From contig JAUVNS010000010.1 of assembly GCA_030599585.1 (NCBI GenBank), positions 64,001 through 128,000 of the forward strand: a DNA stretch of 64,000 nucleotides, written 5' to 3'. Every line of letters starts with the position of its first letter. The stretch's first letter is position 1. The position numbers and the translations under genes were made by a program. Shown here piece by piece: positions 1 to 64,000 of this stretch. The notes beneath the pieces were generated by a model. The model searched no databases. It was not told the DNA's origin and worked only from the letters and a program-made list of their open reading frames with translations. Origin of the DNA: Promethearchaeota archaeon. GTDB taxonomy: Archaea; Asgardarchaeota; Lokiarchaeia; Sigyniarchaeales; SOKP01.

Positions 1-57
1 ATTCTATATGAACAAGCATTAAAAAAAGACATTTTTTTTAATTATCATTTATTCTAA

Positions 58-1368
58 TTGTTGAAAATGAAAGAATCTGAATATATAACAATTGAAGAAG
101 CTTTGAAAAAAGGAACTGGTAAAGTTAATTTAAGGGGATGGGTATACCGACAAAGAGCCTCAAACAAGTTTGTTTTTATCGTGTTGAGAGATGAATCGGA
201 TATAATTCAATGCGTCATTCCTAAAAGTAAAAATCCAGAAATTTTTGAAAAAGCTGAAAAACTGACGATTGAATCTTCAGTTAAGATTTCTGGCGAGTTA
301 AAGGAAGATGTGAGAGCTCCCAATGGGTATGAAGTTTCTGTATCGGAGATGGAAATCATCCAAATTGCAGATCCCTTTCCAATAACTGAACACCAATCGC
401 CTGAACTTTTATACGACAATAGACATCTGTGGATACGATCAAGAAAACTGAACGCCGTTTTAAAAATACGTCACACTGTAGTCGGAGCGATACACAATTT
501 TTTCAGAGATCGTGGTTACTACGAGTTTGATGCGCCTATTTTCCAGCCTAGTCAATCTGAAGGTGGTGCTACGTTATTTGAAGTTAAATATTTTGATGAT
601 ATTATGTATCTTAGTCAAACATGGCAGTTGTACGCTGAAGCTGGTATCTTCTCGCTGGGTAAGATATATAATATGGGACCTACATTTCGAGCGGAGAAGT
701 CAAAAACTTCAAGACATTTAGCGGAATTTTGGATGGCAGAAATGGAAGCTGCATGGATGACACTCGATGGGGCTGTTAAAGTTGCTAAAGATGAAATTAG
801 ATTTATTGTCCAAGAAGTTTTGAAGCACAACAAAAAAGAACTTGAAATATTAGAAAGAGATATTAAATTACTAGAACATTACGCAAAATCTGAATACCCT
901 ACCATCAAGTACGCTGAAGCATTAGAAATTCTTAACAACAAATATCAAATGAATGTTCCGTGGGGTAAAGATTTAAGAACAAAAGAAGAGGAAAAAATAG
1001 CGGAACACTTCAAAGTCCCTGTAGTCGTAACGCATTATCCAACGGAGATAATGGGGTTTTATAAACCACCAAGTGAAGAAAATCCCAAAGAAGCGTTATG
1101 TTTTGACATGCTAGCTCCAGAAGGTTATTGTGAAATTATAGGAGGATCGGAAAGAAGTTTATTGGTCGAAGACATGAAAAGAAGATTGGAAGCCGACGGT
1201 GAAGACCCTGAGAATTATAGCTGGTATTTTGCATTGAGATGTTATGGCAGCGTTCCTCACTCGGGTTACGGTTTAGGAGTGGAACGTGTCGTCCAATGGA
1301 TGTGTGGTTTGGATAATATTAAAGACGCAATTCCCTTCCCAAGAACTATGTTAAGAAAATCACCTTAA
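58..1368 (+). CDS. asnS: asparagine--tRNA ligase (archaeal-type class IIb)
   Basis: N-terminal OB fold (LRGWVYRQR...FIVLRD), motif 2 FRAEKSKTSRHLAEF, motif 3 GSVPHSGYGLGVER typical of AsnRS; the start may be the ATG a few codons downstream. Confidence 0.9.
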   Translation: MLKMKESEYITIEEALKKGTGKVNLRGWVYRQRASNKFVFIVLRDESDIIQCVIPKSKNPEIFEKAEKLTIESSVKISGELKEDVRAPNGYEVSVSEMEIIQIADPFPITEHQSPELLYDNRHLWIRSRKLNAVLKIRHTVVGAIHNFFRDRGYYEFDAPIFQPSQSEGGATLFEVKYFDDIMYLSQTWQLYAEAGIFSLGKIYNMGPTFRAEKSKTSRHLAEFWMAEMEAAWMTLDGAVKVAKDEIRFIVQEVLKHNKKELEILERDIKLLEHYAKSEYPTIKYAEALEILNNKYQMNVPWGKDLRTKEEEKIAEHFKVPVVVTHYPTEIMGFYKPPSEENPKEALCFDMLAPEGYCEIIGGSERSLLVEDMKRRLEADGEDPENYSWYFALRCYGSVPHSGYGLGVERVVQWMCGLDNIKDAIPFPRTMLRKSP

Positions 1369-1386
1369 TCTAATTTTTTATTTAAA

Positions 1387-2286
1387 TTAAGCAGTTTCTG
1401 CTTTTAATAATCCGCTTAGCTTTAAGCCGTTTATCATCATTTCAACGTTAAAGGTAAAAAACATCTGGTTCCAAAATTTTGAATTTGGGATTAAGGTTCT
1501 ACAATATTTATTTGTTATAAAGTCGATTGATGGGTTTTCGTTATACCATTCAATTAAGGAGTCCTTTACTTTAAAGTATTGATCTTCCATTTCGTCTAAT
1601 ATTTGTTCAAGGTGTTTATCTTTCCATACTCCAAAATGTGCTAATGAGATTGAGTTTATATCGCTTCTCGTATCTCGTAATTTATTAAACGTTTTAAGAA
1701 GTTCTTGTTCATGAAAATCGGGCGGCATTAGAGGAACAAAAAAGGCATCTTGGTCTAACCTGTTTATAGCTGCATCTCCAGCGAATATATTTTTATTTGT
1801 TTTATCAAATAAACCAATAGAATCCATTGTATGTCCAAATAAATTTAGAACTTCTAGTTCTAACCCATTTATATCGATTATGTCACCTTCTTTTAATGGA
1901 GTAATCTCTCCTTCGAAAGGATATACCTCATCAAATCCCTCAAACCCCTTAATCATTTTTTCCGGATGTTTTAAATTTTCTACCGCATTTTCAGAAGCTA
2001 AAACTTCTACATCCAAATCTTTCATTGAATTATATAATTTTGAGATCCCTTGAGCATGATCCCAATGAGAGTGAGTTAATACGATTTTATGAATAGGGTA
2101 AAGCCCAAAATCTTTGAGTTTTTTTATAATTTTACGAGATTTTAATGTTTCTCCAACGTCAATCATTAATCGCATACCGTTGTTTTCAATGACGTAAATT
2201 GAAAGAAATTTAGGCATTCCCATTGTCATTCCGTCTATTAGATAATAGTTATCACCAAATTTCCCTTCAGAATTGATTATTACTAT
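1387..2286 (-). CDS. MBL-fold metallo-hydrolase (start extended to a putative ATA at 2286; ORF track starts at 2229)
   Basis: THSHWDH motif, GHT, FAGD and AHFG metal ligands; the frame stays open 19 codons upstream to an ATA that follows AGGTGA and an in-frame TAA. Confidence 0.85.
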   Translation of the reverse strand: MVIINSEGKFGDNYYLIDGMTMGMPKFLSIYVIENNGMRLMIDVGETLKSRKIIKKLKDFGLYPIHKIVLTHSHWDHAQGISKLYNSMKDLDVEVLASENAVENLKHPEKMIKGFEGFDEVYPFEGEITPLKEGDIIDINGLELEVLNLFGHTMDSIGLFDKTNKNIFAGDAAINRLDQDAFFVPLMPPDFHEQELLKTFNKLRDTRSDINSISLAHFGVWKDKHLEQILDEMEDQYFKVKDSLIEWYNENPSIDFITNKYCRTLIPNSKFWNQMFFTFNVEMMINGLKLSGLLKAETA

Positions 2287-2483
2287 TTAGATCACCTTTC
2301 ATTTTAATGTTATATTTTTTTTGGCAAAATTAATATAGAAAATAGATTGTTTTGGATTTAAACTTTAAGGAAGGAAATAGCAAAATGAATTGAATGAAAA
2401 ATGAGTAAAGTTTTTAGTGTACTTGAATTTATAAGTTTAAGAAATAAGGATTAACTGTTCCTTATTGATTCTCTTTTAGTGAT

Positions 2484-3971
2484 TTGGTGTCAATGAAGCT
2501 CTATGAATACATGGGATATGAATTAATTGAAAAGATTAAAGATAGAGACATTAAAATACAAGATATTCTTGAATCATGTCATAAGAGAATAGATGAAGTT
2601 GAGTCCAAACTACACTCATTTGTAAATCTCGATAAAGAAAAGAGTTCAGAAAAAGCAAAAACATATGATGAAAATTTAAAGAAGGGAAAAACAATAGGAA
2701 AACTTTTTGGATTACCCCTAGCTAATAAAGATTTAATCTGCGTAAATGGGTTTCCAACGACTTGTGGCTCAAAAATATTGGAAGGATTTCGTCCTCCTTA
2801 CAATGCATTCGTTATCGATCGTCTTATAAAAGAAGCGGCTATTCATATTGGCAATACAAATATGGACGAGTTTGCAATGGGAGGTTCCACAGAAAATAGT
2901 TGTTATGGACCTACTTATAATCCTTGGGACTTAACTAGAGTTCCAGGAGGATCGAGCGGAGGGTCTGCTGCCGCAGTTGCTTCAGGTCAAGCTATTTTTG
3001 CTTTAGGAAGCGATACAGGGGGGAGTATTAGATGCCCCGCAGCGTTTTGTGGAGTTGTAGGGTTAAAACCTACTTATGGAAGAGTATCGCGTTATGGATT
3101 AGTCGCATTTGCAAATTCATTGGATCAAATTGGTCCAATTACAAAATGTGTTTATGATTCAGCATTAGTCCTTGAAATCATATCAGGTAAGGACCCCCTC
3201 GATTCTACATCGGTAGATATTAAAGTGGATAAATATACAGAAGAGATAAAAAAACCGATTGAAAAAAAAGTACTTGGAATCCCAAAAGAATTTTTCGGAG
3301 AAGCGATTAATAAAGAAGTGAAGAAGTCGATAAATCAATCAATCGAGAAATTGGAAGGTTTAGGAGTAACTACGGTTGAGGTTTCAATTCCTCATTTAGA
3401 ATACACAATCGCTACATATTATTTATTGTGCATGTGCGAAGCAAGCTCAAATTTAGCTAGATATGACGGATTAAGGTATGGTAAAGTCAAAGACGCTCTT
3501 TCGGGGGATGTTTATAGTGCGTTTAGTAGAACGCGAGGAGAAAATTTTGGACCTGAAGTAAGAAGAAGGATTTATTTAGGGACATTTGCACTATCGGCAG
3601 GATATTATGATATGTTTTATATTAAAGCCTTGAAAGTTAGGGCTCTAATCAGAAGAGATTTTGTTGAAGCATTTAAGAAATGTGATTCGCTAGTCTGCCC
3701 AACAATGCCTTCAACAGCGTTTAAGGTTGGATCTTTAATTGAAGATCCGCTGGAAATGTATACTCAAGATATCTTAACTTGTTCTGTTAATTTAGCGGGA
3801 CTTCCAGCACTTTCAATCCCATGTGGTTTTGATAGCAATAATTTACCTATAGGTTTTCAGATTATTGGAGATTATTTTGATGAAAAAGGAATTCTTAATA
3901 TTGGCTTTCAGCTTGAACAAGAGTTAGGTATTTTTCGAAAAACACCCCCATTGACAAGTGGAGGTAAGTAA
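2484..3971 (+). CDS. gatA: Asp-tRNA(Asn)/Glu-tRNA(Gln) amidotransferase subunit A
   Basis: Amidase signature GGSSGGSAAAV, GSDTGGSIRCPA, SSNLARYDG, FGPEVRRRI. Confidence 0.95.
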   Translation: MVSMKLYEYMGYELIEKIKDRDIKIQDILESCHKRIDEVESKLHSFVNLDKEKSSEKAKTYDENLKKGKTIGKLFGLPLANKDLICVNGFPTTCGSKILEGFRPPYNAFVIDRLIKEAAIHIGNTNMDEFAMGGSTENSCYGPTYNPWDLTRVPGGSSGGSAAAVASGQAIFALGSDTGGSIRCPAAFCGVVGLKPTYGRVSRYGLVAFANSLDQIGPITKCVYDSALVLEIISGKDPLDSTSVDIKVDKYTEEIKKPIEKKVLGIPKEFFGEAINKEVKKSINQSIEKLEGLGVTTVEVSIPHLEYTIATYYLLCMCEASSNLARYDGLRYGKVKDALSGDVYSAFSRTRGENFGPEVRRRIYLGTFALSAGYYDMFYIKALKVRALIRRDFVEAFKKCDSLVCPTMPSTAFKVGSLIEDPLEMYTQDILTCSVNLAGLPALSIPCGFDSNNLPIGFQIIGDYFDEKGILNIGFQLEQELGIFRKTPPLTSGGK

Positions 3972-5430
3972 TCTGAGTGAACAAGACAAAAAAGTGATTA
4001 TTGGATTAGAAGTCCACATTCAATTGACTAATCTAAAAACAAAACTGTTTTGTAGTTGTAGCAACGATTATCGCAATGCAGAGCCTAACACTCACATATG
4101 CCCTATTTGTTTAGGTTTACCTGGATCCCTCCCAGTTATAAATGAGAAATCAATAGATTATGCTACTAGATTAGCTTTAGCTTTAGAATGTAATATCAAT
4201 CGTCACTTTTGGTTTTTTCGTAAGAATTATCATTATCCAGACTTAGCAAAGGGGTTTCAAATTAGTCAGTACAATAAAGCGGGAGGTAAAGCTTTTGCTG
4301 ATAAGGGTAAAATTACGATTAGATTAAATAATCACAAAAAAGAGATCTTATTAAACAGAATTCATCTGGAAGAGGATCCTGCGAGATTAGTTCATAAAGG
4401 AAGTATCGCAACGTCACCATATACATTAGTGGATTACAATCGCTCGGGAGTTTGTCTTATTGAAATCGTTACTGAACCGGTTATTAGTTCACCTGAAGAA
4501 GCAAGAGAATTTCTAAAACAACTGAAATCTATTATTCAATACACGGGGATTTCTAACATCGAGCTAGAGGGCTCTGTTAGAGTGGATGCTAACATTTCGC
4601 TAAAAGGAAACAAACGTAGTGAAGTAAAAAACATCAACAGTTTCAGAGAAGTTGAAAGAGCATTAAGACACGAGATTATTAGGCAAAAAAACGCATTAAA
4701 AAGGGGAAAAATATTAATTCAAGAAACAAGACATTGGGACGATAAACTGAGGATCACACAATCATTACGGTCAAAAGAATTCGAAGAAGATTATCGCTAT
4801 TTTCCTGAGCAAGACTTAGGCCCAATCGAAGTTGATAATTCATTTATAGAGCAGATTAAAAGTGATTTGCCGGAAATGCCAACAGAAAGAGCACATAGGC
4901 TTCGTAGAGAATATATGTTATCTGAATTTGATTCAGAAAATTTAGTATTAGATAAACGCATTGCGGATTTTTTTGAAGCTGGAGCAAACGCCGATCCAAC
5001 TTTTGGATCTAAAGAATACAAACAATACTGTAATTGGTTAATGAACAATATATCTGGTTGGCTAAACGAGCATAATTTAACAATTGATAAAACTAAGCTT
5101 ACTCCTAAACACATCCGCGATTTAATCAAATATATACGTGAAGGGAAAATTACATCTAAAATTGCTAAGAGTTTTGTTGATGATGTCATGAGAGGGAATT
5201 CAGTTTCTCAGATTATCAAAGAAAGAGGTCGGACTCGACTTTCTGATGAAAATATCATTAAAAAAATGTGTAACGATGTAATTGATGAAAATCCTCTTAT
5301 TGTTAAAGATTTTTTTAAAAATCCAAAAGCGTTAGAAGCCTTAATCGGTCGTGTTATGGCCAAAACTAAAGGTCAAGCTGATCCTAGTATTACGAGAGAG
5401 ATTATGTCTAATTTATTAAAAAATATTTAA
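3958..5430 (+). CDS. gatB: Asp-tRNA(Asn)/Glu-tRNA(Gln) amidotransferase subunit B (probable true start CTG at 3973)
   Basis: IGLEVH, RKNYHYPDL, HLEED, EVKNINSF, DYRYFPE motifs and a C-terminal YqeY-like domain. Confidence 0.95.
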   Translation: MEVSNLSEQDKKVIIGLEVHIQLTNLKTKLFCSCSNDYRNAEPNTHICPICLGLPGSLPVINEKSIDYATRLALALECNINRHFWFFRKNYHYPDLAKGFQISQYNKAGGKAFADKGKITIRLNNHKKEILLNRIHLEEDPARLVHKGSIATSPYTLVDYNRSGVCLIEIVTEPVISSPEEAREFLKQLKSIIQYTGISNIELEGSVRVDANISLKGNKRSEVKNINSFREVERALRHEIIRQKNALKRGKILIQETRHWDDKLRITQSLRSKEFEEDYRYFPEQDLGPIEVDNSFIEQIKSDLPEMPTERAHRLRREYMLSEFDSENLVLDKRIADFFEAGANADPTFGSKEYKQYCNWLMNNISGWLNEHNLTIDKTKLTPKHIRDLIKYIREGKITSKIAKSFVDDVMRGNSVSQIIKERGRTRLSDENIIKKMCNDVIDENPLIVKDFFKNPKALEALIGRVMAKTKGQADPSITREIMSNLLKNI

Positions 5431-5453
5431 AAACAGGAAAAATAAAAAGGTAA

Positions 5454-5810
5454 CTATAGAAGACCTTTTAGAGCGTCTCCTGCTGCTCCTAACTTCAGAT
5501 TAATTATACCAAGTTTCGCATCGGTGGTAGCAATAATTGTTAAGATATTTCCCTCAACTTCACTAAAGAGTATTTTACCTTTTGCACTTTCAATTATTGC
5601 ATTGAAAAATTGGCCCTGTTCCAATTCTTTTGTTGCTCTTTGAGAGGCTTTCAGAATAAGGGTAACCATAGCTGCAACGGCTTCTGGATCGACCCACCCC
5701 GGTAAAGCGCTCCCTTTAATTAAGCCAAATTTCTCAATAATGGCTGCTCCATGAACTCCCTTTATTGATTTAAGACTTTCCAGTACTTGTTTAATCCTTT
5801 CTTCACTCAT
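5454..5810 (-). CDS. roadblock/LC7 domain protein
   Basis: 118 aa; IKGVHGAAII..GL, helix AVAAM, then a beta-hairpin and a C-terminal LG helix match the roadblock pattern. Confidence 0.85.
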   Translation of the reverse strand: MSEERIKQVLESLKSIKGVHGAAIIEKFGLIKGSALPGWVDPEAVAAMVTLILKASQRATKELEQGQFFNAIIESAKGKILFSEVEGNILTIIATTDAKLGIINLKLGAAGDALKGLL

Positions 5811-5942
5811 TTAAACCATTTTAATATGCTTATTTAGAATTATTAGAATAATCTTGTTATTGATATTTAAGATTTAATATTATTTAAGTATTCAAATTTT
5901 GGAATTTAAAAAAAAGAAGGTAAGATAATTACGATTTTGGTT

Positions 5943-6983
5943 TTATAATTTTATGACCTTTCCCCACTTATCAAGAAGAATCGCGATAATAGACATTACG
6001 ATTACCATTAGTATGAAAATTAATATATCCATATCCAAACCAATCACATCACTTAGTAAAAACTCTAAGACGATCGCTATCACATAAATTATAAATGGTG
6101 ATTTTCCATAACTATCTAAAATGAATATCGGCTTCTGAACTTTTTTGTCAATGCCTATGAAAATAAACGACAACAGAATCGAGGCTCCTAAACTGATTGA
6201 TATATATGTTAAGGTTACCTGACGCTTATTTGGATACCATCCAGGAACCAACCAAAGTAACAAACCTCCTAATAAAGCTATAGCGCCAACAATCGCGTAA
6301 ATTTGATATTTCTTTTTATCGGTATATTCTTTGTTTAGTAGCATTACTTCGCCTAAGCAGGTTGCGTAAATCATTATAACGGAAAAACTAAAAATCGTCC
6401 CAAAAATACCACCGTGGATAGATATAATCGCATATTCTCGCCAACCTCCAAAGAGAAGCATTAATTGATAGAATACCAGCAGAGTTGTTGCTACGATTGC
6501 GCGGAGCTTAGGTTTTAACCATAGGAATGGTATAGTCATCAATCCTACTAGTCCGAGAGTAGGTAAAACATCCCAAATGATAACGGGAACTTCCCCTACC
6601 ATCGTTATTATTTCACCGTGGTCAATGAAAATCACTAAAAAACCGAGAAGAAAAATTATCCCATAACGAATAACCATGTGCCTAACCGCCTTAGTTACTC
6701 CATCTCTTACTTTTCTATGTGAAAAAGACAAGGGCATGAGTAATCCCATTATAAAAATAAAAGCAGGAGCGCCGATATCGTAAAAATTCATATATTCGAC
6801 TATAGTTTGATTTGGTGGGTGTGCAAGAAAGAATCGGGCGATTTCAGACCCTTCCCTAAACATTGTAGGAAGAAATTCTGTAATAACAAGTAAAACCATT
6901 ATAAAACCTCTTGCATGATCGATCCAGTAATATCGTTCCCGTTGCGATTGAGTTTCTTTAATGTCTAGTTTCTCATCACTCAC
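5943..6983 (-). CDS. multi-pass membrane acyltransferase, HGSNAT/DUF1624-like
   Basis: N-terminal R..WID.ARG..M motif, D...PAF.F.MG, YPNK motif and many TM helices. Confidence 0.65.
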   Translation of the reverse strand: MSDEKLDIKETQSQRERYYWIDHARGFIMVLLVITEFLPTMFREGSEIARFFLAHPPNQTIVEYMNFYDIGAPAFIFIMGLLMPLSFSHRKVRDGVTKAVRHMVIRYGIIFLLGFLVIFIDHGEIITMVGEVPVIIWDVLPTLGLVGLMTIPFLWLKPKLRAIVATTLLVFYQLMLLFGGWREYAIISIHGGIFGTIFSFSVIMIYATCLGEVMLLNKEYTDKKKYQIYAIVGAIALLGGLLLWLVPGWYPNKRQVTLTYISISLGASILLSFIFIGIDKKVQKPIFILDSYGKSPFIIYVIAIVLEFLLSDVIGLDMDILIFILMVIVMSIIAILLDKWGKVIKL

Positions 6984-7194
6984 ATTTGATCAACTTTTTT
7001 CATTAAATCGTTTAAGATTTGATATTATTAAGTATTTTAATTGATATTTATGGTTTCATTTTATTTAAGTGTAAAAATTTTAGCTATTTTTGCATGATGA
7101 AAATCCTTTTTTAAAAATAAAAAATATTAGTAAACATTCATTTAGTTATTTTATATTTAAAAAATAAGCAGCGTGGATAATTGAGGTTATAAGA

Positions 7195-8190
7195 ATGAAT
7201 GATTTTGAAAGAATGACAATTTCAGCTCAAAAGGCAATGATTCATGTATTAAATTTGAAAAAAGAAGATGTTGTATTAGTCGTAACTGACGAACATACCA
7301 AAAGAGAAGGTGAAGCTTTTTTCACTGCAGCAATTGAGTACGGATGTAAGGCATATTTATATTTTTTACTCGAAAATAACCGTCCCTTAGCGGAAATACC
7401 CCCCGAATTAAGTTCGCTAGTTGGAGGAAAAACTGTAGTTATTAATGCATTTAAGGGATTGAGTGAAGAAACTCCTTTTCGAGTTAAATGGTTAGACCAT
7501 GTTCTTGATACTAAATCAATTAGAGTAGGTCATTGTCCAGGGATTACTAAATCGATGATGATTGAAGGTCCTATGAACATAGATTATAAAAAAATGGTAG
7601 GTGTAGCAAATAAGATGATAAACAGTTTTAAAAACGCTAAAGAAGTGCATATAACAGCACCGGGAGGAACCGATATTATTTTGTGTATAGAAGATCGTGG
7701 ATTTTCAACTGATGTTCAACTTATTAACAATGATCATATTGCTAATTTACCATGCGGCGAAATATGGTGTGGCCCAGTCGAAACTATGGGCGATGGTTTA
7801 ATAGTGTGTGATGGCTCCATTGGAGATATAGGTAATGTAAGTAAACCATTGAAGATTTTTGTAGAAAAAGGTAAAATTATCAATATTGAAAGTGATGATC
7901 AAAAATTAGTAAAAGCTATTGAAAAACTAATAAATGTGGATGAAGAAGCTAAAATCATTGGAGAGTTAGGAATAGGTTTCAATCCTGGTGCCAAATTAAC
8001 TGGAAATTTGCTCGAGGATGAAAAAGCCCTTCAAACAGCTCATATTGCTTTTGGAAACAATGAAGATATGGATGGAGGACAGAACAAGTCAAAAACCCAT
8101 AGAGATTTCTTATTCCATAAACCAACAATGAAAGTTACTTTCAAGGATGATTCATCTCAGACTTTAATGAAAGAAGGTGAAATCCTTTAA
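7195..8190 (+). CDS. aminopeptidase, M29 (thermophilic metalloprotease)-like
   Basis: NLPCGE, GELGIGFNP, EDEK...HIAFG and H.D motifs. Confidence 0.8.
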   Translation: MNDFERMTISAQKAMIHVLNLKKEDVVLVVTDEHTKREGEAFFTAAIEYGCKAYLYFLLENNRPLAEIPPELSSLVGGKTVVINAFKGLSEETPFRVKWLDHVLDTKSIRVGHCPGITKSMMIEGPMNIDYKKMVGVANKMINSFKNAKEVHITAPGGTDIILCIEDRGFSTDVQLINNDHIANLPCGEIWCGPVETMGDGLIVCDGSIGDIGNVSKPLKIFVEKGKIINIESDDQKLVKAIEKLINVDEEAKIIGELGIGFNPGAKLTGNLLEDEKALQTAHIAFGNNEDMDGGQNKSKTHRDFLFHKPTMKVTFKDDSSQTLMKEGEIL

Positions 8191-8267
8191 TTTCGCTTCC
8201 TTTGAAAACATTATTTTGAAGAAAACTCAAAATAAAAAATATTAACAAACCTACATTTTAATAATTC

Positions 8268-9695
8268 ATGTTAAGACAAGCAATCAAATGGGTAAGAGCG
8301 AATCGAGAATTGTTAATTGATATTAGCGATCAGATTTGGCAATTTGCAGAATTAGGATTAGAAGAGTTTAAATCTTCTAGCATTTTAAAAAAAACTCTTA
8401 ATGAAGCAGGATTTTCGGTATCATCTAATGTTGCCGATATGCCAACTGCTTTTTACGCTGATTATGGTAAAGGTAAACCAGTCATAGGCATATTAGGAGA
8501 ATATGACGCTCTCCCGGGGCTAAGTCAAAAAGCAACGCCTTTTAAAGAGGTACTAACTGAAGGCGCTCCAGGTCATGGATGTGGACATAATCTTTTGGGA
8601 GTAGGTTCGTTAGGAGCAGTATTAGCAGTTAAAGACGCTATTGATTTAGGGAGTATAAGTGGAACTATACGCTATTATGGTTGTCCTGCTGAGGAGACTT
8701 TCAATGCAAAGGGATATATGATACGAGAAGGGTTGTTCGACGATGTAGATATCGCAATGACATGGCATCCCGGAAATTTCAACATGTTAAATCTGATGAG
8801 CTCTTTAGCAATAAACTCGGTAGTTTTTAAATTTCACGGACGTACTGCCCATGCAGCTGGAGATCCTCAAAATGGGAGGAGTGCTTTAGACGCCGTTGAG
8901 TTAATGAATATAGGAGCTAATTTCATGCGAGAACATATGATTTCTGAAGCAAGACTGCATTATGTTATAACCCATGGGGGTGATGTTCCAAATGTAGTGC
9001 CTGCTGAAGCAGAAGTGCATTATTTTGTGCGCGCTCCAGAACGTCATCAAGTTGAAGAATTATACGCTAGACTTATTAACATCGCTAAAGGTGCGACTTT
9101 AATGACAGATACAACTATGGAAATCGATTTTTTAAGTGGCATGTACAACACAATGTATACGAAAGTAGTCGACGATGTCATTTCAAGCGCCATGAAAAAA
9201 GTTGGTACCCCTAGATTTAATAGAGATGATATAACCTTTGCCAATGAACTAAAGAAATCTGTTCCAAAAAATTCACTTGAGGGATACTACAGACTCATAC
9301 CCCCCGATATGTTGGATTTTGCAAAAGCTATTTTAAGTCAACCTCTAAATAAAATAATAGTTCCTCCAATGGGAAAAGGTAAAGTTATGCCTGGATCTAC
9401 GGATGTGGCAGATGTTTCTTGGAAAGTACCTCTTGGAGAATTTGGGACAGCTTGTGAGATTTTGGGATCTCCCGGGCATTCTTGGCAAAATGTAGCCACT
9501 TCGGGGATGAGCATCGGCCACAAAGGGATGTTAACGGCGGCGAAAATATTAGCTGTGTCCGCTCTTGAATTCATGCAAAATCCGAATTTAGTTGAAAATG
9601 CGCGTAAGGAACACAATTTAGCCCATAAGGATAAACCATACAAATCAGCACTTCCTGACGGATTAAAACCGCCTTTCCGTAGGCTTAAAAAATAA
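8268..9695 (+). CDS. M20 amidohydrolase, p-aminobenzoyl-glutamate hydrolase subunit B (AbgB)-like
   Basis: EYDALPGLSQ, GHGCGHN, GCPAEE, WHP, GSTDVADVSW, PGHSWQ. Confidence 0.85.
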   Translation: MLRQAIKWVRANRELLIDISDQIWQFAELGLEEFKSSSILKKTLNEAGFSVSSNVADMPTAFYADYGKGKPVIGILGEYDALPGLSQKATPFKEVLTEGAPGHGCGHNLLGVGSLGAVLAVKDAIDLGSISGTIRYYGCPAEETFNAKGYMIREGLFDDVDIAMTWHPGNFNMLNLMSSLAINSVVFKFHGRTAHAAGDPQNGRSALDAVELMNIGANFMREHMISEARLHYVITHGGDVPNVVPAEAEVHYFVRAPERHQVEELYARLINIAKGATLMTDTTMEIDFLSGMYNTMYTKVVDDVISSAMKKVGTPRFNRDDITFANELKKSVPKNSLEGYYRLIPPDMLDFAKAILSQPLNKIIVPPMGKGKVMPGSTDVADVSWKVPLGEFGTACEILGSPGHSWQNVATSGMSIGHKGMLTAAKILAVSALEFMQNPNLVENARKEHNLAHKDKPYKSALPDGLKPPFRRLKK

Positions 9696-9828
9696 AATTT
9701 TTATATTATTTTAATTAAATTATTTTTTCTACTCTATTTTTCATACATATTTAAACAACAATTGGTCTCTTTAAGAGTTAAATATTCCAACCTACTTCTT
9801 AAATTAAGAAAAATCAAGAAAATATAGA

Positions 9829-10116
9829 GTGATCATGAGTAAAGTAATTAAATGGCAATATCCTGATTTCTTTGAACCAAGAAGAGAGAAGTTAGTAAAT
9901 CTTCTTTTTAGTGAGATTATTTTTTTAAAAAGTCATATGAAGAAATTAACTTTAAATGAAAATACCGGAGGCATTGAAACCGCTTTAGATAAATTAGATT
10001 ACCTACTAAATACGCTAAAAAATAATGACACAGAATTATCTGATAAAGATTTTGATAAAGTAGTACTAATCATCTATCAAATATTCAAAGAGATCGTAAA
10101 CAAATTAGAGTGCTAA
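9829..10116 (+). CDS. hypothetical helical protein
   Basis: Isolated ORF filling an intergenic gap; no recognisable motif. Confidence 0.5.
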   Translation: MIMSKVIKWQYPDFFEPRREKLVNLLFSEIIFLKSHMKKLTLNENTGGIETALDKLDYLLNTLKNNDTELSDKDFDKVVLIIYQIFKEIVNKLEC

Positions 10117-10154
10117 CTATAATAAAATTAAAAAAATAAAAAGATTAATTTTTT

Positions 10155-11099
10155 CTACATTTTAATTAATGAACCAATAGCTTCCATTAATGATTCTTTC
10201 TTGGGAGCACCCTTCATCAATTCTGATTTAACTCTTTCAGCTAAAATTTGAGCTGTGAAAGGCTTACCACCGTTATCGATTTGATTATAAGTGTGCCAAC
10301 CTTGAAAAGCAAATACTCTGTCTGCTACTACTCGAAATACTTCTCCCGAAATTTTTCTTGCCTTATCTGAAGCAAGGAATACAACCATAGGAGCTACATT
10401 CGCAGGGTCAAACACATCAAACCCAGTTTCATCCAGCTTATTCATAATTTCAACCATTGTAGGAGTTGCATCAGTAGTAAGTCGTGTTCTAGCAACAGGA
10501 ACTATGCAATTAACTGTAGCATATTTTTTTAGTTCCATTGCAGCGATCACTGTAAAAGCTGCTATGCCAGCTTTTGCAGCACCATAATTAGTTTGCCCCA
10601 TATTTCCTAATAATCCCGCATCAGAAGCTGTATTGATTATTCGTCCAAAATTCTTTAATTTAGGATCGTTTTTTCCAGTTTTTCTAAAATAAGCTGCTAC
10701 GTGACGAGTCATATTAAATGTACCTTTTAGGTGTACTCCGATTACACTATCAAATTCCTCTTCAGACATATTAAAGAGCATACGGTCTCTTAGGATACCA
10801 GCATTGTTCACGACAATGTCTAATTTCCCAAATTCGGATACTGCCTGATCGATCATTCCTTTTGCCTTATTAAAATCTGCAACTGAATCGTAGTTACCAA
10901 CTGCTTTAACACCAAGTTTTCTACATTCCTCGACAACAACATCAGCTACTTTAGTTCCTTCACCAGTTCCATCAAAACTTGCACCTAAGTCATTAATAAG
11001 TAAATTGCAGCCTTCTTTTGCCATTGCTAACGCTTCTTCTCTACCTAAACCTCGACCAGCGCCAGTAATAATAGCAACTTTTCCATCTAACATTCCCAT
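10155..11099 (-). CDS. SDR-family NAD(P)-dependent oxidoreductase (hydroxyacyl-CoA dehydrogenase-like)
   Basis: TGAGRGLG, NDLG, NNAGILRD and the YxxxK motif (NYGAAK). Confidence 0.9.
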   Translation of the reverse strand: MGMLDGKVAIITGAGRGLGREEALAMAKEGCNLLINDLGASFDGTGEGTKVADVVVEECRKLGVKAVGNYDSVADFNKAKGMIDQAVSEFGKLDIVVNNAGILRDRMLFNMSEEEFDSVIGVHLKGTFNMTRHVAAYFRKTGKNDPKLKNFGRIINTASDAGLLGNMGQTNYGAAKAGIAAFTVIAAMELKKYATVNCIVPVARTRLTTDATPTMVEIMNKLDETGFDVFDPANVAPMVVFLASDKARKISGEVFRVVADRVFAFQGWHTYNQIDNGGKPFTAQILAERVKSELMKGAPKKESLMEAIGSLIKM

Positions 11100-11222
11100 A
11101 ATTTTTTCACTTCTTTAAAATTAAGATTGAATTTTAACATGTTTAAATCAATTGCAAAGTTAAAAAATTTTAAGAATTTGATAAAATTTAGTACCTTATA
11201 ATTCGTATTTAATTAAGGGGAA

Positions 11223-11756
11223 ATGAAGAAGCGTCTCATGGAAACTATAACTCACAATCTGATCGCAGTTTTTATTCAAATCCTCTGCTTTTTGTTTTTT
11301 ATATTTCCGTGGAATGTGATCTTTACGATTATATTTGCTTTTTTATCTCATATAATTTTTGACGCCTTATCGTTTATTACTTACCACACTCCTAATTCCA
11401 TGAAAGATGATAAATTTTGGCTCGTATGGCATTTTATAATCTACACTCTTTCGTTGTTTTCGATTGTTCTTTTTGTAATTCCCTATTGGATAAGTCTCTT
11501 ATTCGCGAACATTATAGATTTGTGGGATTGGTTTACCTTACGACCTATACAAAAAAAAATTAAACGCAAAAACCCTGATTCTAAATGGGGAGATAAATAT
11601 TATATGCATCAAATTGTTGATTGGGTAAGAGTGAAACTGTTTTATTGGCTTCCTAAACGAATTTATAAAAAATCAGGAATATTGATTGAAATTTCCATTA
11701 TAATTCTTTTTGCTATACTTTTAGGTTTGCTAAATGTTTCGTTGTTTATCGACTAA
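11223..11756 (+). CDS. membrane protein, possibly a metal-binding membrane hydrolase
   Basis: Several TM segments with H, SHxxxD, H and DxxD residues. Confidence 0.5.
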   Translation: MKKRLMETITHNLIAVFIQILCFLFFIFPWNVIFTIIFAFLSHIIFDALSFITYHTPNSMKDDKFWLVWHFIIYTLSLFSIVLFVIPYWISLLFANIIDLWDWFTLRPIQKKIKRKNPDSKWGDKYYMHQIVDWVRVKLFYWLPKRIYKKSGILIEISIIILFAILLGLLNVSLFID

Positions 11757-12153
11757 AAATTCGCTCAATTTCCTTAAAATCCTTGAAGTATAAAAGATGA
11801 CTAGAACAGAAACAATCTGAGGAGCCAAAACCTTTGATGTAATTATCACAAACCGATAAAATCTCTCCAGCTATAACGCATTCCAACCGAATCAAAGATG
11901 GAATTAAATATATTTTAATTATTTTGGATATTTCGCTTGCTAAGAAGTAATCTATATGCCAGAACAATTTCTTATAATGGGCCTCCGAGACATGTCTCTT
12001 AACTCTATTTTCTAACGAAGTAGAGCTATTATATCCCATAGCAGAGCCAACATATAAGTAATATCCCTTAGGGAAGGGCAACATGCCCATTGATCCTATT
12101 TGAATTCTCGTCTCTTTCGGGATAAAGATGAAGAGAATATAACTCCCTTTCAT
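11746..12153 (-). CDS. GIY-YIG nuclease family protein (DUF123-like)
   Basis: KGSY, YLYVGSA, RVKRH, WHIDY, EC and GFGSSDC.C.SHL motifs. Confidence 0.85.
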   Translation of the reverse strand: MKGSYILFIFIPKETRIQIGSMGMLPFPKGYYLYVGSAMGYNSSTSLENRVKRHVSEAHYKKLFWHIDYFLASEISKIIKIYLIPSLIRLECVIAGEILSVCDNYIKGFGSSDCFCSSHLLYFKDFKEIERIFSR

Positions 12154-12327
12154 CTATTTACAAGCTTTTTTATGATCGCGATAACAACCGTCACAGAAAC
12201 TTTCGTCACAATTATCGCAAATATTAGCACAATTATCGCAAATTTCATTACTGCATTCGAAGCACTCATATATACGATTGTTAGGATTTTCCCCGCAGTT
12301 ATCACAAATGATTTCTTTATTTGACAT
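12154..12327 (-). CDS. 57-aa Cys-rich metal-binding microprotein (below the ORF-track cut-off)
   Basis: Manual translation MSNKEIICDNCGENPNNRIYECFECSNEICDNCANICDNCDESFCDGCYRDHKKACK*; upstream GGAG; its TAG abuts the ATG of the GIY-YIG gene. Confidence 0.8.
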   Translation of the reverse strand: MSNKEIICDNCGENPNNRIYECFECSNEICDNCANICDNCDESFCDGCYRDHKKACK

Positions 12328-12571
12328 TATAATTATAACTCCACATATATCTAAAGTATTTATATTAGAGGATGTATTTTAAAAAAATGCTCTATTACCT
12401 CTTAAATAACCTGAATATTCTTTACTCTGTGCATATTGTCCACTAAGAAATCAAGAGTCCATTCATAGTTTTACTTTCCATTCATACTACAATTTCAAAA
12501 ACTAAATATGAACAGTTAACCCAATAAATATTAGCTAAAACCCGAAGAAACATGGGGGGAGGCGGCGAAAT

Positions 12572-12799
12572 TTGATAGAAAATAAGAGTATAATAATTTA
12601 TGAGTTGGAAAAACCATTAGCAGAAGTTTTAAAGGATCAGCTTAAAGAACCATCTAAAATAGATTCAGTAATAATTCCTTTCGCATTAATAGAATCGAAT
12701 CGCGTAGAGAGGGCGCGATTACTTAAGAAATGGAAAAAATCTGACGGTTATTTTTATTTAAAGCCACAAAAATTTGAATTTAGTTTAAAAAATTTATAA
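12572..12799 (+). CDS. small hypothetical protein
   Basis: TTG start preceded by GGAGG; co-oriented with the next ORF. Confidence 0.5.
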   Translation: MIENKSIIIYELEKPLAEVLKDQLKEPSKIDSVIIPFALIESNRVERARLLKKWKKSDGYFYLKPQKFEFSLKNL

Positions 12800-12830
12800 A
12801 AAATTAATAAAATGGAGGTGAAAAAAGAAA

Positions 12831-13076
12831 ATGGAGCAAGTACTTTTAAGAAAGAACGAACCAGAATTAAAACTTGAAGTAATAATCTTAGAGGATGTTC
12901 CTGTTAAACTAGAATTGAGTGAAGAAGCAAAACCACAGGAGAAACAGAAAAAAATAAAAAAATCATTATTTAAATTAATGAAGAAGAGTAAGCATAACGC
13001 AAAATATCTGGAAACATTAGTTTCCCCAGATGCAGCGAAGAGAAATGTTAACTACAGGAATTATGGATACTTCTAA
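12831..13076 (+). CDS. small basic hypothetical protein
   Basis: Strong GGAGGTG RBS; a long T tract follows the stop. Confidence 0.65.
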   Translation: MEQVLLRKNEPELKLEVIILEDVPVKLELSEEAKPQEKQKKIKKSLFKLMKKSKHNAKYLETLVSPDAAKRNVNYRNYGYF

Positions 13077-13136
13077 TTTTTTTTTTTATATTTTTATCAA
13101 CATCTTATCGATATAAGATGACCTGTTAGAGTTAAT

Positions 13137-13988
13137 TTAGTAATTATAAAAGCCTTTTTTAGTTTTTCGACCGATAGAGTTATTCTTTACCATTTTTCTT
13201 AAGAGTGAACTAGGATTATAGTTTTCCCCTAATTTTTCTGTGAGATATTCTCCAATGTGAAGATAAATGTCATTACCTACTAGATCAGAGAGTTCTAGTG
13301 GACCCATTGGAAAATTAAATGCTAATTTAACCGCAGTATCTATATCTTCTGTGCTTGCTATTCCTTCCTGCTTCATATTTATTGCTTCATTACATAGTAC
13401 GTAAATTAGTCTAGTGGTTATAAAACCTGGAGAGTCGTTGACAGTTACAACAGTTTTATTTAGACTTTGGGCAAAATTTTTAGATGCTTCGAGAATTTCA
13501 TCAGAAGTATTTTTACCTTTTATTAACTCTATTAATTTCATTACTGGAGCAGGATTAAAAAAATGAATTCCAACGATTCTTTCTTGATTGGTTGCTTTTT
13601 TTGCCATATCTGTAATACTTAGAGAAGAGGTATTAGAAGCAAGAATGACATTCTTATGACATTTTTTGTCTAAATCATAGAGTAAATCCTGTTTTAAAGC
13701 CATATCTTCAAATACGGCCTCGATAACAATTTGAACGTCTTTTATCACATCATCTCTATTAGTGGCTAGATGTATTCTACTTAGAATCTCCTTAGCTTCT
13801 TCATCTGATAATTTACCTTTTGTTACAAAGAATCTATTCAAGTTCTTATCAATGCTAACTTTCGCCTTTTTCAATATTTCTTCAGTTACATCAACTAAAT
13901 ATACATGGTATCCATGGGTCGATGCTAATTGTGCGATTCCTGAACCCATGGTTCCAGCACCTATTACACATACTTTTTCAATGTCCAT
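13137..13988 (-). CDS. hbd: 3-hydroxyacyl-CoA (3-hydroxybutyryl-CoA) dehydrogenase
   Basis: IGAGTMGSGIA, EAVFE, ASNTSSL, HFFNPAPVM, PMGP. Confidence 0.9.
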   Translation of the reverse strand: MDIEKVCVIGAGTMGSGIAQLASTHGYHVYLVDVTEEILKKAKVSIDKNLNRFFVTKGKLSDEEAKEILSRIHLATNRDDVIKDVQIVIEAVFEDMALKQDLLYDLDKKCHKNVILASNTSSLSITDMAKKATNQERIVGIHFFNPAPVMKLIELIKGKNTSDEILEASKNFAQSLNKTVVTVNDSPGFITTRLIYVLCNEAINMKQEGIASTEDIDTAVKLAFNFPMGPLELSDLVGNDIYLHIGEYLTEKLGENYNPSSLLRKMVKNNSIGRKTKKGFYNY

Positions 13989-13995
13989 ATCTCTC

Positions 13996-14787
13996 TCACT
14001 TCTTCCTAAATTTCATAAAATCTGCTTTACGCTTTTCAATAAACGCGTTTTTACCTTCCACCGCCTCTTCAGTGCCATAGTAAAGTGATAATCCCCCAAC
14101 ACCTAATTGTGTGATACCGTGAGTTCCATCTGTCTCTGCTAGAAAAGCAAATTTCAGCATCTTCAACGCTGTTGGACTTTTTTCTAATATTTCTTGACAC
14201 CATTTCTCTATTTCTTCGTCTAGTTTTTCAAGGGGTACAACAGCATTTACCAAACCCATATCTAACGCTTGTTGTGCGGTATATCTACGACAAAGAAACC
14301 ATATTTCTTTCGCTCGTTTTATTCCAACAGCACGCATTAAATCGCCCGTACCATAACCAGGATCAAATGAGCCAACCCGCGGACCCGCTTGTCCAAGTTG
14401 AGCGTGTTCTGCTGCAATACTGAGATCACTTGCAACATGCCATACATGTCCACCCCCAATTGCGTATCCATTTACACGGGCGATAACAGGTTTGGGAAGG
14501 GTGCGAATTAAACGAGTAACATGCTGCCAGCCAACCTCTAATGGTAACATGTAACCTCCCTTATAGCCTCCCTTCTCACGAGTTGTTTGGTCACCACCAG
14601 CACAAAAAGCTTTTTCTCCAGCACCAGTGAATACAACAACTCCGATTTCATTATCCATGCACCGATTAAATGCGTCGATCAATTCGTGGACTGTCTGTTG
14701 TGTACACGCATTGTAGCGTTGAGGTCGGTTTATTGTTATACGAGCTATACCACTTTTCTTTTCAAATATTATATCTTCATAATCCAC
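13996..14787 (-). CDS. crotonase-family enzyme of the MenB/BadI subgroup (DHNA-CoA synthase or 2-ketocyclohexanecarboxyl-CoA hydrolase)
   Basis: AFCAGGDQ, GYAIGGGHV, GPRVGSFDPGYG, EIWFLCR.Y. Confidence 0.8.
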   Translation of the reverse strand: MDYEDIIFEKKSGIARITINRPQRYNACTQQTVHELIDAFNRCMDNEIGVVVFTGAGEKAFCAGGDQTTREKGGYKGGYMLPLEVGWQHVTRLIRTLPKPVIARVNGYAIGGGHVWHVASDLSIAAEHAQLGQAGPRVGSFDPGYGTGDLMRAVGIKRAKEIWFLCRRYTAQQALDMGLVNAVVPLEKLDEEIEKWCQEILEKSPTALKMLKFAFLAETDGTHGITQLGVGGLSLYYGTEEAVEGKNAFIEKRKADFMKFRKK

Positions 14788-14816
14788 TATCTCTCATCTC
14801 CACATAAATTAATTTT

Positions 14817-15890
14817 CTATTTATTATTAAAATTTGACTTTAATATTAATTTTGTTCTCTCATTAAGAGACATCATTGGTTCATGTGCATATCCTATCTC
14901 CTTTTGGTACCAATAATATGTTGTTGCATAATCGATCCATCCACGGTTTTTTGAGTCTAGCCGTGAAATCCTCTTTAAAAAGATCTTCTTATCAGTATAA
15001 TCATTAGCCCAATTTACTCGTAGATCAAAACTTTTATTAAATCCGATCGAATTATTACCTCGGAAACGGTATATACTTACCATAGTTGGTTTTCCTGGTT
15101 GGACAAAATTCATCCCATTATACAACCCCTCGAACACTTTCTGAAAACCCCAACTAAAACCAAAAGCATCTTCTGTACCTAAATAATCCACTCGTGGCTT
15201 TTCTTCCCCATCAATCCTAATTTCATTATTACCTTCCATAACATAATAGAATCCTTTAAACATTGGTTCATCCGTGCTAATACTGCATGATTGCCCAATT
15301 AGATGCCCTTTCCCGTCTATGTGAATGAACTGTTGATTGGTATCACTTTTTAATTGAAAGGGGAATCTTTTCCAAGTTGCGTGAAAGTAACCAAGATCAT
15401 TATTCCAAGAGTCTAATTTTTCAAATTCAACAATACTATAATTCATCAGATCGTATTTAGTTTCATTCGTGAGAATAATTCTAACAGACTTTTCAAAGGG
15501 CATGGGTATAAAACAATTATACGACATGGGTGCCTTTTCGATAAAAAGGCTGGTGAAATCATTTGCTTTGCCTAAACAGCCGTCTGCGAAAAAATCTCCT
15601 ATTGGAACTCTTACTGAAGGAATAGGATTATCGTTGAAATAAATTTCAAGAATTAATCCTCTAACGCTTAATGCTCTTTGTTGGTTTGGAGGTATTTCCT
15701 GATCTTGCACAAGATGTTGAGTTGAGTGAAAATTAGTTATAACTGCCGGCCCCTTTATTTCTGCAATTGTCATGGATTTATGCGCATCTAAGGATTCAAG
15801 TTCAGGATAAGAATCATATTTCCATCCTGCCTTAGTTGCTCCAAAATTATATTCCCTTTTTATTTTGGAAATCTCTCTCCAATCTAACAT
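14817..15890 (-). CDS. DUF2961 (glycoside hydrolase family 172-like) protein
   Basis: VPIGDFF, NCFIPMPF, GYFHA.W, EG...I.IDGE and GTED.FGFSWGF motifs. Confidence 0.8.
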   Translation of the reverse strand: MLDWREISKIKREYNFGATKAGWKYDSYPELESLDAHKSMTIAEIKGPAVITNFHSTQHLVQDQEIPPNQQRALSVRGLILEIYFNDNPIPSVRVPIGDFFADGCLGKANDFTSLFIEKAPMSYNCFIPMPFEKSVRIILTNETKYDLMNYSIVEFEKLDSWNNDLGYFHATWKRFPFQLKSDTNQQFIHIDGKGHLIGQSCSISTDEPMFKGFYYVMEGNNEIRIDGEEKPRVDYLGTEDAFGFSWGFQKVFEGLYNGMNFVQPGKPTMVSIYRFRGNNSIGFNKSFDLRVNWANDYTDKKIFLKRISRLDSKNRGWIDYATTYYWYQKEIGYAHEPMMSLNERTKLILKSNFNNK

Positions 15891-16046
15891 TTTTAAACCT
15901 TTTTCATATTATTTTAATGGGTACTTAAGAATTCTTTATTTTTTATTTCTTATGGTCATTCTACCAATTTTGGTAATTCCTTATTACGAGGTAGTTAGTA
16001 GTTAGAAACCAGAATGCTAAGGTTGAGTAATATTATTATTTTCAGA

Positions 16047-16068
16047 TCGTGAAACTTCTGTTTCACGA
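16047..16068. promoter_or_regulatory. perfect 9-bp inverted repeat TCGTGAAAC-ttct-GTTTCACGA (operator or RNA hairpin)
   Basis: Seen directly, between the 3' end of the 16102 gene and the start of the DUF2961 gene. Confidence 0.45.
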
Positions 16069-16101
16069 AAATTCTATCTACCTATTGAATATAATTTATG
16101 C

Positions 16102-16638
16102 TCACTTAAGTAGAAGGTTTTGCTTTACTTCATGTACCATGCTTTGTCCTTCCTTATTGATCTGAGAAATAATTTCTCTTAATATTTCGGTGATTTCTAT
16201 ACCCTTTAATACACTGGAAACATAGAGCATTGAAAGCACTTCTTTAGTTAGAGTTGTAAGATTCTTCATGTCATCAACAGGAATCCTGATACCTAACGCT
16301 TTAAGATCCATTTGAGTTTCTTTTTCTTGTTGTCTTATGGCGATTAAGAAATCATTTTTTCTGCCTTTCCACAATTCAGACACAGTTCTAATAGACATAA
16401 TGTATCTTTTTGTAGGACTTTTTATGCCGTGAATCTCTTTTGCGAAACTTAAAGGTTTAGAGTTTCTTATTGCCTCTAATCCGAAACTCCTATTAAACTT
16501 GTTAGTTTTATCTAATTTATCTTTCATTTTTGAAATTTCGGAACTTAATTGTTCGATTTTTAACGACATTTTTTCAAACTTATCGAGAAATAGTTCCTTA
16601 TCCATTAGAATATCATTACCGCTCATTTCAGAAAGCAC
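16102..16638 (-). CDS. hypothetical protein with N-terminal coiled coil
   Basis: Heptad-like N-terminus; likely start is the ATG at 16626 after GGGTG. Confidence 0.65.
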   Translation of the reverse strand: MLSEMSGNDILMDKELFLDKFEKMSLKIEQLSSEISKMKDKLDKTNKFNRSFGLEAIRNSKPLSFAKEIHGIKSPTKRYIMSIRTVSELWKGRKNDFLIAIRQQEKETQMDLKALGIRIPVDDMKNLTTLTKEVLSMLYVSSVLKGIEITEILREIISQINKEGQSMVHEVKQNLLLK

Positions 16639-16777
16639 CCAACATTTACATATGATTCGTTTTAATTTAGTGGTTAATAAAATTAGTTATTAAAGGATTA
16701 ATCTTGTTCGAATTAGTAATTTCTAATCGATTAAAACTTAAAAGAAAAGTGAAGATAAGGAGTTAATATCTAAATAT

Positions 16778-18046
16778 TTATGCCGTAGTTTTAAAATTAG
16801 GCTCTTCTTCTTCGTAAGATTTTGTTTTACCATTATCTTGCTCATCTAAGGACTCGAGGGCATGGAGAGGTTCTTTCACTTGTTCTACGAATTCTACTGG
16901 ACTTAATAAATCTTTAACTTCTTGATCAACTTTATCTTTAAACTGCCTTTCATTAAGATTATATTTCTTAATTTCATGAAAACCTAATGTTACTAATATA
17001 AGTAGAAAGAAAATTAAAATACCGATATTTTTACCCAGATTAATACCATCCTCATCTAAAAAATCTATGATATCAATATACGGCAAGCCACTAAATAGCG
17101 TAAATGGATAATTATGAATAAACTCGTAAGCTACCTTTGAAAACACCAACCATATTAGAACTGAGTCAACTCCAATACGCTTAATTCGAATTTTTTTACT
17201 TAAAAGTTCGGCTTGAGAACCCATTAGGGTGCTAATTGAATATATTAATATAAATAAATCTATTAGTAACATTATAATTTGGGTTGGAATTGAAGTATCC
17301 TCTCCACCTGTGCTTCTTAAAGCTAAAAAAATCTTAAGTAGTAAATAAAAAGTATAAATTGCCACTGATAACGAAAACATCCCTAACCAAGCGTTAAAGA
17401 TTCTTTTAAACATGAAGACGATTCCGACGATTATAAAAATAATTACGATAACCCCAATAAAGAGTACAGCATAGTTCAAGGTATCGTAAATAGCCGGAGT
17501 AGATGCTAAACCTATTAGGTTTCCAATATCTTCCGATCCAAATATGTATGCTGCTAATAGAACTATTGAAAGGATAGAACCACCAAAAAATTGAATAAAT
17601 CTGTAAAATGAGCTATGAACTCGCCTTTTAAGACTGTCGTCTAATCTTTTACTTGATAGATAAGCACCATATAAAATGAACCATGATGTAAAGAATATAT
17701 AAGAAAATATTGAGAATAAAAAGATTCCTACCATAATTGGAATTAAGAAAAACATTAATGGAAGAGTTAAAAAGAAAGTTAACATTACTTTCCATGCAGC
17801 AACTTCTTTAATATCCTTTTTAGCTACAAGCGAATATAAAAATGTAAAAACTAAGAATGTTAAAAAGGGGATATATGTAATTATACCGATTAAATCTAAT
17901 AAATTTATATTAACTGAAAAAATATGAACTGAGAATTCAAAAGGGAGTTGAATAATTGTAATATTAACAAGTAGCCAGATTACCAGAATTAAGTATTTAC
18001 GATTTTCTTTTAATCCTAATTTCTTTAAGTTATCTAAAGTATCCAT
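16778..18046 (-). CDS. multi-pass membrane protein with acidic C-terminal tail
   Basis: About 9-10 hydrophobic segments. Confidence 0.7.
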   Translation of the reverse strand: MDTLDNLKKLGLKENRKYLILVIWLLVNITIIQLPFEFSVHIFSVNINLLDLIGIITYIPFLTFLVFTFLYSLVAKKDIKEVAAWKVMLTFFLTLPLMFFLIPIMVGIFLFSIFSYIFFTSWFILYGAYLSSKRLDDSLKRRVHSSFYRFIQFFGGSILSIVLLAAYIFGSEDIGNLIGLASTPAIYDTLNYAVLFIGVIVIIFIIVGIVFMFKRIFNAWLGMFSLSVAIYTFYLLLKIFLALRSTGGEDTSIPTQIIMLLIDLFILIYSISTLMGSQAELLSKKIRIKRIGVDSVLIWLVFSKVAYEFIHNYPFTLFSGLPYIDIIDFLDEDGINLGKNIGILIFFLLILVTLGFHEIKKYNLNERQFKDKVDQEVKDLLSPVEFVEQVKEPLHALESLDEQDNGKTKSYEEEEPNFKTTA

Positions 18047-18192
18047 AAAAAAAAGATGGACTTCGAATATTTAAAATTATATAATCAGTTAGTCTTGAAT
18101 GTTCATTCATTTTGTCAATGGTATTACAAGAGTAATTCAATAAATATTTAAAAGCATACTCTATCTATTATTAAACATTTACAATTTTAAAC

Positions 18193-18885
18193 GTGATGTA
18201 TTTGATATTTCAAACAGAATATTGGCCATATGTATTAGCCTTCTTTACTTGGGTTTCAGAATCTGCGGGAATTTTTGTACTAATATCTGGAATTATTGCT
18301 TTGACGTGGCTTGGTTTCGAAAGGAAACGTAGAGGATCTTTCTTTAAAAGAAAATCTGAAGCGGAAAAAACATCGGTTGTCTCCACGTTATTAAGATTAA
18401 TCTCTTATTCCAGTGTAATTGTTGGAATTCTTAATATTTGGGCAGGAGCTATGGGTCTGATCTTAGATATCCCACCAAGTTTTAAATACGGTGCGATTAC
18501 ACCTCATGCCGATCATTTTACATGTATATTCCTGATTGTTGTTGGAATCGCAATGTTTTTCAAACCAGTCAAGGATTTACCACTCTCTAGTATCCTTGGT
18601 CTTATCGCAGCATCAGCTACTGTTTTTATTTTAGCACTCCTAGTTCCAGATTCAGCAGTGGAATGGATTGCCGGTTGGATTAACCCAAAATTGTTATTAA
18701 TTATAATTTTCATTATAATAACTGCCATAGTTGCAATTGTAGCCAAATTTTTCTTAGGAGTACCCCAAGCAATCTCAAAATTCCTTTCTTGGCCTCCAGT
18801 TGCGTTTTTTATAATGATATTCGGTTTTGTTCAAGGAATTTTACTTTGGGGTTTCGGGATAAGCGTATTCATGAATATACTTTAA
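18193..18885 (+). CDS. multi-pass membrane protein
   Basis: About 6 hydrophobic segments; T-rich tract after the stop. Confidence 0.7.
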   Translation: MMYLIFQTEYWPYVLAFFTWVSESAGIFVLISGIIALTWLGFERKRRGSFFKRKSEAEKTSVVSTLLRLISYSSVIVGILNIWAGAMGLILDIPPSFKYGAITPHADHFTCIFLIVVGIAMFFKPVKDLPLSSILGLIAASATVFILALLVPDSAVEWIAGWINPKLLLIIIFIIITAIVAIVAKFFLGVPQAISKFLSWPPVAFFIMIFGFVQGILLWGFGISVFMNIL

Positions 18886-18924
18886 ATCTCTTCTTTTTTT
18901 ATTTTTATTTCTGCAATTGTTACA

Positions 18925-19725
18925 TTATATATAATCTGATAATTTCTTCTGTTGAGTGAAGTCTTTAAAGGGTAGATTTAATCTCTTCTTTAGCAGCTGT
19001 ACAGAGGTAGGGGCATTTCCTTGGAAATGATTGTTAACGATAATAAAAATTTCATGAATATTAGGAAATTCTTTGAGAGCTTTAATCTCATTAACTAAGT
19101 TGGTTAAATTTTCTTTTTGGTCTCTTTGAATTCTATTAAAGACAGTTAACTCGCGATCACCAATTAGGCGAATATAATATGAATTTTGTCTTGCCAGATA
19201 GTACGCTTTAATTCCAGGCATGTATGTTGTCCCCAAGATAACTGTCGAACTTTCTATTACTTTATGTAGCAAATCTTCATTAAACCAGGAATTATCGCGT
19301 AATTCAATAACATACTTATTCTCAATAGGGAGTTCACTTATTAGATATTTTAGTTGGTGGAAGTGCTTTTCATTGTACTTAAACCATGGAGGAAACTGTA
19401 ACAAGTAAGCAAAAATCTTATCTTTTAATGGAGATAGTCGATAAAAAAATTGAGAGATTGAATCCTCTATGTTAGCATCTTTGAATTTATGAGTAATCTC
19501 TTGCCAGACTTTAACTGTAAATTTAAAATCCTCGGGAACTTGGTCACTCCAATTTTGAACTACTGAAAAATTAGGAAGACTGTAGAATGTTGTGTTAATT
19601 TCAATTATATTGAAATATTTCGTATAGAAACCAAGTCTATTGTGTGATTCAAGCGATTTAGGATAAAATGGTCCTATCCAATCTTTATAATCCCATCCTG
19701 CGCATCCAATATATATTCTAGCCAT
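18925..19725 (-). CDS. DUF72 (YecE-like) TIM-barrel protein
   Basis: IG.AGW.Y.DW.G.FYP, EIN.TFY, LLQFPP.F, ELR..SW, NNH. Confidence 0.9.
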   Translation of the reverse strand: MARIYIGCAGWDYKDWIGPFYPKSLESHNRLGFYTKYFNIIEINTTFYSLPNFSVVQNWSDQVPEDFKFTVKVWQEITHKFKDANIEDSISQFFYRLSPLKDKIFAYLLQFPPWFKYNEKHFHQLKYLISELPIENKYVIELRDNSWFNEDLLHKVIESSTVILGTTYMPGIKAYYLARQNSYYIRLIGDRELTVFNRIQRDQKENLTNLVNEIKALKEFPNIHEIFIIVNNHFQGNAPTSVQLLKKRLNLPFKDFTQQKKLSDYI

Positions 19726-19972
19726 CCAGAATCACAATCAGAAATCCATTAAAAATCCTTTTCTCGCTTTTTCAAATAAACCAAAGCTATTTTCAATAAA
19801 ATAAATTAGCATTATAAAAAATTAATGGCTTCGATAATTTAATATAACAGAAGAAGAATTAATTTATATAGCCTAAAACAATGTAGAGAAAATCTATACA
19901 ATATTTGAGAATTTAAGTAGATAATTTTAAACCATTTTATGTTTTACAATTAAGTCAAAAAGGTGAAAAAAA

Positions 19973-20635
19973 ATTAGCATTAATTGGGAACGCGCCGAAT
20001 TGTCGCCTGAAAAATTATTAAAAGTAGAAGGAAGGGTTTTGTTAGATTTACGGGCTAAAATTAACGAATTAGGAAAGGAATTATCTAATGTTCAAGAAAA
20101 TCTTCGAAAAACCAAAGAAACTTTAAAGGAAACTCATCATAAATTAATTGGAAGAGAAAAAAGTCTTGTTAAAATAAGTGAGAAATTCTCATCTGCTAAG
20201 GAGAATTTAGATAGCGTTTCTGAAAATAAATTAAATACCGATATTGAATTAACTCAATTAAAACCAAAACTGGAAGAGCTCAAAATAAAACTTACTGAAG
20301 CAAACGATAATATTAATAAGTTGAAGAGTGAATTAAAATTTACGACAGAAAAAGCAAACGAAATGGAACAAACCCTTAAATTCAAGGAGAAGGCTATAGA
20401 AAACCACAAGGACGATTTAGGAAGAAGAAAAAAAGAGATAGACAAAATAAATGAAGTAGTTAAATTAAATCAAAAAGAATCTGGTGAATTAATAGATAAA
20501 ATCAAATCTCTTGAAGCAAAACTTTCAGAAATAAAAGCTGCACCAAAAGTTATAGAACGAATTAAAGAAATGATTAATCATAAAGGTTTCCTTTCCGATC
20601 GAGAACTTTTTGAAATTTTTAAGGAATTTGAGTGA
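19973..20635 (+). CDS. coiled-coil protein, paralog 1 (putative ATT start at 19973)
   Basis: Long heptad region; head (I.W..A..SPEK...EGR.LLDLRAKI) and tail (HKGFLSD.EL) shared with the next gene; AGGTGA RBS upstream of the ATT. Confidence 0.8.
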   Translation: MSINWERAELSPEKLLKVEGRVLLDLRAKINELGKELSNVQENLRKTKETLKETHHKLIGREKSLVKISEKFSSAKENLDSVSENKLNTDIELTQLKPKLEELKIKLTEANDNINKLKSELKFTTEKANEMEQTLKFKEKAIENHKDDLGRRKKEIDKINEVVKLNQKESGELIDKIKSLEAKLSEIKAAPKVIERIKEMINHKGFLSDRELFEIFKEFE

Positions 20636-20813
20636 TCTCCAACCTGCAAAATCTTTGAAAAAATGGACTTCAATGGTAAAATTTTAAATAATCTCACATA
20701 AGCAAATATTATACGAGATAATAAATAATTTGAAAAAATTATATATTGTGAAACATAAAAATAATAATACAAACTAATGATATAAAAAGAAAATAAATGA
20801 AGGTGTAAGAAAT

Positions 20814-21524
20814 ATTACGATAGACTGGTCAAAAGCCCAAGAAAGCCCTGAAAAGTCCCAAAAAATAGAGGGACGATTTTTATTAGACCTTAGAGCAAAA
20901 ATTGATGATATAGAGCAGCAATTTAAGCAAAAAGTAGAGAAATTAGACTCCACGTCAAAAGAACTGAGCGAAACTAAAGAAAAGTTAGCGGAGAGTGAAA
21001 AAAAGTTCAGCGAAACTAATCAAAATATGAATTCAACTAAAGCAGAGCTAACATCTGTATCAGAAGAGAAAAACAAAATTAGTACAGAATTAAATTCATT
21101 AAAAAATGACAAATCTGAACTTGAGAAGAAATACAATGAAGCAGAGGAGAAACTGAAGGAATTAGAACCAAAAGTAGGTTCTCTAAAAGAGGAATACGAA
21201 CAAAGAGAAAGGGAGTTAGAAAGTGTTAAGAAAGATCTTCAACAGACAATCTCTGATAAGTACGTCGAGATCGAAACCGTAAAAGACGAGTTAACAGGAC
21301 AATTGGATAATAAAGAAAGCGAACTGATCAAAGCTAAAAACGAAATTGAAGAGAAGAACAAAGAAGTTGAAGCAATTAAACTTAAACTAACTTCTTTAGA
21401 AGATTTTATTGAAGAATCAAAAGGCGCACCTCAAATTATTGAAAAAATTAGAGAAACTATGGCTCATAAAGGTTTTCTTTCCGATAAAGAATTGGAAGAT
21501 ATCTTAACAAGCAACTTGGAATAA
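20814..21524 (+). CDS. coiled-coil protein, paralog 2 (putative ATT start at 20814; ORF track starts at 21027)
   Basis: Frame open 71 codons upstream of 21027, encoding ITIDWSKAQESPEKSQKIEGRFLLDLRAKI, homologous to paralog 1; AGGTG RBS at 20801. Confidence 0.8.
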   Translation: MTIDWSKAQESPEKSQKIEGRFLLDLRAKIDDIEQQFKQKVEKLDSTSKELSETKEKLAESEKKFSETNQNMNSTKAELTSVSEEKNKISTELNSLKNDKSELEKKYNEAEEKLKELEPKVGSLKEEYEQRERELESVKKDLQQTISDKYVEIETVKDELTGQLDNKESELIKAKNEIEEKNKEVEAIKLKLTSLEDFIEESKGAPQIIEKIRETMAHKGFLSDKELEDILTSNLE

Positions 21525-21575
21525 GAATTTTTACTTCTTTTATTTTTTAATTTCTTTAACTAAAAGGTGATTTAA

Positions 21576-22847
21576 TTGTTATTTCAATCGATACAATTGG
21601 AAGATTTTTACATCTTGTTCATTAAAATCATTGTATCGTTTTTCTGTGGCTTTGTTATAGGAATCGAGCGAACCAGAGTATCAGCTCAATATGGTGCTAG
21701 AGATCATATCTTTTTTTCAATGATTTCGACATCTTTAATAATTTTATATGAGGTATTTTTACCGGTATCTGAAGGATTTATTCTAATAATATTGTTTTTG
21801 GGCGGAATGATCATTTTTTTGTTGATTGGATCAATCTACAGGTTATTCCTGGAAAAAGATCCCGGTTACACAACTACTCTATCGATGATATTGGCGATGA
21901 TTGTTGGTATAATGTGTTATTATAATGAATATCTTGCTATTACCATTTCTGTTATATTTTTGATTATCCTATCCACAAAAAAACAGTTCAATAAAATCAG
22001 AAAATTGAAGGAAATTGAATGGACGGGAACCGTGGAGTTTATTGCAATCGTAGTTTTACTATATATCTTAATTCCAGATAATCTTCAAGTTTTCGGTATT
22101 GTTGTTAAATCAATAATAGTAATATTCATCGTAATTTTAGCTATAAAATATTTTAGCTACTTTATCTTAAGAAGCACAACTGAGAAAAATCTATATTATA
22201 TTTCTTTTTTAGGAGGTTTTGCTCACAGTGAAGCTACAACTATTGAATTAGCTAATGCAGGTGCTTCATCATCGTCAGTGTGGCTTGTAATCCAAACTAT
22301 GTTAATTAGAATGTTAATCGTTTTGATGATCACTCCAACCTTATTATCTTATGCATGGTTTCCTATACTTTCCACAGCGTCTATAGGTTTAATTTTTTCA
22401 TTTTTAATTTTAAAGAAAAAAGAAACTCAATTAACTTTAGATAAAATCAAAAACCCTCTCTCGATTAAAGGTGCTCTAATCTTTTCGGGAACATATTTAA
22501 TTGGATTAATAATTTCGATCGTTTTAAGTTTTTTTGAAATAAATATTCTTACTTATTACATTATCACATTTGCGATCGGGTTTCTTTCTGGTGGTGCGTC
22601 CTCTTTATTTGTAGCAACAGCATTTTATAAATCCTTAGTTAACGAAGGGAATGCTCTATTAATGTTAACTATTGGTTTATCGGCTGCGATAATAAATAAG
22701 ATTTTCTATTCAACTCGAGCTTTAAAGGAAGATAAAAATAAAAAAGGATATGTTATTCATCTCGTTTTTTACATCATTATTACTATTTTTCTGTTAATCA
22801 CGATGACCTTTTTAACAATAATTACATTCAATCTATCAATCTTTTGA
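21576..22847 (+). CDS. MgtC/SapB-family membrane protein with DUF4010-like C-terminal domain
   Basis: G..IGIER......G.R motif, GYTT, LGGF.HS.A.T and many TM helices. Confidence 0.75.
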   Translation: MLFQSIQLEDFYILFIKIIVSFFCGFVIGIERTRVSAQYGARDHIFFSMISTSLIILYEVFLPVSEGFILIILFLGGMIIFLLIGSIYRLFLEKDPGYTTTLSMILAMIVGIMCYYNEYLAITISVIFLIILSTKKQFNKIRKLKEIEWTGTVEFIAIVVLLYILIPDNLQVFGIVVKSIIVIFIVILAIKYFSYFILRSTTEKNLYYISFLGGFAHSEATTIELANAGASSSSVWLVIQTMLIRMLIVLMITPTLLSYAWFPILSTASIGLIFSFLILKKKETQLTLDKIKNPLSIKGALIFSGTYLIGLIISIVLSFFEINILTYYIITFAIGFLSGGASSLFVATAFYKSLVNEGNALLMLTIGLSAAIINKIFYSTRALKEDKNKKGYVIHLVFYIIITIFLLITMTFLTIITFNLSIF

Positions 22848-22877
22848 AGAGAAAGAAAATAGAAAAACGATTAGATA

Positions 22878-23960
22878 ATGGTTAAACTCACCTGGGAAAA
22901 TAAGTCAAATATTTCTGAAAATATTAAAGATTTAAAATTAAGATACATCGATTATTTTGAAACTGTGAACTTGGGTTTAGGAGATTTTCAAGGTAATGAA
23001 TGGAAAAACTTATTATTTTGGGGGGATAACCTCAAAGTACTTCATTATTTAACAAATAATTTCTCTGGAAAGATCGACTTAATTTACATTGACCCTCCCT
23101 TTTTCTCAGGAACGAATTACAAAATCAAAATCGAAGAAAATGGGAATCATTACGATTCTATTGCGTATTTTGATCATTGGAATAAAGATATTGATTCATA
23201 CCTACAGATGCTTCGCGATAGGATTGTTTTATTTAGGGAATTGTTGTCCATAAACGGGCTGCTATTTATCCACCTAGATTGGCACGCAAGCCATTACGTT
23301 CGAGTGTTGTTAGACGAAATTTTTGGTGCAAACCGATTTGTCAACAGTATAGTTTGGTATTACTACAATAAATATTCAGCGGGGAAAAAGAACTTGCCGA
23401 GGGCTCACGATGATATTCTAGTTTATTCTAAATCTGCTAACTATACTTTCAATGAGCTAAGAAGCCTTCGCAAAAAACCGATAAAGCAGTTAAAAAGAGT
23501 AATGGTTGATGGCGTTTTAAAGAATGAAAAAGACGAGAATGGGCATACTATTTATCGGGTTGTAAAAGATAAAAAAATGGATGATGTTTGGAAAATACCA
23601 TGCATGCAACCCGCTTCAAAGGAGTGGACAGGGTTCCCCACACAAAAGCATCACGATTTGCTTGAGAGAATAATTAAAATTGGAAGCAATGAAGGCGATT
23701 TAGTAGCTGATTTTTTTTGCGGTTCAGGAACTACAATATTAACTGCTGATAAATTAAATAGAAGATGGATCGGAAGCGACATATCTGAATACTCAATTTA
23801 TCTAACTCGCAAGAGATTACTTAATTATAGAAAAAATGTAATTGATCAAGTAAAAAAGCTTGAACCTATTGAGATATATACTCATTTGGATGATCAAAAA
23901 AAGAATTTAATATCAACTGGCTTTTTTGAAAAAGATTTGAAAATAAAAAGAAAAAAATAG
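22878..23960 (+). CDS. site-specific DNA methyltransferase (N6/N4, beta class)
   Basis: GDNL, LIYIDPPF (motif IV) preceding FPTQK and DFFCGSGTT (motif I). Confidence 0.9.
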   Translation: MVKLTWENKSNISENIKDLKLRYIDYFETVNLGLGDFQGNEWKNLLFWGDNLKVLHYLTNNFSGKIDLIYIDPPFFSGTNYKIKIEENGNHYDSIAYFDHWNKDIDSYLQMLRDRIVLFRELLSINGLLFIHLDWHASHYVRVLLDEIFGANRFVNSIVWYYYNKYSAGKKNLPRAHDDILVYSKSANYTFNELRSLRKKPIKQLKRVMVDGVLKNEKDENGHTIYRVVKDKKMDDVWKIPCMQPASKEWTGFPTQKHHDLLERIIKIGSNEGDLVADFFCGSGTTILTADKLNRRWIGSDISEYSIYLTRKRLLNYRKNVIDQVKKLEPIEIYTHLDDQKKNLISTGFFEKDLKIKRKK

Positions 23961-24133
23961 CGTTCTTTATATCTTCACTTTGGATATATTATATTCCACC
24001 CAAGATAATTAGAAAGAGTTTCGGATATGACATTCTTGTCGCAATTTTTTCTATAAATAATTTTTTTGAAAAAACATTTTTTGTTTAAATATAAATGTTC
24101 TAATTAGTTAGTAAAAGGTTAAAATAACAAATT

Positions 24134-24748
24134 ATGACGGACTATATTGAAGATCCCTATATTGGATCAGAATATGAGGATATATTTAACGATTGGTATG
24201 AAATTGAGGGCGCAAGAAAAATACAGCAGCTTTCACGACAACTCCGAACTTTTTTCAATTATAAGACTGAAGTTATAAGATATCGATTTCGACCCAATCC
24301 AAGTCTTGCCAAAAAAGATATAACTACTATATTATATCCCCAAAAACAAGAAATTGAATCATTAACTCGTGATTTCATAAGCTTGTTAAGAAAAATTAAG
24401 AAAAATGGACTATCACTTGAGCAAGGGATTCAATCTTTATTTTTTGACAGTTGTAAATCTCCTTTGAATATACTCTCAGAAATTACTAAGAAGCTATCCA
24501 TGTTACTTCATTATTTTTCAGAAGTAAATCTTCATAATCATCCAAGATTTCTCAAATTTATAGTCGTATTAGCACAAAACATATTTTTGGTAAAAAAGTG
24601 CTTGAATGCACAATTTAGTGATTTTTATGGGGAACTTGAAATAAATTATAATGGTTTAGAAGGGGAACTAGAGTTATTATTAGAAAACACACCAAGTGTG
24701 AAGATTAAAATACCAAAAAAACAACTTGAGGAGAGAATAACTTCATGA
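24134..24748 (+). CDS. hypothetical helical protein translationally coupled to the next gene
   Basis: ATGA stop/start overlap at 24745-24748. Confidence 0.7.
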   Translation: MTDYIEDPYIGSEYEDIFNDWYEIEGARKIQQLSRQLRTFFNYKTEVIRYRFRPNPSLAKKDITTILYPQKQEIESLTRDFISLLRKIKKNGLSLEQGIQSLFFDSCKSPLNILSEITKKLSMLLHYFSEVNLHNHPRFLKFIVVLAQNIFLVKKCLNAQFSDFYGELEINYNGLEGELELLLENTPSVKIKIPKKQLEERITS

Positions 24749-27384
24749 AGGTATATACCAGCGTATTAAGAAAATCCGTGGGAGAGGATCGAGTAGCAAT
24801 TTGCCCAATTTTTGGATGTCAGTTCATGATACGAGTTAAACCTCTTAAATTTAGGTTCCTAGGTTTTGGAAAGCATCCTAAATGCAAGAAACATCGCATC
24901 CCTTTAGTCTATGTTGATGAAAGGATCGGTGATTTCGTGGATGCTGCCTTGGCGTGTTTTTTTGATAAAGCAGGACTCCCACCAAGTGAATTACTCGAGG
25001 ACATAAAATCAAAATTCCCCGATGAAGTTACCTCATTTGTAGAAGGATGGGTGTATTGCATTACGGTTGGAAGGGGATCGCCCATAGTTTCACGTTACAT
25101 GGATGCGATTTCAAATGCTTATCTCAAGCAATTGACTAAGAAACAGATTAAGGCACTTAAAAAAGGAGATGATTCTAAACCAAATCTCGTAAATAAAACA
25201 ATTAAGAATGGAATGGATGAAATTACAATCCAATATACAAGGATACTTAAGCATTTAAGGGCTCATTCTGAGGTCCTCACTGAACATCAAAAACTTCAAG
25301 CACTGTCTAAAAAACTCCAAAATTATTTGAAAGATTGGCAAAAAGGTGTATTAAAACATAATGAGATCATAAATTCACCAGAAAATAAGCACGAAATGGC
25401 TTTAGAAGAAATCAAGAGTAATTACGATCAAATCCTAAACATCGGAACATGCCGTTGTCTTCTTGGATTGAATCCTGAAAGTAAAGAAATCAAGAAAGCT
25501 AAAATAACTGCATTTGATCGATTTTCTTCTTATCACGAATTTTATAATGAGGGATTAACCATGAAATTTACAAAATCTGATATTAAAAGACAAGAAAAAC
25601 AAAGCGAAGATATAAGAGTTTTGAATAAAGACAAACAAAAACACAACAAAAAAAAGCTTTACAACGATAATAAAAATGAAAATCTTGATACTAAGTTGAT
25701 AAAGAGCTTAATAAATTTAATTTATGAGTGTGAGTGTGAGTTTGTGGAGTTTGAGAAATCCTCTACAAGTAAGCTTAACCTTAATATCACAGGAGGAATA
25801 AGTCTTCGCCGTTTTAAAAAACGCATTGTCGCATCTGAAATTTCTAAAATTCTAGGTATTAGTTTAGATACAGCAAAGAGATGGTCGCATGAACTTGAAT
25901 TGTCAAGAAATAGCCCTATTAAAATGGATATTCATAGAACTACTTTCAAAAAAATGTGTGAACACATAGAAATTTTCTCAATTCATAGTAAGATTTATAA
26001 TTCTTTTTTAGAAGTATTATCCGATTACCGCAAAAGAAAATACGCAACTGATTTTCGGGATGAGTTAGTAACAATATTTAACAAATATATTAAAGGAGGA
26101 GGAGGAAGATCTTGGCTTTCTAAAATACTCGGAAAAAGTCGTGCTTATATTGATGATTTAGAAATAAGAAGAGGGAATAGTGGAAAAGAGGGGCCTGAAC
26201 ATTATGCAAAATATTTCAATTTACTTACTAATATTCATTTGGTTAAAAAAGGGAATTTAGAATTTAAAGAAAGGTTTAAAATTAGAGATCTTAAAGCAGA
26301 AAGTCATAATTGTATTTTTAGAGAAATGAAAAAGCGAGAAATGATCAAAGAGTTATGTGAATCTCGTTATTCTAAAAGAATGGTTAATCTCAGCAATAAA
26401 GAATTATTCGATATTGTCGTTAGTTCTCAATTAGCATTTACTAAGATGGAAAGAGGAAAAGGGGGTCAGAATGTTGATTATATTTTTAAATATACCGATC
26501 TAAGTAGGAAAATTTCCCTTACAAAATCCAGAGATTTTTTCACAGGTAAGTTTAGGAATGGATTCCCTTTGGCTAAAGCTGAAGGTCGTAGATTGATAAA
26601 TGAATTAAGAAAAGGGTTTTTTATTGCTCCTAAAGCATGTCATGATGTTATATATAAGATTAAAACACATATTAGTAATCCACGTTGGAGAACCTATGAA
26701 AAGCATTTTAACGATTTAAGGGGTATTCAACGTAAAGAACTTTTAGATTTAAGCTTAGGATTAAATATTTTTGATGAAACATTTCTAAAAGATGCCTGTC
26801 CTTTTGTAACCAAAGACGGACATATTATTGATGGAACCTATGTATTATACTTAACACGCCATCATCTTGATGAAGATCAGAAATATTACTTAATTTTTGA
26901 TTATATTGATAATGATTTTATATTTAAAATCATTCTTCTTGCTTCAAAGTCTCATTGGAAGGTTCATGGGAATAAAAAAGATTATAATAGAAAAAAGGAA
27001 TTATTAAATGCGCGAATGAAGCATCTTTATAAACTACTTCAATACTCATATATTCCTAATAAAGCTTATTCTAAAATATTTAAATCTGAGTTTAATAACA
27101 AAACCGAAATAATTGATGGTCAAGACGTTAGAATTTGGAGCGATTTTTCAGAAATAATCATAGATAATTGGATTGAAAGATGGCAAGCACGCAAAACCTT
27201 GTCAGATAAAGAGTTTTATGAGATATATTATCCTAATTTTTATAGAGAACATTATGAACCACTTCTAAGAGATATGAAGTTATTTAAAAACAAGGCTAAT
27301 AACTGTGAGCGACCTGAATTTTGGTATTGGTATTTTACACACTATTTAAAAAAAAATATCTATCCTTCAATAAATCCACAGTAA
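24745..27384 (+). CDS. 879-aa protein: N-terminal Zn-finger/helical region, HTH-like segments, C-terminal HNH-like motif
   Basis: CPxxGC...CxxH; ASEISKILGISLDTAKRW (HTH-like); RHHLDED...ILLASKSHWKVH (HNH-like). Confidence 0.55.
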   Translation: MKVYTSVLRKSVGEDRVAICPIFGCQFMIRVKPLKFRFLGFGKHPKCKKHRIPLVYVDERIGDFVDAALACFFDKAGLPPSELLEDIKSKFPDEVTSFVEGWVYCITVGRGSPIVSRYMDAISNAYLKQLTKKQIKALKKGDDSKPNLVNKTIKNGMDEITIQYTRILKHLRAHSEVLTEHQKLQALSKKLQNYLKDWQKGVLKHNEIINSPENKHEMALEEIKSNYDQILNIGTCRCLLGLNPESKEIKKAKITAFDRFSSYHEFYNEGLTMKFTKSDIKRQEKQSEDIRVLNKDKQKHNKKKLYNDNKNENLDTKLIKSLINLIYECECEFVEFEKSSTSKLNLNITGGISLRRFKKRIVASEISKILGISLDTAKRWSHELELSRNSPIKMDIHRTTFKKMCEHIEIFSIHSKIYNSFLEVLSDYRKRKYATDFRDELVTIFNKYIKGGGGRSWLSKILGKSRAYIDDLEIRRGNSGKEGPEHYAKYFNLLTNIHLVKKGNLEFKERFKIRDLKAESHNCIFREMKKREMIKELCESRYSKRMVNLSNKELFDIVVSSQLAFTKMERGKGGQNVDYIFKYTDLSRKISLTKSRDFFTGKFRNGFPLAKAEGRRLINELRKGFFIAPKACHDVIYKIKTHISNPRWRTYEKHFNDLRGIQRKELLDLSLGLNIFDETFLKDACPFVTKDGHIIDGTYVLYLTRHHLDEDQKYYLIFDYIDNDFIFKIILLASKSHWKVHGNKKDYNRKKELLNARMKHLYKLLQYSYIPNKAYSKIFKSEFNNKTEIIDGQDVRIWSDFSEIIIDNWIERWQARKTLSDKEFYEIYYPNFYREHYEPLLRDMKLFKNKANNCERPEFWYWYFTHYLKKNIYPSINPQ

Positions 27385-27471
27385 ATCTTTGAATAATAAA
27401 GAATTTCAAATTACTTTTTTGATGGGAAGAATTAAAAGATAAGTGAGCAAAAAAAAGATAAAGAGATTTCA

Positions 27472-28902
27472 TTATTTATTATGGAAATCTACATTCCAAC
27501 TAAGGTAATTAAAGAGGGCTTCATATACAATACTTCCAACTTCATTTAAAGTAGAGGCCACATGATGTGCAAATCCGCCATTACATAGCTTTTTCAATAA
27601 ATCTTGCAAATTTGGAATCTCAACAACACCATACCCACCATATGTATCTAGTGGATCGTCAGTATATTTACCCTCAACGAGTATTGCTTTTATTTCTCCA
27701 AAAGTATCATCAGTTTCTATTCTTAGAAGTGTGCAATGTTTAGTTTTAACCCTTCCCTGAATCGCGCCAAATGTATTAGCTTCACCTTGATATTCAGCCA
27801 TAATAGGATGCACTGTCATTCTTGTATCTTGAAAGAAAGATTTCGGAAAATTACTACAATGAAAAAGAACCATCTTATTAGGGTCTTTCCCATAGTTATT
27901 ATTCCAATCTACGATCGCTGAAGGGGTTTCGGTTGCTACTTGCAAAATGTACATACCAATTAAACCGGATATATCGACTTCACACGCAGCTGGTATTAAT
28001 CCTTCACTAAACAAACTCATTACTGCACACGGCACGATTCCGAAATTGGAAACAATTGATGGCCAACATTGAAAAGCAAAACCATCCAATTCGTTTTCCA
28101 ATACCCAATTCTCGACAACAACTGCTAGTTTTGCTAATTTTAATATGCCGTCTTCTGGAAATGTTGTAGTTGGCGTATAATCCTTAATGACTTGAATTTT
28201 TTCCTTAACTTTAGGATCGCCACCTGCTAACCTACTAATTTCTCCAAAAATTTCTGATAAATCAATTGGTTCAATCGTAATCCCATGTAATTGTAAAATT
28301 TTCTCGCTATATCTCACAGTTTCAAAAGCGTTAGGTCTTACTCCTATTTGCCCAAATCTTGCGTTTTTAAGTTTCTTTACAATTTTACAGACTTTTTCAA
28401 ATTTTATAATGTCTGCTTTAAAAGCGTTAGAGGTAATAGGGCTTGTATGCGTCTTAGTTAGCGTAAATGGAATTCCGTGCTGATATAGAACACTACAAAC
28501 AGATATTTTTCCGCAGAATGCATCTCGTCTAAATTTTCGATCCATTTTGTCGATTTCATCAGATGAAGCTTGAATAAGGATTGGAACATTTAAATCAGAT
28601 AATTTAAGAGTGTTGACGATGCCCTTTTCATCTCCAAAATTCGGTAAAACTATGATTATCCCGGATATTTGTTCTTTATTATTCTTAAAAAGTTTAGCGC
28701 ATTTTTTTGCGTCCGAATAAGATTCAACTACACCATCTTTTGTGTCACTCTCGTTTAGAATAACATAACTATACCCTAATTCTTTCAACACACTTATAAT
28801 TTCTAATCGACCTTCTTTTGCAAGGTGGTCGGGAAAAACATCTCTATTGCCAACAATTACTCCAAAAACAGGTTTTATCACTTTAGATTTAATAAACGAC
28901 AT
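27472..28902 (-). CDS. L-fucose/L-arabinose isomerase family protein
   Basis: NFGDE, RRDAFCGK, QCW, ACEVD, LFHC and GFAHH motifs. Confidence 0.85.
   Translation of the reverse strand: MSFIKSKVIKPVFGVIVGNRDVFPDHLAKEGRLEIISVLKELGYSYVILNESDTKDGVVESYSDAKKCAKLFKNNKEQISGIIIVLPNFGDEKGIVNTLKLSDLNVPILIQASSDEIDKMDRKFRRDAFCGKISVCSVLYQHGIPFTLTKTHTSPITSNAFKADIIKFEKVCKIVKKLKNARFGQIGVRPNAFETVRYSEKILQLHGITIEPIDLSEIFGEISRLAGGDPKVKEKIQVIKDYTPTTTFPEDGILKLAKLAVVVENWVLENELDGFAFQCWPSIVSNFGIVPCAVMSLFSEGLIPAACEVDISGLIGMYILQVATETPSAIVDWNNNYGKDPNKMVLFHCSNFPKSFFQDTRMTVHPIMAEYQGEANTFGAIQGRVKTKHCTLLRIETDDTFGEIKAILVEGKYTDDPLDTYGGYGVVEIPNLQDLLKKLCNGGFAHHVASTLNEVGSIVYEALFNYLSWNVDFHNK
28832..28866. repeat. 35-bp direct repeat, copy 1 (inside the isomerase 5' end)
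   Basis: ggaaaaacatctctattgccaacaattactccaaa; 33/35 identical to 31171-31205. Confidence 0.9.
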
Positions 28903-29226
28903 TTCGAATTCTCTAAACTTGTATAAGATATTAAGAATAATATGTTTCGATTATTTATTTTTTTTGAAATATATTCAAAAGAGTATAAACTATCTAAACT
29001 ATTGACTAAATAAAAAGAATGTCCAGAAAAATTATGAGAAGGATATGTTTGGGGCTTTTTATAACATTCATTTTTGATAATTAAATTATTTGTAGATATT
29101 TTTTCTATTCTTCTCAATAATTTTATCTATTTCTTTAATAATTTCATAAGAAATCATTACTAATTTAAATATTATTATGCTCTATTTAAATGTAACATTA
29201 GGCATCGATTTTATGGGATATCCATA

Positions 29227-31155
29227 ATGATTCTAAAAAAAATTCTTTTGCAGTCTTATAGAAATTTTAAAAAAACAGAGATTGTATTTAAAGATAATAT
29301 ACTTACAATAGTTGGTCCAAATGACAGTGGAAAATCTAATTTATTGCAAGCAATTTATTATTTAATAAATCCAAAACTACTCCTAGATGAAGATATTTGT
29401 TATTTCTCAACCACATTTACTGATAATAAAATTCCAAGCATTATTTATCATCTTGATCTTTCAATTTTAAAACTAAAATCTGAAATTAAACCTAAAATAC
29501 TTAAAATAAAATTAGAAAATAAAGAATTAAATCCAATAAATAAAATAGTTAAACTTCAATATGATATTCGGATTATTAATGATAAAAATTTTTCATTTAA
29601 AAAAATTCCTGAGAAAGAAATTGTTAATAATTACTATCGATACAAAAGTTCTCGATATTCAACCTTAAGAGATAGCTGGGAATCAAATAAGAGCATTTTT
29701 TTAGAAGAAGTTGATTCAGTTGATGCTGGGAAATTATGTCAAGCGTTAGAAGAAAATGGCTTAAAATATACTAAACTTGAAAATCATGCTGATGTTACAA
29801 GAATTATTTTTTCTCAAATTTTGAAGGAAGTTTCTGTGATTTTCTGGGAATATAGAATGGAGAATATGAAAATAAAAACAGAATATTCTATCAAAAAATT
29901 AAAGAAGAATCCTGATAGTGAACCCCTTTTAAATATTCTTTTTAAAAAAATGGGCATAAATCTTCAACAATTTTTTAATTATGAAGAAGACCGTAAGAAC
30001 AATATAATAGCTTCATTAAACCAATTAATTTCCGATCTAATAGGGTCGAATTGGACTCAAAATAATTTAGAATTTCGATTTCAAATTTTTCCTAACAACA
30101 CTTTACGTTTTAATGTTTTTGAGAATGGAAAAATTATTGAACTAAAAAAACATGGAGATGGATTTAAATGGTTCTTCTTATTTCTTCTAGATTTCTCTGA
30201 AGAATTTGGTTCTAAATATGAAAATAAAATCATTTTATTAGATGAACCAGGTAACTTTCTGCATCCTGGGGCACAACGCTTATTGTTAAAACAATTTGAA
30301 AAATTAGCGAGAAATAATCAGATAATCTATACAACTCATTCACCCTTTATGCTAAATCGAAATTATCCTAAACGTTTAATTTTTATTGATAGAGAAAATG
30401 ATGAAACGATAGTAAATTACACTAAGAATAATGTAACATTTGATGATGTATTATTGTCATCAACACTTGGTTTTACGTTTACTAATATCTCAAGGTGGGG
30501 TGATATTATTGTTTTTGTTGAGGGGTTAACTGACCAAATACTTTTAGAACATTTGATTTTAAAATATGCCGAATACTTTAAAGAAGAAATATTAGATTTA
30601 AATCTTTATTCGCTTATTAATATGGGAGGATTAATGAATTTAGATAATTTTTTAACCTTAGCTATTACTACAAATTCAAAATTTATTGCCTTCATTGATA
30701 ATGATAAGGAATCCAAGGAAAAGACTAAAAAATATTCTCAATCTATAAATAAAAGAGCTAAAATTCATAAAAATACGATCAATCATATTATTTTTTTAGA
30801 TGAAGAAAAGACCATTGAAGATTATGTCCCAATCAGTCTTTTAAATCAAGCAGTCAAAAACCTTTCAGATTCTAAGGATATTGTTTTTCGAAATTGCTTA
30901 CAAGATTATAAATTTAAAGATGAATTAAGGAAACCTCAAATTAAAGATTTAATCACGCAATTTAAGGATTTTATAACTAAAAACGATGATAAAATTAATG
31001 ATTTCTCAAAAGGAAATTATACTAAAAGTAATTTTAAATTCTTATTATTCACAAAAATAATTGAATTAATAGATAATAGTAATATTAATTTATTTCAAAA
31101 TTTAATTAAAAAAATTAAAGAAATTCAATTGAATTATGAAAAACTTTATGAATAA
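29227..31155 (+). CDS. OLD-family ATP-dependent nuclease (ABC ATPase + TOPRIM)
   Basis: SYRNF, Walker A GPNDSGKS, signature GDG, Walker B LLDEP..LHP, TTHSP, TOPRIM VEGLTD and DND; markedly AT-rich. Confidence 0.85.
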   Translation: MILKKILLQSYRNFKKTEIVFKDNILTIVGPNDSGKSNLLQAIYYLINPKLLLDEDICYFSTTFTDNKIPSIIYHLDLSILKLKSEIKPKILKIKLENKELNPINKIVKLQYDIRIINDKNFSFKKIPEKEIVNNYYRYKSSRYSTLRDSWESNKSIFLEEVDSVDAGKLCQALEENGLKYTKLENHADVTRIIFSQILKEVSVIFWEYRMENMKIKTEYSIKKLKKNPDSEPLLNILFKKMGINLQQFFNYEEDRKNNIIASLNQLISDLIGSNWTQNNLEFRFQIFPNNTLRFNVFENGKIIELKKHGDGFKWFFLFLLDFSEEFGSKYENKIILLDEPGNFLHPGAQRLLLKQFEKLARNNQIIYTTHSPFMLNRNYPKRLIFIDRENDETIVNYTKNNVTFDDVLLSSTLGFTFTNISRWGDIIVFVEGLTDQILLEHLILKYAEYFKEEILDLNLYSLINMGGLMNLDNFLTLAITTNSKFIAFIDNDKESKEKTKKYSQSINKRAKIHKNTINHIIFLDEEKTIEDYVPISLLNQAVKNLSDSKDIVFRNCLQDYKFKDELRKPQIKDLITQFKDFITKNDDKINDFSKGNYTKSNFKFLLFTKIIELIDNSNINLFQNLIKKIKEIQLNYEKLYE

Positions 31156-31241
31156 ATAACTAACTCATTAGGAAAAACATCTCTATTCCCAACGATTACT
31201 CCAAATGCCAAATTTTTTTCACTTGTTTTCATTATTGACAT
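31146..31241 (-). pseudogene. orphan 5' fragment of the sugar isomerase gene (contains repeat copy 2, 31171-31205)
   Basis: Translates MSIMKTSEKNLAFGVIVGNRDVFPNELVIYS*, colinear with MSFIKSKVIKPVFGVIVGNRDVFP of the intact gene. Confidence 0.8.
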
Positions 31242-31254
31242 CTCTAACACTATT

Positions 31255-32148
31255 TTACGGGTTGTTTTTGATAAATTCTATAATTACTTCTGCCAGTTCA
31301 GGACCTTTATCTTCTTGAACAAAATGGCTTGCATTTTTTATTATTACATGATTTTGCTCAGCGGCTCCAGGGACGAGTGTTTGCCAAAACCTATCTCCTC
31401 CTCGAGTAATTGGATCCTTATCCGAAAATGCTGTCAAGAACGGTTTTTCCCACCGTTTAAATTGCTCAATCGCTTTTTTATTATTTTCGTGCTCGGGATC
31501 ATCTGTACTGATTGGGACTAAGGATGGCAGGATCCTCGCGCCAGCTTTAAAAGTATCGTCTGGAAAAGGTGCGTCATATCCGTTTAAAACCTCTTTAGAT
31601 AATTTAGTGGTGGTTGCACCTTGTAAAATAAATTTGATATCAAAAGAAGGTGAATTTCTAGAAAATTCCCGCCAATTAGTAAAAGCCTCAGACATCCTTT
31701 GTTCACCGGTTGGTAACCCCCCGTTTGATAATACAATTCTATTAAATCGATCCTGATTTTCAATAGCAAGCCTTAAACCTATTAAAGATCCCCAATCTTG
31801 ACAAAATAAAGTAATATTACGAAGATCGAGTAATTTTAGCCATTTTGTCATCCAATCCACATGTTTAAGGTATGTGTGGTCGTTTTGTTCTGTTGGTTTG
31901 TCTGAACGGCCAAATCCTACTAAATCGGGGGCTATTATTCTAAATCCTGCTTTCACCAGAATAGGAATCATATGTCTATACAAAAAACACCACGATGGTT
32001 CACCATGCATAAGTAGAATGACTTCTGCTTGTTTGTTACCCTCGTCTAAATAATGGATATTGATCCCATCAACTTTTATAAAATGTGGGTTAAATGTAAA
32101 ACCAGGAAGGTTTTCAAACCTTTCTTCTGGAGTGCTTAATAATTTCAT
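31255..32148 (-). CDS. haloalkane dehalogenase (alpha/beta hydrolase, DhlA/DhmA-like)
   Basis: TPEERF..L, HGEPSW, GFGRSDKP, nucleophile CQDWG, DPIT, catalytic HFVQED. Confidence 0.85.
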   Translation of the reverse strand: MKLLSTPEERFENLPGFTFNPHFIKVDGINIHYLDEGNKQAEVILLMHGEPSWCFLYRHMIPILVKAGFRIIAPDLVGFGRSDKPTEQNDHTYLKHVDWMTKWLKLLDLRNITLFCQDWGSLIGLRLAIENQDRFNRIVLSNGGLPTGEQRMSEAFTNWREFSRNSPSFDIKFILQGATTTKLSKEVLNGYDAPFPDDTFKAGARILPSLVPISTDDPEHENNKKAIEQFKRWEKPFLTAFSDKDPITRGGDRFWQTLVPGAAEQNHVIIKNASHFVQEDKGPELAEVIIEFIKNNP

Positions 32149-32264
32149 TTTTTAGAAACCACTTTTATTCATTAATATATGTTAGTTATTTTTTCGAATT
32201 TAAAAAATTTAATTGTTATGGACAAATTCTAAATCTTATAATATAAGAGTTATACAAATATTGA

Positions 32265-33539
32265 ATGACATTGAAAGTTTTATTCATTCGAGTATTTAAT
32301 AAATTGAAAGAATTCTGGAATGAGAGGATCTTCCGGTATGCTATCCTAGTTCAACTATCTTACGTTCTTTTGTCAATAATTTTATTTTTCTTATTTTTAT
32401 ACCAAAAAAATGATTTCGTAATTTTTTATGAATCAGGGAAGATTTTCCTCACAGATATTGAAAATCTGTATAATCAAGCTAATTATCTTTGGGATTTTAG
32501 GTATTTTCCTTTATCTGCATTAATTTTTATTCCGTTTTCTTTTTTGGATTTTGGTCTAGCCTTTATTGCTTTTAATACTCTCAATTTCATCTTGAACATT
32601 CTGATTTCTTTGATGATGTATAAAATCATAAAAGCAATTCGAGGTCAAGATCACGAAAATAACGATAAACGAATAATTCTATACATTAGCTTATATTTAA
32701 TGGGAGTACCTCATATCCTTAATTATATTTATGGCCAAATTAATTTATTTATTACATTTTCAATCTTAGCTTCGTTATTGATTTTTCTATTCTACAAAAA
32801 GATAAAATGGCAACTACTTGGAAGCATTATATTAGGAATCAGTATCATAATCAAGCCAACTTCATTCTTTCTAATTCCGTTTTTATTAGTAATACATTTT
32901 GATATGAGTACGAAAAAGTTGAAAATCGACTTTTCAACTAGTGTAGTAAGGTTGGTTGGAGTTTTAATACCCGTCCTATTGAACTTTGTACTTTTCGCTA
33001 TTTACCCTAAACTATGGAATGATTTTCTTTCCACTAACTTTACTGGAAGTAATCCTCTTGCGTTAAATTTTTCTTTCAGCCTGACAAAACTAGTGACGAA
33101 TTTTTGTTATTTCTTCAATATACCATTCAATCAATTAATCGTATTGATAGTCTTAGTTGGATTAGTTGGTGGATTAGGATTTTTTTCTTACATATTGAGA
33201 AGGCGAGATACGGATTATATTTTATATGGTTATACTATTGGAATGATTATCATGCTCCTTACATATTTTGATAGTTGGGACCACCACTTGTTAAATCTAA
33301 CTCCCTTGCTGATTATAACAATCTTTAATCTTCCAAGAAGAGCGAAATTGATAGAATACATAAAACCAAGTTTCTTTTTCTTCAATTTTTTCGATATTAT
33401 TTTTGTAGGTGTATGGTTTTTAACTTATCCCTTGTTTCCCTATAATTTTGTCGGTACCTTTTTTCTATTCGTGTTATTATATAGCCTAACGAGGTATTTT
33501 CTGGTTAAAAAACTAAAAACTGATGAGGGAAAACTTTGA
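32265..33539 (+). CDS. GT87/DUF2029-like GT-C membrane glycosyltransferase, paralog 1
   Basis: DF..FY, FRY.PLSA, GQIN, IKP, N.S and SWDHH motifs with many TM helices. Confidence 0.75.
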   Translation: MTLKVLFIRVFNKLKEFWNERIFRYAILVQLSYVLLSIILFFLFLYQKNDFVIFYESGKIFLTDIENLYNQANYLWDFRYFPLSALIFIPFSFLDFGLAFIAFNTLNFILNILISLMMYKIIKAIRGQDHENNDKRIILYISLYLMGVPHILNYIYGQINLFITFSILASLLIFLFYKKIKWQLLGSIILGISIIIKPTSFFLIPFLLVIHFDMSTKKLKIDFSTSVVRLVGVLIPVLLNFVLFAIYPKLWNDFLSTNFTGSNPLALNFSFSLTKLVTNFCYFFNIPFNQLIVLIVLVGLVGGLGFFSYILRRRDTDYILYGYTIGMIIMLLTYFDSWDHHLLNLTPLLIITIFNLPRRAKLIEYIKPSFFFFNFFDIIFVGVWFLTYPLFPYNFVGTFFLFVLLYSLTRYFLVKKLKTDEGKL

Positions 33540-34282
33540 TGAAAGTTAAAAAAGGAGGCATCTATACCAGTATAGCGCTCCTATTTCTTTTCATATTAGG
33601 ATTCTCATCAACGGTACTTGCTAACGATTATCAAATTGGAATTAAAACTAACGATGAGTTAATTTGGAATTGTCATTTATGTGATGATAACAAAATGGAT
33701 GAGTTGTTTGGAGAATTTTGGAACGATGCGGGAATGTTTGAAAACTTAAGTACAAACAGCAGAATGAAATGGCGTGTAAATATGGTGGAAGAAAACTCTA
33801 CAGCACTATCAGCTTTAATTAGTATATGGATGTGGGGGGTTGAGGATAATTGGGGTACGCAAGATAACAGCTCTAAATTCTCGTATCTAAAAAATCCAAT
33901 TCTATATCCTAGTGGCTTCAATTTTACAAATAGATTCCCGTTTATTCCTTTTTGGCTTCCTGTTCCTGTTGGCGAATATTTAGGGGAAGTACCTTTAGGT
34001 GAGATTTACGACGTTGATAATCGGGTATTACCAACTTTAAATGTACGAATTACTAAAGACTCCATCCATCCTAGCGAACCTACGGAAACGGTTTATTTTA
34101 TCGCAGTCTATAATACTAATGGGATTTTGAATTCTTTTAAGTTATATACAAGCGGTAATGTAGTCGTTGTTGACATTTCATTGGAAAGTTTACCGATTTT
34201 TGCTATCGCTTCAACGATAGGTTTAGTATTAGCATTTGTTTGCTCCATAGTTTTATATATAAAGAAAAAACGGATCACTTAA
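33536..34282 (+). CDS. secreted/surface protein with signal peptide and C-terminal TM anchor
   Basis: Basic-hydrophobic N-terminus ending VLA; several N-x-S/T sequons; C-terminal TM followed by KKKR. Confidence 0.7.
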   Translation: MMKVKKGGIYTSIALLFLFILGFSSTVLANDYQIGIKTNDELIWNCHLCDDNKMDELFGEFWNDAGMFENLSTNSRMKWRVNMVEENSTALSALISIWMWGVEDNWGTQDNSSKFSYLKNPILYPSGFNFTNRFPFIPFWLPVPVGEYLGEVPLGEIYDVDNRVLPTLNVRITKDSIHPSEPTETVYFIAVYNTNGILNSFKLYTSGNVVVVDISLESLPIFAIASTIGLVLAFVCSIVLYIKKKRIT

Positions 34283-34312
34283 TATCCAATTAAATTTTTT
34301 ACGATAAGTCCC

Positions 34313-35581
34313 ATGAATTATAAAGTAATATACACCAACTCTAAGAAACGGTTAGCAGAACTCTGGAATATAAAGTTTTTTAGATACGCAATTTTACTTC
34401 ATTCCTTTTACTTTTTTTTGTCAATAATAGTAACGCTTTTCTTTTTAAGAACGCAGAGTGATTTTTATGTTTATTATAAAGTTGGAGAAATTTATGTAAA
34501 CAATCCAAATAATCTCTATAACCCTGCCTATTATGTTGATATATGGCCTTTTAGGTATTTACCTCTATCAGCCTTACTTTTTGTTCCTTATTATTTATTG
34601 GGGTTTAATTTAGGATTTATTATTTTCAATTTTATCAATTTTATCCTAAATATTCTGATCTCTGTAATCCTATACAAAGTCATCATATTGGTTAGAGGGG
34701 ATGACCACGAAAGAGAAGATAAAAGAATTATATTATATATTTGTTTTTATTTAATCGGTTTACCTCAGGTTTTTAATTATATTTTAGGACAAATCAATTT
34801 ATATGTAACTCTATTAATATTATTATCCTTATTCATTTTTCTTAAATTTAAAAAAACCAAATATCAATTATTGGCAAGTTTTATAGTAGGAATAAGTATT
34901 ATAATCAAACCCACCGCAATATTTATGATACCCTTCATAATTGTTCTCAATTACAACTTCGAGAAAAAGAGAATTTCATTTGATCTTAAACTTAGCTTTT
35001 TAAGGCTATTCGGAGTTCTTTTACCTCTGTCAGTAAATGTTGTAATGTTTCTCATTTATCCTGATTTACTTACTGGGTTTTTAGGCACGAATTTTACTGG
35101 TTCTGAAACCGTGCTTTTAAACCATTCTTTTAGCATTACCAAAATCATTTCAAACATGTTATTATTTATAGGCGTTCCATCGAACGAATTAAATGTTTTA
35201 CCCATCTTTATTAGCGTTTTGCTCGTCTTAGGGTGTTTCGGATTTATATTTTATATTTTTAGAAGGTTTAATAAAAATAATTTGATATACGGATACACTT
35301 TTGGAATGTTAATAATGTTCCTTGCTTATTTTGACTCTTGGGATCACCACCTACTCAACCTAATACCGCTTTTAATTATTATGTTATTTAATTTACCGCG
35401 AAGTTCAGAATTAACAAGAAAATACATAAAACCTAGTTTTTTCTTTCTAAGCTTTTTAGGTCTAGTTTTTACCGGAATTTTTTGGTTTACCCAACTATTC
35501 TTTCCATTTAATTTTGCCTCTACAATCTTCTTAATTCTAATTTTTATCGGAGTCAGCCGATATTGTATACTAAAAAATTAA
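34313..35581 (+). CDS. GT87/DUF2029-like GT-C membrane glycosyltransferase, paralog 2
   Basis: Colinear paralog of 32265-33539 with the same motifs. Confidence 0.75.
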   Translation: MNYKVIYTNSKKRLAELWNIKFFRYAILLHSFYFFLSIIVTLFFLRTQSDFYVYYKVGEIYVNNPNNLYNPAYYVDIWPFRYLPLSALLFVPYYLLGFNLGFIIFNFINFILNILISVILYKVIILVRGDDHEREDKRIILYICFYLIGLPQVFNYILGQINLYVTLLILLSLFIFLKFKKTKYQLLASFIVGISIIIKPTAIFMIPFIIVLNYNFEKKRISFDLKLSFLRLFGVLLPLSVNVVMFLIYPDLLTGFLGTNFTGSETVLLNHSFSITKIISNMLLFIGVPSNELNVLPIFISVLLVLGCFGFIFYIFRRFNKNNLIYGYTFGMLIMFLAYFDSWDHHLLNLIPLLIIMLFNLPRSSELTRKYIKPSFFFLSFLGLVFTGIFWFTQLFFPFNFASTIFLILIFIGVSRYCILKN

Positions 35582-35755
35582 TGGAAATTTGATTTAGGTC
35601 AATTTTTCACCTAATTGAACGGCTTTATATTCCCACTTCAATTAACACTAATTCAATACATAATGATTAAAGTTAAATAATTTCTATTCTACACTAACTT
35701 GAAAATTTGAATATATAATATAATAAATAAATCCAAAAGACACATTAGAAATACC

Positions 35756-36466
35756 ATGGTCCAAGAATATATCATCATTTTTATGCCCGCCTTTTTGTTA
35801 GGAATCTTACATACTGCTATTCCATGTGAAGATAAAGCTATCTTCTTTTTTTGGTCTTTCGGAATAGCTAAAACTCCTACTAAAAGCATTTATATCTTAG
35901 CGCTTTATGGATTGGGTTTAATCTGTGCAAATATGCTCATTGCATCTGTAACAGTCTTGATTACCCAAGTCCCAAGATTTGTCTTTCCGACCTTCACACC
36001 AGATCCGTATGTCATTAACTTTTTCGGCGCTTTTACGTCTATGATCGCGGGAATCATTATCTTATTCTTTTTGACAAGACGAGACTATACGCCACATTCG
36101 AAGTATTCAAAGGAAATTTCAACTTTAGATTGGGAATTAAAGAAGACTCCATTTTTCTTTGGTATTTTAGCTGGGTTTGCTCCTTGTATATTTGAGTTAA
36201 TTATATATTCTCAATCATTTCAGTTCTCATTAGGATATGGCTTTATCGAGGGGTTATTAGTTGTTTTTTACTTTTCGCTTGGGACCTTCGTGGGGCTTTT
36301 TCCACTTGCATTAGCGAAATATGGAACCTCGCAAATGGTCAAGCCAAATATTAAAAGAAGGAAAGTGATTTTCTACATGATGATTTTAATAATCATAGCT
36401 TTCAATAGTGTGGTAATGATTTTATCGTTTTTACGAATATCTGTATTTCCTATAGAAAGTTTATAG
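35756..36466 (+). CDS. membrane protein, NicO/UreH/DsbD_2-like metal transporter superfamily
   Basis: G.LH...PC motif in TM1, G..PC in TM4 and F.LGT in TM5. Confidence 0.5.
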   Translation: MVQEYIIIFMPAFLLGILHTAIPCEDKAIFFFWSFGIAKTPTKSIYILALYGLGLICANMLIASVTVLITQVPRFVFPTFTPDPYVINFFGAFTSMIAGIIILFFLTRRDYTPHSKYSKEISTLDWELKKTPFFFGILAGFAPCIFELIIYSQSFQFSLGYGFIEGLLVVFYFSLGTFVGLFPLALAKYGTSQMVKPNIKRRKVIFYMMILIIIAFNSVVMILSFLRISVFPIESL

Positions 36467-36634
36467 GTAACCATAAGTAAAACACTAAATATTAAATTTC
36501 TAATCAAAAAATTAAAAACTCATTGATTATTCAAGTAATCAATATTGGTCTCATAAAATAATTTATTATACTGTATTTTTATATATATTATAACTAATTA
36601 TACATCTTTCACCAATGATGGAGATAAGTAAATA

Positions 36635-39007
36635 ATGGTTGAATGCAAATTTTGTGAATCTCAAAACATTTCTTTTACTTGTGAGAAATGCAAGTCAAGT
36701 TTTTGCATTAACCATATGGCTACAACAGAAAGTTGGCTTTGTAAAAAACATGCGTTACATTATTCTAAGGCGAGTGCCACTGAGAAATTTTATAAATGTA
36801 CTGTTATTGAAAATAGTAAATGTCCAGAATGCGATTCTCTCTTAAGATTAGAAAGATTATCATCTGGTCATTATTATTTAGAGTGCATTGATGAAGCATG
36901 CAGTTGGAACTCTTACTTAAAATCTCCTGGCTTATTTTTTCCTACTAAAGAACAGTTAGCTAGAGAAGCTACGAAATATAACTTAATTAAAGGATATAGG
37001 TTAAATTTATGTCGTAGGTCTCTTAAAAAAATAGTTGGAAAAGAAATTTGTCCAAACTGTTTCATAGAATTACTCAAGAGAGCCACAATTACTAACTTCT
37101 CCACTATTATCGAATCATTCAATGTTACTGCTCAACAAATGATTAAATTAATTAATCAATACATTGAAGAGGAACGAATCTATGGTATAATTGATCAGAA
37201 GAACCAGATTTTTTACTACATATCCTACGAAATCCGTGAGAAAATTTTATCGAAAATTCAAAACGAGGGCATTTTGAAAGTAGCAGATCTGGGAGAAATG
37301 CTCGATATGAGTTCAGACGCGGCTATAAAAGTCATTTACAAGTTGATTAGCCAATTTCAAATTAAGGGCTCCTTTTCACAAACGAAACAATTTTATTACT
37401 CCCAAAAATATATAATGGACCAATTAATAAAAGAGATTAATAAAAAGGGAAGGGTATCGTTAGATAAACTTGCGAAAATATTTGATGTCCCAGGAGAATT
37501 GACAAAATCTTTTTGCGTCAATCTAATGAGAACTAACGCAGTAAACGGATTTTTTGCCGATCGTGGTAATGAAATTATTACATCTGACCAAATCTATAAA
37601 GAAATTAAAGCATATTCAAAAGAAGTAGGTTTATTTGAGCTCTCTAAGCTTGCTATAAAATTAAAAATAGCGATAGAATTAGCAAGAAAAAGTCTACATG
37701 AACTCATTAAATCTGGCAAAGTTAAAGGCCTTTTTACACAACGCAGAGAATTTATGACTCGTAAATACCTTGAAACGAAAATAAAAGAAATCGCTCGAGC
37801 CTATAGAACGATGCCATTAAGAGAACTTTCAAATCGATTGGGTGTAACTGAATCCAGTATAGAAGAGAATCTTGCTCAACTTATTGGAAGCGGAGATATC
37901 GATGGTTTTATTGATTTAGGAAAGCGAATGTTTACGGCATACTCGGTACCACGCACTTCATCTAAAACTTCGCGTCCAAAACAGAAAAAATCAATTTCTA
38001 TCGATGAGGGAAGCATAGAAATTGTAAGGGATTATGATTTCGAAGGTGGACAAGTACATATGAAAATAGCCGTGCGGAATAAAAGCGATATGGCTATAAA
38101 TAATGTTAAAGTTTTATTGGATGCGCCATCTAACTTCAAAGTAAAACAACCTTTGATTAGTGTTCCCGTAATTGAAGCTAATAATAGTAGGGGCGTTGAT
38201 TTTTATCTTGAGCCCAAAACTTGCGGTACATCAAATATTGGCGGAACTGTGATATTTAAAGACGCATCAGGTGAAAAACACACTAAACACATAAGAAAAC
38301 AAGAAGTTGCTATAAAATGTCCTCTTGTTTGTACCTCAATGAGCACTATAGAGGATTGCCAAGTCGCGATACAAACCTTAGGAAACGATGCTCGGGCATT
38401 TTTAATTGCTGATTTAGACCCTCGTTTAGCATATAGGGCTGCGATAAGAACTCTAAAAAACTTTGATACTAGCGCTGTAACATCCCACGAGGGTTCTGAC
38501 GCAAAGGGAAACTACGAAGCTGAAGCATGGTTCTGTTCTGAAGCAAAAACTACTGGCGGAAGAATTATTACACGTATCTATGTATCTGAAACAAGTCAGT
38601 CATTAGAAGTAAGGGTATGGTGTGGAAACGCAGGAATGCTTACGGGATTCTTAGCAAAAATTATAGAAATACTGTTTGAGCAGATAAACATAATCAGAAA
38701 AATCAAATCAGAGGAAAGAGAGAAAACAATAGATGTCATGGCAATTACACAGAACTTAGCTGAAATCAGCGATTATTGTATGCTTAGATGGAAGGCACAG
38801 AATATAAGAAACAAGTTACATGACACATTTGTCCGTTTAAGGAAAATTATAGGAGATAATGAGGCTATTTTAGGTAGAGTTGAATATTGGCTAACTCAAT
38901 TGAATAAATATGGCAAAGACGACAAAATCAGCGATGAAGATGCCGAAAAATTAGTGAATGATGTAGAAAAAATCAAAAATGTCGTTTCTCGAGCAATAAA
39001 ACTGTGA
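36635..39007 (+). CDS. 790-aa multidomain protein: Zn fingers, five winged-helix (PCI/DDRGK/UFL1-like) repeats, Ig-like plus alpha/beta C-terminal module
   Basis: Several N-terminal CxxC/CxxH pairs; repeats ending IYGIIDQ, IKGSFSQ, VNGFFADRG, VKGLFTQ, IDGFIDL; beta-rich KIAVRNKS..I.NV segment. Confidence 0.7.
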   Translation: MVECKFCESQNISFTCEKCKSSFCINHMATTESWLCKKHALHYSKASATEKFYKCTVIENSKCPECDSLLRLERLSSGHYYLECIDEACSWNSYLKSPGLFFPTKEQLAREATKYNLIKGYRLNLCRRSLKKIVGKEICPNCFIELLKRATITNFSTIIESFNVTAQQMIKLINQYIEEERIYGIIDQKNQIFYYISYEIREKILSKIQNEGILKVADLGEMLDMSSDAAIKVIYKLISQFQIKGSFSQTKQFYYSQKYIMDQLIKEINKKGRVSLDKLAKIFDVPGELTKSFCVNLMRTNAVNGFFADRGNEIITSDQIYKEIKAYSKEVGLFELSKLAIKLKIAIELARKSLHELIKSGKVKGLFTQRREFMTRKYLETKIKEIARAYRTMPLRELSNRLGVTESSIEENLAQLIGSGDIDGFIDLGKRMFTAYSVPRTSSKTSRPKQKKSISIDEGSIEIVRDYDFEGGQVHMKIAVRNKSDMAINNVKVLLDAPSNFKVKQPLISVPVIEANNSRGVDFYLEPKTCGTSNIGGTVIFKDASGEKHTKHIRKQEVAIKCPLVCTSMSTIEDCQVAIQTLGNDARAFLIADLDPRLAYRAAIRTLKNFDTSAVTSHEGSDAKGNYEAEAWFCSEAKTTGGRIITRIYVSETSQSLEVRVWCGNAGMLTGFLAKIIEILFEQINIIRKIKSEEREKTIDVMAITQNLAEISDYCMLRWKAQNIRNKLHDTFVRLRKIIGDNEAILGRVEYWLTQLNKYGKDDKISDEDAEKLVNDVEKIKNVVSRAIKL

Positions 39008-39084
39008 TTTTTTTTATTGAACAACATTTATAAGTATTCTCGTGAATTTATATTAATAATAAGTGAAAAGAGTTTTGAATTAGA

Positions 39085-39501
39085 ATGAGTCCCATAATTA
39101 GCATATCTATAAACGAAAGCTTAAAACAATTTATAAATAAACTTGTTTCAAAAAACCGATACGATAACAAATCCAAGCTAATCCGAGATGCTTTATTAAG
39201 ACTAATGTCGGATATTGAAGTATCGAGCTTCGAGTCTATTGGAGATATAGCTTCGATTGAGAAAAGTATTATTGGAAACCTAATTATAATTATGCCCCAT
39301 GATCCGATTGTTCAGAGAAAATTGAACAAAATCGAAAATAAATATATGGAGCAGATTGTTAATAAAAATCAACATTTCCAAGGAGAAAATCTCATAATGT
39401 CAATTATTTTCGATGGGAATGTCGCAGATTTTCAGAATATTGTAGTCGACATAAATGGGATTAAAGAACTTAAGAACTTCCGTTATTTAATAGTTAATTA
39501 A
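39085..39501 (+). CDS. ribbon-helix-helix (CopG/NikR-like) transcriptional regulator with ACT-like C-terminus
   Basis: IISISI...L...I..L......NKSKLIRDAL RHH pattern. Confidence 0.8.
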   Translation: MSPIISISINESLKQFINKLVSKNRYDNKSKLIRDALLRLMSDIEVSSFESIGDIASIEKSIIGNLIIIMPHDPIVQRKLNKIENKYMEQIVNKNQHFQGENLIMSIIFDGNVADFQNIVVDINGIKELKNFRYLIVN

Positions 39502-39649
39502 GCGTAAAATAGCTTAAATAAATCTTGTTTTATTCTACAGAAGGATTAAATAAATTAGTTATATTGAATTTGATACTTAAAACTAGTCGGGATTAACTTT
39601 AATAGATATATCTAATTTAAAACAATGTCACATTATTATTGAAGTATAA

Positions 39650-40756
39650 ATGAATATGTCTTATAGAAAATTACAGCAACGGTTAGATACTTTACCGATA
39701 GGGTTTCCGGCGACAAAATCAGGTGTGGAGCTCCGAATATTAAAAGCCCTTTTTAATCCTAAAGAAGCGGAAATAGCGGTGAAAATGGGTTTTATACCCG
39801 AATCTGTAGAAAAGATTTACAGGCGCGTGAAAAAAATAGTAGCATCAAAAGAAGAATTAAGGGAAATCTTATATAAGATGTACCACAATGGGGCGATAAA
39901 CTTACAAAGAACCGATGAAGGTAATGGAGAAAAAATACTATATCATTTAGCATTTTTAGCAGTGGGAATGTACGAATATCAAGTTGGTACGCTTACTAAA
40001 GATTTTTATGAGGATATTGAGGATTATTTTGAGGAAGCTTACAAGGATGAAGTTATAAGTACAAAGATTAATCAATTAAGGACAATACCCATTGAAGAAA
40101 GCATCACACCCGAGCATAATGTAGCTACTTTCGATGAATTAAAAGAAATTATAAGGAAGACTAAGAAAATCGCAGTTATGGAATGTATTTGTCAAAAAGG
40201 TAAAGAGCTTATAGATAATCCGTGTAAACAAACTGATATGAGAGAACATTGTTTTGCATTGAACAATTCTGCTCAACACGTTGTAGATCTTAGCAACGGC
40301 AAGTTTGTCACTAACGATGAAGCCCTACTTATTCTTAAAAGAGCTCAAGAAGAAGGACTAATCCTTCAACCTGGCAACGCTTTAGATCCAAATTTCATCT
40401 GTTGTTGCTGTGGATGTTGTTGCGATTTAATAACTAATATTAAAAAACTTGAGCGTCCTTGGGAGTTATTTCATTCAAATTTTATCGCAAGTGTTGATTC
40501 TGATTTATGTATTGGTTGTGAATCCTGCTTGAATAGGTGTCAAATGGATGCTATTGAAATGGTAGAAAATATAGCAACTTTGAACCAAAATTTATGTATA
40601 GGATGTGGTAATTGCGTTGTCACTTGTTCAGAAGAAGCCATAACGCTCGAGAAAAAAGAGAAAGAGTTAATTCCTCCCAATACTACAAAAGACTTATTTC
40701 TGAAAATAATGGTGAAAAAAGCGGAATTAAGGAGAAAGGAAAAGGGAGTGTTATAA
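39650..40756 (+). CDS. 4Fe-4S dicluster protein with N-terminal HTH-like domain and Cys-rich centre
   Basis: CIC...C...C, ICCCCGCCC and two CxxCxxCxxxC motifs. Confidence 0.85.
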   Translation: MNMSYRKLQQRLDTLPIGFPATKSGVELRILKALFNPKEAEIAVKMGFIPESVEKIYRRVKKIVASKEELREILYKMYHNGAINLQRTDEGNGEKILYHLAFLAVGMYEYQVGTLTKDFYEDIEDYFEEAYKDEVISTKINQLRTIPIEESITPEHNVATFDELKEIIRKTKKIAVMECICQKGKELIDNPCKQTDMREHCFALNNSAQHVVDLSNGKFVTNDEALLILKRAQEEGLILQPGNALDPNFICCCCGCCCDLITNIKKLERPWELFHSNFIASVDSDLCIGCESCLNRCQMDAIEMVENIATLNQNLCIGCGNCVVTCSEEAITLEKKEKELIPPNTTKDLFLKIMVKKAELRRKEKGVL

Positions 40757-40774
40757 AACTTTAGGTGTTGAACA

Positions 40775-41137
40775 ATGGGAAAAGGGAAGTATGGAAAAGG
40801 ATATGATAAAAAAAGCCAAGCTTCAAAAAGCTCTGGCTCTAAAGGTGGAGGGGCGCCTATTCGTGGAGGTAAGATCAAAGCCAGTCACATTTTAGTTGAT
40901 AAATTCAGTAAAGCTCAAGAGCTTTCTGAGGATATTCAAGCCGGAGAGAACTTTGAAAATTTAGCAAGGCAATTTTCTACGTGTTCGAGCAAGAAAAAGG
41001 GCGGAAATTTAGGTGAATTTGCCAAAGGGGATATGGTCGCTGAATTTTGGAATGCTTGTACAAAATTGAAGATCAAAGAAATTTCTCAGCCCGTTAAATC
41101 TAAATTTGGATATCATATTATTAAAAGAACGGGATAA
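40775..41137 (+). CDS. parvulin-type peptidyl-prolyl cis-trans isomerase
   Basis: ASHILV, F..LA..FS.C.S...GG.LG.F, MV.EF, PVKS.FGYHII. Confidence 0.92.
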   Translation: MGKGKYGKGYDKKSQASKSSGSKGGGAPIRGGKIKASHILVDKFSKAQELSEDIQAGENFENLARQFSTCSSKKKGGNLGEFAKGDMVAEFWNACTKLKIKEISQPVKSKFGYHIIKRTG

Positions 41138-41192
41138 ATTAATCATTACTACATAGATTGTTTTTCAATAATCAAATTAAAAGGAATAGAAA

Positions 41193-41265
41193 TAGCCCAG
41201 CACGGATTCGAACCGTGGTCACGGGGTTCAGGGCCCCAGATGCTTGACCGCTACACCACTGGGCT
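41193..41265 (-). tRNA. tRNA-Gln (anticodon CTG), CCA not encoded
   Basis: Minus strand folds as a cloverleaf: AGCCCAG/CTGGGCT acceptor stem, TGGGG-CCCTGAA-CCCCG anticodon arm, CACGG-TTCGAAT-CCGTG T arm. Confidence 0.93.
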
Positions 41266-41408
41266 TTAAAATGATAATTTATTAATAAGATATAGTTGGT
41301 ATTATCTAAAAAATCTTTTTCTTTTGAAAAGATGGCTAATCCAAAAAGCCTACTAGAATTTCAGATTTTATAGTGCAAAAAAAAAACCTATCTTTGAATA
41401 AAGATAGA

Positions 41409-41433
41409 TTTATATTACTTCATAACCTTATGA
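41409..41433 (+). promoter_or_regulatory. archaeal TATA box (TTTATATT) with purine-rich upstream element, followed by the palindrome TCATAA-CC-TTATGA
   Basis: TATA box lies at about -31 to -24 relative to G41440, the first G of the structured element. Confidence 0.55.
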
Positions 41434-41438
41434 TGTAT

Positions 41439-41610
41439 TGGATTACACTAGGTTTACATGGAGGATTATAAAAAAAAAACTTGTTTTTATTAATGCTCTT
41501 CTGAGTATTAATACCCCGTGAAATTACGCGTTTTCCGCGTATTTTGGGAAACTGAAAAAACAAAACCCCGTTAAACTAAAAGTAATACCTTATCCTCCAG
41601 GTGTAATCCA
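41439..41610 (+). ncRNA. candidate novel structured ncRNA (~170 nt)
   Basis: Closing stem TGGATTACAC/GTGTAATCCA, second stem TGGAGGAT/ATCCTCCA, inner stem TTGTTTTT/AAAAACAA, two hairpins; upstream TATA box and downstream T7. Confidence 0.6.
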
Positions 41611-41611
41611 C

Positions 41612-41618
41612 TTTTTTT
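41612..41618 (+). terminator. oligo-T terminator of the candidate ncRNA
   Basis: T7 one base after the closing stem. Confidence 0.5.
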
Positions 41619-41650
41619 GAAAAGATAATTAACCCTTAATACTAATATCA

Positions 41651-42859
41651 CTAATCAGTGTTATATAGGGAAAAAATCTCATGAAAATACTTATCGCTCA
41701 TACCTGCGATAAAATCACGAGCTATTAACTTGAGATTTCCATTTTGCTTATTTGGTTCAAAATAGGTACTGTATTTTTCATCATCAATATATTCTATGTG
41801 GTCGATAAAAATAGGAGCGTGAAAGTTTTCTTCCTCTAAATCTCGGAGAGAATTTTCAAAAATTAGGTTGAATTGCTTTGTTAGGTTTTCCATGTAGGAA
41901 ATTTTAGAATGTTCATTTTTGTGCATATCTCTTCTGCTATATATACTATCATAATTAAATTTCTTTAATTCTTTGAACGCTTCAAAAATATCTTCACTGT
42001 AACCGATTTTATCATTATGTAAACTTGTGTTTAATAAATCCATGATGAGAGTTTTCATAATTTTTCGATTAGTATCCCCAAGTACATTTCTACAACTATT
42101 TGGGATATCAGATCTCTTGATTATTTTTAATAGAATTGCGTCTTCAATGTCTCGACCAATATAGGCAACAGAATCCGCAAATCTTACTGCGATGCCTTCG
42201 AAAGACATAGGTATTCTTTTAATTAGATTAGCGTTAAAACTTTCTTTATATTCTTTAAAATGATCTTCCCAACTCTTCCCATTTATTGTTACTGGTTTCA
42301 AAGCTCTCTCGTTAACTTCGCCGTCGTGACATAGAACGCCATCTAGCACTTGAAGTGTTAAATTTAATCCTTTTGCTGGTTTATCAGGAAATCTTTTTTC
42401 AAGATAAGATAACCACCTTATCCCTTGAGCATTATGGTTGAAAACCCCCATATGATTTTTCAAACTTATATCGTTTAATATAGCTTCACCTAAGTGTCCA
42501 AAGGGGGAATGTCCTACATCATGACTTAAAGCAATCGCCTCTATTAAATCAGTATTAAATTTCAAAATTCGTCCTATTTGACGCGCAATTCTGGCTACTA
42601 AAATAACATGTAGAGAACGATGAGTAATATTTGCGTTATTAATGCCAAAAAACACTTGAGTTTTATCTATATAGCGAGCGTAAGCTTTACTGTGAACGAT
42701 ACGATCAACATCTCGAAAGAATGCAGGTCGGATATCAATTTTGGATTCTTCATCTTCTTCGTAATATCTTACTGCTTGTGAATCAGATATAGCCTTCTCT
42801 TTTATATCTGAATCGCGTCTCATATGAAGTCTATAGATTTTAAGGTTTTTAGGATCCAC
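41651..42859 (-). CDS. HD-domain dNTP triphosphohydrolase (dGTPase-like)
   Basis: RPAF.RD.DRI.HS, KTQVF, R..H, HDVGHSPFGH.GE, AD..AY...D.ED, DFIAGMSD. Confidence 0.88.
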   Translation of the reverse strand: MDPKNLKIYRLHMRRDSDIKEKAISDSQAVRYYEEDEESKIDIRPAFFRDVDRIVHSKAYARYIDKTQVFFGINNANITHRSLHVILVARIARQIGRILKFNTDLIEAIALSHDVGHSPFGHLGEAILNDISLKNHMGVFNHNAQGIRWLSYLEKRFPDKPAKGLNLTLQVLDGVLCHDGEVNERALKPVTINGKSWEDHFKEYKESFNANLIKRIPMSFEGIAVRFADSVAYIGRDIEDAILLKIIKRSDIPNSCRNVLGDTNRKIMKTLIMDLLNTSLHNDKIGYSEDIFEAFKELKKFNYDSIYSRRDMHKNEHSKISYMENLTKQFNLIFENSLRDLEEENFHAPIFIDHIEYIDDEKYSTYFEPNKQNGNLKLIARDFIAGMSDKYFHEIFSLYNTD

Positions 42860-42901
42860 GTATTAACTCACTTAACTTTTATTTAGAATAATGGAGACTG
42901 A

Positions 42902-43852
42902 TTATACACTTCCAAATTTTATATCTATGGCGTCATATGGACATTTTTCCTTACATGTTAAGCACAAATTACACTCACCTTTTCCTGTAAAGAAGTCAAA
43001 TGGTTCATCTAATATTCGTATTTGTTTTGGACAAACATCCTCACAAACACCGCATTCTGACCGACCCACACACTTAACCGGATTACGCGCTAGTTTCAAA
43101 AAGGAATATTCTGAAACTGCAGAAGAAATAGCTGCAAATGGGCATACATACCTGCAGTATATTCTTGGATACCAAACTGACAATATTATAATCAAAGAGT
43201 AGAAAAATAAGATGAAATAACCTCCAAATTCGAGAGCACCAAATTGTGCCGGAAGAAAGATGTTTTGAACTAGGTAGGGGAGAAAGACGAAGATAAATTC
43301 CGAAAGAGAAAAAAATCCAATAGGTTGTTCAACAAAAACGCCTAACTGGGCCTTAAAATCATTGTAAAAAAAAATATTTGCATTTTTAGCAATTCCTAAA
43401 GGGAAGATAATGATAACTACAATAATTATGAAAACATACTTCATGTTTAACAGAGTTTTATGCGTTTGTATCTTAAATTTCCTTTTTTTAGTAGGGATCG
43501 CAGCACACGCGTCTTGAATCGCGCCTATAGGACATATCCAGCCGCAAAAGAATCGATTCGTGAATAATAAAACCAACAACAAAACTGCGATAAGGAAAAA
43601 AGGAAAATCTCCTTTTGCCATAGAAAAAAAGATATATTCCAAAATTCCTCCACCTTGAGATAACGGATTTCTTGGTGAATTTAAAATGGGTAAAACTTTA
43701 ACAAGCCCTTCTAAACTTAATAAATTAATTTGTAAAATAGTCTCAAGAATTATGTAATTGATAATTAAAAAAGCGAAAATCTGAATAATCCTTCTGGAAA
43801 TTGTAATTGAGTGTTCCCTTATTTTTAACCGTTTAAATCTCAAAGATATCAC
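42902..43852 (-). CDS. membrane 4Fe-4S binding protein (NapH/MauN-like)
   Basis: RFFCGWICP.G, R.YC.Y.CP, C-terminal ferredoxin motifs and TM helices. Confidence 0.85.
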   Translation of the reverse strand: MISLRFKRLKIREHSITISRRIIQIFAFLIINYIILETILQINLLSLEGLVKVLPILNSPRNPLSQGGGILEYIFFSMAKGDFPFFLIAVLLLVLLFTNRFFCGWICPIGAIQDACAAIPTKKRKFKIQTHKTLLNMKYVFIIIVVIIIFPLGIAKNANIFFYNDFKAQLGVFVEQPIGFFSLSEFIFVFLPYLVQNIFLPAQFGALEFGGYFILFFYSLIIILSVWYPRIYCRYVCPFAAISSAVSEYSFLKLARNPVKCVGRSECGVCEDVCPKQIRILDEPFDFFTGKGECNLCLTCKEKCPYDAIDIKFGSV

Positions 43853-44013
43853 ATGTCCAATTTTAAAGTAATAAATAATTACTGGTTAAAAAAATTGATC
43901 TTCCTAAATGAGATGCGTGGATTTTCTATTTTCTAAAAAAAAGAGATGTATCAATCAGAGGGTTTTTTGTAAATTAAAAATAATTAGAAATAAAAAAAAT
44001 AGTAGAACTCCAT

Positions 44014-44448
44014 TTAGGCTTTTTTAATTTTACCAAAAGACTTTTTATATTCTTCGGGGTTTCCACCAGAACTGAGATAATCAGCGTATACTTTTAAACT
44101 CTTTAAAAATAAATCTCCAGCTATTTCCATAATGGATCTTTGATCCTCCAATTCAAATTCAGCCCATAATGTGACAATAGTAGAATCACCTCTATTTTCG
44201 AAGATATAACCGAGTTTTTGCATCGGGGAACCCTCCTGAATGGATGTCATTTTTTCACAGGGTATGTTTTCTATTTCAGTGTTGGTCACATCTCCCACAT
44301 TCGTTTTAAAGAAATATTTTTTAGGTTCAAGCTGTGTACTTTCAGATACTACAATATTCCACCTTGGCAGATCCAAATAATCATTAAGAATTTCGTAAAT
44401 CTTCTCTACAGGTGAATCCAGTTCTATTTTTAATTCGATTGACGGCAT
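44014..44448 (-). CDS. SRPBCC/START-like ligand-binding protein
   Basis: I....P.EK.Y..L.D...LP.W N-terminus and long C-terminal helix. Confidence 0.75.
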   Translation of the reverse strand: MPSIELKIELDSPVEKIYEILNDYLDLPRWNIVVSESTQLEPKKYFFKTNVGDVTNTEIENIPCEKMTSIQEGSPMQKLGYIFENRGDSTIVTLWAEFELEDQRSIMEIAGDLFLKSLKVYADYLSSGGNPEEYKKSFGKIKKA

Positions 44449-44585
44449 AAAAACAACTCTTTTGAAAATTAATTATTATTAGTGTATACTTATTTTTCTA
44501 ATTATATAAATTAGGGCAATTCCAAGTGAATTTTTCACGAGTTTATAACAATAAAATATAAAATGAGAAAAGCGTCTATTAGATC

Positions 44586-46496
44586 TTATTTTAGGAGTAA
44601 TGTTTCTCTATTCTTAGGACTTTTGGTTGCTTTCCTCAATTTCTTATGAATCATCGTAGATAAACTCACGCATTTACTCTCTTCTCCGTGATTTGTTATG
44701 ACAAGCTTGGGTTTGGGTTGAATTCTACGTAGAAATTGAGATATTTGGCTGCGCGATGAATGTCCGCTAAATCCTTCTAAAGTGAAAACATTCAAATTAA
44801 GTCGTACTAGTTGGGTTCTTCCCTTTGCGTTAGAGTATTGAATTTCACGAAATCCCCGTTGAACTCTTGACCCTAAAGTGCCATTCACTTGATAAGATAC
44901 GAATATTAGAGAATTCTTTTTGTCTTCTGCGAGTGCTTTAAGATATTGTACTGAAGGACCCCCAATGAGCATACCACTAGTGGCTAATATTATACAAGGT
45001 CCACCCATAATAACATTTTCCCTTTCATCTCGACCTGAGACTGTAGTGAAAAAATCGCTCATAAACGGATTTTTACCTTGGTGTAATATCTTTTCTCTTA
45101 AATCGGAGCTAAGAAAATCTGGATTAGCAGTGTGTATCGCTGTTGCTTCGGAGATTAAACCGTCTAGAAAGATAGGAACTTGATCGATGATGCCTTTCGA
45201 AATAAACTCTTCTAAGACGATTATAAGTTCTTGAGCTCTTCCTACAGCTAACACAGGGATAAGTATCTTCCCACCTCGTTTAATTGTTGAAGTTAAAATT
45301 TGCCGAAGCTCCCGTTCGGAATCTTGCCTGCTGGGAATCCGATCTTGCGGTCCGCCATAAGTTGACTCAATAAGTAAACTTTCAACGCGGGGGAACTTCA
45401 CAGCGGCTTGTTCAAGTAGCCTAGTCTTCTGATATTTGAAGTCCCCAGTATATACGAAATTATATCCTCCTTTTCCAAAGTGGAGGTGAATTAGCGATGA
45501 TCCTAATATATGCCCGGAATTATGAAGAGTTAATTTTATATCAGGAGCAATATCAGTGACTTTTCCCCATGAGAGAGGAATTGTATGGAGTACAGCGCTT
45601 TTCACATCTCTCTTTGAGTAGGGCATTGGAATTCCCTCTTTTTCACAAATCTGGACGAAATCCAATTGTAACATGGTTGCCAGGTTGCGAGTTGGAAGAG
45701 TGCAATAGACTGGACCTTGGTATCCATACTTAAATAAGTATGGAACCATACCACAGTGATCTAAATGAGCATGAGATATAATTACAGCATCTAAATCCCT
45801 TATAGAGAATTCGGGGATATCAAAATTAGGAAATTGATCGTTCTTGTTCCCTACATTCAAACCAACATCTAAAAGAATATTGCTATCCCTCGTTTGCATT
45901 AAGATGCAAGATCTTCCAACTTCTCTAAATCCGCCTAACGCAGTTAAACGTATATCCAATTCCTTGAACAAGGTAGGTCTGTGGATTCGTTTTCCAATAT
46001 TAAGGAGTATATCTTTCTGATTTTGTCTTTCTTTGGTAAGCATTTGCCTAATTAAACTGATAGTTCTCGAAGGAAGAGGAGGAGTTCGGATGGTTTTTGG
46101 TTGCCAGAAGGTATTCAGTCTAATCTCTTTTAAATTTACACCTTTCTTACCAATAACTAATCCTGGTTTTCCGGATTCTATAATAACTTCGCCACGTGTG
46201 TGATCAAATTCAATATTTGTAATTTCTGCGTCTTCACTAATCAAATTTCTAATGTAATCTTCAGTTTCAGAGGGATCTTTGCGATCTTCCACATTCCATC
46301 GAAAAACCACTCTTTTCCGCATAGATTTTGCTAATTCCTTCAGAACATCGGAACTTTCAATTGCTTCAAGATTTGAATTCTCAGAGTAAACAGCTATTTC
46401 AGGTCCCTCAAATTCGATTTTTTTTACTACTATCTCGGGAGGAAGATGTTGAATAATTTGTTCTTTAATTCTTTGTAGTTCTGATTCGAAACTCAT
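44586..46496 (-). CDS. fttA: beta-CASP ribonuclease aCPSF1 / transcription termination factor FttA
   Basis: Two N-terminal KH domains (KPGLVIGK), LGG.REVGRS, SHAHLDH, GHILGS, ESTYG, FSGH, NHGE. Confidence 0.95.
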   Translation of the reverse strand: MSFESELQRIKEQIIQHLPPEIVVKKIEFEGPEIAVYSENSNLEAIESSDVLKELAKSMRKRVVFRWNVEDRKDPSETEDYIRNLISEDAEITNIEFDHTRGEVIIESGKPGLVIGKKGVNLKEIRLNTFWQPKTIRTPPLPSRTISLIRQMLTKERQNQKDILLNIGKRIHRPTLFKELDIRLTALGGFREVGRSCILMQTRDSNILLDVGLNVGNKNDQFPNFDIPEFSIRDLDAVIISHAHLDHCGMVPYLFKYGYQGPVYCTLPTRNLATMLQLDFVQICEKEGIPMPYSKRDVKSAVLHTIPLSWGKVTDIAPDIKLTLHNSGHILGSSLIHLHFGKGGYNFVYTGDFKYQKTRLLEQAAVKFPRVESLLIESTYGGPQDRIPSRQDSERELRQILTSTIKRGGKILIPVLAVGRAQELIIVLEEFISKGIIDQVPIFLDGLISEATAIHTANPDFLSSDLREKILHQGKNPFMSDFFTTVSGRDERENVIMGGPCIILATSGMLIGGPSVQYLKALAEDKKNSLIFVSYQVNGTLGSRVQRGFREIQYSNAKGRTQLVRLNLNVFTLEGFSGHSSRSQISQFLRRIQPKPKLVITNHGEESKCVSLSTMIHKKLRKATKSPKNRETLLLK

Positions 46497-46860
46497 ATAT
46501 TTTCAATTCTTTTATATAATTCTATTTATTGATTTTAAAATGTAAAAGCTAATGAACTTTGATTTGATTTAGAGTTATTTGATCTTTGGAATGAATTAAT
46601 TGAAATAACTTAATTACAAACTCCTTTAAAATTATATATGCAGTGATTGTTATTCATTAAATAATGTTTTTGAACAAATAGAATAATTCTTAGATATTAA
46701 TACAAATACCAGAGATTAAATTTAAGTATGAATTAATTCTAATTTCTATATATTATATAAATTAATCAAATAAAAACATTTTCATTATAGATGGTGTTAA
46801 ATTACACATCTATTAAGACATTAGGTAAATTTTTTTTAATAAAAAGGATTAGAAAAATTT

Positions 46861-47496
46861 ATGACAGAATTAAAAATTGGCGCTATTGCTAGCGGTTCGG
46901 GCTCTAATTTGGAATCTATAATTAAATCCTGTAAAACTGGTATCTTAAAAAATAAAGCAAGCGTGGAAATTCTTATATGCAACAAAATAGGTGCATTTTG
47001 TATGGAACGAGCAAAAAATCATAACATTCCCTATGAACTAATTGAGTCTAATAAGTATCTTCATCTTCCAAGGGAAGATTATGATAAAAAAATGATAGAG
47101 GTGTTCCGAAAGTATAGCTGCGAGTTAATCGTTTTGGTAGGCTACATGAGATTAGTAAGCGGAATGTTTATTGAAGCCTTTAATGGTAATGTTATGAATA
47201 TTCATCCCGCCCTATTACCTTCATTTAAAGGGATGCACGCGCATAGAGATGTGTTAGATTATGGAGTCAAAGTTTCTGGATGTACTGTTCATTTCGTTGA
47301 TAATCAATCAGATCACGGTCCAATCATTATCCAAAAATGCGTTCCTGTTTATGATACTGACAATGAAGATACTTTAGGATCAAGAGTTTTAGAATGGGAA
47401 CATAAAATTTTCCCCAAAGCGATCGAGTTATTTTGTAATAAAAGGTTGCAGATCAAAGAAAGGCTTGTTATAATAGATGGCGAATTTGATCTATAG
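46861..47496 (+). CDS. purN: phosphoribosylglycinamide formyltransferase
   Basis: SGSGSNL, GYMR, NIHPALLPSF.G, SGCTVHFV...D.GPII. Confidence 0.95.
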   Translation: MTELKIGAIASGSGSNLESIIKSCKTGILKNKASVEILICNKIGAFCMERAKNHNIPYELIESNKYLHLPREDYDKKMIEVFRKYSCELIVLVGYMRLVSGMFIEAFNGNVMNIHPALLPSFKGMHAHRDVLDYGVKVSGCTVHFVDNQSDHGPIIIQKCVPVYDTDNEDTLGSRVLEWEHKIFPKAIELFCNKRLQIKERLVIIDGEFDL

Positions 47497-47514
47497 CCAA
47501 TCTACATTTATCAT

Positions 47515-47616
47515 GCGGGAAATGAATTCGTTGAAAGCTCTGACCCAACTGAAAGTTTGGTTGATTCCATAACTTAATGAAGAAGATCTTGAGTAATGAG
47601 AATTTTCATTTCCCGC
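47515..47616. ncRNA. candidate structured RNA or small IR-bounded element (~102 nt)
   Basis: 12-bp perfect terminal IR GCGGGAAATGAA/TTCATTTCCCGC enclosing CTGA-hairpin-TGAT and ATGAAGA...TTGA motifs. Confidence 0.45.
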
Positions 47617-47707
47617 TCCTAATTTCCTTAAATAACCCTAAAATTTTAATCAAATCACTCATGGTAAGTAATATAATATCAGCAATTAACAAGAGAAAAA
47701 AGTAAAA

Positions 47708-49897
47708 ATGCCGCGTCGGAAGGAGATTTCAGAAATTCTGAATATGATGGAAAAAACGCAAAATATTAGAAACATTGGATTTGTTGGACATATAGATCAC
47801 GGAAAGACAACGCTTTCTGATTCGCTTTTGAGTGAGGCAGGATTATTGTCACCCGATTTAGCAGGTGAAGCACGCGCTCTTGATTATTTAGAGGAAGAAC
47901 AAGCTAGGGGGATTACGATGAAATCTACTAATATTTCATTATACTACGAGAAATCATTGAAAGATCATGAACCATTTCTAATAAACCTCGTAGATACGCC
48001 TGGACATTTAGATTTCAGTGGAAAGGTGACTCGCGCTCTAAGATTAATAGATGGGGTTGTAGTAGTTGTTGATGCTGTTGAAGAGATAATAACTCAATCA
48101 GAGACTGTGATTAAACAAGCTCTACAGGAAGGTGTAAAACCAGTACTTTATATCAATAAAGTAGATCGCCTCATCCGAGAGTTAAAGCTAACAGATGAAC
48201 AAATAAGAAAAAAATATACAAGAATTATTAAAGATTTTAATACATTAATTAAAAGACACGCAGATAAACCCTTTAAAAAAGAGTGGCAAGTATCTCCTGC
48301 GGATGGAAACGTAGCATTCGGCTCAGCGCTCCACAAATGGGGTTTTACATTAAGTATTTTAGAAAATAACGAGTTAAAATTTTCTGATATTAGATCTCGT
48401 TATCAGAAAGAAACTTACACCAAAGAGGGTTATGCTGACTTAGCAGTCTATTTTCCAATACATAACGCCATATTGGAAATGGTAGTTGACCATCTCCCCA
48501 ATCCTAAAGAAGCACAAACCTATAGAATCGGAAAGATCTGGGAGGGCGATTTAGAGTCGGAAATTGGAAAGGCTATGGTAAATTGTGATCCTAAAGGACC
48601 TACAATTATTTGTTTAAGCAAGGTACAAGTAGATAAACATATTTTGATAGGAACGGGCAGGATTTTTTCCGGAATGTGCTCAATGAAAGAAGATATTTTC
48701 TTGGTAAGAGAAAACAGTTACGATACAATCCGAAGGACAGCTCTCTTTATGGGACAAAGAAGGGAGCAAGTCGAACAAATACCTGTCGGTAACATTGTAG
48801 CAGTTGAAGGATTAAAGCGATTGCAAAGCGGTGAAACAATAATCGACAAAGACTTTGCCAATTTAATGGTTCCGTTTGAAGAGGTTAAATACATATCTAC
48901 TCCTGTAGTAACCGTTTCAATCGAGCCGGAGTATTTACGAGAACTTGATAAAATGAAGGAACTAATTGAAAACTTATTAATAGAAGACCCAAACCTTAAA
49001 TTTGAAATTAACGAGGAAAACGGCGAATTCTTGCTTTCGGGAGTTGGACCGCTACATCTTGAAATCACAGCAAATGAAATAGAAAAACGTGGTATAAATG
49101 TTTCTATTTCAGAACCACGAGCTGTATTCAAAGAATCTTGTAAGTATGATTCTTCCCTTGTCTCTGTAAAATCGCAAAATAGCAGGAATTCTCTTCAACT
49201 GAAAATTGAAAGAATAAAGGACAAGACTTCGAGGTTTTTACAAACTCATGATTTAGCAGCAATTAAACCTAAGGCGAGATTGAAAGAATTATTTGGGGAA
49301 CATACAGAATTAACGTTAGAAGAAATACAAAACTTCTGGAGGTATTTTGAAAATGACAACCTGTTTTTTTATAAAACGGAAGAAGATCTTGCCCCCACTT
49401 ATAAAGAAATTATAGAAGAAATTGTTGGTAAGATCCTTTCAAACGGATTTTTATGTGGTGAAAAAATTACTGGAATTAAAGTTAAAATTAGCGAGTTGAA
49501 CATAGATGAGCTTAATGAAGAAAACGCTTATACAGAATTATCCGCATTGTTCTACGAGGCCATCAAAAAAGGTTTAAACCAAGCAGAAATAATCCTTCTT
49601 GAGCCGATATATCTCACAATTATTCAATTACCCCCTGATTATGTAAAAAATGCGCTTTCTTTAGCTTCAAAGTATTCTGCTAAAATAAAGGATGTTAATC
49701 AAGAAAAGGATTATCAGGCTATTATTGAGATGTTACTCCCAGTAAGGAATTCGATAAAGTTTGCTGAAGATATTCGATCGTCTACTTCAGGAAAAGCATT
49801 TTGGCAGAATGAGTTTTATGCTTTCATGGAGGTTCCTAATCACGAAGCTAAACTAATTATAAATGATCTGCGCTTTATGAAAGGTATATCTTGGTAA
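47708..49897 (+). CDS. elongation factor 2 paralog (aEF-2p-like; no diphthamide motif)
   Basis: GHIDHGKT, RGIT, DTPGH, NKVD, EDP, G.LHLE, LLEP; the domain IV HRG motif is replaced by the acidic IDELNEENAYTE. Confidence 0.88.
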   Translation: MPRRKEISEILNMMEKTQNIRNIGFVGHIDHGKTTLSDSLLSEAGLLSPDLAGEARALDYLEEEQARGITMKSTNISLYYEKSLKDHEPFLINLVDTPGHLDFSGKVTRALRLIDGVVVVVDAVEEIITQSETVIKQALQEGVKPVLYINKVDRLIRELKLTDEQIRKKYTRIIKDFNTLIKRHADKPFKKEWQVSPADGNVAFGSALHKWGFTLSILENNELKFSDIRSRYQKETYTKEGYADLAVYFPIHNAILEMVVDHLPNPKEAQTYRIGKIWEGDLESEIGKAMVNCDPKGPTIICLSKVQVDKHILIGTGRIFSGMCSMKEDIFLVRENSYDTIRRTALFMGQRREQVEQIPVGNIVAVEGLKRLQSGETIIDKDFANLMVPFEEVKYISTPVVTVSIEPEYLRELDKMKELIENLLIEDPNLKFEINEENGEFLLSGVGPLHLEITANEIEKRGINVSISEPRAVFKESCKYDSSLVSVKSQNSRNSLQLKIERIKDKTSRFLQTHDLAAIKPKARLKELFGEHTELTLEEIQNFWRYFENDNLFFYKTEEDLAPTYKEIIEEIVGKILSNGFLCGEKITGIKVKISELNIDELNEENAYTELSALFYEAIKKGLNQAEIILLEPIYLTIIQLPPDYVKNALSLASKYSAKIKDVNQEKDYQAIIEMLLPVRNSIKFAEDIRSSTSGKAFWQNEFYAFMEVPNHEAKLIINDLRFMKGISW

Positions 49898-50018
49898 GAA
49901 TTGATGTGAATTATAAAATTATTTGGTAATTGCGAAAAATCCACCCTCTATCATAGATTAATAATTATCTATTTACTAAATTTTATAAGCCCTTACAAGA
50001 TTATAAGTATGAAAGAAT

Positions 50019-50648
50019 ATGAGTAGTTTAAAAGAAACGATTCTAGTGAATATGATATGTCCATACTGTAAATTTAGTTTTAGAAAAAAAGTTGAATATC
50101 AAAAAAAGAGTGGCCTTTTCTCAATATTAATAAAAAACCACCATAAAAGTGATAATTGTCCACCTTTCATAGCATTCATAGATAGTCAGGGAAAGCATAG
50201 GGGTTCTCAAAAAATTGATAAAGTTGAATTAGAGTCCTCTATAAGCGATGAAATGCTTGAAAACGCTCGAAAAAGTATAAACGAATTAGAAAATACTTTA
50301 AGATTTTTTCATTTAAAGGTGCCTCGAATAGCTGGAATAGGTTTTGACCATAAAGTAGCTAATGTAAATGATAGAGCGTTTATGAGCTCAAATTCTTATA
50401 TTGATTTAATGCGTTTCTTAACGACATACGAAGGTAGCAATACTTTTGGGATAATAGCTTATGGTGACGATATTAATATTGAAGGGCGTATAGTAATTTA
50501 CGGAAAATATCTTGGAATGATTTATGTCCTTCTTTGGAAAGATCAAAAAACTATTCAAAATAAATCTTTTGATGAATTAAAAGGATTAGCAAACCTCACA
50601 GTAGAAAATTTAATAGGGATCTACGATTTAGCAGATTTCTTCTATTAA
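50019..50648 (+). CDS. hypothetical protein with N-terminal Zn-binding motif
   Basis: CPYC...H.....C..F.AFID..G..RG. Confidence 0.65.
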   Translation: MSSLKETILVNMICPYCKFSFRKKVEYQKKSGLFSILIKNHHKSDNCPPFIAFIDSQGKHRGSQKIDKVELESSISDEMLENARKSINELENTLRFFHLKVPRIAGIGFDHKVANVNDRAFMSSNSYIDLMRFLTTYEGSNTFGIIAYGDDINIEGRIVIYGKYLGMIYVLLWKDQKTIQNKSFDELKGLANLTVENLIGIYDLADFFY

Positions 50649-50812
50649 TCCCTTTCCAATTTCAATTTCAAATTAATTCGGTTCTGTAAAAAACTATTGA
50701 AACTATCATAGATATATTAATATTCTGCTAATTACATGAAACGTATTCTTTTAGTATATACTACACAAATTATAAAAGACGACTTAGTTCTTTTTAACTA
50801 TAACTACTTCCC

Positions 50813-51490
50813 CTCAAAATTATAAAAAATACTAATTAGACTTACTACAATCTTTTTGTTCAATTTTATTAAATTAGAAATGAATTTTGTACAATTAAAA
50901 ACTTTATTTGACAAAAAAGACTAATTTCCTTCATATTTTTATGAATAGTTATTTGTTAATTGTTTGATTGATCAAAATTATTAAATAATATATACCCAAT
51001 TAATTTTTTGTCTAAAAGAGAAAAATGATATTTAATTTTCTTTTTAATATCTCCGAGTTGAGGTTTAAAAATGGTTGTAAGCGATCTAAAAGTGGGAGAA
51101 AATTCTTTTCGTAGTCTTGCTGAAAATCTACCGGGAATAGTTTATAGAGTTTTAATTGAGGACGACAATCGAACGATATTCTTTAATGATATGGTTCAAA
51201 CCATGACTGGCTATAATCCTGAGGATTTGAAGAAAGGAAAAGTTTGTTCTATTGACCCGTTAATTTTACCTGAAGATAGATTACATGTAATAAACATTGT
51301 TAAAGATGCTATAGAAAAGAATGCTCCGTTTGAAGTAGAATACCGCATAAATAACAAAAGTGGAGAATTGAAATGGTTTTTTGAAAGCGGTAGACCTATC
51401 AGAGGCCATAATGGAAATCCTTCCTATATCGACGGTGTTATTTTCGATATTTCTGAGCGAAAGGAGACAGAAAAAAAGTTAAAATCTTCT
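50813..51490 (+). repeat. duplicated upstream region plus first PAS module, copy 1 (copy 2 at about 55930-56609)
   Basis: ctcaaaattataaaaaatactaattagacttactacaatc... continues near-identically through the RBS and PAS1 in both kinase genes. Confidence 0.9.
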
Positions 51491-54400
51491 GAGGAAACTT
51501 TAAAACAAATGAGTAAAGAATTAGAACAGAGATTAGGGGAAAGAGTGATCGGATTAAGAAAATCTGAAAAAAAATTTAAGACGATCTTTGATGAATCTCC
51601 AATCGGTATTGAGCTCTATGATTCGAATGGAAAGTTGGTGGACACCAATGAATCGTGTTTAGACATATTTGGAGTGTCAAGTATAAATGATGTTCGTGGT
51701 TTTGAGTTGTTTAAAGATCCTAATATCCCTAAAGAGTATTTAAAAAAACTAAAAAAGGGACAAGTTATAAGACTTGAAATTCTTTTTGATTTTGATTTAG
51801 TTAAAGAGTTAAATTTATATAAAACAACGAAATCAGGAAAAATTTGGATTGATTTATTAATTTCGCCTCTACACCTTGAGGAAAATAATACAATTAGTAA
51901 TTTTTTAGTACAAATACAAGACATAACTGAAAAAAAAATAGCAGAGCAAAAATTAAAAGCTTTAAATAAAGAACTAGATAATAGGGTTCACGAGCGAACA
52001 AAACAATTAAAAAAATCCGAAGAACAACATAATATCTTAAGTACCGAATTGGAAACGATTTTAGATCATTATCCCGGTTTAGCTTTTTATAAAGATACGA
52101 AGAATAACTTTATACGCATAAATCAAAATGTAGTTGATTATTATAATAGTGATTCCGCTAGTGTAAAGGCTAATTTAACCAAGGAAGATATCGAGGGCAA
52201 AAACCTCTCTGATCTCTTACCGAAAGTTATAGCACAAGCATATTGGGACGATGATTTAGAAGTAATTAAGAGTGGAACTCCAAAATTAAACATAGAAAAG
52301 TCTTATAAAACAGAACACGGGATTAAATGGCTCAACTCAAATAAGATTCCGTACTTTAATGAAAATGGTGAAATTAGAGGGATTATTGGATTCTCCATAG
52401 ATATCACTGAGAGTAAGAAAGCGGAACAAAAAATCATTCAAGAAAGGGAAAAAGCAAACCTATATTTAAATGTGGTAGAGGTGATTCTTGTTGCACTTGA
52501 TAGAGATGGAAAAATTACTTTGATAAATAAAAAAGGTCATGAATTACTTGGATACAATGAGGGTGAGCTAATTGGAAAAAATTGGTTTGAAGTATGTCTT
52601 CCTCCACATGACAGAGAAAGAGTGTACGAATATTTCAAGAAGTTAATGGTTGGAGAATTAAAAGTCGTAAAATTTTATGAAAATTCTGTTTGGACAAAGA
52701 ATGGAGAAGGAAGGTTAATTTCATGGTCAACGGTTTTATTTAAAGATGAAAATGAAAATATAACAGGACTTCTAAGTTCAGGAGTAGATATAACAGAACG
52801 GGCGATAACTGAGCAGAAATTAATAGAATCAGAAGCGAGTTATAGGTATCTTTCAAACGAATTAGGGGTTATTTTGGATCATCTACCTGGAGTAGTAGTA
52901 TATAAGGATACGGAGAATAACATTCTTAGAGTAAATAAATTTTTAGCAGACGCTCATAATGTAAAAAAGACAGATATGGAGAATCGCAGTTCGTTTGATT
53001 TTTATCCTAGAGACGTAGCACAAGCTTATTGGGAAGATGATTTAGAAGTAATAAATAGTAAAAAACCAAAAATAAACATCGTAGAACCTTGGGAAACCGA
53101 TGCGGGTAAAAGATGGGTAAATACAAGCAAAATACCCTATATTGATGAAAATGGTAATGTTAAGGGAATTATAGCTATAGCGTTTGATGTTACTGAGCGT
53201 ATGCTAGCTGAACAAAAATTAAAAGAATCGGAAGAAAAATTTAGAAAACAAAATGTATTTCTTAACAATATTTTAAAATCGCTTACGCATCCGTTCTATG
53301 TGATAAATGTTAAGGATTATAAGGTTGTATTAGCTAATTCTGCCGCCTCTTCTGAGGGTTTAGTATATGGAAATCATTGTTATAGCCTTACCCATAATCG
53401 CGGTACGCCTTGTGCAGCGCCCTGCATATGTCCACTTGATGAAGTAAAAAAAACTAAAAAAACTTGCGTAGTAGAGCATACACATTACGATAAAGAAGGA
53501 AATGAGAAAATATATGAAATTTACGGATATCCAATTTTAGATGAGAATGGAAATGTCGTTCAAATGATAGAATATGCATTAAACATTACTCCTCGAAAGA
53601 TTGCGCAACAGGCATTAAAAAAATCTGAAATAAAATATAGACATTTATTTGAAAATAGCCCTTATTACATAATTTTACTAGATAAGAATGGAAATTTTAT
53701 AGATTGTAATAATAGTACTGTAGACATTTATGGATTTCCTAAAGAAGATTTCTCTGGAAAAAATTTTAAAGAAATGCCAATAATTCCTCCTGATATTTAT
53801 CCATTATTAGAGAATATAATGAAATTACTGTTTAAAGGAGAAATTCCTCCACCAATAGAGTTTAAACCTATTACAAAAGATGGAAAAATAATTTGGATAA
53901 ATTCACAGGCATCTTTAATTAAATTAGACAATGAGTTTTTTATATATATTATTGGTCAAGATATCACGGAAAGAAAAAAAACAGAGCTAAAAATAAAAGA
54001 ATCTGAAGAAAGCTATAAAGCTTTAGCCCATCAATGGCGAACAACATTCGATGCCATGAGTGAATGCGTCTATCTACTAGACTTAGAATGTAATATTATC
54101 CAGTGTAATAAAGCTACATTGGAATTCTTAGGAAAGAAGGATTATGACGAAATAATTGGACATTCGTGTTGTGAGATTATTCATGGTACAATCGAACCAG
54201 TAGAATGGTGTCCAATGGCGCGTATGATTGAGAGCAGTCATAAAGAATCCTCTGTTGTTCAAATAGGAGATAGATACTATGAAATCTCACTTGATCCCGT
54301 TATTAATGACGAAGGAACCATCATTGGAGCAGTACATATTATAAAAGATATTACAGAACGTAAAAAAGTGGAACGAGAGTTAATAGAATCTGAAGAAAGA

Positions 54401-55852
54401 TTTAAAACTCTATTTGAAGTTGCTCCTGCTTCCATTGTTTATTCTGATTTAAATGCAAACATCTTATTTTGTAATAAGCAATTTTTGAAACTCCATGGAA
54501 TTAAAAGACCAGAAATGATTAACAGAACAAATATTACTAAATTCTTTTCAAAACAAGATTTACCGAAATTGAAGATTGAGCTTCAAAAATCAATCGAGGG
54601 AAGAGCTCCAGGTCCTACAGAATATATAATGCTTAAAGAAGATGGAACTGAATTTCTAGCTGAAGCGAGTAGTATCGCAGTCCGAGATAAAAATGGAATA
54701 ACTGTAGGTTTGATTGGAGTAGCCCAAGATATCACTGAGCGTAAGAAAGCGGAACAACAATTAAAAGAATCAGAAGAAAAATTCAGAACTATTGCTGAAC
54801 GAACTTTCATGGGCATATTAATCATACAAGATGATCGTGTCAAATACGCAAACGAAGCTTTATTAAGAATGTTTGAATACTCTCAAAAAGATATAGTAAA
54901 TTGGAAAATGGATGATCTAACTAAACTGATTGATTCTGATGATTTATTATTCCTTAGAGAATACCGTGAGCACCTAAGAAGTGGTGATAAAAATTTTAAA
55001 CCATACTATTCTTATAAAGTGTTTACTAAATCCGGTAAAATAAAATGGATTGATCAATTTTCGAAAGAGATGCTTTATAAAGGAAGGCTAGCAGAACTTG
55101 TTACTATAATGGATATTACTGAAAAAAAGGAAGCAGAAAAAGAATTAATAAAATTAAATAACATGAAATCTGAATTACTAAGGAGAACATCTCACGAATT
55201 AAAGACGCCCTTGGTTTCTATTAAAGGATTTTCTGACCTTTTATTAGAATTGCATAGGGGCAAACTCGATGATTATGTGATAAGAACACTTGAACAAATT
55301 AGAACGGGATGTAATCGCCTTGAATCTCTCGTTAACGACATTTTAAAAACCGCAGAATTAGAATCTGGAACAGTTGCGTTAAAAAAATCAAAGGAGGATT
55401 TATCTCTCTTAATAAAGATAGGTGTGAATGATTTAGAAGGATTGTCAGAGTTGAGAAATCATACAATAAATCTCGAGATATCAGATAATTTAATTTGTTC
55501 TATTGAAAAAGAACAAGTATACAACGTTATTACTAACATTTTAAATAATGCTATAAAATTCACGCCCTCCAATGGAAAAATGGAGGTCAAATCAGAAATT
55601 AATAATGATTTTATTATAATTTCAATAAAGGATAACGGGATTGGTTTTACAAAGGAAGAAAAAACTCAGATATTTAAGCAATTTGGAAAAATTGAACGTT
55701 ATGGTCAGGGATATGATGTAATTTCTGAGGGGTCAGGATTAGGCTTATATATATCAAAAAAAATTATAGAAATGCATGGTGGAGAGATTTGGCTCGAATC
55801 TGAAGGGAGGGATAAAGGTTCTACTTTTTATTTTTCACTTCCTATAAATTAA
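51071..55852 (+). CDS. soluble sensor histidine kinase with 10 PAS domains
   Basis: Ten DIT-type PAS/PAC ends with E..L..SE linkers; SHELKTPL, NAIKF, D.G.G, GSGLGL; no TM segment. Confidence 0.93.
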   Translation: MVVSDLKVGENSFRSLAENLPGIVYRVLIEDDNRTIFFNDMVQTMTGYNPEDLKKGKVCSIDPLILPEDRLHVINIVKDAIEKNAPFEVEYRINNKSGELKWFFESGRPIRGHNGNPSYIDGVIFDISERKETEKKLKSSEETLKQMSKELEQRLGERVIGLRKSEKKFKTIFDESPIGIELYDSNGKLVDTNESCLDIFGVSSINDVRGFELFKDPNIPKEYLKKLKKGQVIRLEILFDFDLVKELNLYKTTKSGKIWIDLLISPLHLEENNTISNFLVQIQDITEKKIAEQKLKALNKELDNRVHERTKQLKKSEEQHNILSTELETILDHYPGLAFYKDTKNNFIRINQNVVDYYNSDSASVKANLTKEDIEGKNLSDLLPKVIAQAYWDDDLEVIKSGTPKLNIEKSYKTEHGIKWLNSNKIPYFNENGEIRGIIGFSIDITESKKAEQKIIQEREKANLYLNVVEVILVALDRDGKITLINKKGHELLGYNEGELIGKNWFEVCLPPHDRERVYEYFKKLMVGELKVVKFYENSVWTKNGEGRLISWSTVLFKDENENITGLLSSGVDITERAITEQKLIESEASYRYLSNELGVILDHLPGVVVYKDTENNILRVNKFLADAHNVKKTDMENRSSFDFYPRDVAQAYWEDDLEVINSKKPKINIVEPWETDAGKRWVNTSKIPYIDENGNVKGIIAIAFDVTERMLAEQKLKESEEKFRKQNVFLNNILKSLTHPFYVINVKDYKVVLANSAASSEGLVYGNHCYSLTHNRGTPCAAPCICPLDEVKKTKKTCVVEHTHYDKEGNEKIYEIYGYPILDENGNVVQMIEYALNITPRKIAQQALKKSEIKYRHLFENSPYYIILLDKNGNFIDCNNSTVDIYGFPKEDFSGKNFKEMPIIPPDIYPLLENIMKLLFKGEIPPPIEFKPITKDGKIIWINSQASLIKLDNEFFIYIIGQDITERKKTELKIKESEESYKALAHQWRTTFDAMSECVYLLDLECNIIQCNKATLEFLGKKDYDEIIGHSCCEIIHGTIEPVEWCPMARMIESSHKESSVVQIGDRYYEISLDPVINDEGTIIGAVHIIKDITERKKVERELIESEERFKTLFEVAPASIVYSDLNANILFCNKQFLKLHGIKRPEMINRTNITKFFSKQDLPKLKIELQKSIEGRAPGPTEYIMLKEDGTEFLAEASSIAVRDKNGITVGLIGVAQDITERKKAEQQLKESEEKFRTIAERTFMGILIIQDDRVKYANEALLRMFEYSQKDIVNWKMDDLTKLIDSDDLLFLREYREHLRSGDKNFKPYYSYKVFTKSGKIKWIDQFSKEMLYKGRLAELVTIMDITEKKEAEKELIKLNNMKSELLRRTSHELKTPLVSIKGFSDLLLELHRGKLDDYVIRTLEQIRTGCNRLESLVNDILKTAELESGTVALKKSKEDLSLLIKIGVNDLEGLSELRNHTINLEISDNLICSIEKEQVYNVITNILNNAIKFTPSNGKMEVKSEINNDFIIISIKDNGIGFTKEEKTQIFKQFGKIERYGQGYDVISEGSGLGLYISKKIIEMHGGEIWLESEGRDKGSTFYFSLPIN
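53206..54394 (+). repeat. three-PAS block shared with kinase 2 (58454-59642)
   Basis: Equal-length ~1.19-kb segments with high nucleotide identity. Confidence 0.9.
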
Positions 55853-56189
55853 AAATCAATTTAAATGATCAGAAAGAATTTTAAAATCGGGGAAATTATC
55901 TTACTAACTCCTTTCCCCTCTAAACCTATCTCAAAATTATAAAAAATACTAATTAGACTTACTACAATCTTTTTGTTTAATTTTTTTAAATTAGAATTGA
56001 TTTTTGTACAATTAAACACTTTATTTGACAAAAAAGACTAAATTCCTTCATGTTTTTATGAATAGTTATTCGTTTAATTGTTTGCTTTATCAAAATTATT
56101 AAATATGATATGCTCAATTAATTTTTTGTCTAAAAGAGAAAAATGATAGTTAAATTTCTTTTTTTTTCTTACTAAGGTGAGGTTTGAAA

Positions 56190-59100
56190 ATGGTTGTAGA
56201 CAATTTAAATGAGGGAAAAAATTCTTTTCGTCGGCTTACTGAAAATCTACCAGGAATAGTTTATAGAGTTTTACTTGAGGACGACAATCGAGTAATATTC
56301 TTTAATGATATGGTTCATACCATGACTGGCTATAGTCCTGAGGAATTGAAGAAAGGAAAAGTTTGTTCTATTAGCCCGTTAATTTTGCCTGAAGATAAGG
56401 TACACGTAATAAACATTGTTAAAGATGCTATAGAAAATAATGTTCCGTTTGAAGTAGAGTACCGCATATATAATAAAAGTGGAGAATTAAAATGGTTTTT
56501 TGAGCGCGGTAGACCTATCAGAGGCGATAATGGAAATCCTTCCTATATTGACGGTGTTATTTTCGATATTACAAAGCAAAAGGAGGCAGAGAAAAAGTTA
56601 AAAGAATCCGAAGAAAAGTATAGATTACTATTTGAAAATGCTAATGATGGTATTTCTATTCTTGATCTTGAAGGTAATTTTTATGAGGTTAATAATCTAT
56701 ATTGCACGCGATTAGGATATACAAGAGAAGAAATATTAAAATCAAACATTAGGGATATTGATACTCAAGAATATGCTGATTTAGTATCAAATCGCATTTT
56801 AGATATAAGAGAGAAAGGATTTAATATTTTTGAATCAGCACATAGGGCAAAAGATGGCAGAATTATACCTGTTGAAATAAGTTCTAAAAGTATTCTATAC
56901 GATAATAAACCAACTATCCTTAGTATCGTTCGTGATATCACTGAGCGCAAGAAAATTGAGGAGGAATTACGAGAAAATGAAAAGCTTCTCAAAAATGCTC
57001 AAGAATTAGCACACATTGGTCATTGGAAACTTGATCCTTCAACTATGGAGGTGTCTGGTTCTGATGAGTTATTCAAAATTTTTGGTCTTACTCACGATGA
57101 GGCGTCACTTGAAAAATTTGTTGAGGTAGTCCACCCCGAAGATAGAGAAATGGACTTGTTTCACATAAGAAGAGGTATGGAAAAGGGTGAAAGTTGGGAT
57201 ATTGAACATCGTGTGATCTCTAAAGATGGTACAGAAAAATGGGTACACGCTTTAGGTGAAGCAATCAAAGATGATGACGATAAAGTTATCATGTTGATGG
57301 GTACTGTACAAGATATCACAGAGCGTAGGAAAATAATGGAAGAGCTTCGTATAAAAGATATTATTTTCAATGCTTCTCTTTCTGCACAAAGCACTACTGA
57401 TATAAATGGAATAATTAATCATGCAAACCCAGCATTTTTAGAAATGTGGGGTTATAAATCGAAAGAAGAAGCAATTGGAAATTCAGTTGGTAGTTTTTTC
57501 GCTAATCATAATGATGTTGTTCCTGTCTTTGAAGCACTTAGAGAGACGGGGAAGTGGGAAGGTGATTTTGTAGCGAAAAGATGTGATGGTTCGACATTTA
57601 TTTCACAAGGGTTTGCTTCAGCCATATATAATGAAAATGATGGTCAGATTGGATTTCAATCAACAAATCTTAATATTACAAAACGTAAAGAAGCTGAGCT
57701 AAAATTAAAAAATGAAACGGAAAAAGTGAAGAAATATCTGGGAATTGCTGGTGTAGTTATTTTAGCTCTTGATATTGAAGGGAACATAAATGTATTGAAT
57801 AAAAAAGGTTATAAACTACTTAAATACGAAGAAGGAGAACTCATAGGAAAAAATTGGTTTGAAACCTGTATTCCAATACATAACAGAAAAGATGTTTCCG
57901 GTGTTTTCGAAAGCTTAATGCGTAATGATATAGAACTAGTTGAATTTTATGAAAATTCTATTTTAACTAAAAGTGGCGAGGAAAAAATTATTGCATGGAA
58001 GAACACGATAATTCATGATGATAATGGGAAAATAATTGGAACACTCAGTTCGGGTGAAGATATAACTGAGCGAAAAAAAGCTGAACAAAAATTAAAAGAA
58101 TCCGAAGAAAAATTTAGATTATTATTTGAATCTATTGCGGACCCTATTCACATTATTGATGAAGATTTAAAGATTATTTACATGAATCCCGCTTTTGAAA
58201 GATGGTTAAAATCATTTAACCTGGATTTAAATATTATTGGAAAAAATCCCGTTGAAGCATGGCCCTTTATTGGGGAGAGGGTAAATGCTGAATATCAAAA
58301 AGTCTTTAAAACTAAAAAAATACACATCAAAGAAGATTGGGCTTATGCTGATGATAGATCCACATTTACCGAAACCAGAAAAATACCTATTCTCAAGTCT
58401 GGGAATGTTGTTCAAGTAATTACTATTATAAGAGATTTTTCTGACCGAAAAAAAGCTGAAGAAAAATTAAAAGAATCGGAAGAAAATTTTCGAAAACAAA
58501 ATGTGTTTCTTAATAATATTTTAGAATCACTTACGCATCCGTTATATGTGATAAATGTTAAGGATTACACGATAGCATTAGCTAATTCTACCGCCTCTTC
58601 TGAGGGATTAGAATATGGAAAATATTGTTATAGTCTTACTCATAATAATGATAAACCATGCGAAGCTCCCTGTATCTGTCCATTTAATGTAGTGAAAAAT
58701 ACTAAAAAAACTTGCGTAGTAGAACATACACATTACGATCAAGAGGGAAATGAGAAAATTTATGAAATTTACGGATATCCAATCCTAGATGAAAATGGAA
58801 ATGTTGTTCAAATGATAGAATATGCAATAAACATTACCGATCGCAAGATTGCACAACAAGAATTAAAAAAATCCGAAGAAAAATATAGACATTTATTTGA
58901 AAATAGCCCTTATTACATAATTTTACTAGATAAGGAGGGAATTTTTATTGATTGTAATAATACGACTGTAGACATTTATGGATATCCTAAAGAAGATTTC
59001 TATGGAAAAAACTTTAAAGAAATGCCAATAATTCCCCCTGATCTTTTACCATTATTAGAAAATGTAATGGAATTACTGTTTAAAGGAGAAATGCCTCCAC

Positions 59101-62100
59101 CAATAGAGTTTAAACCTATTACAAAAGATGGAAAAAAAATTTGGATAAATTCACAGGCATCTTTAATTAAATTAGACAACGAGTTTTTTATATATATTAT
59201 TGGTCAAGATATCACGGAAAGAAAAAAAACAGAGCTAAAAATAAAAGAATCTGAAGAAAATTATAGAGATTTAGCCAATCAATGGCGAACAACATTCGAT
59301 GCCATGAGTGAAGCTGTTTTTCTACTAGACTTAGAATGTAATATTCTCCAGTGTAATAAAGCTACATTAGATATCTTGGGAGCTGAGAAATATAACGAAA
59401 TAATTGGACATTCGTGTTGTGAGATTATACATGGAACAATCGAACCAGTAGAATGGTGTCCAATGGCGCGTATGATTAAGAGTAGTCATAAAGAAGCCTC
59501 TATTGCTCAAATAGGAGATAAATGGTGTGATATCTCGCTTGATCCTGTTATCAACGATGAAGGAACCCTCATTGGAGCAGTGCACATTATAAAAGATATT
59601 ACAGAACGTAAAAAAGCGGAACGAGAGTTAAAAGAATCTGAACAAGCTTTAAAGGTTTCAGAAGAAAAATATAGATCTTTTATTGAAAATTTTCAAGGAA
59701 TTGCATACCAAGGTTATGAAGATTATTCTGCTGACTTCTTTCACGGAGCAGTAGAAGAAATTACGGGCTATACAACTGAAGATTTTATGTCAGGAAGAAT
59801 AAAGTGGAATCAGCTTTTCCATCCTGATGATGCTTCTAAATTCCGAACCATGCAAGAAAAATTCGGTAAAATCCCACAAACTCAATTAGAATATAGAATT
59901 AAAGCTAAAGATGGATCAACTCATTGGATTTTAAGCAAAACTCAGAAATTTTATGACGAGATCAAGAATAGACTGGGTGGACGAGGAATTTTCATTGATA
60001 TTACTGATAAAAAAAAAGCAGAGCAACAACTCAAAGAATCTGAAGAAAAATTCAGAACCATTGCTGAACAATCTTTTATGAGCATTTATATCATACAAGA
60101 TGGATTGATAAAATATAGGAATCAGCGAGCAGCTGATGTAAGTGAATATAGTGAAGAGGATATTAAAAACTGGAAACCTTATGAGTACGCAAAAGCAATA
60201 CATCCTGAAGATAGAATGTTTGTCTTAGACCAATCTAGAAAGAAGGAAAAAGGTGAAACTGATGTTATTAACCGTCATAAATATCGTATAGTAAAAAAAT
60301 CAGGTGAGATTGCGTGGGTTGATAATTTTTCTAAGACGATTAATTTTATGGGAAAACCTGCAGTTTTAATTATAACAGAAGACATTACAGAAAAAATTTT
60401 AGCAGAACAAAAAATAAAAGAATCAGAAAAAAAATATCGTCATTTATTTGAAAGTTCCCCCTATTTCATAGGATTGATAGATGAAGATGGAATCTTAGTG
60501 GATTGTAATTCGTCTATAAGCAAATTTCTCTCTATGCGGACAAAAGAAGATGTAATAGGTAAAAAAATCCTTGACACTCTCTCAATAGTGGAAGAAAATA
60601 AGGAGATTATACCACTAATGAAAAAATTATTCCAAGAAGCATATTCTAACGAACAAGGGAAATCCTATGAATTTAAATTACATCGATCAATAGGAGGATT
60701 CTTATGGTTGAAAGTAGAAGGTTCTATTGTGGAAATTAACAATCATAAATTATTACAATTTATAGCCCAAGACATTACAAATAGAAAAATGATTGAAGAG
60801 GAATTAAAAGAGTCGGAAATAAAATTTAGAACTATATCTGAACAGTTTCTTATGGGTATTGGGATTTTACAGGATGAGGAAGTAAAATATGCAAATTTGA
60901 AATTAGCTAATATGTATGGATATGATGTTGAGGAATTTATTGGCAAGACATATTCTGAATTCCTAAATTTAATTCATCCCGAAGATAGAGCAAAATTAAT
61001 TAGACAAGTCGAAAAAAGGAAGGATAGAACGCGTGATACTGGGGTCTTTTATCAATTTCGTGCGTTTAAAAAAACAGGTGAACTATTCTGGGCAAACATT
61101 TACTCACGGATAATTACTTATCAAGGGAAACGTGCAGGTTTACTCGCTATTCTTGATAATACTGAAATAAAAATGGCAGAATTAAAACTCAAGGAATCTG
61201 AGGAAAAGTTTAGAAAAATAGCTGAACAGTCATTTATGGGTATAATCATTCGCCAACATGATAGTATTAAGTATGTGAATGAGGCGGCCATAAATATATT
61301 CGGTTACCCTATGGAAGATGTTAAAGAGTGGTCAAATGAATACATCACAGAAAAGTGTATTTACGCCGAAGACTTACCTTACATAAGGGAAAATCGTAGA
61401 ACTGAGAGAGATAGAAAACCCGAAATAAAACAATTTTTATCGTATCGTATCATTACTAAATCAGGAAAATTAAGATGGGTTGATCAATATTCAAAAATAT
61501 TCCTATATCAAGGTGAAATATCGGAATTAATCACTATAGTTGATATAACGGAAAAAAAGGAAGCTGAGAGAATAATAATTGAGGAAAATAAAAAACTTTT
61601 AGAATTAGACAAAATGAGAAGGGATTTTATGATTAGAGCATCACATGAATTAAAAACTCCATTAAATTCCATCTATAGTACTTCAGAATTTCTACTTCAT
61701 TATAATGAGGAAATTTTAGATGAAAAACTCAAGAAATTTCTTAAAATTATATATAAAGGCGGTAAACGATTAAAGATGCTAATAGAAAATTTGCTAGATG
61801 TTTCCAGAATTGAATCAGCAAAATTTGAGTTAAACATGGCTGAAAAAAATATTATAAAGATCATCGAAAATTGTATCAAAGAAGTGTATTTTTTATCCAA
61901 GAGACGAAATATATCAATTATTTTTGAGAAATCTGAGGATATACTATTAGCTTTGGACAAAATTAGGATGGAACAAGTAATTGCGAATATATTAGTAAAT
62001 GCTATTAAAAATACACCTAATTATGGAGAAGTTATAATTAAAACTCTACAGGAAGAAGATCTTGTAAAAATTTCCATTAAAGATACAGGAGTGGGCTTTA

Positions 62101-62300
62101 CTGAAGAAGAAAAATCAAAAACATTCGAGAAGTTTGGAAAGATAGAAAGATATGGTCAAGGAATGGATATTGATACGGAAGGTTCAGGTTTAGGATTATT
62201 TATTTCAAAAGAAATAGTTGAATTACATGGTGGTGACATTGAGTTACTGTCACAGGGGAGAAATAAGGGATCTACATTTATTATTAGACTTCCTTTATAA
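56190..62300 (+). CDS. soluble sensor histidine kinase with 14 PAS domains (start at ATG 56190 by analogy with kinase 1)
   Basis: Fourteen PAS/PAC units; SHELKTPL, NAIK, DTG.G, GSGLGL. Confidence 0.93.
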   Translation: MVVDNLNEGKNSFRRLTENLPGIVYRVLLEDDNRVIFFNDMVHTMTGYSPEELKKGKVCSISPLILPEDKVHVINIVKDAIENNVPFEVEYRIYNKSGELKWFFERGRPIRGDNGNPSYIDGVIFDITKQKEAEKKLKESEEKYRLLFENANDGISILDLEGNFYEVNNLYCTRLGYTREEILKSNIRDIDTQEYADLVSNRILDIREKGFNIFESAHRAKDGRIIPVEISSKSILYDNKPTILSIVRDITERKKIEEELRENEKLLKNAQELAHIGHWKLDPSTMEVSGSDELFKIFGLTHDEASLEKFVEVVHPEDREMDLFHIRRGMEKGESWDIEHRVISKDGTEKWVHALGEAIKDDDDKVIMLMGTVQDITERRKIMEELRIKDIIFNASLSAQSTTDINGIINHANPAFLEMWGYKSKEEAIGNSVGSFFANHNDVVPVFEALRETGKWEGDFVAKRCDGSTFISQGFASAIYNENDGQIGFQSTNLNITKRKEAELKLKNETEKVKKYLGIAGVVILALDIEGNINVLNKKGYKLLKYEEGELIGKNWFETCIPIHNRKDVSGVFESLMRNDIELVEFYENSILTKSGEEKIIAWKNTIIHDDNGKIIGTLSSGEDITERKKAEQKLKESEEKFRLLFESIADPIHIIDEDLKIIYMNPAFERWLKSFNLDLNIIGKNPVEAWPFIGERVNAEYQKVFKTKKIHIKEDWAYADDRSTFTETRKIPILKSGNVVQVITIIRDFSDRKKAEEKLKESEENFRKQNVFLNNILESLTHPLYVINVKDYTIALANSTASSEGLEYGKYCYSLTHNNDKPCEAPCICPFNVVKNTKKTCVVEHTHYDQEGNEKIYEIYGYPILDENGNVVQMIEYAINITDRKIAQQELKKSEEKYRHLFENSPYYIILLDKEGIFIDCNNTTVDIYGYPKEDFYGKNFKEMPIIPPDLLPLLENVMELLFKGEMPPPIEFKPITKDGKKIWINSQASLIKLDNEFFIYIIGQDITERKKTELKIKESEENYRDLANQWRTTFDAMSEAVFLLDLECNILQCNKATLDILGAEKYNEIIGHSCCEIIHGTIEPVEWCPMARMIKSSHKEASIAQIGDKWCDISLDPVINDEGTLIGAVHIIKDITERKKAERELKESEQALKVSEEKYRSFIENFQGIAYQGYEDYSADFFHGAVEEITGYTTEDFMSGRIKWNQLFHPDDASKFRTMQEKFGKIPQTQLEYRIKAKDGSTHWILSKTQKFYDEIKNRLGGRGIFIDITDKKKAEQQLKESEEKFRTIAEQSFMSIYIIQDGLIKYRNQRAADVSEYSEEDIKNWKPYEYAKAIHPEDRMFVLDQSRKKEKGETDVINRHKYRIVKKSGEIAWVDNFSKTINFMGKPAVLIITEDITEKILAEQKIKESEKKYRHLFESSPYFIGLIDEDGILVDCNSSISKFLSMRTKEDVIGKKILDTLSIVEENKEIIPLMKKLFQEAYSNEQGKSYEFKLHRSIGGFLWLKVEGSIVEINNHKLLQFIAQDITNRKMIEEELKESEIKFRTISEQFLMGIGILQDEEVKYANLKLANMYGYDVEEFIGKTYSEFLNLIHPEDRAKLIRQVEKRKDRTRDTGVFYQFRAFKKTGELFWANIYSRIITYQGKRAGLLAILDNTEIKMAELKLKESEEKFRKIAEQSFMGIIIRQHDSIKYVNEAAINIFGYPMEDVKEWSNEYITEKCIYAEDLPYIRENRRTERDRKPEIKQFLSYRIITKSGKLRWVDQYSKIFLYQGEISELITIVDITEKKEAERIIIEENKKLLELDKMRRDFMIRASHELKTPLNSIYSTSEFLLHYNEEILDEKLKKFLKIIYKGGKRLKMLIENLLDVSRIESAKFELNMAEKNIIKIIENCIKEVYFLSKRRNISIIFEKSEDILLALDKIRMEQVIANILVNAIKNTPNYGEVIIKTLQEEDLVKISIKDTGVGFTEEEKSKTFEKFGKIERYGQGMDIDTEGSGLGLFISKEIVELHGGDIELLSQGRNKGSTFIIRLPL

Positions 62301-62379
62301 ATTTATATCTTATTATGTAAAACAGTAAAAATGATAGTGTTTTATCATTTCCTAAAAAAAATAATAGGTCGATGTAACT

Positions 62380-64000
62380 ATGCTTGAGCTAGAAAATGTA
62401 ATAAATAATTCTAAGAAGAAATTAGGATCATTAAGGGAAAAATTAATCGGAGATAATAACCAAGGTAGAGATAATTCAAATATAATTAATGATCTTGATG
62501 AAATCATATCTGAACTAACAGCGTCTTTAGACTCAAAAATTGAAGATCAAGATGTAACAGAGCAAAAACAAATTCAAATGGAATTACATGAAAGTGAAAG
62601 CCTTCTCAAAAATGCTCAAGAATTAGCACATATTAGTCATTGGAAGCTTGATCCTTCAACTATGGAGGTGTCTGGTTCTGATGAGTTATTCAAAATTTTT
62701 GGTCTTACTCACGATGAGGCGACACTTGAACAATTTGCTGAGGTTGTTCACCCCGACGATAGAGAAATGGACTTGTATCATATAAGAAGAGGTATGGAAA
62801 AAGGTGAAAGTTGGGATATTGAACATCGGGTGATCTCTAAGGACGGTACAGAAAAGTGGGTACACGCTTTAGGTGAAGCAATCAAAGATGATGACGGTAA
62901 AATCATCATGTTGATGGGCACTGTACAGGATATTACAGAGCGCAGAAAAATAATGGAAGAGCTTCGTATAAAAGATCTAGTTTTCAATGCTTCTCTTTCT
63001 GCTCAAAGTACAGCAGATATAAATGGAATAATTGATTTTGTAAACCCCGCATTTTTAGAACTGTGGGGTTATAAATCAAAAGAAGAAGCAATTGGGGGTT
63101 CAGTTGGTAGTTTTTTTGCTAATCCTGACGATGCAGTTCCTATCCTTAAAGTACTTACTGAGACGGGGAAGTGGGAAGGCGAATTTTTAGCGAAAAGATG
63201 TGATGGTTCGACATTTCTTTCACAAGGGTTTGCTTCAACCATGTATAATGAAAATGGTGACCAGATTGGATTTCAATCAATAAATCTTAATATTACAAAA
63301 CGCAAAGAAGTTGAACAAAAACTAAAAGAATCCGAAGAAAAATTTAGATTATTATTTGAATCTATTGCGGACCCTATCCATGTCATTGATGCAGATTTAA
63401 AGATTATTTATTTTAATCCCGCTTTTGAAAGATGGTTAAAATCATTTAACTTGGATTTAAATATTATTGGAAGAACTCCCGTTGAAGCATGGCCCTTTAT
63501 TGGAGAGAGGGTATATGGTGAATACCAAGAAATCTTTAAAACTAAAAAAATACACATTAAAGAAGATTGGGCCCATTTTAATGATATTCATACCTTTACC
63601 GAAACTAGAAAAATACCCATTCTTAAGTCTGGGAATGTTTTTCAAGTAATTACTATTATAAGAGATTTTTCTGAGCGAAAAAAAGCTGAACAAAAGTTAA
63701 AAGAATCGGAAGAAAATTTTCGAAAACAAAATGTATTTCTTAACAATATTTTAGAATCCCTCACGCATCCGCTCTATGTTATAAATGTTAAGGATTATAC
63801 AATAGCATTAGCTAATTCTACCGCTTCTTCTGAAGGTTTAGAACATGGGCAATATTGTTATAACCTTACTCATAATAGTAATAAGCCATGTGAAGCTCCT
63901 TGTATATGTCCACTTAATGTAGTGAAAAATACTAAAAAAGTTTGCGTAGTAGAACATAAACATTACGATCAAGAGGGAAATGAGAAAACTTATGAAATCT
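62380..64000 (+). CDS. third multi-PAS protein, probably a histidine kinase; runs off the window end and is absent from the ORF track
   Basis: ATG at 62380 (MLELENVINNSKKKLG...); frame appears open to the window edge; PAS modules nearly identical to kinase 2 PAS3, 4, 6 and 7. Confidence 0.88.
   Translation, partial: MLELENVINNSKKKLGSLREKLIGDNNQGRDNSNIINDLDEIISELTASLDSKIEDQDVTEQKQIQMELHESESLLKNAQELAHISHWKLDPSTMEVSGSDELFKIFGLTHDEATLEQFAEVVHPDDREMDLYHIRRGMEKGESWDIEHRVISKDGTEKWVHALGEAIKDDDGKIIMLMGTVQDITERRKIMEELRIKDLVFNASLSAQSTADINGIIDFVNPAFLELWGYKSKEEAIGGSVGSFFANPDDAVPILKVLTETGKWEGEFLAKRCDGSTFLSQGFASTMYNENGDQIGFQSINLNITKRKEVEQKLKESEEKFRLLFESIADPIHVIDADLKIIYFNPAFERWLKSFNLDLNIIGRTPVEAWPFIGERVYGEYQEIFKTKKIHIKEDWAHFNDIHTFTETRKIPILKSGNVFQVITIIRDFSERKKAEQKLKESEENFRKQNVFLNNILESLTHPLYVINVKDYTIALANSTASSEGLEHGQYCYNLTHNSNKPCEAPCICPLNVVKNTKKVCVVEHKHYDQEGNEKTYEI

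Follow-up and report, generated by a model that had tools for sequence, protein, structure and literature searches.

Both subunits of the eukaryotic UFM1 E3 ligase, UFL1 and DDRGK1, have already been traced to Asgard archaea (Picchianti et al., 2023), and a fusion of Vps28, adaptin/COPI C-terminal and E3-UFM1-ligase domains was described in the main text of Liu et al. (2020/21). This combination corresponds to asCOG cog.003822, an Asgard Zn / E3-UFM1-ligase-like / Adaptin-C / Vps28-C protein listed in Lokiarchaeum GC14_75 (Makarova et al., 2024; PMC10936438 supplement). Proteins that combine Vps28-C with an appendage were proposed to associate with ESCRT-II as analogues of ESCRT-0 (Makarova et al., 2024; PMC10936438), a function put forward for the class as a whole. 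Additionally, yeast two-hybrid data link Loki ESCRT-I (Vps28 and/or Vps23) with Vps22 (PMC9192718).

The window, i.e., a stretch of 64,000 nucleotides from a Promethearchaeota archaeon genome, contains an open reading frame on the forward strand (36635-39007) that encodes a 790-aa protein composed of zinc fingers, a DDRGK1/UFL1-related winged-helix arm, an adaptor ear and a Vps28 tail (Table 1). All four components of cog.003822 were verified in this protein, which comes from the same lineage, Lokiarchaeia, and the gene represents this cluster there. It is followed by 417-nt NikR-like and 363-nt parvulin genes, as in the Lokiarchaeum GC14_75 table, and its orthology with the GC14_75 member was judged by gene order and by the listed description. 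A sequence-only reading of this DNA had proposed a eukaryote-signature fusion; the fusion is real and nearly all of the folds assigned by eye hold up, but that reading missed that the architecture had already been catalogued and published (Liu et al., 2020/21; Makarova et al., 2024) and is not new.

The gene is present in 63 of the 68 genomes of its own family and in six of seven genomes of the sister family. Across 113 full-length homologues, identity ranges from 71 to 89% over the folded domains, with the long helix at aa 666-716 as the best-conserved segment of the protein (89%) and the linker at aa 438-460 as the only poorly conserved stretch (31%). Taken together, genome presence and domain conservation were read as constraint on the protein: the gene is real and strongly conserved in Lokiarchaea, and its conserved features lie far beyond chance. 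The surrounding gene order (GT87, DsbD_2-like, NikR-like and parvulin genes) is a feature of the family alone; in the sister family it has broken down, and housekeeping genes stand beside the gene instead. No ESCRT or ubiquitin genes adjoin the gene, and the neighbourhood yields no functional clue.

Table 1. Features of the 790-aa protein and their positions in the window.
Feature	Residues (aa)	Position	Strand	Evidence
Zinc module	1-139	36635..37051	+	Ligand positions, conservation, AF2 pLDDT 85-95
Five tandem PCI-type winged helices	140-437	37052..37945	+	Pfam, AF2, Foldseek, VIA, profile vs PDB
Codons of D224 and M225, WH2 helix 2-3 loop	224-225	37304..37309	+	Profile vs PDB, AF2 helices
Basic, variable linker	438-460	37946..38014	+	Low pLDDT, 31% identity
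Ig-like beta-sandwich of appendage	461-561	38015..38317	+	AF2 strands, GAE/ear matches
TBP-like alpha/beta platform, with invariant W662	562-665	38318..38629	+	Structure matches, invariant residues
Long helix, then four-helix bundle, plus stop codon	666-716, ~696-788	38630..39007	+	Pfam, structure, profile

The winged-helix arm and the DDRGK1/UFL1 junction

The eukaryotic UFM1 E3 scaffold seen in 8b9x, 8c0d, 8qfc and 8ohd consists of the C-terminal winged helix (WH) and a partial WH of DDRGK1 (UFBP1), together with a partial WH and WH1-3 of UFL1. The archaeal protein was represented by two AlphaFold2 (AF2) models, one of the winged-helix part (pLDDT 89.3) and one of the C-terminal half (pLDDT 94.2). 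In the former, five winged helices occupy residues 140-197, 198-256, 257-316, 317-375 and 376-437, each folding as H1-strand-H2-H3-strand-strand and each closed by a G-x-(I/F) wing motif (IYGII, IKGSF, VNGFF, VKGLF and IDGFI, respectively), at an identity between repeat pairs of 11-24%. These are the five ~60-aa repeats ending in G-x-(I/F) that had been spotted by eye, and the accompanying UFL1/DDRGK1/PCI winged-helix call for aa ~150-435 is supported by Pfam, Foldseek and VIA-align. Pfam places PCI (PF01399) on four stretches of the arm (9e-23, above cutoff), along with E3_UFM1_ligase (PF09743; 1.9e-16, 61 bits against a cutoff of 23.2) and DDRGK (1e-14, above cutoff). The best Foldseek match of the array is the DDRGK1-UFL1 chimera 8b9x (2.6e-13), followed by UFL1 on the 60S subunit (8qfc_B, 8ohd_A and 9gy4_E; 1e-11 to 1e-12), the first unrelated match being about seven orders of magnitude weaker. 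VIA-align superposes the array on the human chimera 8b9x with Z 16.3 and an rmsd of 3.3 A over 239/255 residues, four domains fitting as one rigid body.

The correspondence is colinear. A profile search against the PDB matched 8b9x at 1.3e-22, with an alignment that crosses the DDRGK1/UFL1 junction unbroken, the matched portions being residues ~207-298 of DDRGK1 and 26-251 of the 794 residues of UFL1. WH1 corresponds to the DDRGK1 WH, WH2 the composite DDRGK1/UFL1 WH, WH3 the WH1 of UFL1 and WH4 its WH2, and WH5 pairs with the next UFL1 winged helix. The match to native DDRGK1 chains runs to profile position 219, and that to native UFL1, which begins with its residue 26, picks up at 220 (by comparison of alignments, profile position plus 4 gives the protein residue number); in the AF2 model, WH2 helices 216-223 and 227-241 flank the D224|M225 boundary. 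The WH2 that bears this boundary is intact here, and eukaryotes must rebuild the same domain from two polypeptides.

Abutment at a single point, D224|M225, fits a gene-fission origin of eukaryotic DDRGK1 and UFL1. That the archaeal array, as one chain, still shows how the two proteins looked before fission is, in our view, about as likely as not. If so, the UFM1 E3 scaffold arose via intra-domain splitting of an Asgard protein, and it would originally have been part of a scaffold that also bore an ear of the adaptin type and an ESCRT tail, and not of UFM1 conjugation. In the literature searched, no statement of a fission origin for DDRGK1/UFL1 was found, a limited search that is no proof of novelty. 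In any case, the exact abutment of the two proteins within one winged helix sharpens the question of a single-chain ancestor.

Zinc module, appendage and Vps28-like tail

The N-terminal Cys/His clusters, also evident from the translation alone, resolve into 16 conserved ligands: C4/C7, C16/C19, C24/H27, C36/H39, C55, C63/C66, C84, C89, C126 and C139/C142. The first zinc unit is a cross-brace (CxxC-x8-CxxC-x4-CxxH-x8-CxxH), and C55, C63, C66, C84, C89, C126, C139 and C142, all of them conserved, are consistent with two more Zn sites, the 16 ligands of aa 1-142 being enough for about four sites. All 16 are conserved: of the 22 relatives that align over residues 1-90, 20-22 keep the ligands there, as do 23-25 of the 24-27 that align over 126-142, and most of the ligands are invariant in the 113 full-length homologues. 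As to the type of module, Pfam matches to zf-AN1, zf-HIT, B-box, IBR and zinc-ribbon families were all weak and below cutoff. The cross-brace unit looks AN1/HIT/B-box-like, though only under Pfam thresholds.

Between the winged-helix arm and the C-terminal half, the linker has a pLDDT below 50 at residues 440-450 of the winged-helix model and of about 50 where the C-terminal model begins; in these models, it is probably disordered, and it serves as a hinge before the ear. In the C-terminal model, the beta-sandwich spans residues 461-560 and the platform residues 565-663. The former matches the GGA2 GAE domain (Z 11.1) and the gamma2-adaptin ear (Z 10.1), alongside numerous generic Ig/MG folds; the latter superposes on the AP-4 beta4 ear (2mj7) with Z 13.9 and an rmsd of 2.7 A over 119/141 residues. 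When both subdomains are compared together, the matches are the AP-2 beta2 ear (Z 13.2, 195 residues), the AP-2 alpha ear (Z 12.9, 203 residues) and gamma-COP (Z 11.2, 207 residues), and a match to BBS9 (Z 12.8, 238 residues) reaches into the helical region after the platform. In line with these results, the best Foldseek matches for residues ~461-690 are COPI beta/gamma, AP-2 beta2 and alpha appendages (1e-10 to 1e-8), followed by BBS9, BBS2 and BBS7. At the sequence level, Pfam Alpha_adaptinC2 (PF02883) scored E 0.031 and 15 bits, below its cutoff of 27.6, and a profile search against PDB sequences with the C-terminal half retrieved no adaptin.

The protein ends in a 50-residue helix followed by three further helices (AF2). 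Pfam VPS28 (PF03997) matches this tail over HMM positions 87-182 (4e-6, 27.2 bits against a cutoff of 24.5), and the tail superposes on the yeast Vps28 C-terminal domain (CTD; 2j9u_A) with Z 12.5 and an rmsd of 2.1 A over 93/94 residues, a structural match with which unrelated four-helix bundles tie (CheA P1, Z 12.5). In a profile search, the tail matches the Xenopus Vps28 CTD (2j9w) at 1.5e-3, modest sequence support. The genome carries a separate canonical Vps28 (C28:25589-26050) as well as Vps22. An hhalign comparison of the alignment containing the tail with the genome's own Vps28 gave no match, nor did pairwise BLASTP between aa 560-790 and the Sel_Asgard protein of this genome, and the links of aa 560-790 to these two proteins are HMM and structure matches only. 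A complex prediction of the Vps22-like protein P0283 with the tail (aa 684-790) yielded no answer (score 0.00), which speaks neither for nor against binding.

For this half of the protein, the sequence-only reading had listed a low-complexity basic linker, a beta-rich domain, an alpha/beta domain and terminal helices, with an adaptin-ear/BBS layout at aa ~455-700. The linker is recognizable by its low model confidence and low conservation, the succession of domains reappears in the AF2 model (pLDDT 94.2) and the layout is that of the appendage and BBS matches; the outcome named as fatal to it, i.e., generic wHTH and Ig folds and no platform, did not occur, a true platform being present. The terminal helices exist as well, but their identity as a Vps28-C-like bundle had been missed.

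Function and comparison with known systems

From domain homology alone, the protein of cog.003822 would be, with a probability somewhat above even, a cytosolic multidomain docking scaffold that is ESCRT-0-like. Its appendage could serve as a hub for peptide-motif interactions, as in adaptins, while the Vps28-C bundle would attach the protein to ESCRT-II without involving core ESCRT-I. The client, either a large complex or ubiquitin-type cargo, might be bound by the winged-helix arm together with the zinc module, and the whole protein could act as an ESCRT-0-like adaptor that helps to sort proteins or remodel membranes.

Homology to both E3 subunits, DDRGK1 and UFL1, raises the alternative of a genuine primitive UFM1-type E3 scaffold that partners divergent Asgard Ufm1-like proteins, which a 2026 paper reports at structure level in nine Asgard clades (PMC12962969). 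Against this stands the genome itself, estimated to be 100% complete, in which UFC1 (PF08694) has no match at E <= 0.1 and Ufm1 (PF03671) has no Pfam match; across 301 Asgard genomes, PF03671 likewise gave nothing above cutoff, only sub-threshold fragments within large ORFs. Asgard Ufm1-like proteins recognized by structure would escape the Pfam Ufm1 model. Moreover, the N-terminal helix of UFL1 (residues 1-21), which binds UFC1 and without which the ligase is inactive (PMC10702826), has no counterpart in the archaeal protein, its site being a three-residue loop (aa 224-226) inside WH2, and UFM1, UFC1, C53 and UFSP2 were reported to be exclusive to eukaryotes (Picchianti et al., 2023). With no UFC1, no UFM1 that Pfam can detect and no UFC1-binding helix, the protein is probably not a UFM1 ligase, and we consider a primitive E3 very unlikely. 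The earlier label 'E3-like' holds for the scaffold but finds no E2-binding helix, UFC1 or Pfam-detectable UFM1 to go with it. We propose that the UFL1/DDRGK1-type scaffold predates UFC1/UFM1 chemistry or works without it.

A UFM1-independent function of the Asgard homologues was indeed suggested (Picchianti et al., 2023), and by analogy it might be exerted on the ribosome: the winged-helix arm, the closest known relative of the UFL1/DDRGK1 part seen on the 60S subunit, would clamp the large subunit as UFL1/DDRGK1 do, and the ear and the Vps28-C tail would recruit sorting or quality-control machinery, as an ancestral function independent of UFM1. WH1 and WH2 of UFL1 touch RPL13 and other 60S proteins (PMC10937380). 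However, a large share of ribosome binding comes from the UFL1 C-terminal domain and CDK5RAP3, neither of which has an equivalent here, and the neighbourhood contains no ribosomal or translocon gene. We regard a ribosome-associated factor as an unlikely reading. Even less probable, and the least likely of the readings considered, is a DNA-binding transcription regulator made of wHTH domains. Some automatic annotations do say 'Lrp/ArsR family transcriptional regulator', weak HTH_DeoR, HTH_11 and AsnC-type Pfam matches lie near or below cutoffs, and single WH domains fit many bacterial regulators (Z 8-10); yet the PCI/UFL1/DDRGK1 scaffold matches are the strongest by far and extend to a rigid superposition of four domains, there is no effector-binding domain, and the fusion of an adaptin ear with Vps28-C is not the architecture of a regulator. 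We read the protein as a probable ESCRT-linked docking scaffold rather than a UFM1 ligase of the eukaryotic kind.

Compared with the eukaryotic UFM1 E3 scaffold (8b9x, 8c0d, 8qfc and 8ohd), the archaeal protein shares a homologous, colinear PCI-type WH array with the same inter-domain geometry, but this array is one chain, whereas the eukaryotic scaffold is made of two proteins that form a composite WH. Unlike eukaryotic DDRGK1, it has neither a membrane anchor nor a UFM1-binding region, and it likewise does without the N-terminal UFC1-binding helix and the C-terminal domain of UFL1 and without a UFC1 or CDK5RAP3 context. In turn, its array is flanked by zinc fingers, an ear and Vps28-C, which the eukaryotic scaffold is not. 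With the PCI proteins of the proteasome lid, CSN and eIF3, the archaeal repeats have the WH subdomain in common, whereas the helical-repeat subdomain is absent before every one of them in the AF2 model.

Like the ears of AP-1 to AP-4 adaptins and of COPI beta/gamma, the appendage pairs a sandwich with a platform behind a flexible hinge, although its sequence similarity to adaptins is under Pfam cutoffs and the orientation of its subdomains differs from that of known appendages (a joint fit of the two gives an rmsd of 12-14 A). The alpha-solenoid trunk of adaptins and the beta-propeller are absent, and the zinc module and WH array stand upstream instead; the appendage region also resembles the GAE-platform-helical layout of the BBS2/7/9 C-termini. 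With Vps28 of ESCRT-I, the protein has the C-terminal four-helix bundle in common but not the N-terminal core (steadiness box) that builds ESCRT-I with Vps23, the Pfam match being C-terminal only. Relative to the GC14_75 locus, the gene of a 368-aa 4Fe-4S protein is inserted here between the NikR-like and parvulin genes, and nothing else substantive differs from cog.003822 as described. Such proteins have been on record since 2020-2024, and the present copy is therefore nothing new in kind; it carries four eukaryotic building blocks (a UFM1-ligase scaffold, a coat-adaptor ear, an ESCRT-I tail and zinc fingers) on one conserved chain from the closest archaeal relatives of eukaryotes.

Zinc module and winged-helix arm

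The gene at 36635-39007 (+) is an intact ORF encoding 790 aa, located in archaeal DNA (G+C of the window ~31%); the genome is Lokiarchaeial and 4.85 Mb in size. The Cys/His clusters that the sequence-only reading placed at its N-terminus are present, and 16 ligand positions are kept among relatives (C4, C7, C16, C19, C24, H27, C36, H39, C55, C63, C66, C84, C89, C126, C139 and C142), a number that would suffice for some four zinc sites. Of these positions, the first eight are arranged as a cross-brace, with only sub-threshold Pfam resemblance to AN1, HIT and B-box fingers.

The same reading described five repeats ending in G-x-(I/F) and likened them to UFL1, DDRGK1 and PCI domains, both of which hold. 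AlphaFold2, run with an alignment of 29 relatives (pLDDT 89.3), gives five successive winged helices (WH1-WH5; aa 140-197, 198-256, 257-316, 317-375 and 376-437), each closing with the G-x-(I/F) wing motif, with a mutual identity of 11-24%. The Pfam families PCI (9e-23, four stretches), E3_UFM1_ligase (2e-16) and DDRGK (1e-14) all match above their cutoffs. The best Foldseek match of this arm is 8b9x, a human DDRGK1-UFL1 chimera (2.6e-13, TM 0.68-0.70 on the target structure), followed by 60S-bound UFL1 (1e-11 to 1e-12), the first unrelated match being SelB (8e-6). Using VIA-align, four winged helices superpose simultaneously on 8b9x (Z 16.3, rmsd 3.3 Å, 239/255 residues), whereas lone winged helices reach Z 10.2 at most, so that the modelled arm has its inter-domain geometry, as well as its fold, in common with DDRGK1-UFL1.

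Relation to the DDRGK1-UFL1 pair

When a family profile of the protein was searched against PDB sequences, the chimera and both native proteins were matched (see table). As the residue number equals the profile position plus 4, the DDRGK1/UFL1 boundary falls at D224/M225, in the loop joining helices 2 and 3 of WH2, a domain to whose eukaryotic counterpart DDRGK1 contributes its C-terminus and UFL1 its N-terminus (PMC10702826; PMC10937380). Since the two matches abut inside an intact WH2, the archaeal protein would represent the unsplit form, and the simplest reading is that the eukaryotic pair originated by fission, an origin on which no statement was found in the literature searched. This colinearity with the split pair is the sole point worth carrying forward.

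Neither UFC1 nor Ufm1 has a Pfam match in this genome, estimated to be 100% complete, and no Ufm1 match exceeds the Pfam cutoff in 301 Asgard genomes. The N-terminal helix of UFL1 that binds UFC1, and on which ligase activity depends (PMC10702826), has no counterpart in the target. Picchianti et al. placed UFM1, UFC1, C53 and UFSP2 in eukaryotes only and suggested that the Asgard homologues function independently of UFM1. A caveat to the negative Ufm1 result is that nine Asgard clades are reported in a 2026 study to have Ufm1-like proteins recognised at the structure level (PMC12962969), which the Pfam model would miss.

Appendage and Vps28-like tail

The C-terminal half was modelled by AlphaFold2 with 38 diverse relatives (pLDDT 94.2). 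In agreement with the coat-appendage fold called from sequence, its top Foldseek matches are the COPI, AP-2 beta2, gamma-COP and AP-2 alpha appendages (1.8e-10 to 1e-8), with BBS9, BBS2 and BBS7 ranking after them, and the platform is present. In VIA-align, the platform superposes on the AP-4 beta4 ear (Z 13.9, rmsd 2.7 Å, 119/141 residues), and sandwich and platform jointly match the beta2 ear (Z 13.2), alpha ear (Z 12.9), BBS9 (Z 12.8) and gamma-COP (Z 11.2), with a high joint rmsd (12-14 Å) because subdomain orientation differs; many generic Ig/MG domains also match the sandwich taken alone. The last ~95 residues superpose on the yeast Vps28 C-terminal domain (Z 12.5, rmsd 2.1 Å, 93/94 residues), a score equalled by other four-helix bundles. 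At the sequence level, the Vps28 assignment is supported by the Pfam VPS28 score of 27.2 bits on the target (cutoff 24.5) and by a match of the family profile to the Vps28 CTD of Xenopus (1.5e-3).

Sel_Asgard (NCBIfam NF045535, 'putative selenocysteine system protein') matches the platform and helical tail (aa 594-788; 5e-8) over its entire 195-position model, a link to which pairwise BLASTP lends no confirmation. The true member in this genome lies immediately after SepSecS, with Vps28 6.5 kb away. Thus, this 'selenocysteine' family may be a free-standing platform/Vps28-C-like module.

Features of the protein, its profile matches and related genes (G000, the window's genome; C21 and C28, its contigs; L005, a locus)
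Feature	Position	Strand	Remarks
DDRGK1-UFL1 chimera (8b9x)	profile 136-352		E 1.3e-22; single unbroken alignment
Native DDRGK1	profile match stops at 219		E 1e-9
Native UFL1	profile match begins at 220 (UFL1 residue 26)		E 2e-12
Basic variable hinge	aa 438-460		precedes C-terminal elements
Beta-sandwich	aa 461-560		AlphaFold2
Alpha/beta platform	aa 565-663		AlphaFold2
50-residue helix	aa 666-716		AlphaFold2; then three further helices
Ear ORF, 696 aa	G000:C28:111754-112407	-	profile E 1e-16
Ear ORF, 609 aa	G000:C21:235380-236069	+	profile E 3e-12
True Sel_Asgard member	G000:C28:18504-19085 (L005:8418-9104)	+	217 bits
GT87, 248-aa protein (C-terminal hydrophobic stretch), GT87 paralogue, DsbD_2-like membrane protein	window 32265-36466	+	adjoins target upstream
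368-aa protein, 4Fe-4S dicluster domain	window 39650-40756	+	between NikR-like and parvulin genes
OLD-family nuclease (AAA_15/AAA_21 ATPase, OLD-like TOPRIM)	window 29227-31155	+	very AT-rich DNA

Distribution, gene neighbourhood and published counterparts

The full-length gene occurs in 63/68 genomes of its own family and 6/7 of the sister family (41-45% identity in the latter); the same class also has diverged forms, and the rest of the phylum yields matches to the ear module only. Over 112 homologues all folded domains are conserved (71-89% identity), the long helix and ear most of all, and the hinge varies freely (31%). With or without the tail, the ear module is found in hundreds of Asgard proteins (250-2300 aa) whose N-terminal parts differ (50%-clustered library), the named ones coming from Loki-, Hel- and Asgardarchaeia MAGs. 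Two further ORFs in this genome carry sandwich and platform without the full architecture. In the distant relatives P0142 and P0143 (Asgardarchaeia-type MAGs), P0157 and P0173, the winged-helix array and/or ear follows extracellular-looking regions (DUF4350/ABC_transp_aux, Big_13, FG-GAP, NPCBM_assoc), a domain order that suggests membrane-spanning scaffold variants.

The gene order (GT87, 248-aa protein, GT87, DsbD_2-like, target, NikR-like, 4Fe-4S protein, parvulin, HD hydrolase) is kept across the family and breaks down in its sister family; thus, it reflects shared descent and is uninformative on function. Synteny of the upstream GT87-DsbD_2-like block with the target extends to other genera of the family (loci L014 and L015). 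The ESCRT genes Vps28 and Vps22 are located away from the target, on contigs 28 and 22, respectively. Further upstream, the OLD-family nuclease is of a type usual in defence islands, and an 879-aa ORF (window 24745-27384, +) matches no Pfam family at E <= 0.001.

The sequence-only observation is confirmed and its interpretation supported, and the domain architecture is already published. NCBI labels the homologues 'PCI domain-containing' or 'DUF2042 domain-containing'. Liu et al. described Vps28/Vps23 fused to adaptin/COPI C-terminal domains and E3 UFM1-protein ligase 1, predicting a role in ubiquitin-dependent membrane remodelling, and Makarova et al. considered that proteins combining Vps28-C, an adaptin appendage and HTH/PCI domains may be analogues of ESCRT-0, potentially with direct binding to ESCRT-II (PMC10936438). 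The most likely function inferred for the target is that of a docking scaffold with a link to ESCRT-type sorting. The supplementary table of the latter paper lists cog.003822, described exactly as the target, in Lokiarchaeum GC14_75. The 4Fe-4S gene is missing between the NikR-like and parvulin genes both in that table and in L015, and thus looks like a local insertion into a conserved order. As at the target, the cog.003822 gene of GC14_75 is followed by NikR-like and parvulin genes (PMC10936438).

Follow-up and report, generated by a model that had tools for sequence, protein, structure and literature searches.

Introns of the relaxed BHB type are known from tRNA genes (PMC4090602, PMC6379350; bioRxiv 10.64898/2026.10.13.758758), where the HBh'/BHL form was described among non-canonical tRNA introns (PMC4090602). 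Relaxed motifs are cut efficiently by two types of the tRNA splicing endonuclease, EndA, one of which is the (alpha-beta)2 type (PMC6379350). A census of Asgard introns covers tRNA genes only, with no mention of ncRNA, SRP or RNase P, and uses the rule of four central pairs plus one flanking helix (bioRxiv 10.64898/2026.10.13.758758). Outside tRNA, EndA substrates include the cbf5 pre-mRNA intron (PMC2738675), the 5' UTR of Haloferax HVO_1309 (PMC7714728), the permuted SRP RNA of Thermoproteus (PMC4731332) and rRNA precursors. Non-coding RNA substrates have been raised as a possibility only, and for the eukaryotic enzyme (PMC6379350).

The locus described here lies in a 64,000-nt stretch of a Lokiarchaeia genome (contig JAUVNS010000010.1; hereafter, the window), and it is best explained as a small RNA gene of housekeeping style, present in single copy within one Lokiarchaeia family and carrying an optional intron (Table 1). 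With relaxed BHB introns the insert shares a length of 29-32 nt, a 4-bp exon:intron helix, an intron-side stem, 3-nt bulges and repeated gain and loss at one site, and its geometry is that of the tRNA-Gln 45/46 introns of relatives; the host, however, is a stand-alone small RNA and not a tRNA, rRNA or mRNA. Like the non-tRNA substrates, it is predicted to engage the tRNA splicing machinery in a host other than tRNA, but cbf5, HVO_1309 and the Thermoproteus SRP RNA represent mRNAs or the end-joining of a known RNA, whereas here an internal intron sits within a core motif. The intron thus extends a known splicing system to an unusual host, an RNA that fits no family tested.

Table 1. Features of the RNA locus and its divergent tRNA neighbour, in window coordinates.
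Feature	Positions	Strand	Remarks
tRNA-Gln(CUG)	41193-41265	-	divergent neighbour; context, outside the RNA itself
Putative archaeal promoter block	41403-41416	+	BRE-like GATAGA plus TATA box 41409-41416 (TTTATATT); fixed spacing, conservation
Predicted precursor RNA	41440-41618	+	170 nt to 41609, then U-rich tail; mature form about 140 nt once spliced
P1, 5' strand	41440-41448	+	pairs with 41601-41609
P2, 5' strand	41459-41466	+	pairs with 41592-41599
U-rich tract	41480-41488	+	pairing possible with A-run 41555-41562; Sm-site-like (lead only)
Hairpin 1	41488-41513	+	clade-specific accessory element; this form seen in about 15 of 90 homologues
Core motif copy 1, ACCCCGUG	41513-41520	+	5' exon end; CCCG 41515-41518 in predicted splice central helix
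Predicted optional BHB-type intron, HBh'/BHL form	41521-41550	+	30 nt; contains hairpin 2
ACUGA	41551-41555	+	3' exon start; splicing would join it to ACCCCGUG
Core motif copy 2, ACCCCGU	41565-41571	+	predicted single-stranded
P2 and P1, 3' strands	41592-41609	+	pairing, covariation

The RNA gene occupies an interval between a parvulin gene ending at 41137 and a dGTPase-like HD gene on the minus strand ending at 41651. The initial annotation had seen no long ORF here, and indeed none of at least 50 aa is present between these two positions; a peptide-coding reading was rejected as well, since no frame survives the one-base indels of the A-runs. The usual gene order is parvulin, tRNA-Gln, RNA and HD hydrolase, and the locus is syntenic across genera, with tRNA-Gln(CUG) adjoining the RNA gene in most homologues. 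Rearrangements occur: in L014 (G014) the tRNA-Gln has the opposite orientation with respect to the RNA gene, the flanking genes of L199 and L200 lie in a larger inversion, and in G034 an additional, broken parvulin copy stands beside the locus. The parvulin of the window (40775-41137, plus strand) has a basic Gly/Lys-rich N-terminal tail and is found throughout the class. The window's tRNA-Gln(CUG) (41193-41265, minus strand) has C at position 33, where U is usual; relatives have C or U. Farther away, a 790-aa protein (36635-39007, plus strand) matches PCI, UFL1, DDRGK and VPS28-like domains, a eukaryote-like mix, and its homologue lies near the RNA in 13 of the 30 loci looked at. Two other genes on the plus strand are, judging by the appearance of their sequences, presumably an aCPSF1-type beta-CASP ribonuclease (44586-46496) and an EF-2 paralogue (47708-49897).

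A covariance model found one full-length copy in 90 of the 126 genomes of the window's family, and the window's own genome has one copy. BLAST recovered 24 same-genus orthologues, and a broader model combined with synteny added G198, G200 and G206, bringing the total to ten genera. Six same-genus genomes that gave no match also lack the neighbouring parvulin, and the locus is therefore probably unassembled there. The covariance model matched none of 24 genomes from other families of the class, and about 126 genomes of other Asgard families likewise gave no match. Within the family, no copy was detectable in the five genomes of genus g18, of which two are 100% complete; a loose pattern search in g18 met no homologue, its matches falling within a coding gene, and a synteny search at tRNA-Gln and parvulin found none in g18 or in other families. 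Model R2 detected no distant homologue in 40 genomes, nor in 151 genomes of the phylum, although a diverged form could escape all of these searches. No model match was found in 80 viral contigs, where pattern matches were due to chance. The RNA seems confined to one family. In L400 (G280), a genome without a model match, an intergenic stretch near position 1500 on the minus strand has two motif-like copies and no closing stems; it is possibly a decayed or diverged homologue.

Several lines of evidence indicate that the locus is an RNA gene. The initial annotation had placed a TATA box at the canonical archaeal distance from G41440, and this claim is strongly supported: the spacing from the GATAGAT-TTT block to the first G is exactly 37 nt in 25/25 same-genus copies, T occurs at -30/-29 in 98-100% of 87 homologues, and ungapped identity is 0.74 in the block against 0.43 downstream. 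The block is accordingly inferred to act as a promoter. With its ends placed from promoter and closing stem, the predicted RNA folds on the plus strand at -48.8 kcal/mol (z = -5.5; none of 200 shuffles was equally good), compared with z = -3.7 on the minus strand. RNA length ranges from 102 to 222 nt across homologues, and the minimal homologues of 102-103 nt consist of the closing rod and a loop, lacking both the terminal arm and hairpin 1.

The two closing stems provide further support. The 10-bp stem (41439-41448/41601-41610) and the 8-bp stem (41459-41466/41592-41599) first described from the window lie where they had been placed, and both covary. Among 42 homologues, double-sided changes occur in 8 of 10 pairs of P1 and in 5 of 6 pairs of P2; together, 13 of 16 pairs are double-sided, whereas shuffles give 5.5 and slid controls no more than 5, and none of 500 shuffles scored as high, in an alignment that was fitted to the model and whose related sequences are not independent. 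A MAFFT alignment agrees in direction; RNAalifold run on a MAFFT alignment told nothing about P1 and P2, which were misaligned there. P1 is nearly invariant inside several genera, while divergent genera change both strands jointly. Covariation thereby shows P1 and P2 to be a two-part rod, which is predicted to join the 5' and 3' ends. Several one-sided changes convert pairs to U-G on the plus strand and would be mismatches if read on the other, in keeping with the earlier preference for the plus strand on the ground of a G-U pair.

It could be asked whether such an inverted repeat acts at the level of DNA, as an operator, a recombination site, an origin element or a MITE, with no RNA produced at all, and the near-invariance of P1 within several genera would suit this idea. 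Such a reading is nonetheless very improbable: the element is single in each genome and its locus is fixed, with no dispersed copies of the kind that the initial annotation had named as the mark of a MITE and with none in the viral contigs tested, its G-U wobbles pair on the plus strand only, and an insert with a splice motif makes sense only at the RNA level. We are highly confident that this is a real RNA gene. The single copy, the fixed promoter spacing, the covarying stems, the strand-specific G-U pairs and the lack of any Rfam match support a stand-alone, structured and uncatalogued RNA encoded on the plus strand, as had originally been proposed. Other details of that proposal fared less well. 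The run of seven T residues does not follow the closing stem directly but lies at 41612-41618, one C later, and among 90 homologues just 24 have five consecutive T residues within 12 nt. Likewise, GGTTTAC, the basis of a supposed second pairing register in a tandem 5' arm, recurs in 3 of 90 homologues, and the segment is a variable bulge. Both reported hairpins are present in the sequence, but hairpin 1 is an accessory feature of few homologues and hairpin 2 falls inside the optional insert; similarly, the proposed RNA of about 170 nt holds for the predicted precursor, not for the mature form, which would be about 140 nt if hairpin 2 is a BHB-type intron. Judged by their occurrence among homologues, hairpin 1, the tandem register and the T-run are accessory.

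The insert that contains hairpin 2 is precisely missing from 64 of the 90 distinct homologues, in which the intron-less junction is restored exactly. In the window's allele, UGGG of the insert (41545-41548) can pair with CCCG of the exon (41515-41518) to give a 4-bp central helix with bulges of 2+1 nt. A census made independently of the splice motif collected 29 homologues with at least 10 nt at the site, of which 26 form at least three central pairs out of four and 21 form all four, compared with 8% and 0.7%, respectively, of shuffles. The 26 fitting inserts are all 29-32 nt long, and in each the 3' strand pairs with the exon CCCG and is followed by two bulge bases; the remaining three are A-rich or longer and do not fit the geometry. 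Clustering at 70% identity divides the intron bodies into nine groups, and all keep the same 3' helix strand. The intron-side flanking helix, h', is paired in 85% of cells, with double-sided changes in five of nine pairs. On a tree of the mature sequences, 15 intron changes are needed, and at least eight gains or losses are forced by well-supported branches; all eleven metagenome contigs (genomic) of the window's subclade keep the intron. Three sequencing runs, probably of DNA, yielded contigs and no spliced junction, and one metatranscriptome yielded nothing, an outcome that weighs neither for nor against splicing. A 58-nt insert at the intron site of L097:105-332 (G194) does not fit a single BHB and possibly represents nested introns.

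The exon-side outer helix, h, of the canonical hBHBh' motif does not form, since a C stands opposite a C beside the 3' bulge, and the insert is therefore assigned to the relaxed HBh'/BHL type; it has the combination on which the Asgard tRNA census relies, four central pairs with one flanking helix. An internal control is provided by the tRNA-Gln genes of five relatives, in which an intron at 45/46 has the identical CCCG-NG exon end and an AGGG-AN intron end. More broadly, the tRNA-Gln genes of relatives (L009, L048, L055, L105, L120, L122) carry optional introns of 29-32 nt at four sites (D-loop, 37/38, 45/46 and T-loop), with up to two introns per gene, and ARAGORN misses or miscalls many of these intron-bearing genes. 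Two EndA paralogues, 200 and 202 aa in length and encoded on C24 and C35, are present in the genome; one of them has the catalytic His segment, and the pair is consistent with an (alpha-beta)2-type enzyme.

Because BHB geometry is combined with exact intron-less alleles, it is very likely that the insert is spliced out. The other reading is that the insert is a tolerated hairpin within a real RNA and is never removed. The A-rich inserts of 6-17 nt at the same site in three genera would be compatible with such tolerance, as would the missing outer exon helix, but the idea is improbable given that the CCCG-pairing 3' strand and the 2-nt bulge persist in every one of the 26 inserts of 29-32 nt, across nine sequence groups, that the same geometry is seen in tRNA introns, and that an unspliced hairpin would bury the most conserved motif of the RNA. 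In the precursor, the CCCG of motif copy 1 would be buried by the intron, so splicing would free it; very probably, then, the intron must be removed for this C-rich motif to be exposed.

The mature RNA has a small set of conserved parts. AACCCCGTG is present in 71 of 90 homologues, the rest carrying close variants, and ACTG is invariant in alignment A1. Of 87 homologues, 69 contain ACCCCGU two or three times, and in the predicted fold the motif has a mean unpaired probability of 0.78, compared with 0.30 for other G/C positions. The spacer from the motif to ACUG measures 0, 2 or 6-8 nt, and one-base insertions are tolerated. An R-U-Y-UUU tract lies upstream of motif copy 1 in 63 of 87 homologues. 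In most other genera there is also a UCAGU strand, for which two ACUGA sites are possible pairing partners, the distal site being the more frequent (33 of 51); the window's genus has no such strand and retains ACUGA. As judged from these comparisons, the constant parts are the rod, the U-tract, ACCCCGUG followed by ACUG, and usually a second ACCCCGU.

These features suggest a mechanism. The RNA would be transcribed from its own TATA promoter, with a start near G41440 inferred from the fixed spacing, and the P1 and P2 rod would probably shield it from exonucleases. In the window's allele, the 30-nt intron would lock the CCCG of the motif into a bulge-helix-loop, from which a two-subunit tRNA splicing endonuclease would excise the intron and an RNA ligase would join the exons. 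In the resulting RNA of about 140 nt, the predicted fold and the conservation suggest that two ACCCCGU motifs are held single-stranded between A-rich linkers, where they may be displayed to a sequence-specific RNA-binding protein, the RNA acting as a scaffold or decoy. CsrB and RsmZ are protein-titrating RNAs with GGA in hairpin loops, and the present RNA resembles them in its repeated, short, single-stranded motifs within an otherwise variable sequence; this is an analogy and not membership, as here the motif is ACCCCGU, there are only two or three copies, the closing rod is long and the host is an archaeon. That a stable, EndA-spliced RNA displays repeated motifs to a protein is a tentative proposal with somewhat less than an even chance of being correct. 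It is supported by a motif that occurs two to three times, is unpaired, is variably spaced and tolerates one-base insertions; moreover, no RNA partner tested covaried with the motif.

In the main alternative, the same gene, spliced in the same way, would act by base pairing, with AACCCCGU seeding on ACGGGGUU at the junction of 16S helix 15 and helix 4. The RNA could then assist the assembly of the small subunit as a snoRNA-like folding chaperone, or could pair with G-rich sites elsewhere, helped by Sm-like proteins on the U-tract. A perfect 8-bp complement, extending to 10 bp with one G-U for copy 2, lies at about 388-397 and is the best 16S match found, and the genome has four Sm/Lsm genes. 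ACGGGG is present at the site in 10/10 family 16S sequences read and differs in the six read from other families; furthermore, the 16S of G190 reads GGGGCC and its RNA has the sole GACCCCGUG variant among 87, amounting to one compensatory change. On the other hand, the CCCUCGUG variant of G198 is not mirrored in its 16S, the conserved G and the ACUG located 3' of the seed stay unpaired, and in g18 the identical 16S site is present while the RNA is not detectable. When switched motifs were sought in the sister family, the search returned background counts and no similar RNA, and the complement is not enriched near start codons. We estimate that chance would supply about 0.1 complements to an 8-mer in 4.9 kb of rRNA. 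Owing to this counter-evidence to 16S pairing, a protein partner is favored and action by base pairing is considered unlikely, though by no means negligible. The same modest weight attaches to the more specific suggestion that the RNA may be a subunit of an Asgard RNP, such as an Sm-bound, non-modifying, snoRNA-like chaperone of 16S h15 that is switched on by tRNA-type splicing.

Several other sequence matches of the core motif were considered. It shares 11 nt, in sense orientation, with tRNA-Gln positions 37-48, which was dismissed as coincidence, as the tRNA segment varies and the RNA motif is constant. A sense match of ACCCCGUG in the helix 45 region of 23S rRNA was rejected as well, being lost in g18, and a sense match at the 23S peptidyl-transferase center does not differ between the two 23S sequences read, so covariation is uninformative there.

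The RNA has no counterpart among the known families compared. An Rfam search of the window, the check that the initial annotation had proposed, yields tRNA only, both at the gathering threshold and locally to E = 10, and relatives give no 6S or Y match to E 1; no description of the RNA was found in the literature searched. SRP and RNase P RNAs, which the first reading had set aside for want of their hallmarks, are encoded elsewhere, on C22 (63.8 bits, below the cut-off) and C7, respectively, as are 16S and 23S rRNA. Rfam finds no 5S in the window's own genome or in most of the family because the 5S rRNA is circularly permuted (G000:C9:122112-121951, minus strand; also L183-L198): a UUCG linker closes helix I and the chain opens near loop B/C. 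With this 5S located on C9, the idea that the RNA is the missing 5S was rejected. As SRP, RNase P, 16S, 23S and the permuted 5S all lie elsewhere, the RNA is none of these.

A loose likeness to 6S or Y RNAs, noted at the outset, does not extend to membership. As in 6S RNA, the ends are paired and the unspliced form is similar in size; with Y and stem-bulge RNAs, the RNA shares a two-segment 5'-3' closing stem with a bulge, a large loop and a U-rich tail. A 6S-like decoy of RNA polymerase or a Y-like RNA would also account for the large single-stranded region and the strong promoter of its own. Both are nonetheless quite improbable, for homologues of 102-103 nt lack a second duplex arm or terminal arm, such an arm is not conserved, length varies from 102 to 222 nt, and neither 6S nor Y is matched in Rfam. 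Archaea are not known to have a sigma-70 system. Ro60/TROVE is found in none of 161 genomes of the class, in a search that detected its positive controls, and the GGUCCGA/UUGAC stem is missing; the Ro-binding stem with a bulged C was not seen in alignments A1-A3. Guide RNAs were also rejected. For a C/D box guide, CUGA is present, but a C/C' box is not conserved and ACUG follows at a distance of 0, 2 or 6-8 nt; for an H/ACA guide, tail positions 1-3 are mostly A-C-Y, with A at the third in 1 of 87.

An A-run followed by CCCC resembles the templates of ciliate telomerases, and A(n)CCCC is here repeated within a loop that a long-range stem closes, as might be expected of the template RNA of a reverse transcriptase. 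That identity is hardly credible, as the linker between the motif copies varies freely in length, the genome contains no arrays of the motif, and its best reverse transcriptase match is retron-like and on another contig, a second match being shorter. The retron-like gene itself (L270:1231-2379; G000:C15) scores under NCBIfam cut-offs.

What the initial annotation missed is the BHB-type intron and the single-stranded ACCCCGU(G)..ACUGA as the conserved information of the RNA. Very little has been charted of the small RNAs of Asgard archaea, and a single-copy gene whose stems covary and which is kept in ten genera suggests an everyday role in the cell. With its predicted splicing, the RNA would add a substrate class for the tRNA splicing endonuclease. 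Finally, the Asgard census leaves open the route by which introns arrive, and repeated gain at one site of a non-tRNA host shows that the cloverleaf is dispensable.
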